Part shown: positions 1 to 64,000 of the stretch, piece by piece
Layout of the letters: each line of letters begins with the position of its first letter
How positions within the stretch are numbered: position 1 is the stretch's first letter
NCBI GenBank assembly: GCA_022710975.1
Contig: JAKLGA010000009.1
Location: 45,083 to 109,082 of the forward strand
DNA length: 64,000 bases
Direction: 5' to 3'
Origin: Myxococcota bacterium
Lineage (GTDB): Bacteria; Myxococcota; B64-G9
The notes under the pieces: model-generated
Databases searched by the model: none
What the model was told of the DNA's origin: nothing
Seen by the model: the letters and a program-made list of their open reading frames with translations, nothing else
Position numbers and translations under genes: made by a program

Positions 1-947
1 AGACCTTCTTCAACCCCGAGACCTTCAGCTGCAAGCTGGAGCCGCCCTTCACCGGCGAGCGCGTGGGGGAGTGGATCGCGCAGCTCAAGGAGTACGACCA
101 GCTCAAGCAGAAGGGGCTCAACCTGCTCGACAAGGTGGTCCATGAGCACCCCGGCTACGCCCAGAACCAGCGCATCAAGAACCTGCGCTACTGGTTCACC
201 CAGGCCATGCCCAAGCGCATGGCCCGGGACATCGGCCTGACCACCCTGCACTACCAGGACGGCCCGAGCGGCTACCAGGGCAAGATGGCCTTCCACCTCG
301 AGCGGGCCCAGCGGTACCTGAAACCCGGGGTGATCACCGAGGAGATGCTCTCCAGGGACCAGCTCATGGAGGACAAGCTCGCCGAGGCCGAGCTCGGGGT
401 GCAGGCCGCCGAGGCGCTGGCGCTGTTCACCAAGGAGTACCTCGGCCAGGACGACGCGGACTACCGCAAGGCAGCGGCCGACTGCCACGCGCTGCTCGAT
501 CGCCTGCAGACCGGGGCCACCAAGGCCATGGCCAACGTGCGCATGCCGGCGGCCAAGTCCAGCGACGCCGGCCTGCTGCAGGTGGCCAAGGGCGTGGTGG
601 CGAAGTGCGGGGTGGGACCCTACGAGCGCATGGTGATCAACTACGGCCCGGCCCACAAGACGGAGCGCAAGAGCGAGGCCAAGGTCGAGGGCGAGTACCT
701 GCGCATCTGGCACTGGACCGAGGAGTGGGACGAGTTCCAGGTGACCCTGGCCGAGAGGTTCGACGCCAGCCCCTTCGGCCCGTCGAAGGTCGCGGGTGCG
801 AAGGCCGACGCGGGCCCCCACCACCGGCTGGTGTTCTACACCCTCAAGAAGCTGACCGTGGGCCCGAAGTGGAAGACCCTGGGCAAGTGGGTGTGCGCCG
901 ACCGCATCGTCAGCAAGAAGATCGCCAAGGAGAACATCCAGAAGTGA
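1..947 (+). CDS. hypothetical protein (5' end outside window)
   Basis: Reading frame of track ORF 63..947 stays open back to position 3 (TFFNPETFSCKLEPPFTGER...), so the gene starts upstream of the window. Protein-like composition (K/W/Y/E-rich, not RGAP-biased). No family recognised. Confidence 0.55.
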   Translation, partial: TFFNPETFSCKLEPPFTGERVGEWIAQLKEYDQLKQKGLNLLDKVVHEHPGYAQNQRIKNLRYWFTQAMPKRMARDIGLTTLHYQDGPSGYQGKMAFHLERAQRYLKPGVITEEMLSRDQLMEDKLAEAELGVQAAEALALFTKEYLGQDDADYRKAAADCHALLDRLQTGATKAMANVRMPAAKSSDAGLLQVAKGVVAKCGVGPYERMVINYGPAHKTERKSEAKVEGEYLRIWHWTEEWDEFQVTLAERFDASPFGPSKVAGAKADAGPHHRLVFYTLKKLTVGPKWKTLGKWVCADRIVSKKIAKENIQK

Positions 948-953
948 GCTGGC

Positions 954-1154
954 TCAGGCGCTGCATTCGCTCGGAACGTCGGAGGCCTCCCCCTCCAGCC
1001 CCTCGATCTTCAGCGCGCCCTCTGCGCTCAGGGCGCCGCTGAGCACCTTGCCGTCGAGCTTCAGCTCGATGCGGGTGTCCTCCACCTTGAAGGTGCCCCT
1101 CTTCTCGTATGGGGTCATGGCGTCCTCGACGAACTCCTTGCCCTTCAGGACCAC
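954..1154 (-). CDS. small hypothetical protein
   Basis: 66-codon ORF with balanced composition (MTPYEKRGTFKVEDTRIELKLDGKVLSGALSAEGALKIEGLEG), co-directional and downstream of the decarboxylase gene. Frame stays open upstream of the GTG at 1154, so the true start is uncertain. Confidence 0.3.
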   Translation of the reverse strand: MVLKGKEFVEDAMTPYEKRGTFKVEDTRIELKLDGKVLSGALSAEGALKIEGLEGEASDVPSECSA

Positions 1155-1352
1155 CTTGCCGTCCTCGCTGAAGTCCAGCTCGAACAGCGGCCCGTAGGCG
1201 CCGGGGGCCGGGTGTTCCGCGCCGCGGCTTCCTTGCGCCCCGCCGCCGGCTCGCCGGCCCAGGCCGAGGCGGCCAGGGCCAGGCAGGTGGCGAGCGCGGC
1301 CGAGATCAGGGAGATTGGCCGGGTCGAGTTCGACGTGATCGGCCTCCTCGCT

Positions 1353-2810
1353 TCAGCGGCGTCGCAGGCGGCGCAGGAGTCCGGACACCTTCTCGAGCCT
1401 CGGCAGGGCCTTGAGCGCGAGCTGGGTCAGGCGATCGCCGGGCCTGCCCGCCTCGGCCCCCAGGTCGGGCGGGGTGCCCTCGGGGCCGTACATGGCCTCC
1501 AGCATCCGCAGCACGTTCTTCTTCACCATGCCCCGCAGCGGCACGTGGGCGACGAGTCCGTACATGGCCGCCTCCCCCTGGGTGGCCAGCTCGGGCCGGC
1601 CCTTGACCTCGGCCACGGCCGTGCGCAGATCCGCCAGGTACGCGTCCACCACCCCGGCGTGGGCCTGGGTGACCATGGCGTGCAGGCAGGCCGGGTGCTG
1701 CTGGCGATCGATGTGCCAGCCGCGCGCGGTCATGCGATCCCCGACCGCGTAGATGTTCACCTGGGGATCCCGGGCGCGGTAGGCGAAGATGGTGGCGTCG
1801 GGCGCTCCGAGCACCTCCAGCTCGGGGATGGCGGCGATCCCCTCGAGCAGCCGGCGGGTGGCGTCCAGCGCCCGGCCGTGGAGCTCGAGGTAGCCGCGCT
1901 CGCCGAGCGACTGCAGGGCGGCCCAGGCCGCGGCGTAGGCCCCGCCCGGGCGGGTGCCCAGGAGGCCGGGCGAGGCGAACACCCCGCCGCACCAGTCCGT
2001 GGTGGCGAAGAACTGGTGCTTCATCAGCTCCATGTCGCGGTACAGCAGCAGCGAGGCGCCCTTGGCCGCGTAGCCGTACTTGTGCACGTCGGCCGAGATC
2101 GAGCTCACCCCCGGCACGCGGAAGTCCCAGGCCGGGATCGGCCGGCCCAGCCGCTCGACGAACGGCAGCAGGAAGCCGCCCACGCAGGCGTCCACGTGCA
2201 GCGGCAGGCCCCTGGCCTGGCACAGCCCCGAGAGCTCCTCGATCCCGTCCACCACCCCGTAGGGGTAACAGGGCGCCGAGCCCACCACCAGGATGGTGCG
2301 CGCGGAGAGCATGCGCCGGACGGCCTTCACGTCCACGCGCATGTCGGCCCGGAGCGGGGCGCGCCGGAGCCTGAGGTCGAAGTACTCGGCCGCCTTGTCG
2401 AAGGCCACGTGCACCGACTCGGGCGCGATGACCACCGCCCGGCCCGGCAGGCGGAGCCGGCGCCTGGCCCGATCGCGGTAGGTCTTCATGGCCAGCAGGA
2501 TGCTCTCGGTCCCGCCCGAGGTGAGCAGCCCGACCGTGCCCGGCCCGCCGTGGAGCAGGCCGGCGCCCATCTGCACCACCTCGGTCTCCAGGCGCTTGAG
2601 GCTCTTGAAGGCCATGGGGTTCAGCCCGTTCTCGCTGAAAAACCGCCCGTAGGCCTCGCGCAGCAGCCGGGTGTGCTCCTCGCCCGCGTGGTAGACCAGG
2701 CTCCAGGTGTGCGCCCCGCGCCAGTCGGCGTCTCCCCGGCCCATGGCGTCCAGCTCGGCCAGCACCTCGGCGCGGGGCCGGCCCTCGGTCGGCAAGCTCA
2801 GGCGGGTCAT
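1353..2810 (-). CDS. PLP-dependent group II decarboxylase family protein, sphingosine-1-phosphate lyase-like
   Basis: 485 aa. Motif SISADVHKYGYAAKGASLLLY matches the lysine-containing SxDxHKYG(F/Y)AxKG signature of S1P lyase / group II decarboxylases. GGAGGG Shine-Dalgarno 7 nt upstream of ATG at 2810. Confidence 0.85.
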   Translation of the reverse strand: MTRLSLPTEGRPRAEVLAELDAMGRGDADWRGAHTWSLVYHAGEEHTRLLREAYGRFFSENGLNPMAFKSLKRLETEVVQMGAGLLHGGPGTVGLLTSGGTESILLAMKTYRDRARRRLRLPGRAVVIAPESVHVAFDKAAEYFDLRLRRAPLRADMRVDVKAVRRMLSARTILVVGSAPCYPYGVVDGIEELSGLCQARGLPLHVDACVGGFLLPFVERLGRPIPAWDFRVPGVSSISADVHKYGYAAKGASLLLYRDMELMKHQFFATTDWCGGVFASPGLLGTRPGGAYAAAWAALQSLGERGYLELHGRALDATRRLLEGIAAIPELEVLGAPDATIFAYRARDPQVNIYAVGDRMTARGWHIDRQQHPACLHAMVTQAHAGVVDAYLADLRTAVAEVKGRPELATQGEAAMYGLVAHVPLRGMVKKNVLRMLEAMYGPEGTPPDLGAEAGRPGDRLTQLALKALPRLEKVSGLLRRLRRR

Positions 2811-2823
2811 GCGCGATCCCTCC

Positions 2824-3981
2824 TCACGGGGTCCAGCCCCGGAGCGCGTAGGCCAGGCCGATGCCCAGGTAGTTGCCCACGGCGTAGCCGATGATGCCGG
2901 TGGTGATGCCGGCCGGGAGCAGCTCGGGGTTCTTCAGCCCGGCCGTGACCACCGGCACGAAGGGCGGGGAGCAGATGGCGGACACGTGGGTCACCAGGCA
3001 GGTATCCACGTCCAGCCGGGCCAGACGGCAGAGCAGCGCCTGCACCAGTAGCGAACCGAAGATCACCAGGGCGACGAAGCCGGCCAGCTCCCACTGCACC
3101 GTGACCAGGGAGTCCAGGCGCGCCTGGGTGCCCACCGCCAGGCAGAAGACCAGCAGGATGTAGAAGCCGAGCTGGAAGGTGCGCTGGATGCGGTGCAGCG
3201 CGGGCACGAGCGAGGCGGCGATGCCCAGCGTGGTGAGCGTCAGGATGGAGACGGCGGTGCGGGCGTCCGTGGACACCTGCTGGCCGGCCAGGAAGGCGAT
3301 GGCCATCATCCCGGCCGCCGCGAGCAGCGCCAAGGCCAGCCAGGCCGCCCGCCGTGGGCGCAGCATGTCCTGGAAGGCCGAGAGCGACTCCACCTCGAGG
3401 CCGGCCGCGTCGGCGCCAGCGCCGCGCGGCCGGTAGGCCCGGAGCAGGCCGAGCTTCAGGAACAGCCGCTGGGCCAGGGAGGCCATGAACAGGATGTACA
3501 CCAGCGAGACCACGGTGTCGTAGGTGTGGAACACGATGAAGGTGTCGTTGGGCACCTGCAGCGCCTTGGAGATGGCCGCCAGGTTGGGGGTGCCCCCGGT
3601 GTACACCCCAAAGCTCATGCCGGCGAGCTGCCAGGCGTCGGGCCGATCGCGCAGCAAGAGCCAGCCCGCCGCGGTGATCAGGCCCACCGCCAGCACGGCG
3701 AAGCCGAAGGCCAGCAGCGCCCGCCCCGCCGTGGGCACCCAGCGGCGCACGTTCGAGCTGAGCAGCAGCAGCGGCAACGCCAGCGCCACGGCCACGTCCT
3801 GCAGGGTGCCCAGCGCGGGTTTCAGGCCCGCCGGCGCCAGGCCGCTGTTGCCGACCGCGATGCCGATCAGGTAGCACAGGATGACCGCGCCCACCTTGCG
3901 GGCCAGGGTGAAGCGGGCGCACAGCCACAGCACCAGCGCGGGCGCCAGCAGGTAGGCCGCGAGCAGCAGGGCGATCGCCAA
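2824..3981 (-). CDS. integral membrane protein, DUF819-like
   Basis: 385 aa, strongly hydrophobic multi-pass protein. TTG start 4 nt after the stop of the upstream acylase gene. Assignment to DUF819 is from memory of the family, not a search. Confidence 0.65.
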   Translation of the reverse strand: MAIALLLAAYLLAPALVLWLCARFTLARKVGAVILCYLIGIAVGNSGLAPAGLKPALGTLQDVAVALALPLLLLSSNVRRWVPTAGRALLAFGFAVLAVGLITAAGWLLLRDRPDAWQLAGMSFGVYTGGTPNLAAISKALQVPNDTFIVFHTYDTVVSLVYILFMASLAQRLFLKLGLLRAYRPRGAGADAAGLEVESLSAFQDMLRPRRAAWLALALLAAAGMMAIAFLAGQQVSTDARTAVSILTLTTLGIAASLVPALHRIQRTFQLGFYILLVFCLAVGTQARLDSLVTVQWELAGFVALVIFGSLLVQALLCRLARLDVDTCLVTHVSAICSPPFVPVVTAGLKNPELLPAGITTGIIGYAVGNYLGIGLAYALRGWTP

Positions 3982-3985
3982 GGGC

Positions 3986-6517
3986 TCACTCTCCGCCCGG
4001 CGCCAGGGTCAGCACGCCGCGGGCGCGCTTGCCGAGCTCGCGCCAGTCCGAGAGCATGGGCACGTACTCCCCCCGCAGCCAGCGGGCGTGCTGGTCGGCG
4101 TAGTGGGGCGAGCCGGGCCAGCCCGAGGCGCCGGTGTCCAGGATCCACAGGCTGCGGCCGAGGTCGTTCAGGTCCGCCAGCATGCGGTGCACCGGCCCGG
4201 CCACCACCTTGTAGGGGTCGCGGCCGTCGCCGATGTCGAAGTGGGCCTTCCACACCGTGTCCAGCGCGCCCGGCATGGGCTGGCGGGGCAGGTTGACCAG
4301 CTCGGCCAGGGCCGCCTTGCCGCCGAAGGGGTGGCGCAGCTCGAGGTAGTGCACCCGGCCCCAGGCCCAGCCCGCGGGCGCCGGGCCGAGCCGCTCGCCC
4401 AGCTCGGCCACCGTCTTCTGGAAGGCCGCCTGCACCACCTCGCGCCGGGTCTCGCGCCGCGGGGTCGACAGATCGTCCCAGACCGGGTGCTCGGGCTCGA
4501 AGAACCACACGTCCATCATGTGGGTCGAGTAGCGCTGCTGCAGCACGAACTCGCGCTGGGCCTCGGGCAGCTCGTCGCTCAGGGCGGCCAGGCCGGCCTG
4601 GCGGTAGGTCTCGAAGAAGAGGGTCGGGGCCGCGGCCTCGGACCTGGCCTCGAGGTCCCAGGCGATCAGCAACCCCAGGGCCTCGTCCTCGGCCTCGCTG
4701 CGCGGGGTGAGGGCCAGGAGGTCCTCCAGCAGGCAGGGCAGCACGCGCTCGGCGCGCTTCACCTTCACGTCGCGCTGGATGCGGGCGAAGGTGCTGAGGT
4801 CGTGCTTCGGGGTGGCGCGCAGCAACTCGACGATGCGATCCAGGCGGTAGGAGGGTGCGCTGTCGACGTGGAAGGGCACGGTCGCCCGCGCGGGATCCCA
4901 GAGCAGGTTGTTGGCGTGGCCCACCAGGGCGTCGGCGCCGCCGGTGAGCGCGGGCAGCTCCTCCGGCGCGGCGAAGCGCTTCCACTGGTAGTCGTCCAGC
5001 CAGCCCGGGGCCGGGAAGGTGCCCAGGTGCCGCTCGCGCACGGGGATGCGCCCGCAGGCGAACAGCTCCACCCCGCCCTGCGCGTCGGCGGCGGTGTACA
5101 CGCTGGAGGGCGCGGCCACCCCGGCCAGCAGGGCGCGCAGCTCCGCGGCGCTCTTGGCCGACTGGCTGCGCCGCAGGCGCGCCAGGCTGTCCACCATGGA
5201 GCCCGGGTCCTGGTGCAGGGCCACGAGCGGGGCGCCCTGCGGCAGCTTGCCCGGGTACACGTCCTGGAGGATCGGCCCGTTGCGGCTGGCGCGCAGGACG
5301 AACTTGCGCGGCTGGAGCTCGTCGCCGTCCCGCACCAGGATCTCCACCTCGCGCCGGGCGAGCGGCTGGAAGCCCGCGGGGGTCTGCACCCGGCCCGGGT
5401 CGGCCGGATCGACGGACTCGAGGTAGAAGTCGACCACGTCCGCCACGGCCGAGGTCATGCCCCAGGCCACCTGCTGGTTGTGCCCGATCAGCACGTAGGG
5501 CAGGCCGGGCACGCTGATGCCGATCACGTCGAACTCCGGGCAGGCGAGCTGCATCTGCATCATCATCGAGGGCAGGAGGTGCGACAGGTGCGGGTCGCTG
5601 GCGAGCAGCGGCTTGCCCGAGCGGGTGCGGGCCCCGCCCACGGCGAAGGCGTTGCTGCCCAGTCCGAAGGCGCCGGGGGAGGGGAGCCAGGCGGCGTGCT
5701 CCGCCGGGCGCGGGTCCGCCGCGGGCGGCAGGGCGCCCGGGCCCGTGGGCAGGAGCGCGCGCACCTCCGGCGCGACGGCCGGCGGCAACGCCCGGAGCTC
5801 GCCCGTGAGCGGTACGCTCACCCCGCCGTCCCAGGGGCGCGAGGGGTACAGGGCCTCGGCCCGGTCCGGGCCCTGGTGCAGCGCGATCATCAGGCGCGAC
5901 AGCTCCTGGGACCAGTTGTGGGTCACGCTCCAGGCCGTCAGCCGGCCCACGGCGAACGTGTCGGACGGCCGCCAGGGCTCGGGCGTGAGGCCCAGCAGGC
6001 GGTGCTCCAGGGGCGTCTGGTGGGCCAGGGCCGCGTTCACCCCGTCGGCGTATGCCTGGAGCAGCGCGCCCGCCTCCTCGTCCACCGCGGCCGCGTCCGC
6101 CTCGGCCGCCTCGTCGAGGCCCCAGCCGCGCATGGCCAGGTCGAACTCCACCGTGGTGCTGCCGAGCAGCGGCTGCTCGCCGACCAGCGCGCTCACCCGG
6201 CCGCGGGCGATGCGCCGGATCATGTCCATCTCGAAGAAGCGTTCGCGGGCCTGCACGTAGCCGGTGGCCCGCGCCAGGTCGCGCTCGCTCCTGGCCCGCA
6301 CGTGCGGCACGCCCTGGGGATCGAGCAGCACCTCCACCGGCGCCTCCAGGCCCGGCAGGCGCAGCGTCTCGGTGTCCGGGCGCGGGTAGTCGGGGCTCAT
6401 CTGGTAGCCCAGGAAGGCGGACAGGGCGCAGCTCGCGGACCCGAGCGAGGCCAGGCCCAGCAGGGCCGAGGCGGCGAGCAGGCGGAGCGAGCGCGTGGCG
6501 CGTGCGGTCGGGGACAT
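3986..6517 (-). CDS. penicillin acylase family Ntn-hydrolase (acyl-homoserine-lactone acylase-like), secreted
   Basis: 843 aa. N-terminal signal peptide (LLAASALLGLASLGSASC). Internal GSNAFAVGG motif typical of the beta-subunit N-terminal Ser nucleophile of penicillin/AHL acylases. Length typical of the family. Confidence 0.85.
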   Translation of the reverse strand: MSPTARATRSLRLLAASALLGLASLGSASCALSAFLGYQMSPDYPRPDTETLRLPGLEAPVEVLLDPQGVPHVRARSERDLARATGYVQARERFFEMDMIRRIARGRVSALVGEQPLLGSTTVEFDLAMRGWGLDEAAEADAAAVDEEAGALLQAYADGVNAALAHQTPLEHRLLGLTPEPWRPSDTFAVGRLTAWSVTHNWSQELSRLMIALHQGPDRAEALYPSRPWDGGVSVPLTGELRALPPAVAPEVRALLPTGPGALPPAADPRPAEHAAWLPSPGAFGLGSNAFAVGGARTRSGKPLLASDPHLSHLLPSMMMQMQLACPEFDVIGISVPGLPYVLIGHNQQVAWGMTSAVADVVDFYLESVDPADPGRVQTPAGFQPLARREVEILVRDGDELQPRKFVLRASRNGPILQDVYPGKLPQGAPLVALHQDPGSMVDSLARLRRSQSAKSAAELRALLAGVAAPSSVYTAADAQGGVELFACGRIPVRERHLGTFPAPGWLDDYQWKRFAAPEELPALTGGADALVGHANNLLWDPARATVPFHVDSAPSYRLDRIVELLRATPKHDLSTFARIQRDVKVKRAERVLPCLLEDLLALTPRSEAEDEALGLLIAWDLEARSEAAAPTLFFETYRQAGLAALSDELPEAQREFVLQQRYSTHMMDVWFFEPEHPVWDDLSTPRRETRREVVQAAFQKTVAELGERLGPAPAGWAWGRVHYLELRHPFGGKAALAELVNLPRQPMPGALDTVWKAHFDIGDGRDPYKVVAGPVHRMLADLNDLGRSLWILDTGASGWPGSPHYADQHARWLRGEYVPMLSDWRELGKRARGVLTLAPGGE

Positions 6518-6541
6518 GTGCGTGGCCTCCCTTCCCCCGGG

Positions 6542-7765
6542 TCAGAAGAGCTTGAACGGGCCGCGGAGGCCGACGCTCAGCGAATCCGTGGCCCGGCTGT
6601 TGCGCCCGGGGATCCAGGACAGGTTGCTGTAGGTGAGCGAGAGCTGCAGCGGCGCCCCCACCCGGAGCAGCGACACCACCAGCTCGGCGGTCAGCCGGTT
6701 CTTGTAGCCCGGCCGCCACAGCTTCTCCTGGGTCCAGTCCCAGAGCTCCGACTCGGACTCCCAGTCGGACTGGAACAGCCAGGTGAAGGCGTAGCCCACG
6801 CTCAGGCTGACGAGCGGAGGCAGGCTGTCCGGGTCGGCCACCTGCCCGCTCAGCCAGGTCTCGAGCACCGGCCCGCGCCAGGCCACCACGTCCAGCACGA
6901 GCTGGAAGCCGAGGAAGTCACCCGGGTCCAGCGAGTAGCGCTCCCCGGTGTAGGGCGCCAGGTCCAGGATGAGCGGGTTCTTGCGGCCCGTGGGCGCGTC
7001 GTAGGTGTGCTCGAACAGCGCCTCGTAGAAGAGATCCAGGCCCACGGTCAGGCGCTCGTCGAGCTCGCGCGGGCGGTAGTCCAGGGCCAGGTGGAGCCCG
7101 AGCTCCCCCTGGGCGTGCAGCTCCCAGCTCGTGGTGCCCGAGGCGACGATCTCCTCGGGATCCTTGGGCCGACCCGTGGGCAGCGCCCCCTGCACGGTCA
7201 GCGCCAGCCCCACGCCCTGATCGGTGAGCGCCGGCAGGTAGTCGGACAGGCGGTAGCGCAGCCCGAGGATGATGTCGGCCAGCACTCCGCGGTTGCCCAC
7301 CCAGGTGCCGGGCCGGGGCTGGCCCATGCTCTGGGCCCACTCCCAGAAGTCCTCCTCGGTGTAGGTCCGCCCCAGCCACCACATGTAGTCCCCGGGCACC
7401 CAGGACAGGCGCGGCTCCACCGTGGTCCGCAGCACCACCGGCACGCCCAGCCCGAGGGTCAGGTTGTCCAGGATGCCGTACTGCAGCTTGGCGATCAGCA
7501 CCTGGTAGGTCACCGAGGCGTCCGGGATGATGATGCCCTGCAGCCCGCCCCCCGGCTCGTAGCGGTAGAGCTTGTCGAGGAGCTGGGTGCGCCCGCCCTC
7601 GTCGTCGTAGGCGTTCGTCAACCAGGAGTGCAGGTAGGCCACGTCGACCAGGAAGGTCTCGGCCGGCAGCGTCTCGGTGGGCCGCCCGGCCCGGGCCGGC
7701 GGCGCGGCGGCCAGCAGGCCCGCGGCGAGCAGCGCCGCGGCGGGCAGCGCGTGGCGCGGGCTCAT
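6542..7765 (-). CDS. outer-membrane beta-barrel protein (predicted)
   Basis: 407 aa. Signal peptide MSPRHALPAAALLAAGLLAAAPPARAG. Alternating hydrophobic/aromatic strands and C-terminal ...GPFKLF (terminal Phe typical of OMPs). ATG at 7765 overlaps the TGA stop of the upstream gene (ATGA). Only the 3' 408 codons of track ORF 6542..9697 are used. Confidence 0.6.
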   Translation of the reverse strand: MSPRHALPAAALLAAGLLAAAPPARAGRPTETLPAETFLVDVAYLHSWLTNAYDDEGGRTQLLDKLYRYEPGGGLQGIIIPDASVTYQVLIAKLQYGILDNLTLGLGVPVVLRTTVEPRLSWVPGDYMWWLGRTYTEEDFWEWAQSMGQPRPGTWVGNRGVLADIILGLRYRLSDYLPALTDQGVGLALTVQGALPTGRPKDPEEIVASGTTSWELHAQGELGLHLALDYRPRELDERLTVGLDLFYEALFEHTYDAPTGRKNPLILDLAPYTGERYSLDPGDFLGFQLVLDVVAWRGPVLETWLSGQVADPDSLPPLVSLSVGYAFTWLFQSDWESESELWDWTQEKLWRPGYKNRLTAELVVSLLRVGAPLQLSLTYSNLSWIPGRNSRATDSLSVGLRGPFKLF

Positions 7766-9657
7766 CGGGCCGCCTCCCCGGGAGGCGCGCGCAGGTCGAG
7801 GGTGCGGAACGCTCCGTCCGTGGCGGGCACCTGGCCGAGGGCGTAGTGCAGCAGCCCCGCGGCCGGCTCCATGATCGCGGCGTTCATGCTGTCGCGCGAG
7901 TCCACCAGCTCCGGGACCGCCAGCAGCTCCTCGGCCGCGGCCGCGTCCAGGCCGCCCAGCCGCGCCCGCACGGCCTGGCCCAGCAGGTGGCCGGAGCGCA
8001 CCGAACGGAAGTAGTAGTTGGTCCAGTAGCGCTGGGGGCGCAGCGTCCAGTTCAGCAGGCGCAGGTCGAGATCCTCCGGGTTCAGCCGGAAGTGGACGTT
8101 CAGCCGCAGATCGTCCGGGCCCTCGCCGCCCAGGCGCCGGCCGTGCGCGTCGAAGCCGGCGGGCTCCTGGGACTCGGGCCGCAGCACGCGGAAGCCCGTG
8201 CCGTCCCCGAGGATGTCGCTGTCGGCCTCGACCAGGGCGAGGTCGCCCCCCGCGTCCGCGAGCAGGAAGCACCAGCCGAAGGTGTAGGGCGCCCCCCGCA
8301 GGCGCTCGAGCGCCTCGGCCACGCTGGTCGCGTGGGTGAGGATGTCGCGGCCGAGCAGCCCCATGGGGACGCCGCTGGACACGAGCCTGGCCAGGATGAG
8401 GTGCTCCCGGAGCTCGGCCACCAGCGGGTTGTCCAGGCTGTCGCACGGGTTGGCCGCGAAGGCCAGGCCCGCCTCGTTCATCCCCGAGTAGCCGAACACC
8501 GCGCCGGTCCAGCCCAGGGTGACGTGCGCCAGTCCGTCGTCCGGCCGGTGCACCAGCACCGCGGTGTGCTTGTGGGCGGTGTTCGAGTCCAGCAGGCTGA
8601 AGTGGTGCGCGAGCAGCGGGTCCCCGCCGGCCGTGGCCGGGCCCCGGGCGGCGAAACCGAACGGTCCGGGTTGGCTGCGCCCGTCGTCGAAGGACTCCTC
8701 CGGGACCTCCCAGGGCGCCTTGCCGAAGCCCGCCGTGGTGAAGCCGAAGCGCACCTCGCGGGCCATGTTGGCCTTGGCCGGGGGCGGATCGGTGATCCAG
8801 GCGGTGTCGCCCGCGGACACGATCACGGAGGTGTAGGCCGCGGGCGGGAAGCCGCCGGGCGGCCGCAGGGTGACCTCGAGCCCCGCGCCCGCCTGGCCGC
8901 AGGAGCCCAGGCCCACGCCCTCGTCCCCGGGCACGAAGGAGGCCCCCGGGATCTGCAGCCGGACCTGGTGCGGATCGACCCCGTCCTCGTCCTCCAGGCA
9001 CAGCCGCAGGCGGGCGCCGGTGGGGATCTCCACCCGGGCCACGTAGGGGGCGGGCTCGAACTCCATGGCGCTCTCGCCCGGCTCGTCGAGCTCGCCGTCG
9101 CCGTCGTTGTCGGCCCCGTCCGCCTCGGCGCCCTCGAAGGTGACGCGGGTGAGGTGGGGGGAGGACTGGTCGCGCAGGAAGTAGGTGATGGCCCGGAAGG
9201 CCACCAGGGTGTCCATGAAGGTGTTGAGGATCAGCACGGTCTCGTAGGGCACGTCCGCCCCGTCGGCCACCCCGCGCAGCTCCTCGCGGTATTCGGCCGG
9301 GATGGTGGCCTCGAGGCTCTGCGCGGACTCCAGGAAGATGAGGTAGGAGAACTGGCCGTCGTCGTAGCGCGCGTCCTGGTACTCGAGCAGGAAGTCCGCG
9401 ATGCTCGGCCGCTCGCGGTTCAGGTAGGGCAGGATCGAGGTGGACAGGAGCTGGGTGTAGAGCGAGCGCAGCTTGCTGGACACCGCGGCCCCGTGCTGGA
9501 AGCCGCGCTCGTAGGGCGTGCCCGTGAGCTCGAGGAGCTCCACGTGGCTGGGCTCCTGGGCTGCCTCGCAGCCGATCGGGCCGCCAGCCGGGCCGACCAG
9601 GAGACCCACCAGCAGGAGGGCGAACCTCGGGGCGATCATGGCGCGGAACCGGAGCAT
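7762..9657 (-). CDS. peptidase C45 / acyl-CoA:6-aminopenicillanic-acid acyltransferase-like Ntn-hydrolase family protein, secreted
   Basis: Motifs LTGTPYERGFQHG and FGYSGMNEAGLAFAAN resemble the C45 (isopenicillin-N acyltransferase-like) family. Signal peptide MLRFRAMIAPRFALLLVGLLVG. Acidic insertion EADGADNDGDGELDEPGE. Start chosen at 9657; an alternative ATG lies at 9639. Confidence 0.65.
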   Translation of the reverse strand: MLRFRAMIAPRFALLLVGLLVGPAGGPIGCEAAQEPSHVELLELTGTPYERGFQHGAAVSSKLRSLYTQLLSTSILPYLNRERPSIADFLLEYQDARYDDGQFSYLIFLESAQSLEATIPAEYREELRGVADGADVPYETVLILNTFMDTLVAFRAITYFLRDQSSPHLTRVTFEGAEADGADNDGDGELDEPGESAMEFEPAPYVARVEIPTGARLRLCLEDEDGVDPHQVRLQIPGASFVPGDEGVGLGSCGQAGAGLEVTLRPPGGFPPAAYTSVIVSAGDTAWITDPPPAKANMAREVRFGFTTAGFGKAPWEVPEESFDDGRSQPGPFGFAARGPATAGGDPLLAHHFSLLDSNTAHKHTAVLVHRPDDGLAHVTLGWTGAVFGYSGMNEAGLAFAANPCDSLDNPLVAELREHLILARLVSSGVPMGLLGRDILTHATSVAEALERLRGAPYTFGWCFLLADAGGDLALVEADSDILGDGTGFRVLRPESQEPAGFDAHGRRLGGEGPDDLRLNVHFRLNPEDLDLRLLNWTLRPQRYWTNYYFRSVRSGHLLGQAVRARLGGLDAAAAEELLAVPELVDSRDSMNAAIMEPAAGLLHYALGQVPATDGAFRTLDLRAPPGEAAR

Positions 9658-9751
9658 GGACGGGCATGTTACCACGGCTGGCCCGGTCGTCCCGCACAAG
9701 AAATACGAGGAGGAGGCCTCTTCGAAGTGGAGGGCGAAGGCGGGGAGGGAC

Positions 9752-9780
9752 GGCTTCCAGGTTGTGACCGCGGGTCGCAT
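9752..9780 (+). promoter_or_regulatory. candidate sigma-70-like promoter for the DUF433/DUF5615 pair
   Basis: TTGTGA (9752-9757), 17-nt spacer, TATGCT (9775-9780), about 50 nt upstream of ATG 9832. By-eye match only. Confidence 0.3.
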
Positions 9781-9831
9781 CGGCTATGCTCAGCTTCGGG
9801 CCGAGGAAGGTTGGCCCGAGGGAGAGGACGG

Positions 9832-10086
9832 ATGTGCCGCGAGGACAAGCTGCTCAAGCGGATCACGGTCGACCCGCGCATCTTCGGCGGCAAGCCCATC
9901 ATCCGTGGCCGCCGCCTAGCCGTCGAGCACGTGTTGGGCATGCTGGCCGCGGGTGACGAGGCGGACACCATCCTGGAGGGCTACCCCTGGATGGAGCGCG
10001 AGGACATCCAGGCTTGCCTGGTCTATGCCCGACGCCTGGTGGGCCACGAGCGCGTCGAGGCCGTTCGAATCCGGACACGGGGATGA
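9832..10086 (+). CDS. DUF433 domain protein (antitoxin-like)
   Basis: 84 aa: RITVDPRIFGGKPIIRGRRLAVEHVLGMLAAGDEADTILEGYPWMEREDIQACLVYA matches the DUF433 fold signature. Only the 3' end of track ORF 7846..10086 is real; the rest is antisense to the C45 gene. Confidence 0.75.
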   Translation: MCREDKLLKRITVDPRIFGGKPIIRGRRLAVEHVLGMLAAGDEADTILEGYPWMEREDIQACLVYARRLVGHERVEAVRIRTRG

Positions 10087-10481
10087 AGGTCCTGCTAGAT
10101 TCCTGCGTGTGGGGCGGGACGGCCAAGGCCCTGCGCTTGGCTGGCCACGATGTGGTCTGGGCGGGAGATTGGCCCAAGGACCCCGGTGATGACGAGATCC
10201 TGCGCTGGGCGCATCGGCGCGGCCGTGTGCTGGTGACCCTGGACAAGGACTTCGGTGAGCTCGCGGTGGTCCATCGGCAGGCCCACGCGGGCATCCTCCG
10301 CCTGGTGGGCTTCGCCGCCCGCCAGCAGGCGATCATGTGCCTGCACGTGCTCGAGCGCTGTGCGGTCGACCTCGCGACCGGCGCGCTGGTGACGGCGGAC
10401 TCCACGGGCCGCCTGCGCATCCGCGCCGCGGAGAGGCCAGGCGAGCGAGCTCCCGCGACCCGCCGTCCCCGCCGCCGCTGA
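10083..10481 (+). CDS. DUF5615-like (PIN-like) protein, putative toxin partner of DUF433
   Basis: 132 aa starting MKVLLDSCVWGG...DDEILRWAHRRGRVLVTLDKDF. ATG at 10083 overlaps the TGA stop of the DUF433 gene (ATGA). DUF433/DUF5615 are known co-occurring pairs. Confidence 0.7.
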   Translation: MKVLLDSCVWGGTAKALRLAGHDVVWAGDWPKDPGDDEILRWAHRRGRVLVTLDKDFGELAVVHRQAHAGILRLVGFAARQQAIMCLHVLERCAVDLATGALVTADSTGRLRIRAAERPGERAPATRRPRRR

Positions 10482-10626
10482 CCAGGTTTCCGCCTCCATC
10501 TCGAGGGAGTGCGACCCCGGCGCTCCCAGCAGTCTAGAAATTCAGGCCGTGGCACGGCGGGTAATTCTGATCGGGTCCTTACCCTGACAGAAGGACGTAC
10601 GGGATTGTGTTCGTGGACGGGCGGGC

Positions 10627-12492
10627 TCAGTCGGTCTCGTCGTCGTCCCTGTCCTTGTCGTCCTTGCGGCCGCGGCGGATGTCCTTGGAGCGCATGTTGG
10701 CGGGCAGGAACTTCTTGCGTACGCGGATGGCCTTGGGGGTCAGCTCCACGAACTCGTTCTCGCCCACGAACTCGATGGCGCTCTCGATGCTGAGCTCGCG
10801 CGCCGGGGTCAGGATGATGTTCTCGTCCTTGCCGGCCGCGCGCAGGTTGGTGAGCTTCCGCCCGCGGGTGCAATTGATGTTGAGGTCGTTCTTGCGGGTG
10901 TGCTCGCCCACCACCATGCCCTCGTAGACCGGGACGCCCGGGCCGACGAACAGGGTGCCGCGCGCCTGCAGGTGGAACAGCCCGTAGGCCACGGTCTCAC
11001 CCTCGCGGTCGGCGACCAGGGAGCCGTTGCGGCTGAGCACGATCGGCCCCAGCCAGGGGATCCAGCCGTCGAAGGCGGTGCTCATCAGCCCCTCGCCGCG
11101 GGTCTCGGTCAAAAAGTCCGAGTGGAAGCCGATCAGCCCGCGGGTGGGGATGCGGAAGGTCAGCCGGGCCCGGCCGCGCGTGCGGGACATGTCGATGAGC
11201 CGGCCCTTGCGCCGCCCGAGCACCTCGGTCAGCGTGCCCAGCACCGTGTCCGGGCAGTCGATGGTCAGCAGCTCCACCGGCTCGTGCAGCTTGCCGTCGA
11301 TCTCGCGGGTGACCACCTCGGGCCGGGAGAGCATCAGCTCGTAGCCCTCGCGGATCATGGTCTCGGCCAGGATGGCGAGCTGCAGCTCGCCGCGGCCCAC
11401 CACCCGGTAGCCCTCGCCGCCCTCGATGGGGGAGACGTGCAGCGCCACGTTGGCCAGGGCCTCGCGCTCCAGGCGGGTGCGCAGGTTGCGGCTGGTGACG
11501 AAGGTCCCGTCCCGGCCGGCGAAGGGCGAGGTGTTGACGTAGAAGTTCATGGCCAGCGTCGGCTCGTCCACCCGGACGCGCGGCAGGGCCGGGACCTGCG
11601 CGTCGGTCACCAGCGTGTCGCCGATGGTGACCTCCTGGATGCCGGCCACCGACACGATGTCGCCGCAGCTGGCCGACTCCGTCTCGGTGCGGGTCAGCCC
11701 GTTGTAGGTGTACAGGCGCATGACCTTGCCCGGTTGCACCCGCCCGGCGTCCCCCAGCACGTAGACCACCTGGCCCGTGCGGACGGAGCCGGACTCGATG
11801 CGCCCGAGCATGAGCCGGCCCACGTAGTCGTCCCAGCCCAGGTTGCTGACCAGCAGGCGGAAGGGCTCCTCGCGCCGGTCGATGGGCGGCGGGATGTGCT
11901 CCAGGATGGCCTCGAACAGCGGCTTGAGATCCGTGGCGCCGGCCGCGTCCTCCAGCCGGCGGGCGCACAGGCCGGCCCGGCCGTTGGCGTACAGCACCGG
12001 GAAGTCGATCTGCGAGTCGTCGGCGCCGAGGTCGATGAACAGGTCGTAGGCCTCGTCCAGCACCTCGGCCGCGCGCGCGTCCTTGCGGTCGATCTTGTTG
12101 ATCACCACGATCACCGGCAGGTGCCTGGCCAGCCCCTTCTCCAGCACGAAACGGGTCTGGGGCAGGCAGCCCTCGGCCGCGTCCACCAGCAGCACGATGC
12201 CCTGGGCCATGGTCAGCGTGCGCTCGACCTCGCCGCCGAAGTCGTGGTGGCCCGGGGTGTCGAGGATGTTGATCTTCACCCCGCGGTAGGTGACGGCGGT
12301 GTTCTTGGCCAGGATGGTGATGCCGCGCTCGCGCTCCAGGAAGAAGCTGTCCATGACCCGCTCGGTCGCCTCCCCGCTGCCCTTCAGCAGGCCGCTCTGG
12401 CGGAGCAGGGCGTCGACCAGGGTGGTCTTGCCGTGGTCGACGTGGGCCACGATGGCGACGTTGCGCAGGTGGGTGAGACGCTCGGGGGCCAT
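10627..12492 (-). CDS. typA: translational GTPase TypA/BipA
   Basis: 621 aa. G-domain motifs AHVDHGKTTLVD, DTPGHHDF, NKID. Co-linear with BipA over the whole length, including the C-terminal domain and a basic/acidic tail. Confidence 0.95.
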   Translation of the reverse strand: MAPERLTHLRNVAIVAHVDHGKTTLVDALLRQSGLLKGSGEATERVMDSFFLERERGITILAKNTAVTYRGVKINILDTPGHHDFGGEVERTLTMAQGIVLLVDAAEGCLPQTRFVLEKGLARHLPVIVVINKIDRKDARAAEVLDEAYDLFIDLGADDSQIDFPVLYANGRAGLCARRLEDAAGATDLKPLFEAILEHIPPPIDRREEPFRLLVSNLGWDDYVGRLMLGRIESGSVRTGQVVYVLGDAGRVQPGKVMRLYTYNGLTRTETESASCGDIVSVAGIQEVTIGDTLVTDAQVPALPRVRVDEPTLAMNFYVNTSPFAGRDGTFVTSRNLRTRLEREALANVALHVSPIEGGEGYRVVGRGELQLAILAETMIREGYELMLSRPEVVTREIDGKLHEPVELLTIDCPDTVLGTLTEVLGRRKGRLIDMSRTRGRARLTFRIPTRGLIGFHSDFLTETRGEGLMSTAFDGWIPWLGPIVLSRNGSLVADREGETVAYGLFHLQARGTLFVGPGVPVYEGMVVGEHTRKNDLNINCTRGRKLTNLRAAGKDENIILTPARELSIESAIEFVGENEFVELTPKAIRVRKKFLPANMRSKDIRRGRKDDKDRDDDETD

Positions 12493-12549
12493 GCTTTCGC
12501 TCCTGGTGCAGACCTACAGCGCGGCACTCATGCACCGCCGCGGGCCGGT

Positions 12550-12555
12550 TGTCAA
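12550..12555 (-). promoter_or_regulatory. possible -35 element (TTGACA) upstream of typA
   Basis: Minus-strand TTGACA about 55 nt upstream of the typA ATG. No convincing -10 hexamer at 17 nt spacing, so weak. Confidence 0.2.
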
Positions 12556-12621
12556 ATGCCGCGTCACCTGCTCCGTGCCCGGTTCGCGGTTCGCTGGTGG
12601 GCCGGGGAGACCGAGACCCCC

Positions 12622-14319
12622 TCAGGAGCGCCTCCGCCGGGGCCTGGGCTTCGCGCTCGGCCCGGGGGCGGTCCTGGGCCTGGTCCTGGGCCTGGACCCG
12701 GGCCTGGCCCGGGGCACCTCGGGGAACAGGGGCGCGAGCTCGGGATCGGCGCGCATCTGCCGCTCCAGCGCGGGATCGAGGCGGACGGCTCGCGCCACCT
12801 CGGCCCGGGCCCTCGCGAGATCGCCGCGCAGCGCGAGGATGCACGCCCGGCCCCAGAAGGCGGCGGCGTGGCCGAGCGCGCAGGCCTCGCCGTAGCTCGC
12901 CAGCGCCTCGTCGTCGCGCGCCAGCTTGCGCAGCGAGTTGGCGCGGTTGTGCCAGGCCTCGGGCAGCGGATGCGAGCTGAGCGAGGCGTCGTAGGCCTCG
13001 ATCGACCGGGCGTACCTGCCCAGGTCGTGGAGCGCGACGCCGCGGGAGAGGTGCGCCTGCGCCAGCCTGAGCGGATCGACGCACAGCCCGATCGCCCGCC
13101 TGGCCGCCCGGAGCGCCTCCTGGGGCCGGCGCAGCGCGGCCAGGCTGGACGCCAGGTTGCACCAGGCGAAGTCGTTCTGCGGGTCGATCTCCACCGCCCG
13201 GGCGAACCTCTCGCGGGCGTCCTGGTCGCGGCCGAGCCGCTGCGCGGCCACGCCGGCGTTGTTCCACTCGAGGCTGGTGGCGGAGGGCCCGGGCTCGCGG
13301 GCGACCCGCTCGAGCTCCCCGTCCTCGAGGGCCAGGAGCTGGAGCTGCTGGCGGGCCCGCTGGAGCGGGAGCCAGGTCCAGGTCGGATCGTCGCTGCACA
13401 GCGCGAGGACGCGCTCGTAGCGCCGCCGGGCCAGCCTGCGCCGGCCACAGGCGAAGAGCGCGTCGGCCAGCTCCGCCTGCAGGAAGGGAGAGCCGGGCTC
13501 GAGGGCCGCCGCGCGCCGGAGGGGCTCCAGCGCTTCGGAGTGGAGGCCCGCGGCCGCGAGCGCCAGGCCGACCGCGCGCCAGGCGTCGGCGCTCCGCGGG
13601 GAGGCCGCGGCGGCCTCGCGCGCGAGGGAGAGCGCCGCGTCGTGCTGCCCGGCCGCGCTGAGCCGGTGGGCCTCCTCGATGGCCTCCTCCCGCTGCTGGC
13701 CCAGGAACTCCTTCCTCGCCAGCCGCGAGAGCGCGGGGCCGAGGGCCGCCAGGTCCAGCCCGGCCGGCACGCCCAGCTGCACCGCGCGCGAGCCCTGGGT
13801 GTCGCCCTCGTTCCCGCCGATGACCAGGAGCGCGCCGCAGGCCAGCACCACCACCCCGTGGTCGTGGGTCGCGACCGGCAGCCGGCCCGCGTCCGACACC
13901 GCCCGGGTGCCCGGGTCGAAGAGCTCCGCCTGGCCGAACGAATGGTCGTCCTCCTCCCCGTCGAAGCGGCAGGTGGTCTCGAAGCCGCCCGTCACCAGCC
14001 ACTGCCCGGACGGCAGCCGGGTCCAGGTCGGCCGCTCGCGCTTCGCCAGGGGCGCGCCGGAGTGGCCGGGCGGCCTCGCCCGGGGCGACGCGGTGAGCCT
14101 CCCGACCCCGGAAAGATCGCCCCGCGTCCAGCGATCCTCGGCCGGCGCGTAGATCTCGACCCCGGCCTCGCGCATCCGGTAGGTGCCGAGATCGTAGTAA
14201 CTGCCGCCGACCACCCGCACCCGGCCGTCGGCCAGCAGGCTGCAGACCGGTGAGGCGCGGGGCTCGTGGAGCGGCCGCACCTTCAGCCAGCGGAACCTGG
14301 GCGCGGAGCCCGTGGCCAT
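12622..14319 (-). CDS. Kelch-like beta-propeller plus TPR repeat protein
   Basis: 565 aa. N-terminal half has Kelch-like blades (VRVVGGSYYD, WLVTGGF, LLVIGGNEG). C-terminal half has TPR-like helical repeats (AWRAVGLALAAAGLHSEALEPLRRAAALEP, AWCNLASSLAALRRPQEALRAARRAI). Start codon uncertain. Confidence 0.6.
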   Translation of the reverse strand: MATGSAPRFRWLKVRPLHEPRASPVCSLLADGRVRVVGGSYYDLGTYRMREAGVEIYAPAEDRWTRGDLSGVGRLTASPRARPPGHSGAPLAKRERPTWTRLPSGQWLVTGGFETTCRFDGEEDDHSFGQAELFDPGTRAVSDAGRLPVATHDHGVVVLACGALLVIGGNEGDTQGSRAVQLGVPAGLDLAALGPALSRLARKEFLGQQREEAIEEAHRLSAAGQHDAALSLAREAAAASPRSADAWRAVGLALAAAGLHSEALEPLRRAAALEPGSPFLQAELADALFACGRRRLARRRYERVLALCSDDPTWTWLPLQRARQQLQLLALEDGELERVAREPGPSATSLEWNNAGVAAQRLGRDQDARERFARAVEIDPQNDFAWCNLASSLAALRRPQEALRAARRAIGLCVDPLRLAQAHLSRGVALHDLGRYARSIEAYDASLSSHPLPEAWHNRANSLRKLARDDEALASYGEACALGHAAAFWGRACILALRGDLARARAEVARAVRLDPALERQMRADPELAPLFPEVPRARPGSRPRTRPRTAPGPSAKPRPRRRRS

Positions 14320-14338
14320 CGGGTCTCTCCTCCAGGGC

Positions 14339-15748
14339 TCAGGGGTCGCGGTCCTGCCGCGCGCCGAGCAGCCGGCCGGCGAGCGCCACCACGGCCTGGG
14401 CGTGCCCGCCCCGTGACAGCACCTCGTCGAGCGCGTCGGCCACCCGCTCGATGGCCTGGGCGGTCACGGTCAGGGGCGGGGTGAGCTTGAGGGTCGGCAG
14501 GTCGCAGGCGCCCACCTGGGTGACGATGTGGTGGTCGGCCAGCAGGCCCAGGGACACGTGCTGGGCGAACATGCCGGCGGTCAGATCGCCGAGCTTGCCC
14601 CACAGCCCCCGGCCGAGCAGCCCGCCCGTGGCGTCGTGGAAGCGGATGCCCTGCAGGAGCCCCCGGCCGCGCACCTCGCTCACGGTCGAGGGGTGCCTGG
14701 CGGCCAACGCGGCCAGCCGGGCGGAGAGCTCGGCCCCGCGCGCCCGGGCGTTCTCGACCAGGCCCTCGTCCCGGAGCACCCGCAGCGTCTCGTGCAGCGC
14801 GGCCATGGCCAGCGGTCCCCCGGAGAAGGTGGTCTTGTGGTCGAGCGCGTGGCGCATCGCCCCGTAGGCCTGCGCGTGCACCTCGCTGCGGACGACCAGC
14901 GCGCCCACGGGCATCAGCCCGCCGCCCAGCGCCTTGGCGGTCGCCAGCGCGTCGGGCACCAGCCCGGGCTCGTGCTCGAAGGCCCACATGCGGCCCGTGC
15001 GCCCCAGGCCGCACTGCACCTCGTCCACGATGAGCAGCGCGCCGTGCTCGCGGCACAGCCGGGCGGCTTCCGCCAGGTACCCCTCGGGCTGGGGGCGGCA
15101 GCCGCCCTCGCCCTGGACGGGCTCCACCACCAGGGCGGCCACGTCGCGCTTCCCGAGCGCCCGCGCGAGCACGCTGCGATCCCCGAACTGGAGGAGCTCG
15201 AGGCCGGGCAGCAGTGGCCCGAAGCGTTCGCGTCGGGCGGGTGCGTCCAGGAGCCCGAGCACGCCCAGGGTGGTGCCGTGGAAAGAGCGCCGGATGCCCA
15301 GGATCCTCCGCCGGCCCGTGGCCGCCCGGGCCAGCTTGAGGGCCGCCTCCATGGCCTCGGAGCCGCTCGAGCAGAAGAACACCTTGTCGAGCCCGGCCGG
15401 GAGGGTGGCCGCCAGGGCCTCGGCCCCGAGCGCGGTCAGGGTCGAGGCCTCGACCTGGGTGAAGCCCGGCGCGCCCGAGTCCAGCATGGCGTGGAGCGCG
15501 GCCCGGACGGCGGGGTGGTTGTGGCCGAGCGCGTGCACCCCGTAGCCCGCGGTGAAGTCCAGGTAGCGCTCGCCGCGCTCGTCCTCGAGCTCGAGCCCCT
15601 CCGCGCGCACGTAGCGCCGGCCGAACCCGGCCAGGTCGAGCAGTTCGGCGAAGCCCGGGTTCACGTGCTGCCTGTACAGCCCCGGCCCCTCGGCCCAGCG
15701 CTCGCGGAGCGCCCTGAGGAGCGCGCTCTCCGGTGCCTGTGTGCTCAT
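14339..15748 (-). CDS. class III (omega) aminotransferase, PLP-dependent
   Basis: 469 aa. LIVDEVQCGLGRTGRMWAFEH and SFHGTT motifs typical of acetylornithine/GABA/putrescine-type aminotransferases. Confidence 0.9.
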   Translation of the reverse strand: MSTQAPESALLRALRERWAEGPGLYRQHVNPGFAELLDLAGFGRRYVRAEGLELEDERGERYLDFTAGYGVHALGHNHPAVRAALHAMLDSGAPGFTQVEASTLTALGAEALAATLPAGLDKVFFCSSGSEAMEAALKLARAATGRRRILGIRRSFHGTTLGVLGLLDAPARRERFGPLLPGLELLQFGDRSVLARALGKRDVAALVVEPVQGEGGCRPQPEGYLAEAARLCREHGALLIVDEVQCGLGRTGRMWAFEHEPGLVPDALATAKALGGGLMPVGALVVRSEVHAQAYGAMRHALDHKTTFSGGPLAMAALHETLRVLRDEGLVENARARGAELSARLAALAARHPSTVSEVRGRGLLQGIRFHDATGGLLGRGLWGKLGDLTAGMFAQHVSLGLLADHHIVTQVGACDLPTLKLTPPLTVTAQAIERVADALDEVLSRGGHAQAVVALAGRLLGARQDRDP

Positions 15749-15828
15749 GCTCCGTCCCCTTTCGAGCCTGGGAAGAGGAAAACAGGAATCCCCGAGAAAG
15801 GAAATGGGATTCTGGGAGGAGAAGTAGG

Positions 15829-17097
15829 ATGCTCGGATGTGGAGGCCATCGGATGCACGCCTGGTGCGCGGGATGTCTGTGGCTGGCCCTGCTGCCCGCC
15901 TTCCCCGCTCCGCTGGAGGTCCAGGCCCTGGTCGAGCTGCGCGCGCTCGCGCCGGCCGAGGCCGGGGCGCTGCTCGACCACCTGCTCGAGGTCGCCGGCC
16001 GGGCCGAGCGCGAGCTCCGTCCGCTCGGGGCCTGCCGGGTCACCCGGGAGCTCGTGCTCGCGCAGGTCGTCGCGCGCCTGGCCGACCGGCGCCAGCGGCT
16101 GGCGCGGGGCGAGGACCTGCCGCGCGGGGCCGGCGACCTCCGCCGCACGGTCCTGGACTTCGAGGCCTGGAAGCTGGTCCGCTTCGTCCGCTCGGGCGTC
16201 TTCCCCAAGCGCTACTTCGGCTACCTCGACCGGCGGAACGACACCGCCGCCCTGGAGGGGCGGCTCCGGGACATCACCCGCCGGGTGGTGGCCGTCTCCA
16301 ACGCCTACCAGGCGGAGCGCGGGCACCCGGTCCGGATCAGCGACCTCGAGGTGGTGGTGACCTTCCTGGCCGAGGGTGGCGCCATCCTGCTGCGGGAGCG
16401 GCAAGATCTGCTCGGCCGGCTGCACCCGGTCTTCGAGGTGGGGCTGGACGATGTGGCGCTGGGCTTCTCGGACCTGCCCGGGCTCCAGGCGCGCATCGAT
16501 CGCGAGGCCGGGACCGACCTGCAGGGGTTGGTCGGCTGGGCCGACACCCAGGTGGCCGCGCTCGCCGCCGAGGGCCCGGTGCCCCGCCACCTGCGCCTGC
16601 TCAAGCACCCGCACGGGGACGGAGGTCCCCACGCGTACCTCCGGCGCTTCATGACCTTCGAGGAGGCCGTGGCGGGCACGGCCTTGATGTACCTGTGGGA
16701 GAAGGAGATCGCCGCCCGGAAGCTCCTGAACCAGGGGCTCCCGCCGCTCGAGCGCAGGAGCCTGGAGGAGCAGTTCGTGATCGCCTCGCTGGTCTACAAC
16801 TCGGGCCGCCTGCACGTGCCCGAGCGCTGGCGTCAGATCCAGGCCGCCGCGACCGCGGCCTGGCTGGTGGCGGTCTCGGACCGGAACGCGCCCGAGCGGC
16901 CGCGCCTGGACGTGACGCTGCCCGCGGAGGCCCTGGCCGGGCTGTGCGCCGGCCAGGGCTACCCCGAGCAGCCCACCTCCTGGGTGGCGGTCTACCATGT
17001 GCTCCAGCGCCATGGCGCCTTCGTGGCACTGCGGAACTTCTCGGATCATTTCGACGATTCCGGCTTCTTCAGGGCGGGGGAGACGGGGACGGAGTAG
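15829..17097 (+). CDS. hypothetical protein
   Basis: Protein-like composition across about 420 aa (KLVRFVRSGVFPKRYFGYLDRRNDT...). GGAGGAG Shine-Dalgarno 8 nt upstream of ATG 15829. Competing ORFs 15837..17132(+) and 15745..17433(-) are RGAP-biased. Confidence 0.55.
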   Translation: MLGCGGHRMHAWCAGCLWLALLPAFPAPLEVQALVELRALAPAEAGALLDHLLEVAGRAERELRPLGACRVTRELVLAQVVARLADRRQRLARGEDLPRGAGDLRRTVLDFEAWKLVRFVRSGVFPKRYFGYLDRRNDTAALEGRLRDITRRVVAVSNAYQAERGHPVRISDLEVVVTFLAEGGAILLRERQDLLGRLHPVFEVGLDDVALGFSDLPGLQARIDREAGTDLQGLVGWADTQVAALAAEGPVPRHLRLLKHPHGDGGPHAYLRRFMTFEEAVAGTALMYLWEKEIAARKLLNQGLPPLERRSLEEQFVIASLVYNSGRLHVPERWRQIQAAATAAWLVAVSDRNAPERPRLDVTLPAEALAGLCAGQGYPEQPTSWVAVYHVLQRHGAFVALRNFSDHFDDSGFFRAGETGTE

Positions 17098-17098
17098 G

Positions 17099-19264
17099 TC
17101 AGCGGCCGAGGGTCTGCCACAGGAAGGTGTAGGCCTGGGCCCACATGAAGGCGCTCTGCTGGTTGGTGGCCGCCGCCGCGTGCCCGCCCTCGGTGTTCTC
17201 GAAGTAGAGCACCCCTGGATGACCTTGCGCCAGCATGCGCGCCACCATCTTGCGCGCGTGGCCAGGGTGCACCCGGTCGTCCCGGGTCGAGGTGAAGAAG
17301 AAGGTCGGCGGGTACTCCGTCCCCGGTCGAACCAGTTGATACGGCGAGTATTTCTGGAGGAAGGCCCAGTCCTCGGGCTTGTCCGGATCGCCGTACTCGG
17401 CCACCCAGCTCGCCCCGGCCAGCAGCTTGTCATAGCGCCGCATGTCCAGGAGCGGCACCGCGCACACGATGGCCCCGAACAGGTCGGGCCGCTGGACCAG
17501 CATGTTGCCCACGAGTAGCCCGCCGTTCGAGCCGCCCTCGATGCCCAGCCTGGCCGGCGAGGTGATCTTCCTGGCGATCAGATCCTCGGCCACCGCGATG
17601 AAGTCGTCGTAGGCCCGCTGGCGGTTCTCCCGCAGCGCCGCCTGGTGCCAGCGCGGGCCGAACTCGCTCCCGCCGCGGATGTTGGCCAGGGCGTAGGTGC
17701 CGCCCCGCTCCAGCCACGCAGCGCCGTTGAGCGCGCTGTAGCCAGGCAGCATGGGCACCTCGAAGCCGCCGTAGCCGTAGAGCAGGGTGGGGTTCGCGCC
17801 GTCGGCCCGGAGGTCCGCCCGGCTCACCAGGAAGTAGGGCACCCGGGTGCCGTCCCTGGACGTGGCCTGGTGCTGGGCGATGGCCAGCCCCTGGGCGTCG
17901 AAGAAGGCGGGCAGCGCCTTCAGCACCTCGGGCGCTCGCAGGCCGCCCGCGGCCGGGGCGACCGACGTCCGCAAGAGCTGGCTGGGGGTGAGGAAGTCGG
18001 TCGAGGAGATGAACACCTCGTCGCTCTCGATCGGGTCGATCGGCCAGGCCATCAGGCTGGCGTACTCGGGCAGGCCCGGGATGATCGTCCGCGTCCAGGC
18101 GCCTCCCTCCCTGCGCAGCACCTCCAGGCGCGAGCGGACGTTGTCGAGCACCTGGAGCACGAGCGCGCTCCGGGTCGCGCTGAACCCGCCCAGCGAGCTC
18201 CGCGCGGTGGGCTCGAACAGGACCTCGAGCTGGCGGCCGCCCCCGAGGAAGCCCTCGAGCTCGGCCGCGAGCAGCGAGCCCGCCCGGTAGGTCCGGCCGC
18301 CCACGCTCCAGTCGGAGCGCAGCTCGAGGAGCAACATCTCCCGGTGGAACGAGGCGTTGGCGTCCGCGGGCTTGTCCAGCCGGATCAGCTCCGTCCCCCG
18401 ACGCAGGAAGACCTCGTCGGTGTAGAAGGTGATCCCCCGGACCACGAGGTCGCGCTCGAAGCCCGGGGTGGGGTCGTGCAGGGCGGAGACCGACATGTCC
18501 TGGGGCTGCCCCTCGTACACGCCGCGCGCCTCGGCCAGCGGGGTGCCCCGGCGCCACTCCTTGACGATGCGCGGGTAGCCCGACTCGGTCAGGCTGCCCG
18601 GGCCGAAGTCGGTGGAGACGTACACCCGCTCGTGGTCGATCCAGGAGAGGCCGCCCTTGGCCTCGGGCAGGGAGAAGCCGCCCTCGACGAACCGCTTCTC
18701 CTGCAGGTCGAACTCCCGGGTCACGTCCGCGTCCTTGCCCCCGCGGGAGAGCGCGACCAGGCAGTAGCGCTCCTCGGGCCATAGGCAACCGGCGCCGTGC
18801 CAGACCCACTGCTCGCCCTCGGCCTTCGACAGCGCGTCGAGGTCGAGCACGGTCTCCCACGCGGGCTCGGGCTTCGCGTACTCCTCGGGCGTGGTGCGCC
18901 GCCAGATGCCGCGCTCGTGCCGGGCGTCCTTCCAGAAGTTGTAGTACCGCCCGCCCAGCTCCTCGACGTACGGGATGCGCGCGTCCGAGTCCAGGATGGC
19001 CAGGAGGCGCGCCTGGAGCCGCGGGAAATCCGCCCCCTCGGCCAGGGCCCTGCGGCTCTCGGCGTTCCGCTCGGCCACCCAGGCGAGCGCCTGCGGGCCC
19101 TCCACCTGCTCGAGCCACAGGAAGGGATCCGTGTCCACGTCGACCTCCGCGCCGGGATCCGGCCGGGCGCCGGCCGCGGGGCCCGAGCAGCCGGGCGCGA
19201 GCGCCAGCGTCAGGGCGAGCACCCATCCCGAACCGGCCAGTGTACGTCCCCGCATGGCAGTCAC
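17099..19264 (-). CDS. prolyl oligopeptidase (S9A family serine peptidase), lipoprotein
   Basis: 721 aa. Lipobox LALAPGCSG. Catalytic Ser motif GGSNGGLLVG. Beta-propeller plus alpha/beta hydrolase architecture typical of prolyl endopeptidase. Confidence 0.9.
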   Translation of the reverse strand: MTAMRGRTLAGSGWVLALTLALAPGCSGPAAGARPDPGAEVDVDTDPFLWLEQVEGPQALAWVAERNAESRRALAEGADFPRLQARLLAILDSDARIPYVEELGGRYYNFWKDARHERGIWRRTTPEEYAKPEPAWETVLDLDALSKAEGEQWVWHGAGCLWPEERYCLVALSRGGKDADVTREFDLQEKRFVEGGFSLPEAKGGLSWIDHERVYVSTDFGPGSLTESGYPRIVKEWRRGTPLAEARGVYEGQPQDMSVSALHDPTPGFERDLVVRGITFYTDEVFLRRGTELIRLDKPADANASFHREMLLLELRSDWSVGGRTYRAGSLLAAELEGFLGGGRQLEVLFEPTARSSLGGFSATRSALVLQVLDNVRSRLEVLRREGGAWTRTIIPGLPEYASLMAWPIDPIESDEVFISSTDFLTPSQLLRTSVAPAAGGLRAPEVLKALPAFFDAQGLAIAQHQATSRDGTRVPYFLVSRADLRADGANPTLLYGYGGFEVPMLPGYSALNGAAWLERGGTYALANIRGGSEFGPRWHQAALRENRQRAYDDFIAVAEDLIARKITSPARLGIEGGSNGGLLVGNMLVQRPDLFGAIVCAVPLLDMRRYDKLLAGASWVAEYGDPDKPEDWAFLQKYSPYQLVRPGTEYPPTFFFTSTRDDRVHPGHARKMVARMLAQGHPGVLYFENTEGGHAAAATNQQSAFMWAQAYTFLWQTLGR

Positions 19265-19265
19265 C

Positions 19266-20252
19266 TCACGTCTGGACCAGGGGTTGCAGCGCGGCCAGCA
19301 GCCGGGCCGCCTCGCCCAGGTTGAAGGCCCCGCTGAGCGTCACGTGCTTCAACAGCCCGGTCACCAGCACCCGGTGACGGCCGCCGTCGGGCAGCGCACC
19401 GAGCTCCGCCTCGAGCGCGCGGGCGTGGGAGACCGGGATGATGTGGTCGTGCGGATCGTGGATCAGGCTGACCGGGCAGCGCAGCCCGGCCAGCTTGCCA
19501 GCCGGGGACAGGGCCTCGAGCGCGGCGCGATCCTGGGCGGCCACGTCCAGGGCCACCGGATCGCGCGGCAGCAGCCAGCGCTCGCGGAAGGCGCGCTTCT
19601 CCTCGGGCGAGGCCTGGTGGCAGAAGCGGCGCAGCAGCGCCTCGAGCTCCGCCAGCCGGGCCGGGTCGAGTCCCAGCGCGGCGCGCTGGCGCCAGGCGCC
19701 GATCGCGTCGCGGTAGATGAGGTCGTCCTCGGCGGCCTCGTCCTCCGCCGGGTCGTGGCGGGTGCGCAGGAAGTGCTGGTAGAGCTCGGGGAACGAGTGG
19801 TAGGCCCCGATGGACAGCACGAAGCGCACCCGCTCGGCCACCTCGGGACGGGTGGCGACCACCAGGGCGTAGGCCGCGGCGAAGGAGAAGCCCACCAGGC
19901 CCACCCGGTGGCCCGTCTCCGCGTGCAGCTCGCCGATCAGGCCGGCCAGGGCCTCCAGGTCGCTCGGCAGCCACTCGAGCCGGCTCATACCGGGCAGGTT
20001 CGGCACGGCGCAGGCCGCCCCCGAGACCGCGAGCTGGCGGGCGAAGTGCTGCAGCCGCGCGTCGTCCTTGCCGTTCAGCGTGGCGCCGTGGAGCGCGATC
20101 AGCACCGCCTCGGGCTGGTGGCGCGGCAGCAGGAGGTCGTAGGGCATGCCGGCCGAGGTGCGGCGCGCGCGCTGCTCCTCGACCCGGGGGTCCGGGCCGC
20201 CGCCCTCCGGGGCGCGGGCCAGGCGCCGCAGCAGGCCGAGGAGCCTCGCCAT
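19266..20252 (-). CDS. alpha/beta hydrolase fold protein
   Basis: GFSFAA (GxSxG nucleophile elbow), HGATLNGKDD, C-terminal HDPHDHIIP. Start ambiguous: ATG 20252 (MARLL) or ATG 20147 (MPYDLLLP). The N-terminal 235 codons of track ORF 19266..20957 are rejected because they overlap the upstream membrane-protein gene. Confidence 0.7.
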   Translation of the reverse strand: MARLLGLLRRLARAPEGGGPDPRVEEQRARRTSAGMPYDLLLPRHQPEAVLIALHGATLNGKDDARLQHFARQLAVSGAACAVPNLPGMSRLEWLPSDLEALAGLIGELHAETGHRVGLVGFSFAAAYALVVATRPEVAERVRFVLSIGAYHSFPELYQHFLRTRHDPAEDEAAEDDLIYRDAIGAWRQRAALGLDPARLAELEALLRRFCHQASPEEKRAFRERWLLPRDPVALDVAAQDRAALEALSPAGKLAGLRCPVSLIHDPHDHIIPVSHARALEAELGALPDGGRHRVLVTGLLKHVTLSGAFNLGEAARLLAALQPLVQT

Positions 20253-20278
20253 GTCCACCAGGCCCACGCGCGCTCCCT

Positions 20279-21115
20279 TCAGGCCGCCGGGCGGGGCTGG
20301 CCGAACACGCCGAGCTGGCGGCGGAAGAGCCACAGGCCGACACCGATGCCGACGATGGTGAACAGCTCCAGCAGCTCCTCCCAGAAGTCGGCCCACATGG
20401 GCACCTCGCGGAAGACGCGCAGCAGGCCGAAGCGCATCAGCCCGAAGCCGAAGAAGCCGAACGCCGCGAAGAAGCCGAGCTCGGCCCAGCGCAGGCCCCG
20501 TCGGCCCGCCAGCAGGCAGCCGGTGGCGAGCAGGAAGCCGGCCGCGCCGACCAGCGGCAGCACCCGGTCGACGGTCAGGGCCTGGAACGGGGTGACCTGG
20601 TAGAGGAGGTGCGAGCCGAACACGTCCACGGACAGATCGAGGGTCAGGAGCGGCGCGGCGAGCGGCAACAGCGAGACCACCGCCAGCACCGGCGCGGTGA
20701 ACAGCATGAGCCTGTGCAGCCCGCAGGTCACCGGCTCCTTCTTCCAGCAGCGGCGGCACAGGCGCACGAGCGCGCAGGGGGCCTCGGGGTCGGTGAAGCG
20801 CAGGGCCCGGTCGTCCAGGATGCGGAACAGCGCCCAGGGGAACAGCGACCACATGACCAGCATGCCGGCCACGTGGCCGAGGTCGACGAGATCGCTCTCG
20901 CCGCCAGGCAGCATGGCGTTCACCGCGCAGAACGCCTCGCCGACGAAGAACCCCCACAGCCCCCAGCGCAGCAGGCGCAGATCCCTATCGCGCACCCCGC
21001 GCAGCGGGATCACCGCCAGGGCGAGCGCCAGCAGCATGTAGGTCGGCTTGATGCCCAGCCCGGACACGGTCCAGGCCAGCTGGTCCCAGAAGCTGAGCGC
21101 GAGCGGGGTGGGCAT
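20279..21115 (-). CDS. hypothetical integral membrane protein
   Basis: 278 aa, multiple hydrophobic Trp/Phe-rich segments (FGFFGFGLMRFGLL). Co-directional between glgX and the hydrolase. Confidence 0.6.
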   Translation of the reverse strand: MPTPLALSFWDQLAWTVSGLGIKPTYMLLALALAVIPLRGVRDRDLRLLRWGLWGFFVGEAFCAVNAMLPGGESDLVDLGHVAGMLVMWSLFPWALFRILDDRALRFTDPEAPCALVRLCRRCWKKEPVTCGLHRLMLFTAPVLAVVSLLPLAAPLLTLDLSVDVFGSHLLYQVTPFQALTVDRVLPLVGAAGFLLATGCLLAGRRGLRWAELGFFAAFGFFGFGLMRFGLLRVFREVPMWADFWEELLELFTIVGIGVGLWLFRRQLGVFGQPRPAA

Positions 21116-21216
21116 GGCCCGAGCCTAGCGCCAACCGCCGCGTGAACACAACGGGAACCGCGTCCCGTGAGCGGACGGACGGGAGGGGACGGAGTGGGAG
21201 CGGCGGACCGGCGCGG

Positions 21217-23352
<2,136 letters not shown>

Positions 23353-23467
23353 GCGGCATCCTCCATGCCCGGCGGGTCGGGGCTCGCCAGAGTGCACCAC
23401 GGCGGGCGGGTGGCACGCAAGGGGGGCCGGTGGTAGCCTGGGCCTGGCGGGGGACGGAGGTTGGGCC

Positions 23468-25021
23468 ATGGACACGCGTACGGTTCCTCGAGCCTGCCTG
23501 GCGGGCGCGGCCCTGGTGCTCGGCCTGACCGCCTGTGGGCCCCAGGGGGATGGAGTGAATGGACCGGTCGCGCAGCGCATGCTGATCCTGGCGGCCGACC
23601 CCCTGGCCGAGGCGGCCGACGAGTACGCTACCTTCCGCCAGGAGGGCGGGTTCGAGGTCGAGGTGGTGACCATGGGTGAGCTTTGGGGGAGGGCGCCCTT
23701 GGATGGGCTGAGGGCCGAGATCTCCCGGCGTGTCCTGGAGTTCGGTCAGGCGGACGAGGGTCGGGAGAGCTTCGTGCTGATCCTCGGCGACGCGGACGAG
23801 CTCCAGCCCGACTCGACGGCGCGTGTCCCCGCCACCGTCGGACCGCGCGGCGACGTGGGCGACACGCCCTACGCCGACCTGGACGCGGATGGCCTGCCCG
23901 AGCTGGCCGTCGGCAGGCTGCCGTTCAGCACGGCGGAGGAGATCCGGGCTTACCTGGAGCGCGTGCGGCTCCGCGAGGCGGGCTACCTGCCTGGGACCTG
24001 GAACAGGACCCTGGCCGCCTTCGCCGGCGAGGGGGGGTTCGGCGTCGAGGTCGACGGCATGCTGGAGCTGGCGGCTGGCTGGATCTTCGACGAGATGTCC
24101 TACGACTTCGACATGACCATGACCTACGCCTCGGCCAGCTCCTCCTACCACCTCCCCCCGGGGGCCTGGGAGGCGGACTACGCCGAGCGCTACCTGGCCG
24201 GCGCGGTCATCCAGCCCTACATCGGACACACCCTCGGGGCGGTCGAGTGTTGCCGCGAAGCCCCGCGGCGCGCCGGGCTCCTGGGCTTCTTCTCTTGCAG
24301 CGACGGCCAGTACCAGTCCGACGGCGCGGGCAGCCTGGCCGAGGAGCTGCTGGCCAGGCCGGGCGGACCCGTGGCCATCCTGGCAGCCTCGGACGTCTCC
24401 CACCCCTACGCCAACGCCATCCTGCCGCGCGAGCTCGGCCACGCGGTGCTCGATCTGCACGCCCGAACCTACGGAGAGGCGGTCCTGGTGGCCAAGCGCA
24501 ACATGGTCGAGCGCCAGGACGACCTGCGGCTGAGCCTCGATCAGCTCGCCGCGCCCTACATGGACGAGCCCATGCCGGACTGCATCCAGAGCCACGTGAC
24601 CATGTACAACCTGTTCGGCGATCCCGCGGCCCCGACCCACCTGCCGCCGGGCCGCGTGCGGTTCGATCCGCCCGGGGGCGAGGCGCGTCCCGGAGGTCGG
24701 CTGCTCGTCACCGGCAGGGTGGGGACTGAGGAGGGCCGCCTGCCCATGGCCGCGGGCAGGGTGCGGGTGACCCTCGAGGCCAGCCGCACGGTCGTGCTCG
24801 GTGTGCTGGACCCGCCCGGTCCCGACACCTACGCCTCAAACCACGCGAAGGCCAACGACAAGGTCGTCGTGGCGGCCGAGGCAGACGTCGGGGACGGAGT
24901 GTTCAGCGCGACGCTGGAGGTGCCCGCGGACCTGTCCGTCGGCAGCTACCGTCTCAAGGCCTTCGCCTGGAACGAGCAGGTGGATTCGGTCGGCAACCTG
25001 AGCGTGCAGATCAAGGACTGA
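23468..25021 (+). CDS. secreted lipoprotein, possible clan-CD cysteine peptidase (C25 gingipain-like)
   Basis: Lipoprotein signal MDTRTVPRACLAGAALVLGLTACG. DTPYADLDADGLPELAVGRLP and GHTLG...FFSCSDG resemble the His/Cys dyad region of peptidase C25. Family call is tentative. Confidence 0.5.
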   Translation: MDTRTVPRACLAGAALVLGLTACGPQGDGVNGPVAQRMLILAADPLAEAADEYATFRQEGGFEVEVVTMGELWGRAPLDGLRAEISRRVLEFGQADEGRESFVLILGDADELQPDSTARVPATVGPRGDVGDTPYADLDADGLPELAVGRLPFSTAEEIRAYLERVRLREAGYLPGTWNRTLAAFAGEGGFGVEVDGMLELAAGWIFDEMSYDFDMTMTYASASSSYHLPPGAWEADYAERYLAGAVIQPYIGHTLGAVECCREAPRRAGLLGFFSCSDGQYQSDGAGSLAEELLARPGGPVAILAASDVSHPYANAILPRELGHAVLDLHARTYGEAVLVAKRNMVERQDDLRLSLDQLAAPYMDEPMPDCIQSHVTMYNLFGDPAAPTHLPPGRVRFDPPGGEARPGGRLLVTGRVGTEEGRLPMAAGRVRVTLEASRTVVLGVLDPPGPDTYASNHAKANDKVVVAAEADVGDGVFSATLEVPADLSVGSYRLKAFAWNEQVDSVGNLSVQIKD

Positions 25022-26081
25022 CGGCCACGCCCTCGGTCTCCAGCAGGCGCAGCTTGCGCCACAGCCCACCCCCGTAGCCGCCCAGCCCGCCGCCCGCGGC
25101 GATCACGCGGTGGCAGGGGATGACGATGGCGATGCGGTTCTGACCGTTGGCGTGGCCCACCGCGCGGGCGGCGCCGGGCTGGCCGAGCTCCCTCGCCAGC
25201 TCCGCGTAGCTGCGGGTCTGGCCGTAGGGGATGCGCAGCAGGCCGTCCCACACCCGCTGCTGGAAGGCGCTGCCCGGCGCGTGGAGCGGCAACTCGAAGG
25301 CGCGCCTTGACCCGGCGAAGTACTCGGCCAGCTGGGCGCGGAGCTTGTCCAGGATCTCCGACTCGCCTGGCACGAGCGGCAGGCCGAGCCGATCTCGCAC
25401 CGCCGCGAGCTGGGCCTCCACCTCCCGGCGATCGGTGAACTCGAGCAGGCACACGGCGGCCGAGGTGGCCCCGGCCAGCATGGGCCCCAAGGGAGTGTCG
25501 AGCCACGCCAGGCGGACGTGGTCGTCCCGGGCCGAGGCGGAGCGTCCGGGCGCCGCGCCGACCAGCTTGGCGAAGGCCGCGCGGAAGCCGGAGTGGGATT
25601 CCCAGCCGTGATCGAACACGGCGTCGTCGATGGTCCGGCCGGAGCGGAGCGCGGCGTAGGCCTTGCCCAGCCGCCGGGCGCGGCTGTAGGCCTGGAACGT
25701 CAGGCCGAAGGTCTGCAGGAAGTGGCGGCGCACCTGGACCGGGTCGAGCCCCATGGCCCGCAGGTCACCGTCGCGGATGCGCTCGTCCGGCCGCGCCTCG
25801 ACGCGCGCGAGCAGCCGCGAGACCCACTCCGGCGTGCGCCCTCGGTCCTCGAGCGGCCGGCAGCGGAGGCAGGGACGGAAGCCCGCCAGCAGGGCCGCCC
25901 GGGCGGTCGGGTAGAACTCGACGTGCTCCGGCCTCGGCTTCCGCGCCGGGCAGGACGGCCGGCAAAAGATGCCCGTGGTGGTGATCGCGGCCAGGAAGAG
26001 GCCGTCGCAGGACGCGTCGCGCTCCATGAGGGCGGCCAGCATCTCGTCGCGGGGGGGCAGGGCGGTCGGGTGGCTTTCCAT
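25011..26081 (-). CDS. ada: bifunctional Ada: methylphosphotriester-DNA methyltransferase / AraC-type regulator / O6-methylguanine-DNA methyltransferase
   Basis: 356 aa. N-terminal Zn-Cys cluster FCRPSCPARKP...FRPCLRCRP. AraC-type HTH in the middle. C-terminal IVIPCHRVI active-site motif. Confidence 0.9.
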   Translation of the reverse strand: MESHPTALPPRDEMLAALMERDASCDGLFLAAITTTGIFCRPSCPARKPRPEHVEFYPTARAALLAGFRPCLRCRPLEDRGRTPEWVSRLLARVEARPDERIRDGDLRAMGLDPVQVRRHFLQTFGLTFQAYSRARRLGKAYAALRSGRTIDDAVFDHGWESHSGFRAAFAKLVGAAPGRSASARDDHVRLAWLDTPLGPMLAGATSAAVCLLEFTDRREVEAQLAAVRDRLGLPLVPGESEILDKLRAQLAEYFAGSRRAFELPLHAPGSAFQQRVWDGLLRIPYGQTRSYAELARELGQPGAARAVGHANGQNRIAIVIPCHRVIAAGGGLGGYGGGLWRKLRLLETEGVAVSP

Positions 26082-26161
26082 GGGCCCACCTTAGCCGGGC
26101 TCGGTCCGGGGGATCCACCGAAGAATGGAGGCCGAATTCCCGGACGTCGGCCCGGCTCGCC

Positions 26162-26746
26162 TCAGGGCTGGAGGACGAACCTGCCACCCTGGAAGGCCCA
26201 GGTGGCCAGGGTGTGGAGGCCGCCGGTGAAGGCCTCCTGGGTCTGGAGCAGGAGGCTGGTGCCTGTCCGCGGCAGCTTGACCAGCGTGGGAGGGGCTCCT
26301 CCGTCCTCGTACTTCTTGCCGGTCACCTTCTCGAAGCGCGCGCCGATGTCCGCCTCGGACAGCGGGCTCCAGACCTCGGAGGTGACATCCCGGAAGCCAC
26401 CATCCCGGTGTTCGAAGAAGCGTAGGTGCTGGCCGCACTCCGGCCCGCAGTGGGCCAGGCCAACGCCCAGCAGGAAGGTCTTGTCGGGCCTACGCCACAG
26501 CACCACCTCGCCGTGGCCCTCCCAGTCGCCCGAGGACAGGTGGAGGTAGCCGTTCTTGAGATCCTCGGTGTCGATCAGCTTGCGCCGCTCGGCCGGGCTC
26601 GCGCCGCCTACGCCCAGGACCTCCTGGGGCAGGGCCAGGTAGTAGTCGGCCACGGTCTTGAGGGCGGGAGCCTTGGCAGGCTCCGCCGCCTGGACCTGGG
26701 AGAGGCTCAGGAATGCGAGGCAGGCGATGGGGAAGTAGTAGCGCAT
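26162..26746 (-). CDS. secreted hypothetical protein
   Basis: 194 aa. Signal peptide MRYYFPIACLAFLSLSQVQA. Balanced composition. No family recognised. Confidence 0.6.
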   Translation of the reverse strand: MRYYFPIACLAFLSLSQVQAAEPAKAPALKTVADYYLALPQEVLGVGGASPAERRKLIDTEDLKNGYLHLSSGDWEGHGEVVLWRRPDKTFLLGVGLAHCGPECGQHLRFFEHRDGGFRDVTSEVWSPLSEADIGARFEKVTGKKYEDGGAPPTLVKLPRTGTSLLLQTQEAFTGGLHTLATWAFQGGRFVLQP

Positions 26747-26867
26747 GCGGACCTCCTGGGGGTGCCCACGAGACCGGCGCAGGATACCTCGGCAAAGGCT
26801 GCGATGGCAACGGTCGCCCCCTGCTCCGTCCCCGTTCTATTGGGCGGTCTATTGGGTGTTGCTCCCG

Positions 26868-26876
26868 GAGCAGGCT
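26868..26876 (+). promoter_or_regulatory. extended -10-like element TGGTATACT upstream of the MFS transporter gene
   Basis: TGnTAnnnT-type extended -10 about 84 nt upstream of ATG 26960. Preceded by tandem direct repeats TCTATTGGG (see findings). Confidence 0.3.
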
Positions 26877-26959
26877 CTGGTATACTCCGCCCGCCAACTG
26901 AAAGATCCCAAACCGTTGAGGTCCTCGCTCCGACAGCGAACCAAAGGAACCTCGAACCC

Positions 26960-28399
26960 ATGAACGAGAAGCTTCAACAGGTCATCGCCGACTCCAAGGC
27001 CATTCGCTGGTTCACGCTGTCGATGGTCTCCCTGACCATGCTGGCGGCCTACTACTTCGTCGACTCGATCGCCCCGCTCCAGTCGCTGCTCGAGCAGGGC
27101 TACGGGTGGAAACCCGGCCACTACGGATTCTTCAGCGCCTCCGAGTACATGCTGAACGTGTGCGGCTTCCTGATCCTGTCGGGCATCATCCTGGACAAGA
27201 TGGGCATCCGCTTCACCGGGCTGACCGCCTGCGCGGTCATGCTGACGGGCGCGCTGCTCAAGACCTACGCTCTGACCGGATACTTCAGGGACGGCGGCTT
27301 CGGCTACGAGTTCTTCAGTTCGTTCTGGACCGACATGCCCGCCACGGCCAAGTTGGCGTCGCTGGGCTACGCCATCTTCGGCATCGGCGTGGAGATGGCG
27401 GGCATCACCACCTCCCGCGCGGTGGTCAAGTGGTTCCAGGGCCGGGAGCTGGCGCTGGCCATGGGCATGCAGCTCGCCACGGCGCGGCTGGGCGCCTCGG
27501 TGGCCTTCTTCTTCTCGGCGCCGCTGGCCGGCTACCAGCAGGCCGCCAACGGCGCCGCCACCGGCTCGGTGCTCAACCCCCTGTACCTCGGCGTGGCGCT
27601 GCTCAGCATCGGCCTGCTGACCTTCTTCGTGTACACCTTCTTCGACCGCAAGCTCGACCGGCAGACCGGCCGGCTGTCGGACGAGGACCCCAGCGAGCAG
27701 TTCCACCTCAGGGATCTCGGGAAGATCATCACGAACCCAGGCTTCCTGGCCATCGCGGCCCTGTGCGTGCTGTTCTATTCGGGTGTGTTCCCCTTCCTGA
27801 AGTACGCCGTGTACATGATGCAGAACAAGCTGGGGGTGTCGGCCGAGGTGGGCGGCATGATCTCGGGTCTGCTGCCGGTCGGCACCATCCTGCTGACCCC
27901 GATCTTCGGCGCCTACCTGGACAAGAAGGGCAAGGGCGCCTCCATCATGATCCTGGGCTCCGCCCTGCTGACCGCGGCCCACCTGACCTTCGCCTTCATC
28001 CCGCTGAACATGTTCATCGCGGTCACGGCCATCATCGTGCTGGGCATCGCCTTCTCGCTCATCCCGGCCTCGATGTGGCCGTCGGTGCCCAAGATCGTCG
28101 AGGAGCGCTACCTGGGCTCGGCCTACGCCCTGGTGTTCTGGATCCAGAACATCGGCCTGATGTTCTTCCCCTGGCTGGTCGGGCAGGTGCTCGAGGCCAC
28201 CAACCCGGGCGTGGCCGAGCGCATCACCGCCGGCGACACCAGCGTGAAGTACAACTACACCTACGCCCTGCTCATCTTCGCCGTGCTGGGGGTGTGCGCC
28301 ATCGCCCTGGCCTTCGTGCTGAAGGCGACCGACAAGAAGCGCGGCTACGGCCTGGAGCTGCCCAACAAGAAGAAGAAGCCCGCCGAGCAGGCGGGCTGA
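26960..28399 (+). CDS. MFS transporter
   Basis: 479 aa from MNEKLQQ. About 12 hydrophobic segments. C-terminal Lys-rich tail. Only the 3' part of track ORF 26426..28399 is real. Confidence 0.8.
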   Translation: MNEKLQQVIADSKAIRWFTLSMVSLTMLAAYYFVDSIAPLQSLLEQGYGWKPGHYGFFSASEYMLNVCGFLILSGIILDKMGIRFTGLTACAVMLTGALLKTYALTGYFRDGGFGYEFFSSFWTDMPATAKLASLGYAIFGIGVEMAGITTSRAVVKWFQGRELALAMGMQLATARLGASVAFFFSAPLAGYQQAANGAATGSVLNPLYLGVALLSIGLLTFFVYTFFDRKLDRQTGRLSDEDPSEQFHLRDLGKIITNPGFLAIAALCVLFYSGVFPFLKYAVYMMQNKLGVSAEVGGMISGLLPVGTILLTPIFGAYLDKKGKGASIMILGSALLTAAHLTFAFIPLNMFIAVTAIIVLGIAFSLIPASMWPSVPKIVEERYLGSAYALVFWIQNIGLMFFPWLVGQVLEATNPGVAERITAGDTSVKYNYTYALLIFAVLGVCAIALAFVLKATDKKRGYGLELPNKKKKPAEQAG

Positions 28400-28418
28400 G
28401 CCGCCCCAGGGGAGCGCC

Positions 28419-29840
28419 ATGCCGCCACCGGTCGACGCCGCCGAGTTCCTGGCCACGGTGCGCGGCTTCCAGGCGCTCGAGCCCGACGATCTCCGTCGGC
28501 TGGCCGAGCGCACCACCTTCCGCGCGTTCGCCCCGGGCGAGTTCCTCATCCGCAAGGGCGAGCAGGGCCACACCCTGTTCGTCGTCCGCCGCGGCCAGCT
28601 CCGGGTGCCCATCACCGACGCCGAGGGCCACGAGAAGATGGTCTACCGGGTCGGCCCGGGGGACCTGGTGGGTGAGATGGCGCTGCTGACCGGCGACGCC
28701 CGCCGGAACGACGTGGTGGCCGACACCGAGGTGGAGGCCTTCCTCATCCACCGCCGCTCGCTCATGCCGCTGCTCGCCGATCACCCGCCGCTGGCCCGCT
28801 TCCTGTCGGACATCCTCGGCCGGCGCATCGAGCAGTCGGGCGGCATCGATCGGGTGGGCAAGTACAGGCTGCTGGGCAAGCTGGGCGAGGGCTCGACCGG
28901 CCAGGTGTTCGAGGCGGTCCACCCCGTGCTGCAGCGCACCGTGGCTATCAAGATGCTGTCGCACGCCCTGGTGTTCCACACCCAGTTCCGCGACCGCTTC
29001 CTCGAGGAGGCCCGCCTGGTGGCCAGCCTGGCGCACGCGAACATCATCCAGGTGTTCGACACCGAGGCGGCCTTCGGCACCTACTTCATCGTCATGGAGA
29101 AGCTGGACGGCACGGATCTGGCCGCGGTGCTGGAGAGGCGCGGGGCGCTGCCGCCGGCCGAGGCAGGCGCCATCCTGGATCAGATGGCCGCCGCGCTCGA
29201 GTTCGCCCACGCCCGCGGCTTCGCCCACCGGGACGTGAAGCCCGCCAACGCGGTCATCGACGCCCGGGGCCGGGTCAAGCTCATGGACTTCGGCCTGGCG
29301 CGGCCCATCCCGGCCGTGCTGGGCAGCGAGCGGGCGCAGAGCGTGGATGGCACGCCCCAGTACATCGCGCCGGAGACCGCCCTGGGCCGGCAGACCGACG
29401 GGCGGGTGGACGTGTACGCGCTGGGTGTGATGGCCTTCGAGATGCTGACCGGCAGGTTGCCGTTCACCACCCTCAAGGTCATGGAGCTGCTGCAGTCCCA
29501 CGTGCGCACCCCGCCTCCGGACATCCGGGCGCTGCGCCCCGATCTGCCCGCCGGGCTGGTGGAGTTCGTCCGCGGCACGCTGGTGAAGGACCCGGACAAG
29601 CGGGTGACCGACTGGCCGCGGCTGCGGGCCATGCTGCGGTGCGAGGCCGCGGACGCCGCGAGCCCCGGGCCGCCGCCGGCCCGCGAGGACGTGATCCGTG
29701 TGCGCTACCAGCCCGGGGCCGCCCCGCGGGTCGAGGCCGCCGTGGAGGCGCTCGAGCGCGCGCTGCGAGGCTTGCCCGGCGTGGACATCGCCCGCGGCCG
29801 GATGAGCCCGGCCGGCCAGGAGGATTCGCATGAGCCGTGA
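28419..29840 (+). CDS. cyclic-nucleotide-binding domain Ser/Thr protein kinase
   Basis: N-terminal cNMP-binding fold (FLIRKGEQGHTLFVVRRGQL...GPGDLVGEMALL). Kinase motifs GxGxxG-like LGEGSTGQV, VAIK, HRDVKPAN, DFGLA, APE. Confidence 0.9.
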   Translation: MPPPVDAAEFLATVRGFQALEPDDLRRLAERTTFRAFAPGEFLIRKGEQGHTLFVVRRGQLRVPITDAEGHEKMVYRVGPGDLVGEMALLTGDARRNDVVADTEVEAFLIHRRSLMPLLADHPPLARFLSDILGRRIEQSGGIDRVGKYRLLGKLGEGSTGQVFEAVHPVLQRTVAIKMLSHALVFHTQFRDRFLEEARLVASLAHANIIQVFDTEAAFGTYFIVMEKLDGTDLAAVLERRGALPPAEAGAILDQMAAALEFAHARGFAHRDVKPANAVIDARGRVKLMDFGLARPIPAVLGSERAQSVDGTPQYIAPETALGRQTDGRVDVYALGVMAFEMLTGRLPFTTLKVMELLQSHVRTPPPDIRALRPDLPAGLVEFVRGTLVKDPDKRVTDWPRLRAMLRCEAADAASPGPPPAREDVIRVRYQPGAAPRVEAAVEALERALRGLPGVDIARGRMSPAGQEDSHEP

Positions 29841-31299
29841 CCAGTCCCCGGAGCCCGACACCGGTAGCACGCTGGTGGGCATGACCGCCGTGACGGTGGA
29901 CGAGGGAAGTGGGGACGGGGCACCGGCCGAGGCGCTCCCGGCCGCGCAGGAGGCGCCCGCGTCGCCCCGGGCGGGCCACGACAAGGCCCCGCGCACGAAC
30001 CCGAACCTGGCGCCCGTCCGGCGCCCGCGCGCGGCCTCGGAGCCTACCTTCATGCCCGAGCAGCCCCGCACGGTGACCGCCACCGGCCTGAGCTACTCGT
30101 ACCTCGAGGACCTGGTGCTCAAGCACCTCTTCCAGGCCGGGGACCTGCAGGGCGGGGAGATCGTCCAGCGCACCTGCCTGCCCTCGACCGTCATCGACGA
30201 GATCCTGGGGCGGCTGAAGCGCCTCAAGTTCGTGGACCTCAAGGGCGGCGGGACAGGGCTGGGGCAGAGCCGGATGGTGTACGGGCTCACCGAGGCGGGC
30301 CACGCGGACTGCGAGCTGAGCATGGAGCGCGACCGGTACGTGGGCCCGGCGCCGGTGCCGTTCGCCTACTACCAGCAGGCCGTGGCCGCCCAGACCATCC
30401 GCGGCAACCGGCTCCGGCGCGAGGACCTGGCCCCGCGCTTCACCGATCTGGTCATGCGCGACGAGGTGTACGACGCCATCGGGCCGGCCATGAACAGCGG
30501 CAAGGCGCTCTTCTTCTACGGCCCGCCCGGCAACGGGAAGACCGCCATCTGCCAGCGCATGACCGACTGCTTCGGTGGGGACGTGTTCGTGCCCCACGCC
30601 ATCATCGTGGACGACTTCGTCATCAAGGTGCTGGACGAGACGATCCACCGGCCGCAGCCGCTCCGGCCGGGCGACCCGCCGCTGGACGGCCGCTGGGTGC
30701 GCTGCCACCGGCCGATGGTGATCGTGGGCGGCGAGCTGACCATGGAAGACCTCAACCTGCGCTACTCCTCGGAGGTGCGCTACTACGAGGCGCCCGTCCA
30801 GCTGAAGGCCAACAACGGCATGCTGCTGATCGACGACTTCGGCCGCCAGACCATGTCGCCCAAGGAGCTGCTCAACCGCTGGATCGTGCCCCTGGAGAGC
30901 GAGTTCGACTTCCTGGCCATGCACACGGGCAAGAAGCTGCAGGTGCCCTTCGACGTGTTCGTGGTGTTCTCCACCAACCTGGACCCCAAGGATCTGGTCG
31001 ACGCCGCCTTCCTGCGCAGGGTGCGCTACAAGCTCGAGGTGAGCCGGCCCGACGAGGGGCTGTTCACCGCGATCTTCGAGGCCGAGTGCAAGAAGAGGGG
31101 CATCCCCTACGAGCCGGGGGCGGTGAAGTACCTGGTGGGGCAGCAGTACAAGCCGCGCAACCTGCCCTTCAACGCGTGCGAGCCGCGTGACCTGCTGGCC
31201 CAGGTGACCGACCTGTGCGCCTACCGGGGGCAACCGCCCATGCTGACCCCCGACGTCCTCGACCGGGTGTGCGCCAACTACTTCGTGCGCTTCTCGTAG
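29830..31299 (+). CDS. AAA+ ATPase with N-terminal extension
   Basis: Walker A FFYGPPGNGKTA, Walker B LLIDDFGRQ, sensor-1-like VVFSTN. 11-nt overlap with the kinase gene. N-terminal about 200 aa is Pro/Ala-rich followed by a helical region. Confidence 0.8.
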   Translation: MSRDQSPEPDTGSTLVGMTAVTVDEGSGDGAPAEALPAAQEAPASPRAGHDKAPRTNPNLAPVRRPRAASEPTFMPEQPRTVTATGLSYSYLEDLVLKHLFQAGDLQGGEIVQRTCLPSTVIDEILGRLKRLKFVDLKGGGTGLGQSRMVYGLTEAGHADCELSMERDRYVGPAPVPFAYYQQAVAAQTIRGNRLRREDLAPRFTDLVMRDEVYDAIGPAMNSGKALFFYGPPGNGKTAICQRMTDCFGGDVFVPHAIIVDDFVIKVLDETIHRPQPLRPGDPPLDGRWVRCHRPMVIVGGELTMEDLNLRYSSEVRYYEAPVQLKANNGMLLIDDFGRQTMSPKELLNRWIVPLESEFDFLAMHTGKKLQVPFDVFVVFSTNLDPKDLVDAAFLRRVRYKLEVSRPDEGLFTAIFEAECKKRGIPYEPGAVKYLVGQQYKPRNLPFNACEPRDLLAQVTDLCAYRGQPPMLTPDVLDRVCANYFVRFS

Positions 31300-31327
31300 A
31301 CCCCGGCGGCGCGGCGCTGCCGTCGGC

Positions 31328-31825
31328 TCACCTGGCGGTCGCGGGCGGGGACCAGGCATTCAGCAAGGCGAGCACCTTGGCCGGATCGTGCCGGTCGCCG
31401 GCCTCCAGCGCGCCCGTGTCCTGGGAGTGCAGCAAGGTGCCCCGCGCGTCGAGCACGAACAGATGTGGCACGCCAGGTACCTTGGGGAACCGGGCCAGGA
31501 ACACCTCGTTGGGCTGATCCTTGCTGCGGTGAACCCGCAGGTGCACGTAGCCCTTGGCCAGCGCGGTCGCGATCGCTGCGTCCGTCTCGAACAGCCCGTC
31601 CAGCCTCCGCGTCCACGGGCACCAGTTGCCCCCGACCTCCAGCAGGATGCGCTTGCCCGACGCGGCGGCGGTGGCCTCGGCCGCGGCGAGGTCCGCCTCC
31701 GGGTCGCGCGAGGCGTCGAACCGTTGCACCTCGTGCGGCGCAGCGGGCTCCGCGGCCAGGAGCGGGGACAGCGCGCAGGAGACCCACGCCGTCAGGAGGA
31801 TCCGAGCGTGGAGCGGCAGCGGCAT
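31328..31825 (-). CDS. thioredoxin-fold protein (WCPWT variant), secreted
   Basis: 165 aa from MPLPLHARILLTAWVSCALSPLLA (signal peptide). GGNWCPWT motif in thioredoxin-like position. The 5' 295 codons of track ORF 31328..32713 are rejected (RGP-rich, overlaps the upstream gene). Confidence 0.7.
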   Translation of the reverse strand: MPLPLHARILLTAWVSCALSPLLAAEPAAPHEVQRFDASRDPEADLAAAEATAAASGKRILLEVGGNWCPWTRRLDGLFETDAAIATALAKGYVHLRVHRSKDQPNEVFLARFPKVPGVPHLFVLDARGTLLHSQDTGALEAGDRHDPAKVLALLNAWSPPATAR

Positions 31826-31833
31826 GCGGCACC

Positions 31834-32787
31834 TCAGGGCACGGGGTGGGGGATGAACTCGACGAACCCCTCGGGCGTCCAGCGCAGGAGCCTCCTGGAC
31901 AGCGGGTAGGCCTCGGCCGCGACGAGCTGACCGGCCAGGAGCTGCATGGCCTGGAGCGCCTTGCGGTCCTCGCTGTCGGTGAAGAGCACCACGTCCCGGA
32001 TCGGCGCGCAGGCGACGAGGTCGCCCTTCAGCCTGGCCTTGTGGCCCGCCCACAGCTCGGGCAGCAGCAGCCGGGCGGCCTCGTAGGAGTCGCCGGTCTC
32101 GACGGCCCAGACGCCGGGGAAGTCTGGCAGCGGTTTGGCCGGCGCGTCCGGGCAGGCCTTGCGCAGGTTGGCGAGCGCCAGCGCGGGCACCTCGTCCTCC
32201 TGCAGGGCCAGCTTCTTCAGGTCCGCGCGGGTGAGCAGGGAGGTGGAGGATGGGCGATCGAGCACGTAGGCGATCCACAGGTCCCCCAGAAACCGCCGGG
32301 AGAGGATGGCGTTGTCCTGGGCCTTGTCCTGCGGGGCCGAGGCCAGCAGGCCGAGCACCTTCTGCATGTAGCCGTCGTCCTTGAGCTGTGCGCGGACCAT
32401 GTCCCGGGTGGGCCTGGTGTCGGCGGCCAGGGCCTTCAGGTTCTCCTGGACCGTGCCCGCGAACTGCTCGACCCCGGCCTGGCAGCTCGCCGGGTCCGAC
32501 CGGCAGCGCAGGCTGAGGTTGTCCAGGCTGAGGGTCAGCTGGATGTCGTTGGCCCCTGTCACCAGGAGCGTCCCGGCGTCCTTTCGGGTCACCTGGACGT
32601 CGGGCACGCGTGCGCGGAGGGCGGCCATGAGCTGCTCGGCGAGCCCGGAGACGTCGCCGCCAGGGGGCGCTCCGTCCCCGCGGGGGCCCGGGTCGGGTGG
32701 GGAGGCGGGGCACCCCAGCACCAGCAGGGCCAGGCCGAGGGCGATCGCCGGGGACGCCGGCGTCGAGAGGCAGCGGTGGGTCTTCAC
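31834..32787 (-). CDS. hypothetical lipoprotein
   Basis: 317 aa. Lipobox LVLGC. Balanced composition. 8-nt gap to the downstream thioredoxin-fold gene. Confidence 0.6.
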   Translation of the reverse strand: MKTHRCLSTPASPAIALGLALLVLGCPASPPDPGPRGDGAPPGGDVSGLAEQLMAALRARVPDVQVTRKDAGTLLVTGANDIQLTLSLDNLSLRCRSDPASCQAGVEQFAGTVQENLKALAADTRPTRDMVRAQLKDDGYMQKVLGLLASAPQDKAQDNAILSRRFLGDLWIAYVLDRPSSTSLLTRADLKKLALQEDEVPALALANLRKACPDAPAKPLPDFPGVWAVETGDSYEAARLLLPELWAGHKARLKGDLVACAPIRDVVLFTDSEDRKALQAMQLLAGQLVAAEAYPLSRRLLRWTPEGFVEFIPHPVP

Positions 32788-32800
32788 GCGGGTGTCTCCT

Positions 32801-33832
32801 TCAGCCTGCCACGAGCAGATCGTCGAGGTTGCTCGGGCGAATCGGCCGGGCGCCGGACTCGATCTCGTGGATGAGCTCGGTGAGCCTGGCGTTGAAGGGG
32901 GTGGCCTGGCCGACCCGCCTGGCCTCGGCCACCACGTGGCCGTTCAACCAGTCCACCTCGGTCTTGCGGCCCCGCTCCAGGCTCTGCAGGCTCGACGAGC
33001 GCAGCCGCCGGTAGCGACGTCCGACCAACCGGGCGAGCAGGTCCTTGGCCAGCCGCTTCACGGGCCCGGCATCCCTGGGCAGGTAGAGCAGCATGGGAGC
33101 GGCCGCGATCCGCTCCAGGCGGACGCCCAGCGCCAGGGCCGTGTCGATCACCTCGCTGTAGATCCTCAGAAAAGCGTGCCTGGCGTCGGCCCTGCCCAGC
33201 ATCTCGCCCAGGGTCTGGCCGGTCAAGGCGCCGAGCGTCGTGATGGTGCAGTTGATGGCCAGCTTGGACCACTGGGCCCCGCGGATGTTGTCGGTGAGCA
33301 CCACGGGAGAGGCCGCGCGCGCGTCCTCGGCGGCCTGGGAGAGGCGCGCCGTGCGCCGGCCGTCCAGCTCGCCCAGGTGGATGCTGCCGGGTCCCGTTCG
33401 CTCCACCACGCCGGGCGCGTGCATGCTGCCGCCCCAGCCCACGATGCCAGGAATCACCCGCTCCGCCCCCACGGCGGCGCCGACGAGATCCTGGACGATC
33501 CCGTTCTGGTAGGTCACCACGTGGCCATCCGCCGGATCGAGCAGGGGCATCGTGCGGCGGGCCGCCTCGACGACCCGATCGGCCTTCATCACCAGGTACG
33601 CCGCGCGGTAGCCGCCGGCGAGGCGGGGGACCTCGTCCAGGTCGCCGTACGCCTCCGCCTGCACGCAGTAGGCCTCCTCCGGCGTGGTGACCCGCAGGCC
33701 GCTGGTGCGGATCGCGTCCCGGATGGCGGAGTTGCCGGTCACCAGCACGGGCGCCAGCCCGCGCCGCGCCATGGCACCCGCCAGGATGCCGCCGATACCG
33801 CCGATCCCCTCGATCAGGACCCGAGTCGCCAC
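32801..33832 (-). CDS. panE: 2-dehydropantoate 2-reductase (ketopantoate reductase, ApbA/PanE family)
   Basis: 343 aa. N-terminal Rossmann motif VLIEGIGGIGGILA. Family-typical length and C-terminal helical domain. Confidence 0.8.
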   Translation of the reverse strand: MATRVLIEGIGGIGGILAGAMARRGLAPVLVTGNSAIRDAIRTSGLRVTTPEEAYCVQAEAYGDLDEVPRLAGGYRAAYLVMKADRVVEAARRTMPLLDPADGHVVTYQNGIVQDLVGAAVGAERVIPGIVGWGGSMHAPGVVERTGPGSIHLGELDGRRTARLSQAAEDARAASPVVLTDNIRGAQWSKLAINCTITTLGALTGQTLGEMLGRADARHAFLRIYSEVIDTALALGVRLERIAAAPMLLYLPRDAGPVKRLAKDLLARLVGRRYRRLRSSSLQSLERGRKTEVDWLNGHVVAEARRVGQATPFNARLTELIHEIESGARPIRPSNLDDLLVAG

Positions 33833-33856
33833 CGCGCACCTCCCGGCCTGGGCCCG

Positions 33857-35257
33857 TCATCCGCGAGCAGGCGCGAGCTGCTCGACGCCAGGCGAGGCGT
33901 CACCGGAGCAGTCGCAGGGCAGCAACGACTTGGTCGTGAGCCGCCCGGCCCCGCCGCCGCCGCCGCCGCCGCCCACGTAGGGGTGGAAGTCGCAGTCGTT
34001 CGTGTCGTAGGACTGGCCGTCGCCACCGGGCAGGCCATCCACGGAGCCCTCACCCCCGTCCCCACCCTCGATGTTGCCCACCAGCGCGCAACCCGCGCCA
34101 TCCCGGCCCGCGCCGCCCGCGGCCGCCTGGCCAGGGCTCGCGGCTGCTCCGTCCCCGCCGGCCGAGCCCTCGGTGTTCCCGCCGCCGCCGCCGCCGCCAC
34201 CGTCGGCCGTCATCCGTCCGCTCATCACCACCTGCTCGGCCTCCAGCAGGACCGCGCCGCCCGAGCCCCCGCCCGCGCCCCCGAGGCAGGTGCCGTCCTC
34301 GTCGGGGCCGCCGCCGAGGCCGCCCGCGCCGCTGGCGAGGATCGCGCCGCTCACCTCGACCCGCGTCCGGGCGGAGAGCTGCAGGCCCCCGCCGCCCCCT
34401 CCGCCGGCCTTGCCGCCGCAGCCCGGCTGGCCGGTCTGGCCGCCCAGCAGCGGGGACAGGCGCGCGTCGCCTCGCGCGGCCGGGCCGTTCGAGCCTCCCC
34501 GGCTGCCGAACGAGCCTCCGAAGCCGCCGTACCAGGAGTTGGCCTCGGGCCCGGGGCCCTCCGCGCCGGGGCCCGGTTCGTCCCCGCGCCCCGAGAGCTC
34601 CAGCGTACCGCCGACGGTGATGCTGCGCTCGGCCAGCACGGCGAGCGCGTTCGGGCCCGTCACCCGGAGGCTGGCCGGGACGGTCAGCTCGTCCAGCCGG
34701 CACACGCACACCCCGGGGCCTCCCGCCTGGACGACCACCTGGCAGTCGCCGAGCGACGAACCCGCCGAGCACTGGGTCCCGGTGTCGAACTCGCCCGAGG
34801 CGCTGCGGGTGAGGCCCGTGGCCTGGAAGCCGCCCAGGACCGCGGCGTTCGTGGGCACGAGCTGGCAGCAGGCGTCGCCGCAGCAGCCGTAGGCCCCGCA
34901 GTCGCCCGGGCAGTTGTCCGGCACGCACTCGAGACCGGTCGGGGCGGGGGAGTAGCCGGCCGCGCACTCGCAGTAGGGCTGCTCGTCGGCGTCCAGCCGG
35001 CAGCGCCCGTGGCCGGAGCAGGTCTCGCCCGTGCAGGCCGTCTGGTTGGCCAGCTCGCACCCCAGCCCGTCCTGGCTGGGCACGTAGCCTGCGTCGCAGG
35101 TGCAGCTGGCCTGCCCGGCCTCCACGCTGCACGCGCCGTGGCCCGAGCAGGTCACCTCCGCGCAGGCGTCCTGCCCGTTTCCGCCGCCGCCGCAGGCCGC
35201 CGCCAGGCAGGCCAGGGCGAGGCTCAAGCCGGACCTTGCCACCGCGAGCTCGTGCAT
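33857..35257 (-). CDS. secreted lipoprotein with EGF-like Cys-rich repeats and a Gly-rich C-terminal region
   Basis: Lipobox LACLAAACGG. Repeated CxGHGxC...CxCxxGY modules. Long Gly-rich stretches (GGGGGGGNTEG). Confidence 0.6.
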   Translation of the reverse strand: MHELAVARSGLSLALACLAAACGGGGNGQDACAEVTCSGHGACSVEAGQASCTCDAGYVPSQDGLGCELANQTACTGETCSGHGRCRLDADEQPYCECAAGYSPAPTGLECVPDNCPGDCGAYGCCGDACCQLVPTNAAVLGGFQATGLTRSASGEFDTGTQCSAGSSLGDCQVVVQAGGPGVCVCRLDELTVPASLRVTGPNALAVLAERSITVGGTLELSGRGDEPGPGAEGPGPEANSWYGGFGGSFGSRGGSNGPAARGDARLSPLLGGQTGQPGCGGKAGGGGGGGLQLSARTRVEVSGAILASGAGGLGGGPDEDGTCLGGAGGGSGGAVLLEAEQVVMSGRMTADGGGGGGGGNTEGSAGGDGAAASPGQAAAGGAGRDGAGCALVGNIEGGDGGEGSVDGLPGGDGQSYDTNDCDFHPYVGGGGGGGGAGRLTTKSLLPCDCSGDASPGVEQLAPARG

Positions 35258-35274
35258 GGGTCCTCCTCCCCTTG

Positions 35275-36168
35275 TCAGCCGCCGAAGAACTTGAGCGCAT
35301 CGGGATCGTCGGGCGAGATCTGGAGCACGCGCCGGTAGGCCTGCTGCGCCCCGTCCACCGAGCCCTCCTGCATGTGCACGTGGGCCATCACCTTGAGGAT
35401 GTGCACCGCCTTGGCCGGTTGCTGGAGCTGCGCGAACAGGTTGGCCAGCATGAGCAGCGTCTCCGTGTCCGTGGGCTCGTGCTTGTGGGCGAGCTGGAGC
35501 TTCTGCAGCGCCGAGCGGGTGTCGCCCATCTGCACGTAGATGTTGGCGAGCTCCTTGGCCAGGCCGGTGTCCGAGGGCACGTGCCGCAGCAGCCGCTCAG
35601 CCACCTTGAGGTACTCCTGGAGCCGGCCCTGCTCCTGCAGGGCCTTGGCCGCCTGCCGGAAGGCCTGGACGGCCTCGTCGAGCTGGCCCTGGGCGGAGCA
35701 CAGCTCGGCCAGCCGCAGGCGGTGGGCGATGTTCTTCGGATCGAGCTCCACCAGCTTGCGGTAGATGGCCAGGTGGTCCTTGGTGACGCCGAGCTTCTCC
35801 GACAGCTCGGCCAGCGCGAGCAGGAACTCGGAGGCCTCGGCGGTCATGCCCAGCTTGAGGTGGATGTCCACCAGGTAGCGGTAGGCGTCCACGCACTCCG
35901 GGTCGATCTTGAGCACGGTCTTGAACGCCGCCGCCGATTTGAGCTGGGCCCCCGCCCGGGCCAGGACGGCCCCCAGCCTGAACAAGAAGGGCACCGCGTC
36001 GGAGGGCTGCCCCTGGCGCACGAGCAGCTCGCCCAGCAGGCGCAGGCCGTCCGGATCGTTGGGATCCTCGTCCAGGAGGTGCTGGTACTCCTGCATGGCC
36101 TTCTCGGGCCGGCCCTTCTCCAGGAACCTGGCCGCGGCCTCCAGGTACTTCGCTTTCTTGTCTGCCAT
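35275..36168 (-). CDS. TPR repeat protein
   Basis: 297 aa, mostly helical 34-residue repeats (AYRYLVDIHLKLGMTAEA, AIYRKLVELDPKN). Confidence 0.75.
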   Translation of the reverse strand: MADKKAKYLEAAARFLEKGRPEKAMQEYQHLLDEDPNDPDGLRLLGELLVRQGQPSDAVPFLFRLGAVLARAGAQLKSAAAFKTVLKIDPECVDAYRYLVDIHLKLGMTAEASEFLLALAELSEKLGVTKDHLAIYRKLVELDPKNIAHRLRLAELCSAQGQLDEAVQAFRQAAKALQEQGRLQEYLKVAERLLRHVPSDTGLAKELANIYVQMGDTRSALQKLQLAHKHEPTDTETLLMLANLFAQLQQPAKAVHILKVMAHVHMQEGSVDGAQQAYRRVLQISPDDPDALKFFGG

Positions 36169-36233
36169 GACGGCGAAACCTGCTAGCCTGTCCCCGGGGA
36201 CCGGCCGTAGAGTGGTTCGCGCTGGAAGGTAAC

Positions 36234-39200
36234 ATGAAGCGGCGTGACGGACCAGAGACAGGTGCGGGCGCGCGGTGGCTGCTCGTGGCGGCCGCCGCGG
36301 CAGCCTGCGCGGGCTGCCAGGGGACGGAGGCTGCCTGGCCCGAGCCGCCGGTGCTCTCCGCGGGCGAGTTCCGCGCGCCGCCGCCGGCGGCCCGGCCCTG
36401 GGTGCGTTTCTGGTGGCCGGGCGGGGACGTCGAGGACGGGGAGCTCCGGGCGGAGATCGCCGCCCTGGCCGGCGCGGGTTTCGGCGGCTTCGAGCTGCAG
36501 GCGTTCGACGCGGCCCTCGATCCCGGGCTGCCGCCGGAGGCCCTGGCCCGCCGGTTGTCCTACGACTCCCCGGACTTCCTGGCCCACCTGCGCGTGGCCC
36601 TGGACGGCGCGGCCGAGCAGGGGCTCGGGGTCGATCTCACCCTGGGCTCGGGCTGGCCGGCCTCGGGGGTGCACCTCCAGCCGGCGCAGTCGCTGCGGGC
36701 GCTGTGGTGGAACGAGTGGTCGTTCGAGGGGCCGACCGAGGTGGTGCTGCCTTCGCTGGCGCCGGCGGCGCACGGGTTCTACCAGGTGGCCGAGCTGGCC
36801 GAGGAGCTGGTCGGGGAGCGGATGACCAGGTTCCTGCCGGAGGAGGCCCGGCTGGTGGCCGTGCTGGCCGCGAGGGTGCGCAGCGGCGCCCGCTCGGCTT
36901 CCGTGCTCGACCTGAAGGACTGCCTGGAGCTGAGCGCCTCCTCGCTCGAGGTGCTGACGGACCGGGTCGGGCCGGACGGCGCGCTGCGCTGGAGCGTGCC
37001 CGAGGGCCGCTGGCAGGTGGTGGCCTTCTTCGACGGGCCCGACGGTCAGGTGCCCCAGCTCGTGGCCCAGGCCGGCGAGGGGTGGCTGCTGGATCACTTC
37101 CAGGCCGCCGAGGTCGAGGCCCTGCTCGAGCGCTACCTCGGGGACGGAGCGGGCCTGGGGCCGTACCACGGCGCGCCCGTGCGGGCGGTGTTCTCGGACT
37201 CCTTCGAGCTCAAGTCGGATCGGCACTTCGCCGCCGACTTCCTGGAGGAGTTCCGGCAGCGACGCGGCTACGACCTGACCCCCTGGCTGCCGGCCATGCT
37301 GTGGCCCGGCGCGGACAACTACATCTACGAGGTGGGTCGCGTGGACCGGGCGGCGGAGTTCAGCCTGGGCCCGGACGACGGCCGCGTGCGGCATGACTAC
37401 GCCCGGACGGTGTCGGACCTGTTCGTCGAGCGGTTCCTGCGGACCGGGGAGGCCTGGGCCGGCGCGCGGGGCATGCTCACCCGGGTGCAGAACCACGGCA
37501 TGGAGATCGACGTGCTCCAGGCGGCCGGCGCGGTATCGATCCCCGAGAGCGAGCAGCTCTACGCCGGGGGCAGCGACCTGTTCCTCAAGGTCGCCGCCTC
37601 CGGGGCGCAGCTCCACGGGCGCTCGCTGGTGTCCGCCGAGGCCTTCGTGAGCCCGGGCCGCGACCACATGCTGACGCCGGCCAAGCTGCGGGCGCTGGCC
37701 GACAAGGCCTTCGGCGCCGGGATCAACCAGCTCGTGCTGCACGGCTTCGCCTACGACGCGGCCGGGGCCTACGGCCCCTCGGGCTGGACGCCGTTCTCCT
37801 CCCCCCACGGCGGGACGAACACCTACGCCGCCCACTTCGGTCCCCAGGGCGGTTTGTGGGAGTTCCTGCCAGCGCTCAACACCTACCTGGGCCGTTGCCA
37901 GTGGCTCCTGCGCCAGGGGCGGCCCGTGGCCGACCTGCTGGTGTACTACCCCTGGCTGGGCTTCCCCTCCTCGCTCGCCCTGGAGCCGACCTACCTGGAG
38001 CCGCTGCTGGGAGGCTACCTCGAGGGGATGGAGCCCGAGCTGCGCGAGATGCCCTTCGCTTCGCTGGCGGCGCTGTTCGGGCCCCAGATCACCGCGCCTC
38101 GCACCGCCTGGCTGCTCGCCCTGGCGCCGGTCCTGGCCGCGCTGGAGAGCGCGGGCGTGACCTGGGCGTGGGTGAACGACGAGCGCCTCGAGGCCCTCCG
38201 GCTGCGCGCGGGCAGGCTCGAGGTGGCCGGGGCCTCCTACGGCGCGCTGCTCGTGTTCCAGGCCCCGTGGATGGAGCCCGCCGCGGCCGCGCACCTGGCC
38301 GCGCTGGGAGGAGACGGCGCCGCCGTGCTCTCGATGGGCCCGGCGCCCACGAGCCAGCCCGGCTACGGCGACCGGGAGGCGGGCGACGCGCGCGTGGCGC
38401 GCTCGTTCGAGCGCCTGGAGGCGGGCTCGCGCTCCAGGCTGGTGCGCGACGCCCCGGAGCTCCTGGCCGCGCTGCCAGACGTCGGGGCGGGCCCGGGCGT
38501 GGGCGTGCTACCCGGGGACGGAGCGGGTCCGGAGTGGCGCCTCCTGGCGCGGCGCCTGAGCCAGGAGGGGTACCTGTTCTTCGTGCGGAACCCGTCCCTC
38601 GAGGACTCGAGCGGGCGGCTCCAGATCCGCGGCGGCTGCCCGGAGGCCCGCTTCTGGGACGCCTGGGCCGGGGAGATCTCCAGGGCGGCGGTGGACTCGG
38701 AGGGCCTCGTCCCCCTGAGGCTGGGCGCGCTGGAGTCGGTGTTCCTCGTGTGCGGGGACGGCGCGGAGCCGCCCGGCACGCTCGACCGGCCTGCTTGGGC
38801 GCGCCGCCTCGGGGACGGAGCGCGCGCGGAGCCGCTGACCGCCTGGCACCTGAGGGTGGAGGGGGCGGACGTCGAGGGAGGCATGTTCGAGGCGGACCTG
38901 GACGCCCTCCAGGACTGGCGTGGACTGCCCGGCCTGCAGTCCTGCGGGAGTCCGGGCACGTACACGACCGCGTTCGAGCTCGTGGAGGGCTTCACCAGGG
39001 TCGAGATCGATCTGGGCTGGGTGCAAGGCACCGCCAGGGTGCGGGTGAACGGCCAGGCCGCCGGGGAGCTGCTCGTTCCGCCCTTCCGGCTGGAGGTCGC
39101 GAGCCTGGCCCGGCCGGGGGAGAACGCGCTCGAGGTCGAGGTGCAGGTCCCGCGCAGGAACCGACTCGTGGGCCTGGCGGAGGCCGGGGATCCGCTGGCC

Positions 39201-39275
39201 GCCCAGTTCCAGGGCAAGAGCGCGACCCGTATCGCCAGCGGCCTGCTCGGTCCGGCGTTCGTGTGGGCAGAGTGA
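36234..39275 (+). CDS. large secreted lipoprotein, putative glycoside hydrolase-like
   Basis: 1013 aa. Lipobox AAACAGCQG. N-terminal PWVRFWWPGG motif. Long protein-like frame, while the antisense ORF 36183..38294 is RGP-biased. Function tentative. Confidence 0.6.
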   Translation: MKRRDGPETGAGARWLLVAAAAAACAGCQGTEAAWPEPPVLSAGEFRAPPPAARPWVRFWWPGGDVEDGELRAEIAALAGAGFGGFELQAFDAALDPGLPPEALARRLSYDSPDFLAHLRVALDGAAEQGLGVDLTLGSGWPASGVHLQPAQSLRALWWNEWSFEGPTEVVLPSLAPAAHGFYQVAELAEELVGERMTRFLPEEARLVAVLAARVRSGARSASVLDLKDCLELSASSLEVLTDRVGPDGALRWSVPEGRWQVVAFFDGPDGQVPQLVAQAGEGWLLDHFQAAEVEALLERYLGDGAGLGPYHGAPVRAVFSDSFELKSDRHFAADFLEEFRQRRGYDLTPWLPAMLWPGADNYIYEVGRVDRAAEFSLGPDDGRVRHDYARTVSDLFVERFLRTGEAWAGARGMLTRVQNHGMEIDVLQAAGAVSIPESEQLYAGGSDLFLKVAASGAQLHGRSLVSAEAFVSPGRDHMLTPAKLRALADKAFGAGINQLVLHGFAYDAAGAYGPSGWTPFSSPHGGTNTYAAHFGPQGGLWEFLPALNTYLGRCQWLLRQGRPVADLLVYYPWLGFPSSLALEPTYLEPLLGGYLEGMEPELREMPFASLAALFGPQITAPRTAWLLALAPVLAALESAGVTWAWVNDERLEALRLRAGRLEVAGASYGALLVFQAPWMEPAAAAHLAALGGDGAAVLSMGPAPTSQPGYGDREAGDARVARSFERLEAGSRSRLVRDAPELLAALPDVGAGPGVGVLPGDGAGPEWRLLARRLSQEGYLFFVRNPSLEDSSGRLQIRGGCPEARFWDAWAGEISRAAVDSEGLVPLRLGALESVFLVCGDGAEPPGTLDRPAWARRLGDGARAEPLTAWHLRVEGADVEGGMFEADLDALQDWRGLPGLQSCGSPGTYTTAFELVEGFTRVEIDLGWVQGTARVRVNGQAAGELLVPPFRLEVASLARPGENALEVEVQVPRRNRLVGLAEAGDPLAAQFQGKSATRIASGLLGPAFVWAE

Positions 39276-39286
39276 GGAGCAAACTC

Positions 39287-41365
39287 ATGAGGTTGGCAGG
39301 CTTGTGGGCAGCGGTGGGGTTCGGGGTGCTGGCGCTCGTGGGCGCGGGCTGCGACGGGCAGGGGAATGGGGACGGAGCCGACGCGGCGGACGGGGACGCA
39401 GCCGACGCGGCGGATGGGGACGGAGCCGACGCATCGGATGGGGACGGAGCCCCGGACGGGGCCGACGGCGGGCTGGACGACGGGGCGGACGAGGGCGCGG
39501 ACGAGCTGCCGGCCGGTTGCATGTTCCCGGGACCGGGCCCCCGGCCGCTCCTGTTCACCGACGTCACCGAAGAGCTCGGGCTGGGTCCGGCCGGGCTGCG
39601 CGCCACCGGTACCCAGGTGACGGTCGTGGATCTCAACGGCGACCGCTGGCCCGACCTGGCCCTGGTCAAGGGCTCGAGCGAGCGCGAGGATCCGGCCGCC
39701 GCCCGCGGCCTCTACCGCCTGCTCGAGAACCAGGGCGAGGCGGGCTTCGCGGACCGGACCTGGAGCTCGGGCCTGTTCGACGCCCGCGACGACACCCCCG
39801 GTCGGGTGGCCTCCCTGGCCGTGTTCGGCGACCTCGACAACGACGGGGATCAGGACGCCTTCCTGGGCGTGTACGAGACGACCGACAACCAGGCCGCGCT
39901 CCTCGACCACTCGGACGTCTACCTGAACGACGGGCAGGGCACGTTCACGCCCGGGCCGGTCTTCCGCTTCACCACCCAGGACCACGATCCCGTGGCCTCG
40001 GCCGTGCTGCTCGACTACGACCGCGACGGCCGGCTCGATCTGTTCACCGCCCACCACTACGCCCGCTACGGCTACCTCGAGACCATGATCCAGGACAACC
40101 TGTGGCGGGGCCTGGGGGACGGCGCCTTCGAGGACGCCACCGGCCCGGCCGGGCTGACCACCGAGTCCTTCAGCCTCGACGCGGCCTCCCGGGGCAAGAC
40201 CCACCGGCCCTCCTGGGGCGCGACCGCCTGCGACCTCGACGGGGACGGCTGGCCCGATCTCCTGGTGAACTCCTACGGGCGCATGTTCAACGCGCTGTAC
40301 CGCAACGCCGGCGGCGCCTTCGAGGATCTGAGCATGGCCTCGGGCTACGCCAGCGACGCCGTGTACGACTACACCGACAACCAGTTCTACGCCTGCTTCT
40401 GCGCCCTGGGCCTGGGCGATGCCCTCTACTGCACGGACGCCGACCCGCCGCAGATCACCTGCCAGGGCAACAACTGGTCCCGCGGCGTGGATGACCAGGC
40501 CTGGCGCCTGGGGGGCAACTCCGCCACCGTGGCGTGCGGAGACGTGGACGGGGACGGAGACCTGGACCTGCTGACCTCGGAGATCGCCCACTGGCACATC
40601 GGCCAGTCCTCGGACAGGAGCGAGCTGCTGCTGAACCGCGGGTTCCCTGCCGCCCAGTTCAGGCGGCCGGGCAACCAGGCCACCGGCCTGGTGCGCGAGC
40701 ACATCCTGAGCTGGAACGAGGGCGACCTCGGCGCCGCGCTGGTCGATCTCGACAACGACGGCTGGCTGGAGGCACTGATCGCCTCCTCGGACTACCCGGG
40801 CACGCACCTGCTGCTGTGGCAGCGCCGGCCCGATCACGTCTTCCAGGAGGTCGGGCTCGAGGCCGGGGTGCGGCAGCACCGGGCGCACGGCCTGGCCTGG
40901 GTGGACTACGATCGCGACGGGGACTACGACCTGGTGGTGGGCACCTCGCTGGCGCGCTGGTCGGCCGGCGACACCCCGCCGCCCCCCGAGGACGCCTTCG
41001 TGCACGTCTATCGCAACGAGGTGGGCCAGGACGGCAACCGGCTCCTGCTCCACCTGGTGGGGGCGGGCGGCGCCGGCGGCGCCAGCCGCGACGCCCTGGG
41101 CGCGCGGGTGAGCATCATCGCCGGCGGGCGCCGCTTCGCGACCGAGAAGCAAGGTCCGCACGGGCTGGGGGGCTTCCAGCACGACCCCCTGCTGATCGTC
41201 GGCCTGGGCGAGGCCTGCCGCGCGGACGAGGTGCGCGTGCGCTGGCCGAACGCGCAGGGCAGCGAGGTGGTGCTGCGCGACGTGGACGCCAACCAGGTGG
41301 TCTGGCTCGAGGAGGGCCAGCCCGCCCGCTACCTGTCCCTCGAGGACTACCGCCAGGGGCGCTAG
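39287..41365 (+). CDS. FG-GAP/VCBS repeat lipoprotein (ASPIC/UnbV-like)
   Basis: 692 aa from MRLAGLWAAV. GAGGAG Shine-Dalgarno 8 nt upstream. Asp-rich low-complexity linker. Repeated DxDGDGxxDL FG-GAP-type Ca-binding motifs (DLNGDRWPDL, DLDGDGWPDLL, DVDGDGDLDLL, DYDRDGDYDLV). Confidence 0.8.
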   Translation: MRLAGLWAAVGFGVLALVGAGCDGQGNGDGADAADGDAADAADGDGADASDGDGAPDGADGGLDDGADEGADELPAGCMFPGPGPRPLLFTDVTEELGLGPAGLRATGTQVTVVDLNGDRWPDLALVKGSSEREDPAAARGLYRLLENQGEAGFADRTWSSGLFDARDDTPGRVASLAVFGDLDNDGDQDAFLGVYETTDNQAALLDHSDVYLNDGQGTFTPGPVFRFTTQDHDPVASAVLLDYDRDGRLDLFTAHHYARYGYLETMIQDNLWRGLGDGAFEDATGPAGLTTESFSLDAASRGKTHRPSWGATACDLDGDGWPDLLVNSYGRMFNALYRNAGGAFEDLSMASGYASDAVYDYTDNQFYACFCALGLGDALYCTDADPPQITCQGNNWSRGVDDQAWRLGGNSATVACGDVDGDGDLDLLTSEIAHWHIGQSSDRSELLLNRGFPAAQFRRPGNQATGLVREHILSWNEGDLGAALVDLDNDGWLEALIASSDYPGTHLLLWQRRPDHVFQEVGLEAGVRQHRAHGLAWVDYDRDGDYDLVVGTSLARWSAGDTPPPPEDAFVHVYRNEVGQDGNRLLLHLVGAGGAGGASRDALGARVSIIAGGRRFATEKQGPHGLGGFQHDPLLIVGLGEACRADEVRVRWPNAQGSEVVLRDVDANQVVWLEEGQPARYLSLEDYRQGR

Positions 41366-41392
41366 GCCTCGACTGGCGCAAGGGGAGCTCGC

Positions 41393-42535
41393 ATGAAACG
41401 CATCGGTGTGCTGGGCTGTGGGCTGGTCGGGGCGACCATCGCCCGGGATCTGTCGGAGGACGGCCGCTACCGCGTGACCGCGGCCGATCGCGACACGCGC
41501 CGGCTGGAGGGGCTCGCGCGCCGCGACCTGCTCGAGCCCGCCCAGGCCGATCTGGGCTCGCCCGAGGCGGTGGCCCGCTTCATCGCCCCGTTCGACGTGG
41601 TGGTGGGCGCCCTGCCCAGCCGCTTCGGGTTCCAGACGCTGCGGACGGTGCTCGAGGCGCGGAAGCCCTACTGCGACATCTCCTTCATGCCGGAGGGCGC
41701 GCTCGCGCTGGACGGGCTGGCCCGTGAGCGCGGGGTGTGCGCGGTGGTCGACTGCGGGGTGGCCCCGGGGCTGGCGAACCTGCTGATCGGCCACGCCCAC
41801 GCCCTGTTCGAGCGCACCGACTCGGCCGTCTTCTACGTGGGCGGGCTGCCGCGGGTCAGGCGCTGGCCCTGGGAGTACAAGGCGCCCTTCGCCCCGGCGG
41901 ACGTGCTGGAGGAGTACACCCGCCCCGCCCGCATGAAGGTCGGCGGCCGCGTGGTGGCGCTGCCCGCGCTGAGCGAGCCCGAGCTCGTCGACATCCCCCA
42001 GGTCGGGCACCTGGAGGCCTTCAACACCGACGGGCTGCGCAGCCTGCTCGAGACCATCGACGCGCCCGAGCTGCGCGAGAAGACCATGCGCTACCCGGGG
42101 CACGCCGCGCTGATGCGGGCGTTGCGCGACAGCGGCTTCCTCGACCCGGCCCCGGTCGAGGTGGGCGGGGTGAAGGTCAGCCCGCTGGCGCTCAGCTCGA
42201 AGCTGCTGTTCGAGAGCTGGCGGCTGCTGCCGGGCGAGCCCGAGTTCACCTCGCTGCGGGTGATCGTGGAGGGCCTCCGGGCGGGCGCCCGGGAGCGGCG
42301 CACCTACGAGCTGTTCGACGAGACGGACGCGGCGCGCGGGGAGAGCTCCATGGCCCGCACCACGGGCTTCCCCTGCGCGCTGGTGGCCCGGCTGCTGGCC
42401 GAGGGCGAGCTGGCCGCGCCCGGGGTGCTGCCGCCCGAGCTGCTGGCCACGCGCCCCGGGCTGTACGAGCGCATCCTGGCGGGCCTGCGCGAGCGCGGGG
42501 TGGAGGTCAGCGAGCGGATCGAGGCGCTGGCCTGA
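41393..42535 (+). CDS. saccharopine dehydrogenase-like NAD(P)-binding oxidoreductase
   Basis: 380 aa. N-terminal Rossmann motif MKRIGVLGCGLVGATIARDL. Family-typical size. Confidence 0.8.
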   Translation: MKRIGVLGCGLVGATIARDLSEDGRYRVTAADRDTRRLEGLARRDLLEPAQADLGSPEAVARFIAPFDVVVGALPSRFGFQTLRTVLEARKPYCDISFMPEGALALDGLARERGVCAVVDCGVAPGLANLLIGHAHALFERTDSAVFYVGGLPRVRRWPWEYKAPFAPADVLEEYTRPARMKVGGRVVALPALSEPELVDIPQVGHLEAFNTDGLRSLLETIDAPELREKTMRYPGHAALMRALRDSGFLDPAPVEVGGVKVSPLALSSKLLFESWRLLPGEPEFTSLRVIVEGLRAGARERRTYELFDETDAARGESSMARTTGFPCALVARLLAEGELAAPGVLPPELLATRPGLYERILAGLRERGVEVSERIEALA

Positions 42536-42564
42536 GGTCTCGAGGCCGGGCCGACCGCCTGCCC

Positions 42565-44673
42565 TCAGTAGAGGATGTCGAACAGGTTCGAGAAGCCGTC
42601 GGTCCAGGGGGCGAGCGTGAGATCCGCGTCCGGCGCCCCCGGCCGCTTGACCTCGGGCGCGAGCTCCGGGCGGGCCAGCAGCTCCTCGTTGCGGGTCATC
42701 AGCATCCAGGCCGCGCCCCAGGTGTGGCCCTGCTCGGTGTGCTCCCGGAAGACGCGCGGCAACCCGAGCTGCTCGGCCTGGCGGGCCGCCAGGCGGACGA
42801 GGTCGAGGTTCGCGTTGGACAGGTGGACCGCCAGCACGCCGCCCTGGCGGAGGTGCGCGAGGTAGAGCTGGAAGGCCTCCAGGGTGAGCAGGTGCACCGG
42901 CGGCGAGGCGGAGCTGAAGGCGTCGATGACCAGCACGTCCAGCTGGCCGAGGTCGCCGGCCGCGCGCTCCCGCTCCAAGACCAGCCGGGCGTCCCCCAGG
43001 CGGATGTCCCAGCCAGCCCGGGTGTCCCTCAGGTAGCTGAAGAACCCGCCCTCGCCCCGGGCCCAGGCGGCCACCTGCGGGTTCAGCTCGTACAGCCGGA
43101 GCACGTCCCCGGCAAGGCCGTACGCGGCGATGGTGCCCACCCCCATGCCCACCACGCCGATGCGCAGGGGCTGGCCGGACAGGCGCCTGGGGTGCAGGCG
43201 GATCGCGTCCGCGAGCAGGCTGCCCGGGCCGAAGGCGGTGGCCGGGTAAGGCCGGTCGTGCACGTACTGGCCACCGTGCACCACCGAGCCGTGCAGCATG
43301 ACCAGGTGCTCGTCGGGCGTGCCCTGCTCGCGGGCTTCGACCCGCAACACGCCGTAGAAGTTGCGGGCGGTGGCCAGCGCGTCGCGCCCGTGGTCCCTCA
43401 CCTGGAGCCCCAGGGTGACCGCCAAGGCCAGCGCCCACACCGGGGCCGCCACCATGGCCGGCCGGGCCCCCCGCCGGTGGGCCTCCGGGCCGGCGCCGGC
43501 CCGCGCCCAGGCGAGCAGCGCCAGCAGCGCCACCGCCACCAGGGCCACGTGCAGCTCGAAGAAGCCGGAGAACAGGAGCGGCGCCGCCAGGGCGCAGAAC
43601 AGGCCGCCCACCGCGCCGCCCGCGGACAGGCACAGGTAGAAGGCCGTGAGCCGCCGCGGGTGGGGTTTCAGGCGCACCAGCTCCCCGTGGCACAGCATGC
43701 AGCCGGTGAACAGGGCGGCCGACAGCACCGCCAGGATGGCCGCCGGGGTGGCCTCGGCGCCGGTGTACAGCAGCCAGGCCGTGGCCAGGGCCGCCAGCGC
43801 GTAGGCCGGGCCGAACACCACCCGCCGGTACCAGCGCTCGGAGTCGAAGGCCAGGATGAAGGTCAGCAGGTACAGGGTGAGCGGCAGCACCCACAGGAAG
43901 GGCACCACGGCCACCTCCTGCGAGAGCTGGTTGGTGACCGCGACCAGCAGCGTGGAGGCGGCCGCCGGCAGGAGCAGCCACATGCCGACGCGCGTCGCCC
44001 CGAGCGGCTCCGGCGCCTCCTCCGGCGCTCCCGGCCGCGGCGCGTCCGGCCGCGGGGCGGGTGCCTGGCCGCGGGCCAGGCGCCAGCCGAGGGCCACCAG
44101 GCCCACGGTCAGGAGCCCGAACAGCGCGGCCCAGACCCAGGCCTGGGCGGCCAGCGGCAGGCTGGGCTCGACCCCGAAGGGATAGCTGAGCAGCGCCAGC
44201 AGCGAGCCCGCGTTGGACAGCACGTACAGGCGGTAGGGCGTGGCCCGCGGCCGGTCGCTGTGCAACCAGGACTGCAGCAGCGGGCTCAGGGCCGAGAGCG
44301 CCAGGTAGGGCAGGCCGGCCCCCAGCCCGAGCAGCAGGATGAGCCAGCCGAGCGGCCACGTGTCCGCCGTGGGCCGGAGGGCGGGCCCGGGCAGCAGCGG
44401 CGCCTGCCACAGCGCGGCCTGGGCCACGAGCGCCGCCAGCGCGAGCGCGCACAGCGCCCCCTGGGCCAGGGCCTGGCCCCGCGGCCGCAGCCGGGTCGAG
44501 AGCAGGTGGGCCCAGGCGTAGCCGCCCAGCAGCAGGAGCTGGAAGAACAGCAGGCAGGCGGTCCACACCGCGGGCGTGCCGCCGAACCAGGGCAGCAGGT
44601 GCTTGCCCAGGATGGGCTGGATCTGGAACAGCAGGAAGGCCCCCAGGAAGGTGGCCAGGGCGTAGAGGGCCAT
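42565..44673 (-). CDS. polytopic membrane protein fused to a spermidine/spermine synthase-like domain
   Basis: 702 aa from MALYALATFLGAFLLF. About 10 TM segments followed by a methyltransferase-fold domain (GVVGMGVGTIAAYGL...VLVIDAFSS). The 5' 1100 codons of track ORF 42565..48009 are rejected. Confidence 0.8.
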   Translation of the reverse strand: MALYALATFLGAFLLFQIQPILGKHLLPWFGGTPAVWTACLLFFQLLLLGGYAWAHLLSTRLRPRGQALAQGALCALALAALVAQAALWQAPLLPGPALRPTADTWPLGWLILLLGLGAGLPYLALSALSPLLQSWLHSDRPRATPYRLYVLSNAGSLLALLSYPFGVEPSLPLAAQAWVWAALFGLLTVGLVALGWRLARGQAPAPRPDAPRPGAPEEAPEPLGATRVGMWLLLPAAASTLLVAVTNQLSQEVAVVPFLWVLPLTLYLLTFILAFDSERWYRRVVFGPAYALAALATAWLLYTGAEATPAAILAVLSAALFTGCMLCHGELVRLKPHPRRLTAFYLCLSAGGAVGGLFCALAAPLLFSGFFELHVALVAVALLALLAWARAGAGPEAHRRGARPAMVAAPVWALALAVTLGLQVRDHGRDALATARNFYGVLRVEAREQGTPDEHLVMLHGSVVHGGQYVHDRPYPATAFGPGSLLADAIRLHPRRLSGQPLRIGVVGMGVGTIAAYGLAGDVLRLYELNPQVAAWARGEGGFFSYLRDTRAGWDIRLGDARLVLERERAAGDLGQLDVLVIDAFSSASPPVHLLTLEAFQLYLAHLRQGGVLAVHLSNANLDLVRLAARQAEQLGLPRVFREHTEQGHTWGAAWMLMTRNEELLARPELAPEVKRPGAPDADLTLAPWTDGFSNLFDILY

Positions 44674-44717
44674 GCCGTCTCCTACCACGCCTGCCCGCGG
44701 CGGGGCAATCGGGGGGC

Positions 44718-45920
44718 TCAGGCGGTGGGCGGACCCGCCAGGGCGGCCTGGGTGGCGCGGCGGAAGACGACCAGCGGGAGCGCCAGGAGCAACGTCAGCA
44801 CGCCGCTCGTCCACAGCGGCAGGCCGTAACCGCAGGCCTCGCCCAGCGGCCCGAAGACGAGCGAGCCGACCACGAAGCCCAGCATGGTGCAGGTGTTGAT
44901 GAAGCCGGTGTTGCCGCCCAGGCGCTCCAGGGCGAACAGCCGGGCGATCCCGAAGTACATGACGATCAGCATGATGCCGTCGCCCAGCCCGTGCAGCGCC
45001 CGGAAGGAGACGCTCAGCGCCACCGGCTCGAAGACCATGCCCACGTGGCCCAGGCCCGAGGCCAGCAGGCCCAGCACCGCCAGGCGCCGCAGGTGCGGCA
45101 GGTCGCAGGCGCGCCGGCCGGCCCACAGGACCGCCGGGATGATGGCCGCGTACTCGACCGCCAGGTACCAGCCGATGCCCTCCAGGCCGAGGCCGAGGTC
45201 CACCCGCAGGAACAGGCCGTAGGAGGTGGTCTCCGCGCCCCAGTGGAGCGTGAACAGGAACAGCCACAGGGCGAACAGCAGCACCCGCCGATCTCCGAGA
45301 TCGGCCCGGTAGTCCTGCAGGCGCACGCGCGCCACCCGCGTGGGTGGCAACGCCAGGGCCAGGCCCGCGAGCAGCGCGGACAGCCCGGCCACGGCGAACA
45401 TCGTCCAGGTGAAGTCCAGCCGCGCCAGCAGGTAGCCGGTGGCCACGGTGCCCACCGCCAGCAGGCCGTAGCGCAGCGACTGGTACAGGCCCAGCCGGGC
45501 GCCGGTGCGCTCGCCGCAGTCGGTCTTCAGCACCTGCACGTCCAGGCTCAGCTTGAACACCCAGTTCGACAGGCTGTAGACCACGAACACCAGCAAAAAC
45601 AGCGGGTAGGCCCGGGCCGCGCCCATGCCCCACAGCCCGAGCGCCTGCCCCAGCAGCCCCACGCCCACCAGGGTCCGGCTGGTCAGCCGGTCGTTGCCCA
45701 GCCCCGCCGGCAGCGCCGCCAGCACGCCCATCGCCGCCTGGAGGGCGTACAGCAGCCCGATCTGGAGGCCGCTGAAGCCCAGCCCGTCCTTCAGGTGGAG
45801 GGTGAGGAAGAAACCGGCCACGGAGGTGGCCACCAGCACCAGCCCGGCCAGCAGGCCGGGCAGCCAGTCCGCGCGCAGCGGGTGGGAGACCGTCGCGGGC
45901 GTGGCGGGGGAGGGGTCCAT
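44718..45920 (-). CDS. MFS transporter
   Basis: 400 aa, about 12 hydrophobic segments. Directly upstream of and co-directional with the membrane-fused spermidine synthase-like gene. Confidence 0.75.
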   Translation of the reverse strand: MDPSPATPATVSHPLRADWLPGLLAGLVLVATSVAGFFLTLHLKDGLGFSGLQIGLLYALQAAMGVLAALPAGLGNDRLTSRTLVGVGLLGQALGLWGMGAARAYPLFLLVFVVYSLSNWVFKLSLDVQVLKTDCGERTGARLGLYQSLRYGLLAVGTVATGYLLARLDFTWTMFAVAGLSALLAGLALALPPTRVARVRLQDYRADLGDRRVLLFALWLFLFTLHWGAETTSYGLFLRVDLGLGLEGIGWYLAVEYAAIIPAVLWAGRRACDLPHLRRLAVLGLLASGLGHVGMVFEPVALSVSFRALHGLGDGIMLIVMYFGIARLFALERLGGNTGFINTCTMLGFVVGSLVFGPLGEACGYGLPLWTSGVLTLLLALPLVVFRRATQAALAGPPTA

Positions 45921-45994
45921 GCGCGCGGATCTCTACCCCGCCAGGGTCGGCTTGGCAAGCCGCTGGCGGGGTTTGCGCGCCGGCCGGGTTGCTG

Positions 45995-46003
45995 GTACAA
46001 GGG
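45995..46003 (+). promoter_or_regulatory. extended -10-like element TGGTACAAG upstream of ettA
   Basis: About 21 nt upstream of ATG 46024, with GAGGAGG Shine-Dalgarno in between. Same TGGTACAA core as upstream of the lipoprotein paralogs. Confidence 0.3.
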
Positions 46004-46023
46004 ACCCCCGCGAGGAGGTCCGC

Positions 46024-47709
<1,686 letters not shown>

Positions 47710-47721
47710 CGGAGGAGCGCC

Positions 47722-47964
47722 ATGGCGAACAAGGAATGCGACAGAGAGATCTCGGACAGCACCGCGACGATCAAGCTGCCGGTCGAGCTGCTGATGGCCC
47801 TGTCCGCGGACGGGGACGCCAGCAGGGCGTTCGACTGCCTGGAGGCCGCCGACCAGCGCGAGTACATCGACTGGGTCGGCGCGGCCCGGAAGCCCGAGTC
47901 CCGCGCCGAGCGGGCCGCCCAGGCCGTGCAGATGCTGCGGCAGGGCGACGGCAAGAAGAAGTAG
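47722..47964 (+). CDS. YdeI/OmpD-associated (OmdA-like) small protein
   Basis: 80 aa. C-terminal REYIDWVGAARKPESRAERAAQAVQMLRQG resembles the OmdA domain signature. Confidence 0.55.
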   Translation: MANKECDREISDSTATIKLPVELLMALSADGDASRAFDCLEAADQREYIDWVGAARKPESRAERAAQAVQMLRQGDGKKK

Positions 47965-47993
47965 GGCCACCGCGCCCCCACGAGGAGGTTCGC

Positions 47994-48911
47994 ATGTCCA
48001 GGCTGCCACGCCTGCTGGGCCTGTTCGCCCTGGCGCTCTGGGCCGGGGCCTGCTGCGCGCCCGCCCAGGCCGTGCGCGCGGAGCCCGCCTTCCAGCCCGT
48101 GCCCGGCTTCCCGGACGAGGTGAACCAGCGCCTGGCCCGCTTCCTGGAGGAGACCCGGGCCGAGCCCGGCCGCAAGGTGGCGGTGTTCGACGGGGACGGC
48201 ACGGTGTTCGGCCAGGCGCCGCACTACCTGGCGGACGAGTGCCTGTACCTGCACGCCCAGGCCCACCCCGACAGGAAACCCGAGCTCATCCAGGCGATGA
48301 GCAAGCAGGTCAACGTGTCCATCCCCTACGTCCAGGACCGCGTGCGCTACCTGGCCGGCCTGAGCCTGGTGGAGCTCCGCCAGCTCGGCGTGCGCTGCTT
48401 CCGGGAGCACTACGCGGACAAGTTCTACCCTCCCATGCGCGCGCTGGTCGATCTCCTCCAGGCCCACGGCTTCGAGGTGTGGGTGGTGACCGGTTCGCCC
48501 GAGGCGCTCTACCAGCAGTTCATCGCCGAGGGGCTCGGCATCCCCCCGCTGCGGGTGGTGGGGGTCAAGTCGATCATCCGCGGCGGCGTGGTCACCGACG
48601 AGATCGTGCCGCCCGTGCCCCAGGACGCCGGCAAGCTCCAGGCCATCGAGACCTTCATCCAGGAGAGGCCGCTGCTGGTGGGCGGCAACAGCCGCGGCGA
48701 TCGCGAGATGATCGAGCACAGCCGGGGCCTGAAGCTGATCGTCAACCCCGACGAGCACGTCGAGGTGGGCTCGACCGAGAGCATCGCCGAGGTGGCCCGG
48801 CGCGAGGGCTGGCTCACGGTGCGCATCCGCGACGTGCCCGCACCCGACTTCCCCTGGGTGACCTCCAGGGTCTACGGGGTGCGCGTCAACAAGACCCACG
48901 AGGGGCCGTGA
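47994..48911 (+). CDS. HAD-superfamily hydrolase (phosphatase-like), secreted
   Basis: 305 aa from [19 protein letters not shown] (signal peptide). HAD motif [18 protein letters not shown] Shine-Dalgarno upstream. Only the 3' part of track ORF 44991..48911 is real. Confidence 0.75.
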
Positions 48912-48921
48912 GGACCCAGCC

Positions 48922-50271
48922 TTGCCAGGCCTGCTGAGGCGCATCTTCGGGCCGGCCCCGCACCGGCCACCGCTCCCGGAGGCGGAGGTCCGCCGGCGCT
49001 ACCCCTGGCTGCGCTGGGCAATGCTCGAGTCCACCTTCCTGGGCTACGCGGTCTTCTACCTGGTGCGCAACAACCTGGCGGTCGTGTCCAAGGACATGGG
49101 CGCCGCGCTCCAGTACGACAACAACGACATCGGCAACATCCTGGCGGCCACCGCCATCACCTACGGGCTGGGGAAGTTCGTGATGGGCGCGTTCTCGGAT
49201 CGCGCCAACCCGCGGGTGTTCATGGCCACCGGGCTGCTGCTCACCGCCTTGTGCAACCTGGCCTTCGGCGCGGTGGACAACTACTGGGTGCACCTCGGGC
49301 TGTGGGCGCTGAACGGCTTCATCCAGGGCATGGGCTGGCCGCCCTGCGGCCGGACGCTCGGCCACTGGTTCTCGGTGCGCGAGCGGGGCACGGTGTTCGC
49401 CTTCTGGAACATCGCCCACAACGTGGGCGGCGGCGCGGCCGGCATGGTGGCGGCCTGGAGCGCGGGGAGCTGGGGCTGGCGCTACGCCTTCATCGTGCCC
49501 GCGGCCATCGCCATCGCGGGCGCCGTGTACGTGCTGCTCCGCCTCCGGGACACCCCGCAGAGCGAGGGTCTGCCGTCGATCGAGGCCCACCGGCACGACT
49601 ACCCGCCCGACCAGACCGCGGGCCACACCCACGAGCGTGAGCTCACCACGCGCGAGCTGCTGGTGGTGCACATCCTCAGGAACCGCGCCCTGTGGCTGTT
49701 CGCCGCGGCCAATTTCTTCGTCTACATCGTGCGCTACAGCATGCTCGACTGGGGGCCGACCTACCTGCGCGAGGTGAAGGGCGGCACCCTCGAGGGCGGC
49801 GGGCTGGCGGTCATGGTGATCGAGTTCGCCGGCATCCCCTCGACGCTGCTGATGGGCTGGCTGTCGGATCGCTGGGGCGGCCGGCGCGGGCTGGTCAGCT
49901 TCCTGTGCATGCTGCCCATCGTGCTGGCCTTCGGCGGCATCCTGTGGAACCCGGCCGGCCGGCTGTGGCTGGACTACGCGCTGCTGGGGGTGGTGGGCTT
50001 CTTCATCTACCCGCCGGTCATGCTGCTCGGGGTGTCGGCGCTGGATCTCACCTCCAAGAAGGCGGTCGGCACCGCGGCTGGGTTCGTGGGGCTGTTCGGC
50101 TACCTGGGGCGCACGGCCCAGGCCAAGGGCTTCGGCTTCATGTCCAAGGAGATCACCGCCACCGCGGGCGCGGACGCGGCCTGGGACGCGGTGCTGTGGA
50201 GCATCCTCGGCTGCGCCCTCATCTCGATCGTGCTGCTGGCCTTCACCTGCAAGATGCGCCCCCGAGCCTGA
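48922..50271 (+). CDS. organophosphate:phosphate antiporter family MFS transporter (GlpT/UhpC-like)
   Basis: 449 aa. GlpT/UhpT-type N-terminal region ([14 protein letters not shown]...[33 protein letters not shown]). 12-TM organisation. Confidence 0.85.
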
Positions 50272-50307
50272 CAGAAAGAACCCTATTAGGGTGGGGGAAC
50301 GGGCCCT

Positions 50308-50316
50308 TGGTACAAT
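50308..50316 (+). promoter_or_regulatory. extended -10 TGGTACAAT, 6 nt upstream of ATG (predicted leaderless transcript)
   Basis: TGGTACAAT GGTGCC ATG. The same module is repeated upstream of the paralog at 51338. Confidence 0.4.
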
Positions 50317-50322
50317 GGTGCC

Positions 50323-51201
50323 ATGGTGATTCGCCACCTTTGGATGGGGCTCGTGCTGGGGCTCGGCCTCCTGGGCATGGGTTGCACGGAGGGTCAGGTT
50401 GGCTCTGGCGACAGCGGGTCGAGCAAGTCGAGCGTAGACGCCGGTGGCCCTCTTGCCAGTAGACACCCGCACCGAGACCTTGAACATGGAGATCTGCATC
50501 TGCAGATTCTTCATGCCTACAATGACGAATTCTCCGACCTGAAGCCATGGATTGGAACTCTGGATCAAGCCCTGGTGGCTGATCCCAACAACCGTGACCT
50601 GCAGCGGATCCGAAAGGCAGTCTGCGCTGAAGCCGATGAAAGAGCCATCCGTGACCAGTGCCTGGTCGAGTTCGATCTCGAACACTGGCAGGCTGCCTGC
50701 GATTGCTTCAAGAGGCTCTCCTGCACTCACAGAACGCCCAATGTCGGAGCCGAGGTCGCACTGTGTGTCCATCGCCAAGCCGAGCCTCTGAACTCCGGTG
50801 AGCTTGGCCTGGCACAGAGGTCCATCGAGCGGATGTACCCCGAGCCGGCGCTTTCAGCCGCGGTGAAGGGATACAGCGAGGGCAAGGTGCGGACATCGCT
50901 GCGGGAGCTGAATACCTTCATGCAGAGAACGACGGACGAAGCTCTGAGACAGAAGGCCATCACGCTTGGGATCCACATGCGCATAGTGAAGGGCTACTAC
51001 GACTCGGACCCGCTCGAATTGATATTCGGTGGTGAAGGTGCAAGCTGCTCGAGGATGGGGTGGTGCCCTTGCTTGAGGTTTGAAGCCCTCCAGGCGCTTG
51101 ATGCTGATGCGATGATCATGCCGTGGTGGGTCACATCCTTTTTCCATGAGGATATCGACAACAGGCTTCGAGAGTGCAGAGAGCGATGCGGGGGACGTTG
51201 A
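50323..51201 (+). CDS. hypothetical lipoprotein, paralog A (lower-GC islet)
   Basis: 292 aa. Lipobox LGLLGMGC. Shares the N-terminus MVIRH(L/V)WMGLVLGLG and a WQAA(C/Y)DCF(K/R)(R/K)L motif with the adjacent paralog. Local GC clearly below the window average. Confidence 0.6.
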   Translation: MVIRHLWMGLVLGLGLLGMGCTEGQVGSGDSGSSKSSVDAGGPLASRHPHRDLEHGDLHLQILHAYNDEFSDLKPWIGTLDQALVADPNNRDLQRIRKAVCAEADERAIRDQCLVEFDLEHWQAACDCFKRLSCTHRTPNVGAEVALCVHRQAEPLNSGELGLAQRSIERMYPEPALSAAVKGYSEGKVRTSLRELNTFMQRTTDEALRQKAITLGIHMRIVKGYYDSDPLELIFGGEGASCSRMGWCPCLRFEALQALDADAMIMPWWVTSFFHEDIDNRLRECRERCGGR

Positions 51202-51321
51202 AGCGCCCTCCGTCTGTCGAAGAAGGCGATCGCCCGTTTCTGTGGAAATCTGGGAGCCACTAATGGGTTACCCCAGTCCTGACCCCGGTCCGAATTCCTA
51301 TTGGGGTGAGGGACCTGGCGC

Positions 51322-51330
51322 TTGGTACAA
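51322..51330 (+). promoter_or_regulatory. extended -10 TGGTACAAT, 7 nt upstream of ATG (predicted leaderless transcript)
   Basis: TGGTACAAT GGGGCC ATG. About 100 bp around it is roughly 85% identical to the region at 50284-50390. Confidence 0.4.
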
Positions 51331-51337
51331 TGGGGCC

Positions 51338-52012
51338 ATGGTGATCCGCCACGTGTGGATGGGGCTGGTGCTGGGCCTGGGTGTCCTCGGCCTGAGCTGT
51401 AGTGACCCGGACCGGGGCCCGCTCGGTAGCGAGGTGAGTCCAGTGGCCGCGGACTCTGGTGAGCTACCAGGCAGGGGAGACTCTGACGCGCACATGGTCC
51501 TGCACCGCTATGCCTGGGATCTTGTCGGCAGCTCCACGGACCTCGAGGTCTCGGCGGTGGAGGAAGCTGTCAGGGAAGGTTGCCTTCACATTGGCGCCAG
51601 GTGCAATCTGCCGTTTTTTAGCGATTGTAGAGCCCGCAACTGCGCCGAAGAATCTGATTTCGTATTCTATGTCGCCTGCCTGGGCCTGTTCGCGAATGAT
51701 CGATGGCAGGCGGCCTACGATTGTTTCAGGAAGCTGCCCGCGGAGGGCTGTTTCGCGAGGATCGCCAAGGACAAGATCGCCCGGTGCGTCGAGCAGCTCA
51801 CCAAGTTCCACCGCGCCGAGAGCCTGGCCTACGAGCAGGCGGGGCGGCTCTGGAAGGCTCTGGAGCACGAGTTGACCCTGTTCGAGCTCCACCCCTGCGA
51901 CCCGGAGATCTACGCACGGCTGCGCGGCCTGGAGCAGAGGGTCGAGGTGCCCGCGGGGCGCGAACGGCCGCGCATCGCCTGGGACCAGGCCGCCTGCGGC
52001 AACCCGCCCTGA
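51338..52012 (+). CDS. hypothetical lipoprotein, paralog B (lower-GC islet)
   Basis: 224 aa from MVIRHVWMGLVLGLGVLGLSC. Only the 3' part of track ORF 51146..52012 is used. Shares N-terminus and central motif with paralog A. Confidence 0.6.
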   Translation: MVIRHVWMGLVLGLGVLGLSCSDPDRGPLGSEVSPVAADSGELPGRGDSDAHMVLHRYAWDLVGSSTDLEVSAVEEAVREGCLHIGARCNLPFFSDCRARNCAEESDFVFYVACLGLFANDRWQAAYDCFRKLPAEGCFARIAKDKIARCVEQLTKFHRAESLAYEQAGRLWKALEHELTLFELHPCDPEIYARLRGLEQRVEVPAGRERPRIAWDQAACGNPP

Positions 52013-52060
52013 CCCCGGTCCACAGACCCGTGCAGTGGGCCGTGCCTGCGCTCCGCGGGC

Positions 52061-52116
52061 CTCCTCCGCGCTCGGGCAGTTGAGGAAACTGCCAAACTGC
52101 CCCTCGCGCGGAGGAG
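52061..52116. terminator. imperfect inverted repeat between convergent genes (candidate bidirectional terminator)
   Basis: CTCCTCCGCGC..GGGCAGTT (52061-52081) pairs with AACTGCCCC..GCGCGGAGGAG (52095-52116). Nested GGCAGTT/AACTGCC hairpin and direct repeat AACTGCC x2. No U-tract, so not a canonical intrinsic terminator. Confidence 0.3.
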
Positions 52117-52224
52117 ACCCACTCCGCCTACGGCTGGTGGCATTCGAGGGTTCCGTAGGCATCGGTTGACGCCTCCTGTTTCACCCTCAAAGGGTTTGTA
52201 TTCAGGAAGAACAGGACTGGACGA

Positions 52225-53526
52225 TCACGGCTCGATGCTGAACTCGTCCCAGACCGCGGTGGCGTAGTCGGAGGCAGAGCCTGACACGCCGATCACCTGG
52301 ATGCGCATCCGGCGGCCCTCAACCTCGACGCGCAGGAAGTGGAAGCCGCAGCCGCGGGCCTGGGAGAAGTCGTAGGAGAGCTCTTGCCGCTCGCCGGGCG
52401 CGGGGTCGCAGCCCGAGGGCAGCGGCCCGCCGCCGCCGCCGGAGACGATGTAGTGGACCGCCTGCGCGCCCCAGGGGTAGCTCGCGGGCGGGGGCCGGGC
52501 GCGGGTCGCGGCGCCGTCGTCCGGCACGTAGAAGCGATCGTAGACGTGGGCGTGGCCCGAGAGCACCAGCTCCACGTCGTACTGGTGGAAGAGCGCCCCG
52601 TAGTACCGCCGCACCGGCTCGATGCACTCACCGTCCCCGCTCTCGGCCATGGTGGTCGAGTAGAGCGGGTGGTGCATGAACACCACCACGTGCTCGACCG
52701 TGGGATCCTCGCGGGCCGTGCGCAGGTGCTCCTCCAGCCAGGTGCGGGGCGTGTTCGACCACCAGCGGGTGCCGATCTCGAAGGCGATGAACACGGTGTT
52801 CTGGTGGCGGAAGGTGTAGAAGGTCTTGAACGAGAACCCGCTCGGCACGCTGGTGCCCGAGACGGGGTTCGAGGGATCGGTCGAGTAGCTGGTGGGGTCG
52901 TCCTCGTAGACGGTGGGGAAGGCCTCGGCGTAGCCGGCGCCCCAGACCGCGGGGTTGCGAGTGAAGAGCTGCTCCTCGAGGTAGGCCTTGAAGTCCCACA
53001 CCGCGCCCGAGCCCGCGTCGTGGTTGCCGAGCGCGGGGAAGTAGGGGAGAGCGGCCAGCATGCCCGCGTAGCACTCGACCAGCTTGGCGTACGCCCCGTC
53101 GTCGTAGCCGTGATCCATCTGGTCGCCGGCCTCGAGCACGAAATCCACGTCGGCGGCCAGGATGGCCTCGGGCACGGCCAGGCGCTCGGGCACCCCGGAG
53201 GTGCAGCTCTCGGTGGCGAACTGGTTGTCGGCGAAGGCGGCGAAGCTGAAGCGCGCGGGCGGGGGACCCGGGTCATCCTCGGCCGCGCCCTCGTCCTCGC
53301 CCGCCGCGCCGTCGTCCTCGAGCGCCCCGCCTTCATCCTCCTCGACGGTTCCATCATCCTGCGGAACCCCCGCGTCGTCCTCCGAGGCGCCCCCGTCATC
53401 CTCGGCGCAGCACGCATCCTCGGCGTCCACGTCCGCGTCCGGGGGATCGATGCCCACCTGCCCGGCGTCGCATCCGACCAGGCCGGCCAGCAGCATCATG
53501 GAGCAGAGGATTCGAGCCCAAACCAT
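52225..53526 (-). CDS. calcineurin-like metallophosphoesterase lipoprotein
   Basis: 433 aa from MVWARILCSMMLLAGLVGC (lipobox). Metallophosphoesterase motifs GDQMDHG, GNHD, FMHHPLY, GHAHVYDR. Acidic low-complexity linker after the signal peptide. Confidence 0.8.
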   Translation of the reverse strand: MVWARILCSMMLLAGLVGCDAGQVGIDPPDADVDAEDACCAEDDGGASEDDAGVPQDDGTVEEDEGGALEDDGAAGEDEGAAEDDPGPPPARFSFAAFADNQFATESCTSGVPERLAVPEAILAADVDFVLEAGDQMDHGYDDGAYAKLVECYAGMLAALPYFPALGNHDAGSGAVWDFKAYLEEQLFTRNPAVWGAGYAEAFPTVYEDDPTSYSTDPSNPVSGTSVPSGFSFKTFYTFRHQNTVFIAFEIGTRWWSNTPRTWLEEHLRTAREDPTVEHVVVFMHHPLYSTTMAESGDGECIEPVRRYYGALFHQYDVELVLSGHAHVYDRFYVPDDGAATRARPPPASYPWGAQAVHYIVSGGGGGPLPSGCDPAPGERQELSYDFSQARGCGFHFLRVEVEGRRMRIQVIGVSGSASDYATAVWDEFSIEP

Positions 53527-53532
53527 GGGGCC

Positions 53533-53538
53533 ATTGTA
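53533..53538 (-). promoter_or_regulatory. TACAAT -10-like hexamer 6 nt upstream of ATG (predicted leaderless), minus strand
   Basis: Minus-strand reading gcTACAATggccccATGgtt. Same -10 to ATG spacing as the two lipoprotein paralogs. Confidence 0.35.
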
Positions 53539-53622
53539 GCGCAGATCCCTCGCTTTCCCTCCCCTCCTGTCTTTCACCTTTATGAATTCCTTTCCTGGTT
53601 TTCGGGCTACAGTGGCCCGGCC

Positions 53623-54048
53623 ATGGACGAGCGCGGACAGGTAGAGCAGGAGCGGCGGCCGACCCGGCGGGTCATGCTGAAATACGCCCTGCTGCAGCTT
53701 CCGGGCCTGGGGCTGCTCGCGGGCGGGCTGGTGTGGCTCCAGCAGGCCTACGCGCTGAGCGCCTGGTTCGTGGTCCTGCCCTGCCTGGTGTGGGTGGCCA
53801 AGGACGCGCTGCTCTTCCCCTGGCTGTGGCGCGCCTTCGACGACCGCCCCTCGGCGCGCACCCCCGAGCCCCTCGAGCTGGTCGGCGTGGTCACCGCGGG
53901 CGGCCAGGTGCGGGTGCGGGGCGAGCTGTGGCGGGCCGAGCCCGTGGCCGGCGGTCCGCCGCTCCAGGCCGGCCAGCGCGTGCGCGTGCGCCGGGCCCGC
54001 GGCCTCACCCTGTTCGTGGAGGCGGAGGGCGAGGAGCCCCCGCCGTGA
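53623..54048 (+). CDS. NfeD-like small membrane protein (C-terminal OB-fold)
   Basis: 141 aa. Two hydrophobic helices (LLQLPGLGLLAGGLVWL, WFVVLPCLVWVA) followed by a beta-rich C-terminus (VTAGGQVRVRGELWRAEP...GQRVRVRRARGLTLFVEA). Only the 3' part of track ORF 52339..54048 is real. Confidence 0.55.
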   Translation: MDERGQVEQERRPTRRVMLKYALLQLPGLGLLAGGLVWLQQAYALSAWFVVLPCLVWVAKDALLFPWLWRAFDDRPSARTPEPLELVGVVTAGGQVRVRGELWRAEPVAGGPPLQAGQRVRVRRARGLTLFVEAEGEEPPP

Positions 54049-54736
54049 GCCGGGGCGCGACCTCGAGCAGCGCGGCCCGCACTGCGGCGGCCTTCTGCTC
54101 GAGGCTCAGCCAGGGCTCGCGCGAGAGCTCGAGCTGCACCCAGGGGATGCCGCCTGGCCGGGAGCGGGTGATGTGGCCGCCGGGGAACGGCCGGTTGAGC
54201 GCGACCCGGGTCCCCAGGTGGCGCCCCAGGGCCTCGGCCATGAGCCGCAGCCAGTTCCCGGGCAGCGTCACCCCGCCGTTCCCCAGGCAGGCGCGCGGCC
54301 GCCGCTGGCCCGGCCTGGGCCCGACTGGCGGGGCCTCGGCCGCCATGGTGTGGCAGTCGAGCCCGAGCGCGGCCCGCGGCGCGAGGGACGCCAGCCGCGC
54401 GTGGTAGGGCGCGTGGTAGGCGGCGAGCAGCAGGGCGCGGAGCGCGTCCGGGAGCGGCGCGCGGAACACCGGTTTCTTCCAGAAGGTGTGGCCCTTGATG
54501 GCCCCGATGGGGCGGCGGTCGGTGGCGGCCCGGTTCACGTCCACGATCGCCCGCGCGATGGGCGTGCTGACGAGCTCCACGGCCAGCTCCGCCAGCGGGG
54601 TGTAGATCTCGGCCGCGCCCTCGTCGCTGTCCTGCCGCAGCTCCTCCGGCCCGATGGCCAGGAGCCCGGCCACCTCGGGCGGCACCTCGAGCCCGGCGTG
54701 GGGCAGGGACACCAGGATGGGCAGGCGCGCGGCCAC
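54005..54736 (-). CDS. N-formylglutamate amidohydrolase family protein
   Basis: Protein-like C-terminal 240 aa (PILVSLPHAGLEVPPEV...IVDVNRAATDRRPIGAIKGHTFWKKP...). Start proposed at GTG 54736 with a GAGGGGA Shine-Dalgarno. The 5' part of track ORF 54005..55237 is low-complexity and rejected. Convergent 44-nt overlap with the NfeD-like gene. Confidence 0.55.
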   Translation of the reverse strand: MAARLPILVSLPHAGLEVPPEVAGLLAIGPEELRQDSDEGAAEIYTPLAELAVELVSTPIARAIVDVNRAATDRRPIGAIKGHTFWKKPVFRAPLPDALRALLLAAYHAPYHARLASLAPRAALGLDCHTMAAEAPPVGPRPGQRRPRACLGNGGVTLPGNWLRLMAEALGRHLGTRVALNRPFPGGHITRSRPGGIPWVQLELSREPWLSLEQKAAAVRAALLEVAPRLTAGAPRPPPPRTG

Positions 54737-54744
54737 GCTTCCCC

Positions 54745-55326
54745 TCAGGGGCAGAGCAGCAGCAGCCGGGCCAGCACCTCGGCCTGCTGGTCGAGCCAGG
54801 CGCGGTCCATGAGCTGCAGCACGTGCGGCCGGTAGCGGCCCGACAGCCCGGCGCCCTCCTGGAAGTCCAGGCGCGCGAGCAGCCCCCAGGGCAGGCGCGG
54901 CAGCTCCTCCTCGAGCTCGGCGGCGCGCTTCAGCAGCTCGCGCGCGGCGGGGTGGTGGGCGGCGGTGGGGCACAGGAAGGTGTACTGCGAGCGCAGGCTG
55001 GGCGACTCCGGGCGCAGGCCGGACAGCCAGGGCAGCCAGTCGAAGAACCCGCGCGGGCGCAGCTTGAGGTCGAAGGCCACCTGCTTGGATGACAGGAACA
55101 GCTCGGCCCCCGGCAGGTCGGGCGGGGGCGGGTCGGTCTGGAACTGGACGAGCAGCGGCCGGCCCTGCCAGGCGGTCTCCAGCGTCGCCTGGTCGCACTC
55201 CACCGTCTGGCTGTGGTTCCCGCCGCCCCGCACCCACTCGTAGGTGCGCTCGCTCAGCCTGGAGCCGGGCAGCTGCTGGCCGAGCCGGTAGAGCACGTCG
55301 AAGATCGCAGTACGGATGTCGCCCAC
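54745..55326 (-). CDS. hypothetical protein (hidden in the 3' end of a long artefactual ORF)
   Basis: Last 193 codons of track ORF 54745..57951 have protein-like composition (ERTYEWVRGGGNHSQTVECDQATLETAWQGRPLLVQFQTD...FFDWLPWLSG...). GTG at 55326 preceded by AGGAGG at 5 nt. Lies just downstream of the GH31 stop (55335). Confidence 0.4.
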   Translation of the reverse strand: MGDIRTAIFDVLYRLGQQLPGSRLSERTYEWVRGGGNHSQTVECDQATLETAWQGRPLLVQFQTDPPPPDLPGAELFLSSKQVAFDLKLRPRGFFDWLPWLSGLRPESPSLRSQYTFLCPTAAHHPAARELLKRAAELEEELPRLPWGLLARLDFQEGAGLSGRYRPHVLQLMDRAWLDQQAEVLARLLLLCP

Positions 55327-55334
55327 GCGGCCTC

Positions 55335-57842
55335 CTAGGGGACGACCTCGATGCGCTGCTCGCCCGGGCCCACCTTGACGAACAGGCTGCCGCCGGTCTC
55401 GGCGGTGAGCGTCCAGCCCGCCCCGGCGGCCTCGAGCTCGGCCAGGCTCGGCAGCCTGGGGAGCGCCTGGCCCTGGGCCAGGACCCGGGCGGGCGGGGTG
55501 TGCCCGAAGGCCACCACCTCGAACACCGCGCCCAGGGTGAAGTCCGTGCCCGGGCGGAGGGTCAGCACCAGGCCGGCCCCGTCTGGCGCCTGGCCGAGCA
55601 GGGTGCCGTCGAAGAGCTCGAGCTGGGTCTCGGGCCCCGGGGCCACCCGCGGCCACAGCAGGCCCGGGGAGCTCGCGTAGGAGTCCACCTGCGCGGCCCG
55701 GGTGGTGGGCGCGATGGCGTCGATGGTCGGCCGGAGCAGCGGCACCACGGCCCCGGCCCGCAGGTAGAGCGGTAGCTTCTCCAGCGGGGCGGCGATCGTC
55801 TCCCGGCCCGGCCCGGCGTGGGCCGAGCCGTCCCACCAGTCGATCCACCCGCCCGCGGGGAAGATCACCTCGCGCTCGCGCACCCCGCGGTCGAGCACCG
55901 GCGCGACCAGCAGGTGGTCGCCGAAGAAGTACTGGTCGTCCGGGTGCTCGCCCTGGGCCGGCTCCTGGAGCCCGAACGGGCGCTGCAGGGGCCGCCCGTC
56001 CACGGCCAGGCGCCGGGCCAGCGTCCAGGCGTAGGCCCACAGCCGCAGGTGCAGCCGGGTGTAGGTCCGGTACCAGCCGAGCATCTCCTCGTCGTAGCCC
56101 GTGGCCGCGTCGGGCTCCCAGGCCACGGTGTTCGCGCTGTTGCCGATCTGCATCACCGAGGACAGCGCGGTCTGCTCGAACCAGCGGGTGAAGGTCTCCT
56201 TGTCCGGCGGGGAGTGGCGGTAGCCGCCCGTGTCCGCGCCGTAGAAGGGGAAACCCGAGGGCCCGAGCGTCAGCCCGTAGAACATGGAGGCGGCCAGCCC
56301 GCCCACGGCCACGTAGGTCTCGCCGTCCTTGCTGACCTGCTGGCCGTGCCGCACGAGATCCGCGTCCAGATCGCCCGGCCAGATCACGCTCACGTTCACC
56401 TGGTCGCCCCACTTGCCCGCGCGGCCCAGCAGGAAGCCGCCCGTGGCGGGCAGGGTCTCGGCGTACACCTGGTGGTAGAGCTTGGCGTAGTGGTGGTGCA
56501 TGCTGCGCTCGTCGCGCCCGTCGTGGAAGCGCCACACGTTGCGCGCGCCCGGCACGCCCGGCACCACGTCCTCGGCGTAGTCCAGCTTGAAGCCCTCGAT
56601 GCCCATGTCCGTGTAGCGCCGGATCAGCCCCTGCCACCAGGCGAAGGCGGCCGGGTTGGTGAGGTCGACGGGTTTCCCCCAGTGGTTGAGCAGCAGCCCG
56701 GTCTGGGGCGGGTAGTAGCCCTGCGCCTCCGCCTCGCCCCGCAGCGCGTCGCAGGCCGGGTCCTGGCTGTCTAGGTAGGGCGTGTGCCACAGCGCCACCC
56801 GGTAGCCGAGCTCGTGCGCCTCGGCGATCATCCCGGCCGGGTCGGGGAAGCGGGCGGCCTCGAAGTCGAAGGTGTTCACCCCGCTGGCGTACGGCCGATC
56901 GACCCAGGCCGCGGTGCAGGGCAAGTCGAGGTCGCGCATGGCCTGCAGGTCGGCGACGAACTCGGCCTGATCCGCGTTCTCGTCGCGCCACAGCCAGGGG
57001 CCCAGCGCCCAGGGCGCGGGCAGGCTGGGGTCGCCGGTCGCGTCGAAGTAGCGCCGGGTGAGGTCCAGCGGGTGCTCGGCGCCGAACAGGTGGAAGACCA
57101 GTCCCTGCGCCGTGGCCGGGCCCGTCCCGAAGAGCACGTCCAGGCGATCGGCGGCGGCCGCCGCCGCGTCGATCACCCCCGGGGCGTCGCTCTCCACGAA
57201 CAGCGCCCAGCCGCGCGTGCCCAGCACCAGGGGCACCGGCACGTGGGCCTCGTTGTAGCCGCTCTCGAGCTGCGGGTCCATCTCGAGCTGCATGGCGCGC
57301 ACGGCCCCGCGCTGGTTCACCTGGTCCTCGTGGGCGCCCAGGCCGTACAGCCCCTCCTGGGGGTCGAGGCGCGGGCGCAGGCGCACGTAGGCCAGCGCGT
57401 CGCCGCCGGGCTCGGGCACCAGGCTCAGGCGGAAGCGGCCCTCGGCCACGGCCTCGACGCGCAGCAGGGCCGCGACCCGCGGCCCGAACAGCAGGCGCAC
57501 GCCCAGGGCCTGAGCCGAGCGCTCGACCACCTCCCCCGAGGTGACGCTCAGCCAGCGCAGGCCGAGGGGCGGGTGGAACACGAACACCGGGTCCGGCACC
57601 AGGATGGGGTGGGGGTCGTAGTTGAAGTCCTCCTCGAGGGCGTCCACCCGCCCGAGCTGGAGTCCGTCCGCGGGCAGGTCGAGCAGCAGCTCGTCCCCTC
57701 GCTGGAGGCGTAGGCCGGGGCCCGCCTCGTCCCAGGCGACGCTCCAGGCGCCTGCCTCCACGCGGGGTTCGGCCGAGCCGCCGCCGCAGGCGGTCGCCAG
57801 CGCGAGCAGCGGGCACAGGCAGGGGAGGAGGCGCGTCGCCAT
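55335..57842 (-). CDS. glycoside hydrolase family 31 (alpha-glucosidase/alpha-xylosidase-like) lipoprotein
   Basis: 835 aa. Lipobox LLALATACGGG. GH31-type catalytic region GIEGFKLDYAED and WPGDLDAD. Confidence 0.88.
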   Translation of the reverse strand: MATRLLPCLCPLLALATACGGGSAEPRVEAGAWSVAWDEAGPGLRLQRGDELLLDLPADGLQLGRVDALEEDFNYDPHPILVPDPVFVFHPPLGLRWLSVTSGEVVERSAQALGVRLLFGPRVAALLRVEAVAEGRFRLSLVPEPGGDALAYVRLRPRLDPQEGLYGLGAHEDQVNQRGAVRAMQLEMDPQLESGYNEAHVPVPLVLGTRGWALFVESDAPGVIDAAAAAADRLDVLFGTGPATAQGLVFHLFGAEHPLDLTRRYFDATGDPSLPAPWALGPWLWRDENADQAEFVADLQAMRDLDLPCTAAWVDRPYASGVNTFDFEAARFPDPAGMIAEAHELGYRVALWHTPYLDSQDPACDALRGEAEAQGYYPPQTGLLLNHWGKPVDLTNPAAFAWWQGLIRRYTDMGIEGFKLDYAEDVVPGVPGARNVWRFHDGRDERSMHHHYAKLYHQVYAETLPATGGFLLGRAGKWGDQVNVSVIWPGDLDADLVRHGQQVSKDGETYVAVGGLAASMFYGLTLGPSGFPFYGADTGGYRHSPPDKETFTRWFEQTALSSVMQIGNSANTVAWEPDAATGYDEEMLGWYRTYTRLHLRLWAYAWTLARRLAVDGRPLQRPFGLQEPAQGEHPDDQYFFGDHLLVAPVLDRGVREREVIFPAGGWIDWWDGSAHAGPGRETIAAPLEKLPLYLRAGAVVPLLRPTIDAIAPTTRAAQVDSYASSPGLLWPRVAPGPETQLELFDGTLLGQAPDGAGLVLTLRPGTDFTLGAVFEVVAFGHTPPARVLAQGQALPRLPSLAELEAAGAGWTLTAETGGSLFVKVGPGEQRIEVVP

Positions 57843-57946
57843 GGGCTGGACCTCGCGAGGGTTCGGGCTCCCAGGCAGTCTCCCCGAGGTGGCGCCCCCG
57901 CGTCAACGGCCCTCCCGCGGGAGCGACCTCTTTCCAGTTGCTATTC

Positions 57947-57960
57947 ACCAACCGGTTGGT
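57947..57960. promoter_or_regulatory. perfect 14-bp palindrome ACCAACCGGTTGGT (candidate operator)
   Basis: Exact inverted repeat in the divergent intergenic region, 40 nt upstream of the plsC-like ATG (58000). Confidence 0.35.
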
Positions 57961-57999
57961 CTACAAACCAGGCGGTTGAACGTCCGGGGAGGGACCGAC

Positions 58000-58758
58000 A
58001 TGCCCAAGCTTTCCGACACATTGCGAGAAGCTTTCTCGACCGGGTTCACCGCCGCCTGGACCACGATGTGCTTCTTCATGGTGACCATCCCGCTGCCGCT
58101 CTCACCGAAGGGCGCCTTCTCGCAGTGGATCGTGCGGCGCATCTGGGCGCCTGGCCTGCTCAAGGGCAGTGGCATCGAGGTGGTCGCCACCGGCCAGGAG
58201 CGCCTGGATCCCCGGGGCGCCTACATCTTCATGAGCAACCACCAGAGCCTGGCCGACGTACCGGTGATCTTCGACTGCCTGCCGCACAACCTCCGCTTCG
58301 TGGCCAAGAAGGAGCTGCTGTACGTGCCCTTCTTCGGCCTGTACCTGTACCTGGCAGGCTACCCGCTGATCGATCGGCGCAACCGCCGCGAGGCCATCCG
58401 CTCCCTGCAGCACGCCGGCGAGCTCATCCGCTCTGGGATTCCGGTGGTCAGCTTCCCCGAGGGCACCCGCACCCGGGACGGGAACGTGGGCCCGTTCAAG
58501 AAGGGCGCGTTCGTGCTGGCGCTCGAGGCCCGGGTGCCGATCGTGCCCGTGGCGATCAGCGGCTCGGACCGCCTCATGCGGCGCGGCAGGCTGGCCGCGC
58601 GGCCCGGCACCGTGCGGGTGCACTTCGGCGCGCCCATGGACCTGTCCGGCTACGCCCCCGGCGATCGTGATAGGCTGATGGCCGACGTCCGCGAGGTCAT
58701 CATCGCCCAGAAGGAGCGGCTCGACCGCGAGGCGGAGGCGGCCGGCGAGCGCGCCTAG
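58000..58758 (+). CDS. plsC: 1-acyl-sn-glycerol-3-phosphate acyltransferase (PlsC/LPAAT family)
   Basis: 252 aa from MPKLSD. Acyltransferase motifs NHQSLADV (NHxxxxD) and FPEGTR. N-terminal TM anchor. Confidence 0.85.
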   Translation: MPKLSDTLREAFSTGFTAAWTTMCFFMVTIPLPLSPKGAFSQWIVRRIWAPGLLKGSGIEVVATGQERLDPRGAYIFMSNHQSLADVPVIFDCLPHNLRFVAKKELLYVPFFGLYLYLAGYPLIDRRNRREAIRSLQHAGELIRSGIPVVSFPEGTRTRDGNVGPFKKGAFVLALEARVPIVPVAISGSDRLMRRGRLAARPGTVRVHFGAPMDLSGYAPGDRDRLMADVREVIIAQKERLDREAEAAGERA

Positions 58759-58777
58759 ACGGACCGGAGGTGCTGGC

Positions 58778-60013
58778 ATGTTCAGCTGCGAGGGCTGTGG
58801 GCAGGACATCCCCGAGCAGGCCGTCCATTGCCCCTACTGCGGGGCGCAGTGCGGCGACGGCCCCGCCGATCCGTCCAGCATCTTCACCCAGCCTCGCAAG
58901 GGCCTGCTGTGCCCGGGCTGTGGCCAGCGCACGCTCCAGGAGGGCGACTACTGCATGTGGTGCGGCTTCCGCCTGGACTCGCTGGCCGAGACCACCGACG
59001 GCGGGGGCACCCCTGCGCTGGACCAGGTCACCGAGGTGCAGGGCCGGGTGCTCGACGGCACCCACAAGGCCCGCCCCGCGGGCGGCGGCAACACCAAGGC
59101 CGTGCTGGTGGCCGTCATCCTGGGGCTGTCCATCGCTCTGGTGGTGGTCCTGCTGATGCTGCTCGCCGCCCAGCGCAGCCTGGCGAGCCTGACCGCGCAG
59201 GCCTCGGCCCAGGCCGAGGCCCAGGACGATCTCGGGCCGGCGGAGGCGCGCTACCTGGAGGCGATGGACTATACCGAGCAGGGCCGCTGGGAGGACGCCG
59301 CGGTCATGCTGCGGGCGGCGCTGCTGGCCGACCCGCGCCACGCGGCCGCCCGCGCCAAGCTGGAGGAGGTCGAGCTCCAGGCCCAGGTGGCGGGCAACGC
59401 GCGCCTGGCGAAGGACGATCTGGAGGCCAAGGACTTCGACGGCGCCCTGCAGGCGGTGAACAGGCTCCCGCCCGACGCGCTGGAGAAGGATCCCGAGCTG
59501 CTCAAGCTGCGCGCCCGGGTGCGCGACGAGTACCGCAAACACCACCTGAGCGAGGCCAGCCTGGCGGAGCAGGGCGCCGACCTCCAGTCGGCCGAGGCGC
59601 ACCTGCTGTCCGTGCTGGCGGTCGAGCCGGACGACGCCATGGTCAAGGCGAAGGTGGACGAGCTGCGCGAGAAGCTGACCAAGGCGAAGCGCCAGGCCCC
59701 GGCCAAGGCCTCCGCCGCCGATCTGGCCGAGCTCGCGCCGGATCTCAGCGCCGAGCAGCTCGTGCGGAAGGCCAACGAGGCCTGCCAGCAGGGCCGCCAC
59801 ACGCTGGCCGTCGAGAGCCTGCAGCGGGCCCGCAAGCTCGAGCCCGACGAGCCCGAGTACGTGCGGTTGCTCGCCAACGTGTACGCCCTGCAGGGCAACC
59901 GCGCCGAGGCCTTCCGGCTGTACAAGCGCTACCTGGAGCTGTGCCCGAACTGCGTGTACACGCAGACCGTGCGCAGCACCATCCGCGGCTTCGAGGATCT
60001 CGGTCAGCCGTGA
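58778..60013 (+). CDS. zinc-ribbon domain plus TPR-like membrane-anchored protein
   Basis: Two CxxC...CxxC pairs (CEGCG...CPYCG, CPGCG...CMWCG). One TM helix (AVLVAVILGLSIALVVVLLMLLAA). C-terminal helical TPR-like repeats. The overlapping ORF 58828..60069 is Arg/Gly/Pro-rich and rejected. Confidence 0.65.
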   Translation: MFSCEGCGQDIPEQAVHCPYCGAQCGDGPADPSSIFTQPRKGLLCPGCGQRTLQEGDYCMWCGFRLDSLAETTDGGGTPALDQVTEVQGRVLDGTHKARPAGGGNTKAVLVAVILGLSIALVVVLLMLLAAQRSLASLTAQASAQAEAQDDLGPAEARYLEAMDYTEQGRWEDAAVMLRAALLADPRHAAARAKLEEVELQAQVAGNARLAKDDLEAKDFDGALQAVNRLPPDALEKDPELLKLRARVRDEYRKHHLSEASLAEQGADLQSAEAHLLSVLAVEPDDAMVKAKVDELREKLTKAKRQAPAKASAADLAELAPDLSAEQLVRKANEACQQGRHTLAVESLQRARKLEPDEPEYVRLLANVYALQGNRAEAFRLYKRYLELCPNCVYTQTVRSTIRGFEDLGQP

Positions 60014-60062
60014 GCGATCCGCCCCGCGGCTGCGCCCCCCGCCAGGTCGGGCTGCGCCCGGG

Positions 60063-63000
60063 TCAATAGCGCTGGAACCGGACCGTGTAGCTCTGGCAGA
60101 GGTTGTTCTGGCCGGTGGCCGGCTTCACGCACACGTAGAAGGTGTTGGAGTTGCCGGTCTGGCAGCTGAAACCGCCGCCCGGCAGGGAGTAGCAGGTGGT
60201 CTGGAAGGGCGGCACGCTGTCGACGCACTCCTGGGTCGAGCAGTTCCCTCGCCACACGTTGAGCCTCAGGTTGCCCGGATCCGGGCTGAAGGTGACCTGC
60301 AGGGTGCCGGCGCCCGGGCTCGGCTGGTTGTAGGCCAGCACATAGCAGTCGTTGTCCTCGCGCAGCCCGGTCTTGTAGACCAGCACCCCCGGCCGGTCGA
60401 CGATCATGCTGCCCGGACCGATGGTGCCCACGTTGTAGGGGCTGTTGGCGCAGGTGTCGCCCACGTCGCTGGTGTCGATGCACTCGCAGCCGTTCGGGTT
60501 CAGCCCGTCGACGTTCCAGGTACCGGCGTTGCAGGACTGCACCACGCAGGCGCTCGACACGCAGGCCTCGGTGGCGTTGGGGAGGTTGCAGACGTTGCCG
60601 CAGAAGCCGCAGTGGTTCACGCTGACGGTGACGTCGGTCTCGCACCCGTTGACCGGGTTGCTGTCGCACGAGTCCCAGCCGGTGTCACAGGATGGGCTGC
60701 ACACGCTGCCGAAGCAGGTCGTGGTGCCGTGGGGGTTGCTGCAGACGGTGGCGCAGCTCCCGCAGTGGCCCACGTCGTTGGTGGTGTTGATCTCGCAGCC
60801 GTTGGCCCGGTTCGAGTCGCAGGTGTCGAACCCCGGGCTGCAGCTGGCGAAGTCGCAGGAGCCCGCGTTGCAGTAGGTGCCCGTCGCGTTCACCACCTGG
60901 GTGGTGCAGTTGATCCGACCGGCGCAGGTGGTGCCGCAGGCGCTGACCGCGTTGAGGTCGGCCTCGCAGCCGTTCGGCCGGCTGCCGTCGCAGTCGCCGT
61001 AGCCGCCGACGCAGGCGCCGTAGTCGCACACGCCCCCCAGGCACGTCTGGCCGGTCGCGTGCTGGGTGGTCGCGTTGCAGTTCACCCGGCTGGCGCAGGT
61101 CCCGCCGCAGCCGTCGACCAGCCAGATGTTGGTCTCGCAGCCGTTGGCGGCGTTGCCGTCGCAGTCCCCCCAGCCGTTGAGGCACGCGGTGTAGCCGCAG
61201 GTGCCGTTGCCGCAGGTGATGCCCGAGGCGTGCAGCACCGTGAGGTTGCAGTTGACCCGGGCGCCGCAGCTCGGGCCGCAGGAGGCCACCTGCCAGATGT
61301 TGGTCTCGCAGCCGTTGGCCTCGTTCGCGTCGCAGTCGCCGAAGCTCGGGTTGCAGGTGGTGTAGTCGCAGGCGCCGCCGTTGCAGGACTTGCCGCTGGC
61401 GTTCTGCACCTCGCTGTTGCAGTCCACCCGGTTCAGGCAGGTCGTGCCGCAGGAGTTGGTCTGCCAGATGTTCAGCTCGCAGCCGTTGGCGCGGTTCGAG
61501 TCGCAGTTGCCGAAGCCTCCGTCGCAGGTGGTGTAGTCGCAGGCGCCGCTGGCGCAGGTCTCACCCGAGGCGTTCAGCACCTGGGTGGTGCAGTTGACCC
61601 GGTTCAGGCAGGTGGTGCCGCAGGAGCTGGTCTGCCAGATGTTCAGCTCGCAGCCGTTGGCGCGGTTCGCGTCGCAGCTGTCGTACCCGGGGTCGCACAG
61701 GCCGAAGTCGCACACGCCGCTCGCGCAGGTCTCGCCCGAGGCGTGCTGCACCTGGAGGGTGCAGTCGACCCGGCCCGCGCAGGCCAGCCCGCAGGCGCCG
61801 GGCAGCCACAGGTCGGTCTCGCAGCCGTTGGTGGGGTCGCCGTCGCAGTCGCCCCAGCCCGGGCTGCAGCTGGTGTAGCCGCAGGCGCCGCCGGTGCAGG
61901 TGAGCCCGGTGGCGTGTTGCACCTGGGTGCCGCAGTTGACGCGGGTGGCGCAGGTCGAGCCGCAGGAGGCCACCTGCCAGATGTTCACCTCGCAGCCGTT
62001 GGTGCGGTTCGCGTCGCAGTCGCCGAAGCCTGCGTTGCAGGTGGTGTAGTTGCAGGCGCCGCTGGCGCAGCTCTTGCCGGTGGCGTTCTGCACCTCGCTG
62101 TTGCAGTCCAGGCGGCTCCCGCAGGTGGTGCCGCAGGAGTTGGTCTGCCAGATGTTGGCCTCGCAGCCGTTGGTGCGGTTCGAGTCGCAGCTGTCGAAGC
62201 CCGGGTCGCAGGCGCTGAAGTCGCACAGGCCGCTGGCGCAGCTCTCGCCCGAGGCGTTCAGCACCTGGGTGCTGCAGTTGACCCGGGTCGCGCAGCTCGG
62301 ACCGCAGGAGGTGAGCTGCCAGATGCTGGCCTCGCAGCCGTTGGTGCGATCTGCGTCGCAGTCGCCGAAGCTCGCGTCGCAGGTGGTGTAGTTGCAGGCG
62401 CCGGACGAGCAGCTCTCGCCCGAGGCGTTCAGCACCTGGGTGTTGCAGTTGACCCGGTTGCCGCAGGCGGTCCCGCAGGCCGCGGTCTGCCACAGGTTGG
62501 CCTCGCAGCCGTTGGTGCGGTTGCCCTCGCAGTCGCCGAAGCCGGTGTTGCAGGACAGGTACTCGCACAGGCCGCTGGCGCAGGAGGGGCCGACCGCGTT
62601 CAGCACCTGGGTGCTGCAGTTGACCCGGCCGGCGCAGGTCAGGCCGCAGGAGGTGGTCTGCCAGATGTTGGCCTCGCAGCCGTTCGGCCGGCTCGCGTCG
62701 CAGTCGCCGAAGCCCGAGTCGCAGCTAGGGCTGCACAGGCCGACGAGGCACTCGTTCGTGCCGTGCACGGCCAGGCAGGTGGTGGCGCAGTCGCCGCAGT
62801 GGGTCTCGTCCGAGGCCGTGTTGGTCTCGCAGCCCGGGCTGGGGGTGCAGTCGCCCCAGTCCGGGTTGCAGCTCAGCACCTGGCAGCTGCCCGAGGCGCA
62901 GGTCGCGGTGGCGTTGGGCAGGCTGCAGCCGGTGTTGCAGGCGGCGCAGTGCACCATGGTGTTGAGCTGCTGCTCGCAGCCGTTGGAGCGATCGTTGTCG

Positions 63001-64000
63001 CAGCTGCCGAAGCCCGAGACGCACTGGTTGAAGTCGCACGCGCCGCTGGCGCAGGCGGTGCCGGTGGCGTGCAGCACCTGGGTGGTGCAGTCGACCCGGC
63101 CCGCGCAGGTCAGGCCGCAGGAGGTGGTCTGCCAGATGTTGGCCTCGCAGCCGGTGGGGACGAGCCCGTCGCAGTTGCCCCAGCCCTGCTCGCACCCGTC
63201 CAGCGCGCAGCCCGCGGGTGCGCAGTGCTCGCTGGCGTGGTCGAGCGCGCAGATCACGCCACAGCCGCCGCAGTTCGCCTCGTCGCCGGTGAGATCCACG
63301 CAGCTCTGGCCGCAGCAGGCCAGCGGCAGCTGGCAGTCGAGCGCGCCGCCGCCGCAGCGGCACAGGCCGTTGAGGCAGCCCTCGTTCGGGTCGCACAGCG
63401 TGTCGCAGTCGCCGCAGTGCTGCTCCTCGGTCAGGGGATCGAAGCAGCTCGCGCCGCAGCAGATCTCCTGCGCGCTGCAGTCGGCGCCGGTGCCGCCGCA
63501 GGCGCAGCCGCCGTCCTCGCAGCTCTCGCCCGCCTGGCAGGCGGTGGCGCAGTCGCCGCAGTGCTCCTCGTCGCTGAGCGGATCGATGCAGTCGATGCCG
63601 CAGCACAGCTGCAGCGCGTTGCAGTCCGGGCCGACGCCGCCGCACAGGCACAGGCCGTCCGTGCAGGACTCGGCCGGATCGGAGCAGGGCAGCCCGCAGC
63701 CGCCGCAGTTCGCCTCGTCGATGTCGGTGTTGGTCTCGCAGCCGTTGGGCTCCAGGCCGTCGCAGTCGATGAAGGGCGGGGCGCACTCGCCCGGAGTGCA
63801 CACCCCCGCCACGCACAGGGCCGGCGCGTTGGGGAAGGTGCACACGTTCCCGCAGCCGTTGCAGTTCTCGGGGTCCGCCTCGAGGTTCCGCTCGCAGCCG
63901 TTGACGTCCTGGCCATCGCAGTCGTCCCAGGGCGCCTCGCACTGGAGCACCCGGCAGGCGCTGGCGACGCACTCGGCGCTGGCGTGGAACAGGCTGCAGA
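60063..64000 (-). CDS. giant secreted Cys-rich repeat protein (5' end outside window)
   Basis: More than 1310 codons. Frame stays open from the track start (63950) to the window edge. At least 13 tandem copies of a 56-aa, 8-Cys module (NGCExNIWQTxSCGxTCxxRVxCxTQVxNAxGxxCxxGxCxYxxCxxGFGDCDxNR). N-terminal 48-aa Cys/Gly modules. Non-repetitive beta-rich C-terminal domain of about 225 aa. Confidence 0.8.
60740..63190 (-). repeat. in-frame tandem coding repeats, period 168 bp (56 codons), at least 13 copies
   Basis: For example GGTCTGCCAGATGTTCAGCTCGCAGCCGTTGGCGCGGTTCG recurs at 61461 and 61629 (plus strand), 168 bp apart. Copies are divergent, not identical. Confidence 0.8.
63236..63668 (-). 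repeat. second repeat class in the same gene: about 48-codon Cys/Gly-rich modules, 3 copies
   Basis: [88 protein letters not shown] and [44 protein letters not shown]. Coordinates approximate. Confidence 0.5.

Follow-up and report, generated by a model that had tools for sequence, protein, structure and literature searches.

Tandem lipoprotein genes of a Myxococcota bacterium are homologous to the periplasmic domain of a KilD-like Tad/Kil-cluster protein and have predicted leaderless starts

Introduction

KilD (MXAN_3108), a component of the Kil Tad-like prey-killing apparatus of Myxococcus xanthus, is annotated with FHA and TPR domains and has been described as cytoplasmic (Seef et al., 2021; PMC8460266). 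Here we analyse two adjacent lipoprotein genes, lipoA and lipoB, in a 64,000-nucleotide stretch of Myxococcota DNA (contig JAKLGA010000009.1, hereafter the window). TPR lipoproteins and scaffolds of envelope machines are exemplified by the TadD pilotin, BamD, LpoA and the TPR domain of BepA; LipoA and LipoB differ from these in having no sequence-level TPR membership, as no Pfam TPR model reaches threshold (E 0.11) and NCBIfam gives no match. In the multigene families Vlp/Vsa of Mycoplasma and Erp/Mlp of Borrelia, a conserved promoter and signal peptide precede variable mature parts. Our genes are similar in that the copies, whether tandem or dispersed, combine a conserved 5' block with mature sequence that has diverged strongly, but there are only two or three copies in this genome, and repeats, phase-variable tracts, recombination cassettes and a host-immune setting are all absent. 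Leaderless mRNAs are common in Actinobacteria and Deinococcus, and lipoA and lipoB share with leaderless genes of bacteria a -10 element ending 6 nt before the ATG, the lack of a Shine-Dalgarno motif and a pattern confined to ATG starts, the start sites here being predicted from sequence. Bacterial leaderless mRNAs have been reviewed (Beck & Moll, 2018, as cited in PMC12754779) and pexR has been proposed as a myxobacterial example (PMC12754779); the literature searched gives no documented figure for the share of leaderless genes in Myxococcota.

The explanation that we favour, and regard as fairly probable, is that lipoA and lipoB, duplicated in tandem and transcribed without a leader, encode lipoprotein copies of the domain that the host's KilD-like protein has in the periplasm, with a role connected to a Tad-like machine.

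Homology to a KilD-like protein

The two open reading frames (Table 1) share the signal peptide MVIRH(L/V)WMGLVLGLG and the motif WQAA(C/Y)DCF(K/R)(R/K)L, as the preliminary description had observed. It had also called them tandem paralogues that are otherwise diverged, and this too holds: both products match the PROSITE-type lipobox pattern and would be lipidated, while their mature parts, though homologous, have drifted far apart (26% identity over 99 aa at E = 2e-5; Smith-Waterman z 8.9 against 500 shuffles).

Table 1. Features of the islet and its flank, in coordinates of the window
Feature	Position	Strand	Details
Promoter module A	50282..50322	+	41 nt, CCTATTAGGGTGGGGGAACGGGCCCT-TGGTACAAT-GGTGCC; extended -10 TGnTACAAT at 50308-50316
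lipoA	50323..51201	+	292-aa lipoprotein, lipobox LGMGC, Cys21
Conserved domain core in lipoA	50659..50717	+	(..CLVEFDLEHWQAACDCFKRL..); lipoB counterpart 51677-51735
Relic 3' end of unit A	51202..51291	+	26 in-frame codons (..KKAIARFCGNLGATNGLPQS, stop) to second stop TGA 51280-51282
14-nt boundary repeat	51278-51291	+	CCTGACCCCGGTCC; recurs unchanged at 52008-52021, across the stop of lipoB and in the same register
Promoter module B	51297..51337	+	41 nt, TGGTACAAT at 51323-51331
lipoB	51338..52012	+	224-aa lipoprotein, lipobox LGLSC, Cys21
Inverted repeat	52057..52120	.	20 nt, 85% complementary, 24-nt loop; separates lipoB from the convergent metallophosphoesterase gene
Metallophosphoesterase lipoprotein	52225..53526	-	433 aa, lipobox GLVGC, acidic repeat linker; PF00149, E 2.6e-12
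Metallophosphoesterase -10 and spacer	53527..53538	-	TACAAT (53533-53538) + 6-nt spacer GGCCCC before the ATG; no TG extension

A profile of LipoA and LipoB, searched against 1.84 billion representatives, retrieved only seven proteins. Apart from the two queries, they comprise three FHA-FHA-TM proteins, the lipoprotein homologue P0004 and LipoC, a third lipoprotein paralogue that has the same signal peptide and is encoded at another place in the genome. A second profile search led to P0011, a 647-aa protein in which two FHA domains and a transmembrane helix are followed by a periplasmic, helical, TPR-like domain. With P0011 as tblastn query against the window, lipoA was matched at E 2.5e-19 and lipoB at E 5.8e-24 (43% over 106 aa). 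Database searches, which the first reading had recommended, thereby reveal what sequence inspection by itself could not: these apparent orphans derive from a Tad/Kil-cluster protein, whose periplasmic domain they copy. Identity to the parent domain is 64-65% for LipoC, 31-32% for LipoB and 30-31% for LipoA. The mature part of LipoA is all-helical and TPR-like and lacks the 'LxPCD...TxxC' insert inside the domain as well as the final ~95 residues; LipoB corresponds to the N-terminal half, including the 'LHPCDPEIYARL' insert segment, and the second half is almost entirely gone. The conserved core (59 nt, 73% identical between lipoA and lipoB) carries a Cys-containing motif which, in the family alignment, they share only with the clade of P0011, L017, LipoC and P0004.

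P0011 is preceded by genes for a Peptidase_A24 prepilin peptidase, a secretin and an FHA+T2SSE/TadA ATPase. This order is kept in all 12 related loci that reach far enough upstream, with a convergent MlaC gene downstream in nearly all, and corresponds to kilA-kilC-kilF-kilD of the Myxococcus Kil system. P0011 thus occupies the KilD position and agrees with KilD in annotated domains (FHA plus TPR-like), a likeness of order and annotation. The C-terminal domain of P0011 is the part homologous to LipoA, LipoB and LipoC, but LipoA and LipoB differ from KilD in having neither FHA domains nor a transmembrane helix, in carrying a lipoprotein signal peptide instead, and in being truncated and encoded away from the cluster. 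Whereas KilD was reported to be cytoplasmic, in this clade the domain follows a transmembrane helix and is also exported in lipoprotein form, so it must be periplasmic.

P0011 and the window very likely belong to the same Myxococcota MAG. The P0011 accessions are of the same HOX/HRY series, and its JGI contig is Ga0209507_1000031 while the window is Ga0209507_1000032; LipoC, LipoA and LipoB bear the locus tags PK668_02155, PK668_18000 and PK668_18005, respectively. Scanning 185,579 species genomes by motif gave matches only in uncultured MAGs. None of the Pfam-annotated genes of the window (~31-40 kb being outside the annotation) is a Tad/Kil gene, so it is homology that links the two lipoproteins to the machine.

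Tandem duplication with a conserved 5' module

The 5' ends of the two genes had been described as an approximately 100-bp module of roughly 85% identity with a single-base A indel. The module is indeed present, at 83% identity over 103 nt (50282-50384 against 51297-51399), but the alignment is gapless and the supposed indel is an A/G substitution. At the other end, the 14-nt boundary repeat has a score reached by 3 of 1000 shuffles, and a 'CGN' motif stands before both stops, that of the unit A relic and that of lipoB. With a 103-nt 5' repeat and a 14-nt 3' repeat that spans in-frame stops, the islet consists of two tandemly duplicated units, A (50282-51291) and B (51297-52021), arranged head to tail.

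The identity of 83% over this module beside ~50% in the remaining gene sequence might be taken to indicate recent gene conversion between the copies, and aligning the modules for its traces had been suggested. The alignment makes conversion very unlikely. The promoters are identical at 35 of 41 positions (6 differences, divergence 0.15), whereas in codons 1-21 as many as 9 of 16.5 synonymous sites differ (pS 0.55, near saturation; dS ~1, dN 0.09), and conversion would have homogenised these sites too. Conservation of the promoter far above that of adjacent synonymous sites therefore points to selection.

Composition and origin of the islet

The preliminary description placed a lower-GC islet, possibly horizontally acquired, at 50272-53540. 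The 1-kb windows at 50-51 kb and 51-52 kb have GC contents of 0.621 and 0.630 and all others 0.66-0.79, so that the islet stands at 0.62-0.63 against ~0.72; the segment 50461-50520, put at about 50% GC, measures 52%. The sliding-window and GC3 analyses proposed at the same time bear out the deviation of lipoA (GC3 0.683, z = -13) and lipoB (0.809, z = -7) from 26 reference genes of the window (mean 0.963, sd 0.021, minimum 0.891). The metallophosphoesterase gene, however, is host-like at 0.935, and the true lower-GC stretch is thus 50.3-51.75 kb rather than the whole interval. The islet lies between an MFS transporter gene and the metallophosphoesterase gene, and its flanks are ordinary housekeeping genes.

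Rapid protein evolution alone does not account for the low GC3, since the rest of the genome has a value of 0.96 at its synonymous sites. By the same token, the synonymous sites of a long-resident gene would be expected near that value, and genomes that carry other members of the family have 47-58% GC, as if an unameliorated lipoprotein cassette had been acquired from a lower-GC relative. The GC3 of lipoB is mosaic (0.56-0.76 in codons 21-120, 0.92-1.0 in codons 131-225), as is that of the LipoC gene, which suggests segments with different histories and hints at recombination events. In a neighbour-joining tree, however, LipoA and LipoB nest at 99-100% bootstrap with the host KilD-like gene, its sister-species orthologue, LipoC and P0004, and not with low-GC lineages, which makes import from a distant lineage unlikely. 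The clade-specific Cys motif is shared, the signal peptide and promoter layout recur in LipoC at another locus, and the neighbourhood holds no tRNA, integrase or transposase. Horizontal acquisition is accordingly not upheld and we consider it improbable, a donor within the same clade being possible.

The low GC3 could alternatively reflect AT-biased mutation after loss of selection, lipoA and lipoB being functionless, decaying duplicates. Both are truncated relative to LipoC, lipoA ends ahead of its in-frame relic, 51-56% of the strongly conserved family positions are lost, no homologues were found outside the lineage and assemblies of other samples break inside lipoB; the truncation, the relic and the loss of more than half of the conserved positions are compatible with decay. 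Yet chance open frames of this length at local composition have probabilities of 2.5e-5 (lipoA, 292 codons) and 3e-3 (lipoB), and conserved positions are retained two to four times more often than variable ones (44% against 19% in LipoA, 49% against 13% in LipoB), on which grounds the genes appear to be still coding. The low dN of the signal peptide and the conserved promoter speak against decay as well, and AF2, in the structure prediction called for earlier, gives confident helices. We regard decay as unlikely, on a par with transfer, and prefer diverged but coding copies of the host domain.

Predicted leaderless starts

Exactly three TACAAT-N6-ATG arrangements occur in the window (50311 and 51326 on the plus strand, 53538 on the minus strand; dinucleotide shuffles give 0.02). 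The earlier reading had recognised all three and put the spacing at lipoA and lipoB at 6-7 nt; it is 6 nt in each. At lipoA and lipoB the near-consensus hexamer is preceded by TG (TGGTACAAT), forming an extended -10, and no Shine-Dalgarno motif is present at either start; on the opposing side, a consensus scan of the modules found no canonical -35. For lipoA the predicted transcription start is the first base of the ATG, at 50323, and for lipoB it is the ATG at 51338. The N-terminus is conserved in four homologues, and the LipoC gene has TATGAT-N6-ATG. Judged by this layout, lipoA, lipoB and the LipoC gene are most likely transcribed from sigma-70-type promoters into leaderless mRNAs beginning at the start codon.

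Gene callers would in part have it otherwise. JGI starts lipoB at ATG 51263 (249 aa), with GGAG 6 nt before it, and the metallophosphoesterase at GTG 53577 (450 aa), which would give normal leaders with starts further upstream and place TACAAT inside coding sequence. We find this hard to credit: the homologous stretch of lipoA has an in-frame stop (TAG 50287), after which its ATG is the first possible start, LipoC likewise has no in-frame upstream start, and the 25-aa extension of LipoB would be an uncharged, acidic segment ahead of the signal peptide. Moreover, NCBI gives the metallophosphoesterase 433 aa, and the callers are mutually inconsistent at each of these genes, lipoB being 249, 224 or 172 aa long.

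The layout fits leaderless transcription, as had been proposed, but it is not special to the islet. TANNNT-N6-ATG occurs six times in the window against 1.4 expected, five of these at gene starts, and eight times in ~90 kb of the genome, seven at real gene starts, including those of an Ada-type methyltransferase, a membrane protein and an STN-domain protein; no such matches were found with N7 spacing or GTG starts. It is thus an ordinary, genome-wide start type and not a private regulatory module, and its presence at unrelated genes leaves no evidence for a lipoprotein regulon or for co-regulation with the metallophosphoesterase. The notion of a co-regulated set of secreted lipoproteins does draw on an identical hexamer in the same GG..CCATGG context at all three genes (15 of 17 positions), on TACAAT being the best -10 among the genome's leaderless candidates, and on all three products being lipoproteins. 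Nevertheless, the same layout serves the unrelated genes with other hexamers, the metallophosphoesterase promoter does not align upstream of the -10, where the CCTATT-GGGTG-GGGA part of lipoA and lipoB has no counterpart at equal distance, and a -10 hexamer at fixed spacing is a mechanical need of any leaderless sigma-70 promoter rather than a regulatory signature. A dedicated regulon is, in our estimation, distinctly improbable.

Possible role, and a probable hairpin between convergent genes

On the favoured explanation, a copy of the all-helical, TPR-like periplasmic domain of the host KilD-like protein would have been placed behind a lipoprotein signal peptide, giving rise to a small lineage-specific family of which the genome holds LipoA, LipoB and LipoC. 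The lipoA/lipoB pair would then stem from head-to-tail duplication of one member, after which purifying selection would have held the 41-nt promoter and signal peptide while the mature parts diverged almost to saturation and fell in GC3. The products may serve as lipid-anchored periplasmic protein-binding scaffolds that bind the same partner or partners as the KilD-like domain. Their effect on the Tad-like machine could be that of an adaptor, a pilotin-like helper or a competitor; adaptor or competitor functions are suggested for all three by homology, and a physical interaction with the machine is speculative.

The inverted repeat in the intergenic region where lipoB and the metallophosphoesterase gene converge matches no Rfam family and has no T-run. 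The surrounding region (52005-52230) has a fold z of -3.0, and the repeat probably forms a bidirectional terminator hairpin.

Identity of the islet proteins

The identity of the proteins encoded by the lower-GC islet is a new finding: as judged from their sequences, they are predicted leaderless lipoprotein paralogues of the periplasmic domain of a protein from a Tad/Kil-type gene cluster. Both open reading frames that the preliminary description had read as tandem paralogous lipoprotein genes, here lipoA and lipoB, are present where it had placed them. The paralogy is also upheld, the two products having in common the signal peptide sequence MVIRH(L/V)WMGLVLGLG and a WQAA(C/Y)DCF motif, with mature parts that are homologous yet far diverged (26% identity over 99 amino acids, E = 2e-5, Smith-Waterman z = 8.9). 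In NCBI the genes are entered as PK668_18000 and PK668_18005, from a MAG labelled "Myxococcota bacterium", and the window is identical to the JGI metagenome contig Ga0209507_1000032 (319 kb), with near-identical contigs in one Logan and two ENA assemblies. The full MAG is GCA_035453905.1, and it is present in JGI 3300025706, SRR4244739, ERZ795055, ERZ27257480 and related runs. By their N-termini, in which a positively charged n-region precedes a hydrophobic core and a lipobox with a terminal Cys, LipoA (LGMG-C21), LipoB (LGLS-C21) and the neighbouring metallophosphoesterase (LVG-C19) are predicted lipoproteins, as are LipoC (GLG-C22), a third paralogue encoded elsewhere in the genome (PK668_02155), and P0004 (GLG-C22), a homologue from another organism; all five pass a lipobox pattern of the PROSITE PS51257 type.

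Word-indexed searches of 5.8 billion proteins with LipoA and LipoB returned nothing beyond the two proteins themselves, and Pfam, NCBIfam and PADLOC gave no match above threshold for LipoA, LipoB or LipoC. A HMMER profile of mature LipoA and LipoB recovered seven proteins, queries included, from 1.84 billion representatives: LipoC (P0003, E = 1.9e-17), P0004 (E = 1.4e-10), a lipoprotein whose signal peptide closely resembles theirs, and three proteins of approximately 650 amino acids, in each of which a pair of FHA domains and a single transmembrane helix are followed by a helical domain at the C-terminus. Among TPR models the best match to LipoA and LipoB was TPR_9 (E = 0.11, 13 bits, against a cut-off of 35), and the family profile matched TPR chains in the PDB at E = 0.01-0.1 only. 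Single-sequence AlphaFold gave a pLDDT of 49, and the structural reading uses only the model built on the family alignment.

Positions of the features discussed (window coordinates unless a locus is named)
Feature	Position	Strand	Description
lipoA	50323-51201	+	292 aa
lipoB	51338-52012	+	224 aa
LipoC gene	L005 5686-6819		377 aa
Metallophosphoesterase gene	52225-53526	-	convergent with lipoB
5' module of lipoA	50282-50384	+	promoter, start and signal peptide
5' module of lipoB	51297-51399	+	promoter, start and signal peptide
14-nt repeat, first copy	51278-51291		CCTGACCCCGGTCC
14-nt repeat, second copy	52008-52021		CCTGACCCCGGTCC
First duplication unit	50282-51291	+	contains lipoA
Second duplication unit	51297-52021	+	contains lipoB
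Palindrome	50280-50292		6+6, ACCCTA-T-TAGGGT
TAGGCT-N6 start	21113-21127 (match 21115)	-	membrane protein, first ATG of ORF
TAAGGT-N6 start	26079-26093 (match 26081)	-	Ada-type methyltransferase/regulator, first ATG of ORF
TAGCCT-N6 start	L007 13008	-	STN-domain protein with signal peptide, first ATG of ORF
Ser/Thr protein kinase gene	28419-29840	+	N-terminal cyclic-nucleotide-binding domain
Inverted repeat	52057-52120		20-nt arms, no T-run
Linker repeats	53270-53404	-	imperfect 21-nt (7-codon) repeats

A KilD-like parent protein

The contact-dependent killing machine known as the Kil system was recently found in myxobacteria, and we know of no role for its many FHA/TPR accessory proteins. A domain profile search led to P0011, a 647-residue FHA-FHA-TM protein of a "Myxococcota bacterium" encoded in the same metagenome, on contig Ga0209507_1000031. 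Its NCBI accessions belong to the same series as those of LipoA, LipoB and LipoC, and it very likely comes from the same genome. Directly before it lie genes for a Peptidase_A24 prepilin peptidase, a secretin with T2SS-T3SS_pil_N and a TadA-family ATPase that begins with an FHA domain, an order that is strictly syntenic in all 12 related loci reaching far enough upstream. The Kil cluster of M. xanthus has the same order, kilA-kilC-kilF-kilD (PMC8460266), and KilD (MXAN_3108), annotated "FHA; tetratricopeptide repeat", is needed for killing and gathers at prey contacts (PMC8460266). P0011 is accordingly called KilD-like by position and architecture, its agreement with MXAN_3108 being one of position and annotated domains only. 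Our literature search found nothing on KilD paralogues. In nearly all related loci (L007 1-8600, L008-L024) a convergent MlaC gene lies downstream of the P0011-type gene, and all of them come from uncultured Myxococcales or "Deltaproteobacteria" MAGs of 47-69% GC. The motif scan that found these loci recovered no cultivated Myxococcus; LipoA and LipoB had been removed from its motif alignment, which kept too few conserved columns with them.

When P0011 is compared with the window by tblastn, lipoA (E = 2.5e-19) and lipoB (E = 5.8e-24, 43% over 106 amino acids) are both found, and the homology is confined to the C-terminal, periplasmic domain of the KilD-like protein. Identity to this part in the family alignment is 64% for LipoC, 32% for LipoB and 30% for LipoA. 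LipoC comprises the entire domain less an internal segment of about 70 residues. LipoA also lacks this segment and is some 95 residues short at its C-terminus, and LipoB retains the first half of the domain with part of the segment (LHPCDPEIYARLRGLEQR vs LNPCDKEVYKRLQGVERK in P0011), the second half being almost all gone. Pfam and NCBIfam find no FHA domain in LipoA or LipoB, which begin with a signal peptide and are without the transmembrane-helix architecture of the parent. Apart from this MAG, the P0004 organism is the sole one in which lipoprotein versions of the family were found, all other members found being FHA-FHA-TM proteins. Unlike KilD-type genes, lipoA and lipoB lie outside a peptidase-secretin-ATPase cluster, their neighbours encoding an MFS transporter and the metallophosphoesterase; no Tad gene was found among the annotated genes of the window (all but about 31-40 kb).

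Since cytoplasmic FHA domains and then a transmembrane helix precede the C-terminal domain, which is also found in predicted Sec/Lol-exported lipoprotein versions, the helical domain of this family must, on topological grounds, act in the periplasm in this clade. If true, the exported copies are a clue that the C-terminal domain of KilD-type proteins is periplasmic and not cytoplasmic here. LipoA, LipoB and LipoC would then be natural "domain-only" variants for seeking the binding partners of this domain. The window also encodes a Ser/Thr protein kinase; such kinases make the phospho-threonine marks that FHA domains read.

Composition and origin of the islet

In this 72% GC chromosome segment the reported lower-GC islet is readily measured, with GC fractions of 0.621 at 50-51 kb and 0.630 at 51-52 kb vs 0.66-0.79 in all other 1-kb windows, and the stretch 50461-50520, given as near 50%, measures 52%. 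GC3 is likewise low, at 0.683 in lipoA and 0.809 in lipoB against a mean of 0.963 ± 0.021 for 26 reference genes of the window (minimum 0.891), which corresponds to z = -13 and -7. The islet had been drawn as 50272-53540; since the metallophosphoesterase gene is host-like in GC3 (0.935), the deviant stretch is about 50.3-51.75 kb and the remainder of that interval does not belong to it.

The preliminary description had also raised the possibility of horizontal acquisition, against which the phylogeny argues. Neighbour-joining analysis (300 bootstraps) puts LipoA and LipoB, in 99-100% of replicates, within the host clade formed by P0011, its sister-species orthologue L017, LipoC and P0004, and LipoA and LipoB also carry the Cys-containing motif of this clade, C..EFDL..WQ.A.DCF. 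On these two grounds the distant, low-GC branches of the family are rejected as the donor; a donor from within the clade is possible. The islet thus shows the compositional deviation of a genomic island and not the foreign phylogenetic placement. No tRNA gene was found in the 64-kb window, no integrase or transposase Pfam family among the neighbours of the islet, and its sole flanking repeat is a 14-nt sequence that bounds the duplication unit. If true, the islet is a clear example of low GC inside a 72% GC genome that has its source in the host's own gene family and not in a distant lineage.

GC3 is low over the whole of lipoA. In lipoB it forms a mosaic, 0.56-0.76 in codons 21-120 and 0.92-1.0 in codons 131-225; in the LipoC gene it is 0.44-0.68 in codons 21-80 alone and 0.9-1.0 elsewhere, and in the KilD-like gene it is near 1.0 from end to end. 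The most AT-rich third positions of all three lipoprotein genes lie directly after the signal peptide. Such mosaics are beyond the reach of uniform mutation pressure and imply, on composition, that the genes contain segments of different age or have undergone recombination. A diversity-generating retroelement was considered as the source of the divergent bodies and rejected, there being no reverse transcriptase or template repeat among the annotated neighbours.

A head-to-tail duplication

The 14-nt repeat is exact, and its score was equalled by 3 of 1000 shuffles. Each copy contains a TGA in frame with the upstream gene, preceded by a CGN motif; in the second copy this is the lipoB stop, and in the first it is a second stop for lipoA. 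Together with the 103-nt repeat at the 5' end, this 3' repeat with its in-frame stops marks the islet as a head-to-tail duplication, its two units meeting at a 5-nt joint. From the lipoA stop (TGA, 51199-51201) the frame runs on through 26 sense codons to the second TGA (51199-51282), and the arrangement suggests that the current stop is a later, premature truncation.

Inside lipoB, at 51629-51635, contigs of other assemblies break off or start. Two contigs from the two ENA assemblies (L003 and L004) end at 51634/51635, the last base of L003 being a mismatching A, and a third (L027), from the same MEGAHIT assembly as L004, begins at 51629, so that the two sides overlap by just 6 nt (AGAGCC). 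These contigs have a common SNP at 50137 (T>C). The break could mean that a second strain has a mobile element inserted here, with 6 bp of target sequence duplicated; it could also be a low-coverage gap.

Promoter module and predicted leaderless starts

The 5' modules of lipoA and lipoB, for which an identity of roughly 85% had been claimed, are 83% identical over 103 nt without a gap, and identity returns to background upstream of CCTATT and beyond the lipobox. The 41 noncoding nucleotides differ at six positions (JC distance 0.16), and in the first 21 codons 9 of 16.5 synonymous sites differ (pS 0.55, dS about 1, dN 0.09). Gene conversion, for which the alignment of the modules had been proposed as a check, would also homogenise synonymous sites; these are near saturation while the promoter is kept, which indicates instead that the putative promoter of about 41 nt and the signal peptide are under purifying selection. 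An exact-pattern scan of a metagenome collection with the module gave no match, the window's own contig being seemingly absent from that collection, which does contain the neighbouring contig. Just past the stop of the MFS transporter gene, a perfect palindrome extends into the beginning of the lipoA promoter module; as an operator this palindrome (ACCCTAtTAGGGT) was set aside because lipoB is without a counterpart. An ECF-type promoter was likewise rejected, the GGAAC of lipoA being absent from lipoB and the spacing wrong.

The arrangement TACAAT-N6-ATG occurs three times in the window vs 0.02 expected, TACAAT ending exactly 6 nt 5' of the ATG of lipoA, lipoB and the metallophosphoesterase gene; LipoC has TATGAT-N6-ATG. 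There is no Shine-Dalgarno sequence in the 12 nt before each ATG (TACAATGGNNCC). The -10 element of lipoA and lipoB is extended by an upstream TG (TGGTACAAT), and a consensus scan found no -35 element for either gene. The lipoA ATG is the first possible start, with an in-frame stop 12 codons upstream, no in-frame start lies upstream of the LipoC ATG, and LipoA, LipoB, LipoC and P0004 can be aligned at their N-termini from the initial Met onwards.

The relaxed pattern TANNNT-N6-ATG has six matches in the window (1.4 expected), five of them at gene starts, with none at N7 spacing or before GTG; across about 90 kb of the genome seven of eight matches, LipoC included, are at true starts. Because the pattern also precedes unrelated genes, leaderless transcription is therefore probably a general start type of this organism, the three islet genes having the hexamers nearest to consensus. 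The leaderless layout proposed earlier thus stands as far as the placement of the -10 element, the missing Shine-Dalgarno sequence and the AUG can indicate it, and its being special to the islet does not. Nor is the suggested co-regulation with the metallophosphoesterase gene supported, since the promoter of that gene does not match the lipoA and lipoB module upstream of the -10 element and the layout occurs elsewhere. In themselves, a leaderless layout and two diverged lipoproteins in tandem are nothing unusual. A leaderless start has been proposed before in a myxobacterium, for pexR (PMC12754779), and our literature search found nothing that describes leaderless genes across whole Myxococcota genomes.

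Automatic gene callers conflict at every one of these starts (50323, 51338, 53526 and L005 5686), giving 292, 285 or 282 residues for LipoA, 249 or 172 for LipoB (true length 224), 272 or 321 for LipoC (true length 377) and 450, 433 or 424 for the metallophosphoesterase. Read from the DNA, LipoC begins MGMKCLRWMGWVLGLGVVGLGC at the ATG after TATGAT-N6. The shortened calls drop signal peptides, so that for leaderless genes wrong starts mask family ties and homologues pass for unrelated orphans.

Function or decay

A diverged but functional pair is favoured over genes in decay. Both genes are truncated, both have low GC3 and more than half of the conserved family positions are changed, as decay would have it; however, a 292-codon open frame has a chance of 2.5e-5 at this composition, the promoter and signal peptide are constrained, and strongly conserved family positions are kept more often than variable ones (44% vs 19% in LipoA, 49% vs 13% in LipoB). 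By homology alone, functional LipoA and LipoB would be lipid-anchored, TPR-like binders of the partner or partners of the KilD-like periplasmic domain.

A broader reading, which we consider rather improbable, is that a lineage of uncultured Myxococcota has turned the KilD-like periplasmic domain into a small, fast-evolving, leaderless, lipid-anchored family that tunes, caps or competes with a contact-dependent Tad-like machine. Its members would be outer-membrane partners in place of the missing TadD-type pilotin, or decoys that set a firing threshold. On account of the mosaic GC3 and the strain-level breakpoint inside lipoB, the tandem unit would be a cassette with a conserved promoter and signal peptide head and a conserved 3' end, between which the body undergoes replacement or remodelling. 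The family would also show the C-terminal domain of KilD-type proteins at work in the periplasm, and these proteins would then be transmembrane links from cytoplasmic FHA signalling to the envelope.

The metallophosphoesterase gene and its flank

The space between lipoB and the convergent metallophosphoesterase gene contains a strong inverted repeat. Rfam gave nothing significant for the islet region, the sole match to this repeat being a plant miRNA model (E = 0.53). The metallophosphoesterase itself matches PF00149 (calcineurin-like) with 48 bits against a cut-off of 21.5 (E = 2.6e-12), and right after its lipobox the repeats of its N-terminal linker encode an acidic stretch rich in E, D, G and A.

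Follow-up and report, generated by a model that had tools for sequence, protein, structure and literature searches.

The gene at the end of the window (the 64,000-nucleotide stretch of DNA that was analyzed) encodes a giant, cysteine-rich, exported protein, and we put at roughly 0.55 the probability that this protein is a lipoprotein anchored by its N-terminus, in which an Ig-like base carries a disulfide-stabilized stalk and, at the distal end, a binding domain, and that it functions as an adhesin or receptor. The region belongs to a genuine gene, carried by an uncultured member of the Myxococcota. Although the finding is real, it is fairly ordinary: the 57-aa module of the repeat array represents a local version of a repeat common in Myxococcota, and the finding opens no long-standing question. 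An earlier, sequence-only reading had described a giant, Cys-rich, secreted protein and a candidate adhesin; our analysis supports giant size, Cys richness, and export, and we consider an adhesin-like role the most plausible one.

The open reading frame continues uninterrupted beyond the window. Within the window, the minus-strand frame (60063-63998) has 1,311 sense codons, ends with a stop codon at 60063-60065, and is open to the window end, as had been claimed (a gene of more than 1310 codons running off the end). We recovered the rest from a metagenome contig (L001) identical to the window (0 mismatches over 15,223 nt). The full ORF on this contig has 2,117 codons, no internal stops, and an N-terminal signal peptide; the window covers the 3' two-thirds of the gene, and 806 further codons lie beyond its end. 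Cysteine makes up 14.3% of the window protein (188 Cys), compared to at most 2.7% for every other ORF in the window. The protein was already deposited under two NCBI accessions (HOX45505.1 and HRY95865.1) as choice-of-anchor D domain-containing, a name that fits only residues ~100-670. Because the eight-Cys modules described below have no database model, the 2,117-aa protein was named after its N-terminal third alone.

It is extremely unlikely that the repeat number or the frame is an artefact of short-read assembly, or that the gene is a decaying pseudogene. The frame runs for 6.35 kb without interruption with a GC3 of 0.98, the same protein is present on five contigs and under both accessions, and orthologs of 2,077-2,498 aa have the same domain order. 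Two independent short-read (Logan) contigs do break at 61486. This position lies in the longest exact direct repeat of the array (42 bp, at 61457 and 61628), within its first copy (61457-61498). In addition, the two full-length contigs from JGI are identical to each other and were perhaps not assembled independently. However, because the repeat copies are just 62-86% identical in DNA, collapse is unlikely except at this 42-bp junction.

The full protein combines an Ig-like N-terminal part with a long Cys-rich array. It begins with a signal peptide that has a lipobox-like Cys, after which come two small Cys knots, five Ig-like domains of the choice-of-anchor D type, and two modules with the MopE motif. 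These are followed by three Stig1-like modules and ~17 modules with eight Cys each (12 of 57 aa, called type B, and five of 51-52 aa, called type A), and the protein closes with a 143-aa C-terminal domain predicted to be a beta-sandwich. The signal peptide, the choice-of-anchor D domains, and the MopE-motif modules lie beyond the window, except for the end of the second 79-aa MopE-motif module (63903-64000, minus strand, as are all features of this gene). The choice-of-anchor D model (NF012200) matched five stretches in residues 1-807 with 214.1 bits (cutoff, 45 bits). Most of the choice-of-anchor D proteins that we retrieved are without any Cys-rich array, whereas the giant protein has both. 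Inside the window, the MopE-motif module is followed by a 52-aa type-A module (63747-63902), the Stig1-like region (63156-63746), an isolated type-B module that is the twelfth copy (62985-63155), and two type-A modules (62685-62984; residues 339-438 of the window protein). Next come the eleven tandem type-B modules (60804-62684; residues 439-1065), a 51-aa type-A module (60651-60803), a terminal 52-aa type-A module (60495-60650), and the C-terminal domain (60066-60494; residues 1169-1311 of the window protein and 1975-2117 of the full protein).

The 48-aa Cys/Gly-rich modules near the window end are real and match the Stig1 family. TRF detected a period of 144 at 63333-63660, with the motif C.CGG.G.DC......CCG..C.D.....HCG.C...C, and there are three modules in the region. 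They matched Stig1 (PF04885) with 38.8 bits, above the gathering cutoff of 24.1 (best stretch, residues 119-165 of the window protein), and the MXAN_6577-like model (NF041328) with 83.6 bits over residues 89-214, below the curated cutoff of 100. The modules had been said to resemble the Myxococcus cysteine-rich repeat class, which our scans do not support. That repeat (TIGR02232 myxo_disulf_rpt/DUF4215) had no match in the 1,311-aa window protein: the NCBIfam scan at E≤1 gave NF041328 alone and the Pfam scan gave Stig1 alone, on the assumption that the TIGR02232 model is in NCBIfam release 20. The Stig1, NF041328, and CPL1-like families consist of small stand-alone Cys-rich proteins, in contrast to the 2,000-aa array here. 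Our search of the literature on MXAN_6577 and choice-of-anchor D found nothing relevant.

The type-B module is an eight-Cys unit of 57 aa (171 bp). The sequence-only reading had given a 56-aa, 168-bp period; its consensus was right but lacked the last residue, and TRF reports a period of 171, with 11.3 copies and 73% matches. It had also counted at least 13 tandem copies between 60740 and 63190. We found 12, eleven in tandem and one isolated, and that span takes in two 51-aa modules of the other subtype. The proposed invariant Cys spacing is borne out, with all eight Cys (module positions 3, 13, 17, 23, 35, 40, 45, and 52) present in 12 of 12 copies. Several Gly are also invariant and other positions vary; the tandem copies are 40-79% identical in protein and show traces of a super-repeat four modules long. 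An N-A-[ST] glycosylation sequon was rejected as a defining feature of the module, as His replaces Asn in 5 of the 12. Values of dN/dS between modules (~1.1-1.2) were set aside as uninformative because synonymous sites are compositionally constrained at a GC3 of 0.98.

As had been noted, the module cannot be assigned to a named family. It had no match in Pfam or NCBIfam at E values up to 10, including Stig1, NF041328, and CPL1-like, and a type-B profile compared with PDB sequences gave nothing with E below 0.3. On the question of EGF, TNFR, or furin-like folds, Pfam gave no match, and the fold searches were dominated by the C-terminal domain. An AF2 model of three type-B modules from a 9-row alignment was unusable (pLDDT 49). 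Prediction was repeated with a 49-row alignment mixing ortholog C-termini and module pairs, and in each type-B module the N-terminal third reached a confidence of just 50-62.

Type B is a lineage-specific insertion variant of type A, a repeat that is widespread in Myxococcota. Type A (NGCE-x9-10-CGxCxxxC-x8-C-xxGxC-x3-4-C-xxG[FWY]x[DN]CD) is also not curated in Pfam or NCBIfam, and was found at no fewer than 492 loci in GTDB species representatives, almost all of them Myxococcota. The two types share the eight Cys, the NGCE and G[FWY]GDCD ends, and their place in orthologous proteins. They differ in that type B has CGxxC-x5-C where type A has CGxC-x3-C, a loop before the fifth Cys that is three residues longer, and its own conserved W8, R20, V27, and A30. 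Among the best 80 genome loci, just two had the strict type-B spacing, and it was present in 26 of the 317 proteins fetched. We derive type B from type A because the profiles match with 98% probability (E 1.2e-13) and because orthologs swap one for the other in the same array: P0091 and P0092, two of the four orthologs, have type A where P0088-P0090 have type B. This leaves a gap in the domain databases, namely an eight-Cys repeat at hundreds of Myxococcota loci and a 57-aa variant, neither with a Pfam or NCBIfam model. Type-A modules alone matched NF041328 weakly (21.5 bits), and a eukaryotic protein with type-A-like repeats (P0024) matched the CPL1-like family (PF21671).

We consider it rather improbable that the 57-aa module is instead an uncurated domain family of a small clade of uncultured Myxococcota lipoproteins, with insertions that have a function of their own beyond spacing. 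The functional insertions would be the NIWQ...CGxxCxxRVxC segment, with its invariant Trp and Arg. If so, each module would carry a ligand-, glycan-, or metal-binding site, and the array would be a multivalent binder and not a passive stalk.

The pattern of Cys gain and loss suggests that the Cys are bonded in pairs. In the terminal type-A module, which is without the eighth Cys (WNVDG in place of GDCD), the next residues are NGCEC. Among modules without the eighth Cys, GCEC or GCEYxC came next at 47 of 115 sites, compared to 20 of 1,621 for modules with it (Fisher p = 3e-44, not corrected for relatedness). Because a lost eighth Cys is matched by a gained Cys nearby, pairwise bonding fits better than metal clusters. 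A metal-binding or metal-sequestering matrix protein, with ~210 Cys serving as thiolate ligands for Zn, Fe, Cu, or Ni and not as disulfides, would suit a sulfidic, anoxic habitat, the very high Cys content, and the CGxxC and CGxC motifs found in every module. Nevertheless, we regard this as quite unlikely: the even number of Cys per module, the rigid spacing, and the Gly/aromatic scaffold are typical of structural disulfide modules, and hardly any His, Asp, or Glu that could act as a ligand is conserved in the modules. The weak matches to the MopE "putative metal-binding motif" (PF11617, 25.3 bits against a cutoff of 27) also point toward metal, but are below the cutoff and lie just upstream of the window, outside the 57-aa array.

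The protein is probably anchored in a membrane by its N-terminus. Its N-terminal sequence, MLRSSWLTCCLALLVSALAMSC-SDN, has a positive N-region, a hydrophobic core, and a Cys, in a context (A-M-S-C) that is non-canonical relative to the lipobox [LVI][ASTVI][GAS]C. The corresponding sequences in orthologs are ALGGC, WGMGC, and AVCAC, and five unrelated module-carrying proteins have lipobox-type N-termini (LAGC, HPGC, FTGC, FSAC, and FVAC). Membrane anchoring is the reading we favor because lipobox-type N-termini are found in orthologs and in unrelated proteins carrying the modules. The same observation argues against a released extracellular-matrix or S-layer-like protein, either shed or self-assembled into fibres or sheets, in which the C-terminal domain would have no specific ligand role. 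Such a protein would be consistent with the non-canonical lipobox and with the missing C-terminal sorting tag: the protein ends in ...RFQRY with no C-terminal hydrophobic helix, there was no NCBIfam match to MYXO-CTERM (TIGR03901) on the C-terminal 139 aa, and no NCBIfam match to PEP-CTERM. We consider it unlikely, given also that the gene is single-copy with no sign of self-assembly domains or of the very high expression typical of S-layers, and that a well-conserved beta-sandwich placed strictly at the terminus would suggest a specific role for the tip.

The 143-aa C-terminal domain is the presumed distal binding domain. It had been described as non-repetitive and beta-rich, and structure prediction agrees. 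The predicted fold is a beta-sandwich of the collagen-binding / pre-peptidase C-terminal (PPC) / C-CPE type, as indicated by fold matches to solved members. The likeness to the collagen-binding domain of clostridial collagenase, to PPC, and to the C-terminus of C. perfringens enterotoxin is at the level of the fold, with identity of just 8-14%, and the domain carries ~8 Cys that these do not have. Pfam searches with five orthologous C-terminal domains gave nothing below E = 0.1 and none to PPC (e.g. PF04151), and a profile of the domain had no match among PDB sequences at E≤10. The homolog search with the domain alone returned nothing, missing the parent protein too, and domain-sized queries returned only short proteins; the orthologs were retrieved with the full-length query. 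The collagen-binding/PPC fold also serves non-binding roles, for example in protease pro-domains.

The best Foldseek matches in the PDB were to the claudin-binding C-terminal domain of C. perfringens enterotoxin (E 5e-5). Many Myxococcota are predators, and the protein might be the receptor-binding arm of a predation or toxin system, with the C-CPE-like domain binding a molecule on the surface of prey cells. We think this very unlikely. As one fold is common to C-CPE, collagen-binding, and PPC domains, the match does not single out a toxin; Pfam and NCBIfam scans of the 2,117 aa gave no domain of a toxin, a pore former, or an enzyme, and nearby genes include no immunity-like or secretion-system members.

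The stalk-and-tip arrangement that we favor resembles that of TraA (MXAN_6895), the outer-membrane-exchange receptor of M. xanthus, in which Cys-rich tandem repeats are proposed to be oxidized and to form a rigid stalk presenting a binding domain (PMC3325183). For the giant protein, we infer the anchoring, the disulfide bonding, the rod shape, and the ligand-binding role. After export, the protein would be lipid-anchored at its N-terminus. Each eight-Cys module would be locked by four disulfides, one probably bridging to the next module, and together the modules would make a stiff rod that keeps the C-terminal domain at a distance of tens of nanometres from the cell surface. Between lineages, duplication and loss would cause the length of the array and the subtype of its modules to drift. 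As in TraA, this would be a myxobacterial surface protein that joins a binding domain, Cys-rich tandem repeats, and a membrane anchor. However, the order of the parts is the opposite one: TraA has its PA14 domain at the N-terminus and is anchored through a C-terminal MYXO-CTERM, while in the giant protein the lipobox is N-terminal and the collagen-binding/PPC-like domain lies at the C-terminus. It is also far longer than TraA and has, in addition, the five choice-of-anchor D domains. The TraA repeat family (TIGR04201) had no NCBIfam match in the whole window protein at E≤1 or in single modules at E≤10. If our reading is correct, this would be a second myxobacterial architecture for surface display of a binding domain, opposite in polarity to that of TraA.

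The neighborhood of the gene offered no candidate partner. The gene lies tail to tail with a TPR/double-zinc-ribbon gene (58778-60013, plus strand), and a terminator scan found no terminator-like site in the 49-bp spacer between them; Rfam and tRNA scans of the window gave no matches. Synteny holds with the ortholog P0089 and does not hold with P0090, and therefore a conserved operon partner cannot be inferred. Gene content around the orthologs indicates that the source metagenomes may be anoxic, which would make extracellular disulfides less self-evident.

Variation in the array was seen only between distant proteins. Copy number had been suggested to vary between strains, but close recoveries show no such variation: all full-length recoveries, from five contigs, have the same sequence, forming a cluster of one sequence. 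The array differs only among the four full-length orthologs, which are 43-55% identical and have the same domain order, and their natural swap of 51-aa and 57-aa modules shows what the array tolerates.

The gene for the giant protein is real and carries tandem Cys-rich modules, as a sequence-only reading had claimed. Inside the window its frame covers 60063-63998 on the minus strand, with 1,311 sense codons and a stop codon (60063-60065), and on translation its frame was open to the window end. GC3 of the frame is 0.98, as expected of a coding frame in a window of 72% GC. The window protein contains 188 Cys, a content of 14.3%, whereas every other ORF of the window stays at or below 2.7%. Two antisense ORFs inside the gene, 62392-63999 (+, 536 aa) and 60439-60876 (+, 146 aa), also have a GC3 of 0.98; we rejected them as separate genes and regard them as shadow frames that arise where coding sequence is rich in GC.

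We reached the full gene by an exact-sequence look-up of the complete adjoining TPR gene, which led to JGI metagenome contigs identical to the window across 15,223 nt. On these contigs the gene has 2,117 codons, and 806 residues of the protein fall outside the window. The protein was found on five contigs as a cluster of one sequence. It had already been deposited and partly annotated in NCBI (HOX45505.1, HRY95865.1) as 'choice-of-anchor D domain-containing protein [Myxococcota bacterium]'. An artefact or pseudogene is unlikely, since the frame is intact, its codon usage is biased and orthologs exist.

The protein has an export signal, an Ig-like base, approximately 24 Cys-rich modules and a terminal domain predicted to be collagen-binding/PPC-like. 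Outside the window are a signal peptide with a lipobox-like Cys at its end (MLRSSWLTCCLALLVSALAMSC), two short Cys knots, and five choice-of-anchor D Ig-like domains (NF012200, 214 bits, with ASH/HYDIN-type Pfam matches too). Two 79-aa modules with the MopE motif 'CDxxDNDCD', slightly under the MopE cutoff, lie partly outside; the tail of the second is at 63903-64000. Continuing on the minus strand are a shorter (51-52 aa) 8-Cys module that we call type A (63747-63902), a Stig1-like region of three 48-aa modules (63156-63746), an isolated 57-aa 8-Cys module, type B (62985-63155), two type-A modules (62685-62984), eleven tandem type-B modules (60804-62684), a type-A module (60651-60803), a terminal type-A module that lacks the eighth Cys (60495-60650), and a non-repetitive 143-aa C-terminal domain (60066-60494).

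The period of the array is 57 aa (171 bp), not the 56 aa (168 bp) of the sequence-only reading, whose consensus matched the module apart from a missing final residue. Tandem Repeats Finder reported a 171-bp period (11.3 copies, 73% matches) and a 144-bp period at 63333-63660 (2.3 copies), and the NGCE motif recurs every 57 residues from window-protein position 439 to 1065. There are 12 type-B copies rather than at least 13, and the array span originally claimed also takes in type-A modules, a related but distinct subtype. All eight Cys are invariant in the aligned copies, as are Gly, Glu, Arg and Ala positions. Copies in the array share 40-79% protein identity and 62-86% DNA identity. A super-repeat of four modules has left traces: the modules at 610 and 838, for instance, share 78-79% protein identity and 86% DNA identity. 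Many of the modules also contain N-x-[ST] at module positions 29-31 and 54-56 (NAS or NAT in 6 of the 12, NRT at several junctions). Because His replaces Asn at position 29 in five modules, this motif probably marks a structural turn rather than a conserved sequon for glycosylation.

In the type-B array, the longest direct repeat without mismatches is 42 bp and lies at two successive module junctions (61457-61498 and 61628-61669). Two independent short-read Logan contigs both stop at 61486, in the first copy. These ends are an assembly effect and do not indicate polymorphism. Short-read assemblies of the gene therefore fragment at this repeat, and their repeat counts call for long reads.

The 57-aa module matched no family in Pfam or NCBIfam, even at E≤10 with a single module; the sequence-only reading had likewise not assigned it to a named family. 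A profile of the 12 type-B copies found nothing significant among PDB sequences. The 48-aa modules had been likened to the Myxococcus cysteine-rich repeat, for which Pfam and NCBIfam scans of the window protein returned no match; these modules instead matched Stig1 (38.8 bits, cutoff 24.1), and scored below the cutoff for MXAN_6577-like (83.6 bits, cutoff 100). NCBIfam scans also gave no match to the TraA repeat (TIGR04201).

Type B is a rare subtype of a widespread, though uncurated, 8-Cys module. An exhaustive HMM search of 1.84 billion representative proteins with the type-B profile found 292 proteins at E≤1e-3, 96 at E≤1e-10 and 31 at E≤1e-30, most of which space their Cys as in the shorter type A. 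The strict type-B spacing (C-9-CG-2-C-5-C-11-C-4-C-4-C-6-C) occurred in 26 of 317 retrieved proteins, 14 of which contained it three or more times. Scanning one genome per GTDB species gave at least 492 loci with module relatives, nearly all in Myxococcota MAGs, plus Chondromyces apiculatus DSM 436; two of the best 80 had type-B spacing. By profile-profile comparison the two types are homologous (98% probability, E 1.2e-13), differing in CGxxC-x5-C (B) versus CGxC-x3-C (A) and in a longer loop ahead of the fifth Cys in B. A secreted eukaryotic protein (P0024, 371 aa, EukProt transcriptome) has type-A-like 'NGCE...CGxC...DCD' repeats and scored 40.4 bits against Pfam CPL1-like (PF21671). This protein hints at a relationship, or an exchange, between the myxobacterial module and the CPL1 and Stig1 families of fungi and protists.

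Array copy number and module subtype differ between lineages, judging from four full-length orthologs (2,077-2,498 aa, 43-55% identity) that have the same domain order and C-terminal domain. Type B makes up the central array of the giant protein (12 copies), P0089 (12, interrupted) and P0090 (15); in P0091 (~19) and P0092 (~25) the array consists of type A. The 57-aa variant is a distinct subtype, found in a small clade in place of the 51-aa module, and is a modest novelty. We saw no one-to-one positional orthology of modules among the orthologs, and within P0089 and within P0090 the modules are closer to one another than to copies from other proteins. These patterns indicate that each lineage has reshaped its array through duplication and loss. 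Copy number, which the sequence-only reading had suggested may vary between strains, varies between ortholog lineages; no variation was seen among recoveries of this exact lineage.

The C-terminal domain is predicted to be a β-sandwich of the collagen-binding/PPC type, an assignment that is new for this family, if modest. Sequence searches of Pfam, NCBIfam and PDB gave no match to it. All orthologs conserve the domain, and several other repeat proteins have a distant form of it at their C-termini. An AlphaFold2 model of window-protein 952-1311 (49-row alignment) had a mean pLDDT of 74.7, with 80-90 in the C-terminal domain, ~80-86 in module cores and 50-62 in the first third of each type-B module. 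Foldseek matched C. perfringens enterotoxin C-terminal domain, PPC and CUB folds (E 5e-5 to 1e-3), from which we derive the assignment. Collagen-binding/PPC folds usually bind macromolecules. The enterotoxin (C-CPE) match is the sole basis for regarding the protein as a toxin arm, and with no toxin domain present this is very improbable.

We propose that a lipid anchor holds the protein at its N-terminus, that four disulfides would stabilize each 8-Cys module, and that the array would form a stiff rod holding the C-terminal binding domain off the cell in the manner of an adhesin or receptor. Other proteins, whose N- and C-terminal domains differ, also contain type-B-like modules, and all five of those inspected start with canonical lipobox signal peptides. 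The giant protein has a non-canonical lipobox and lacks a C-terminal tag, both consistent with a shed matrix or S-layer-like protein, which is possible. In the retrieved proteins, an extra Cys (GCEC or GCEYxC) was present at 47 of 115 'GCE' sites without a preceding eighth Cys, versus 20 of 1,621 sites with one (Fisher p = 3e-44, uncorrected for relatedness). As an indirect clue to the disulfide pattern, this is compatible with a bond that joins a module's eighth Cys to the first Cys of the module after it; the extra Cys may also simply mark transitions between domain types. A role in metal binding, suggested by the high Cys content, the MopE motif close by and a habitat that may be anoxic, is unlikely, as the Cys bookkeeping is paired and conserved His or acidic ligands are lacking.

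Cys-rich repeat stalks are already known in myxobacterial surface proteins. [quoted passage not shown] Compared with TraA, the giant protein has reversed polarity, and both the repeat family and the anchor are different.

A gene at 58778-60013 (+) converges on the giant gene, with 49 bp between their 3' ends. Its 411-aa product has a double zinc ribbon (DZR, below cutoff) at the N-terminus and TPR repeats at the C-terminus. This gene, an acyltransferase and a GH31 glycosidase adjoin the ortholog P0089, not P0090. A stretch at ~50340-52010 (L001:1567-3235, on a contig identical to the window) has a GC of 0.625 compared with 72% for the window, and its two ORFs (285 and 172 aa) had no Pfam match; it may be acquired DNA. 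Upstream of and divergent from both the giant gene (L001:17885-19936, outside the window) and P0089 (L005:3517-7571) are a small ORF (183 and 215 aa, respectively; no match in Pfam scans) and a sigma-54-dependent response regulator, with a Cache/HAMP histidine kinase additionally at the P0089 locus. From this arrangement, a regulatory link is possible.
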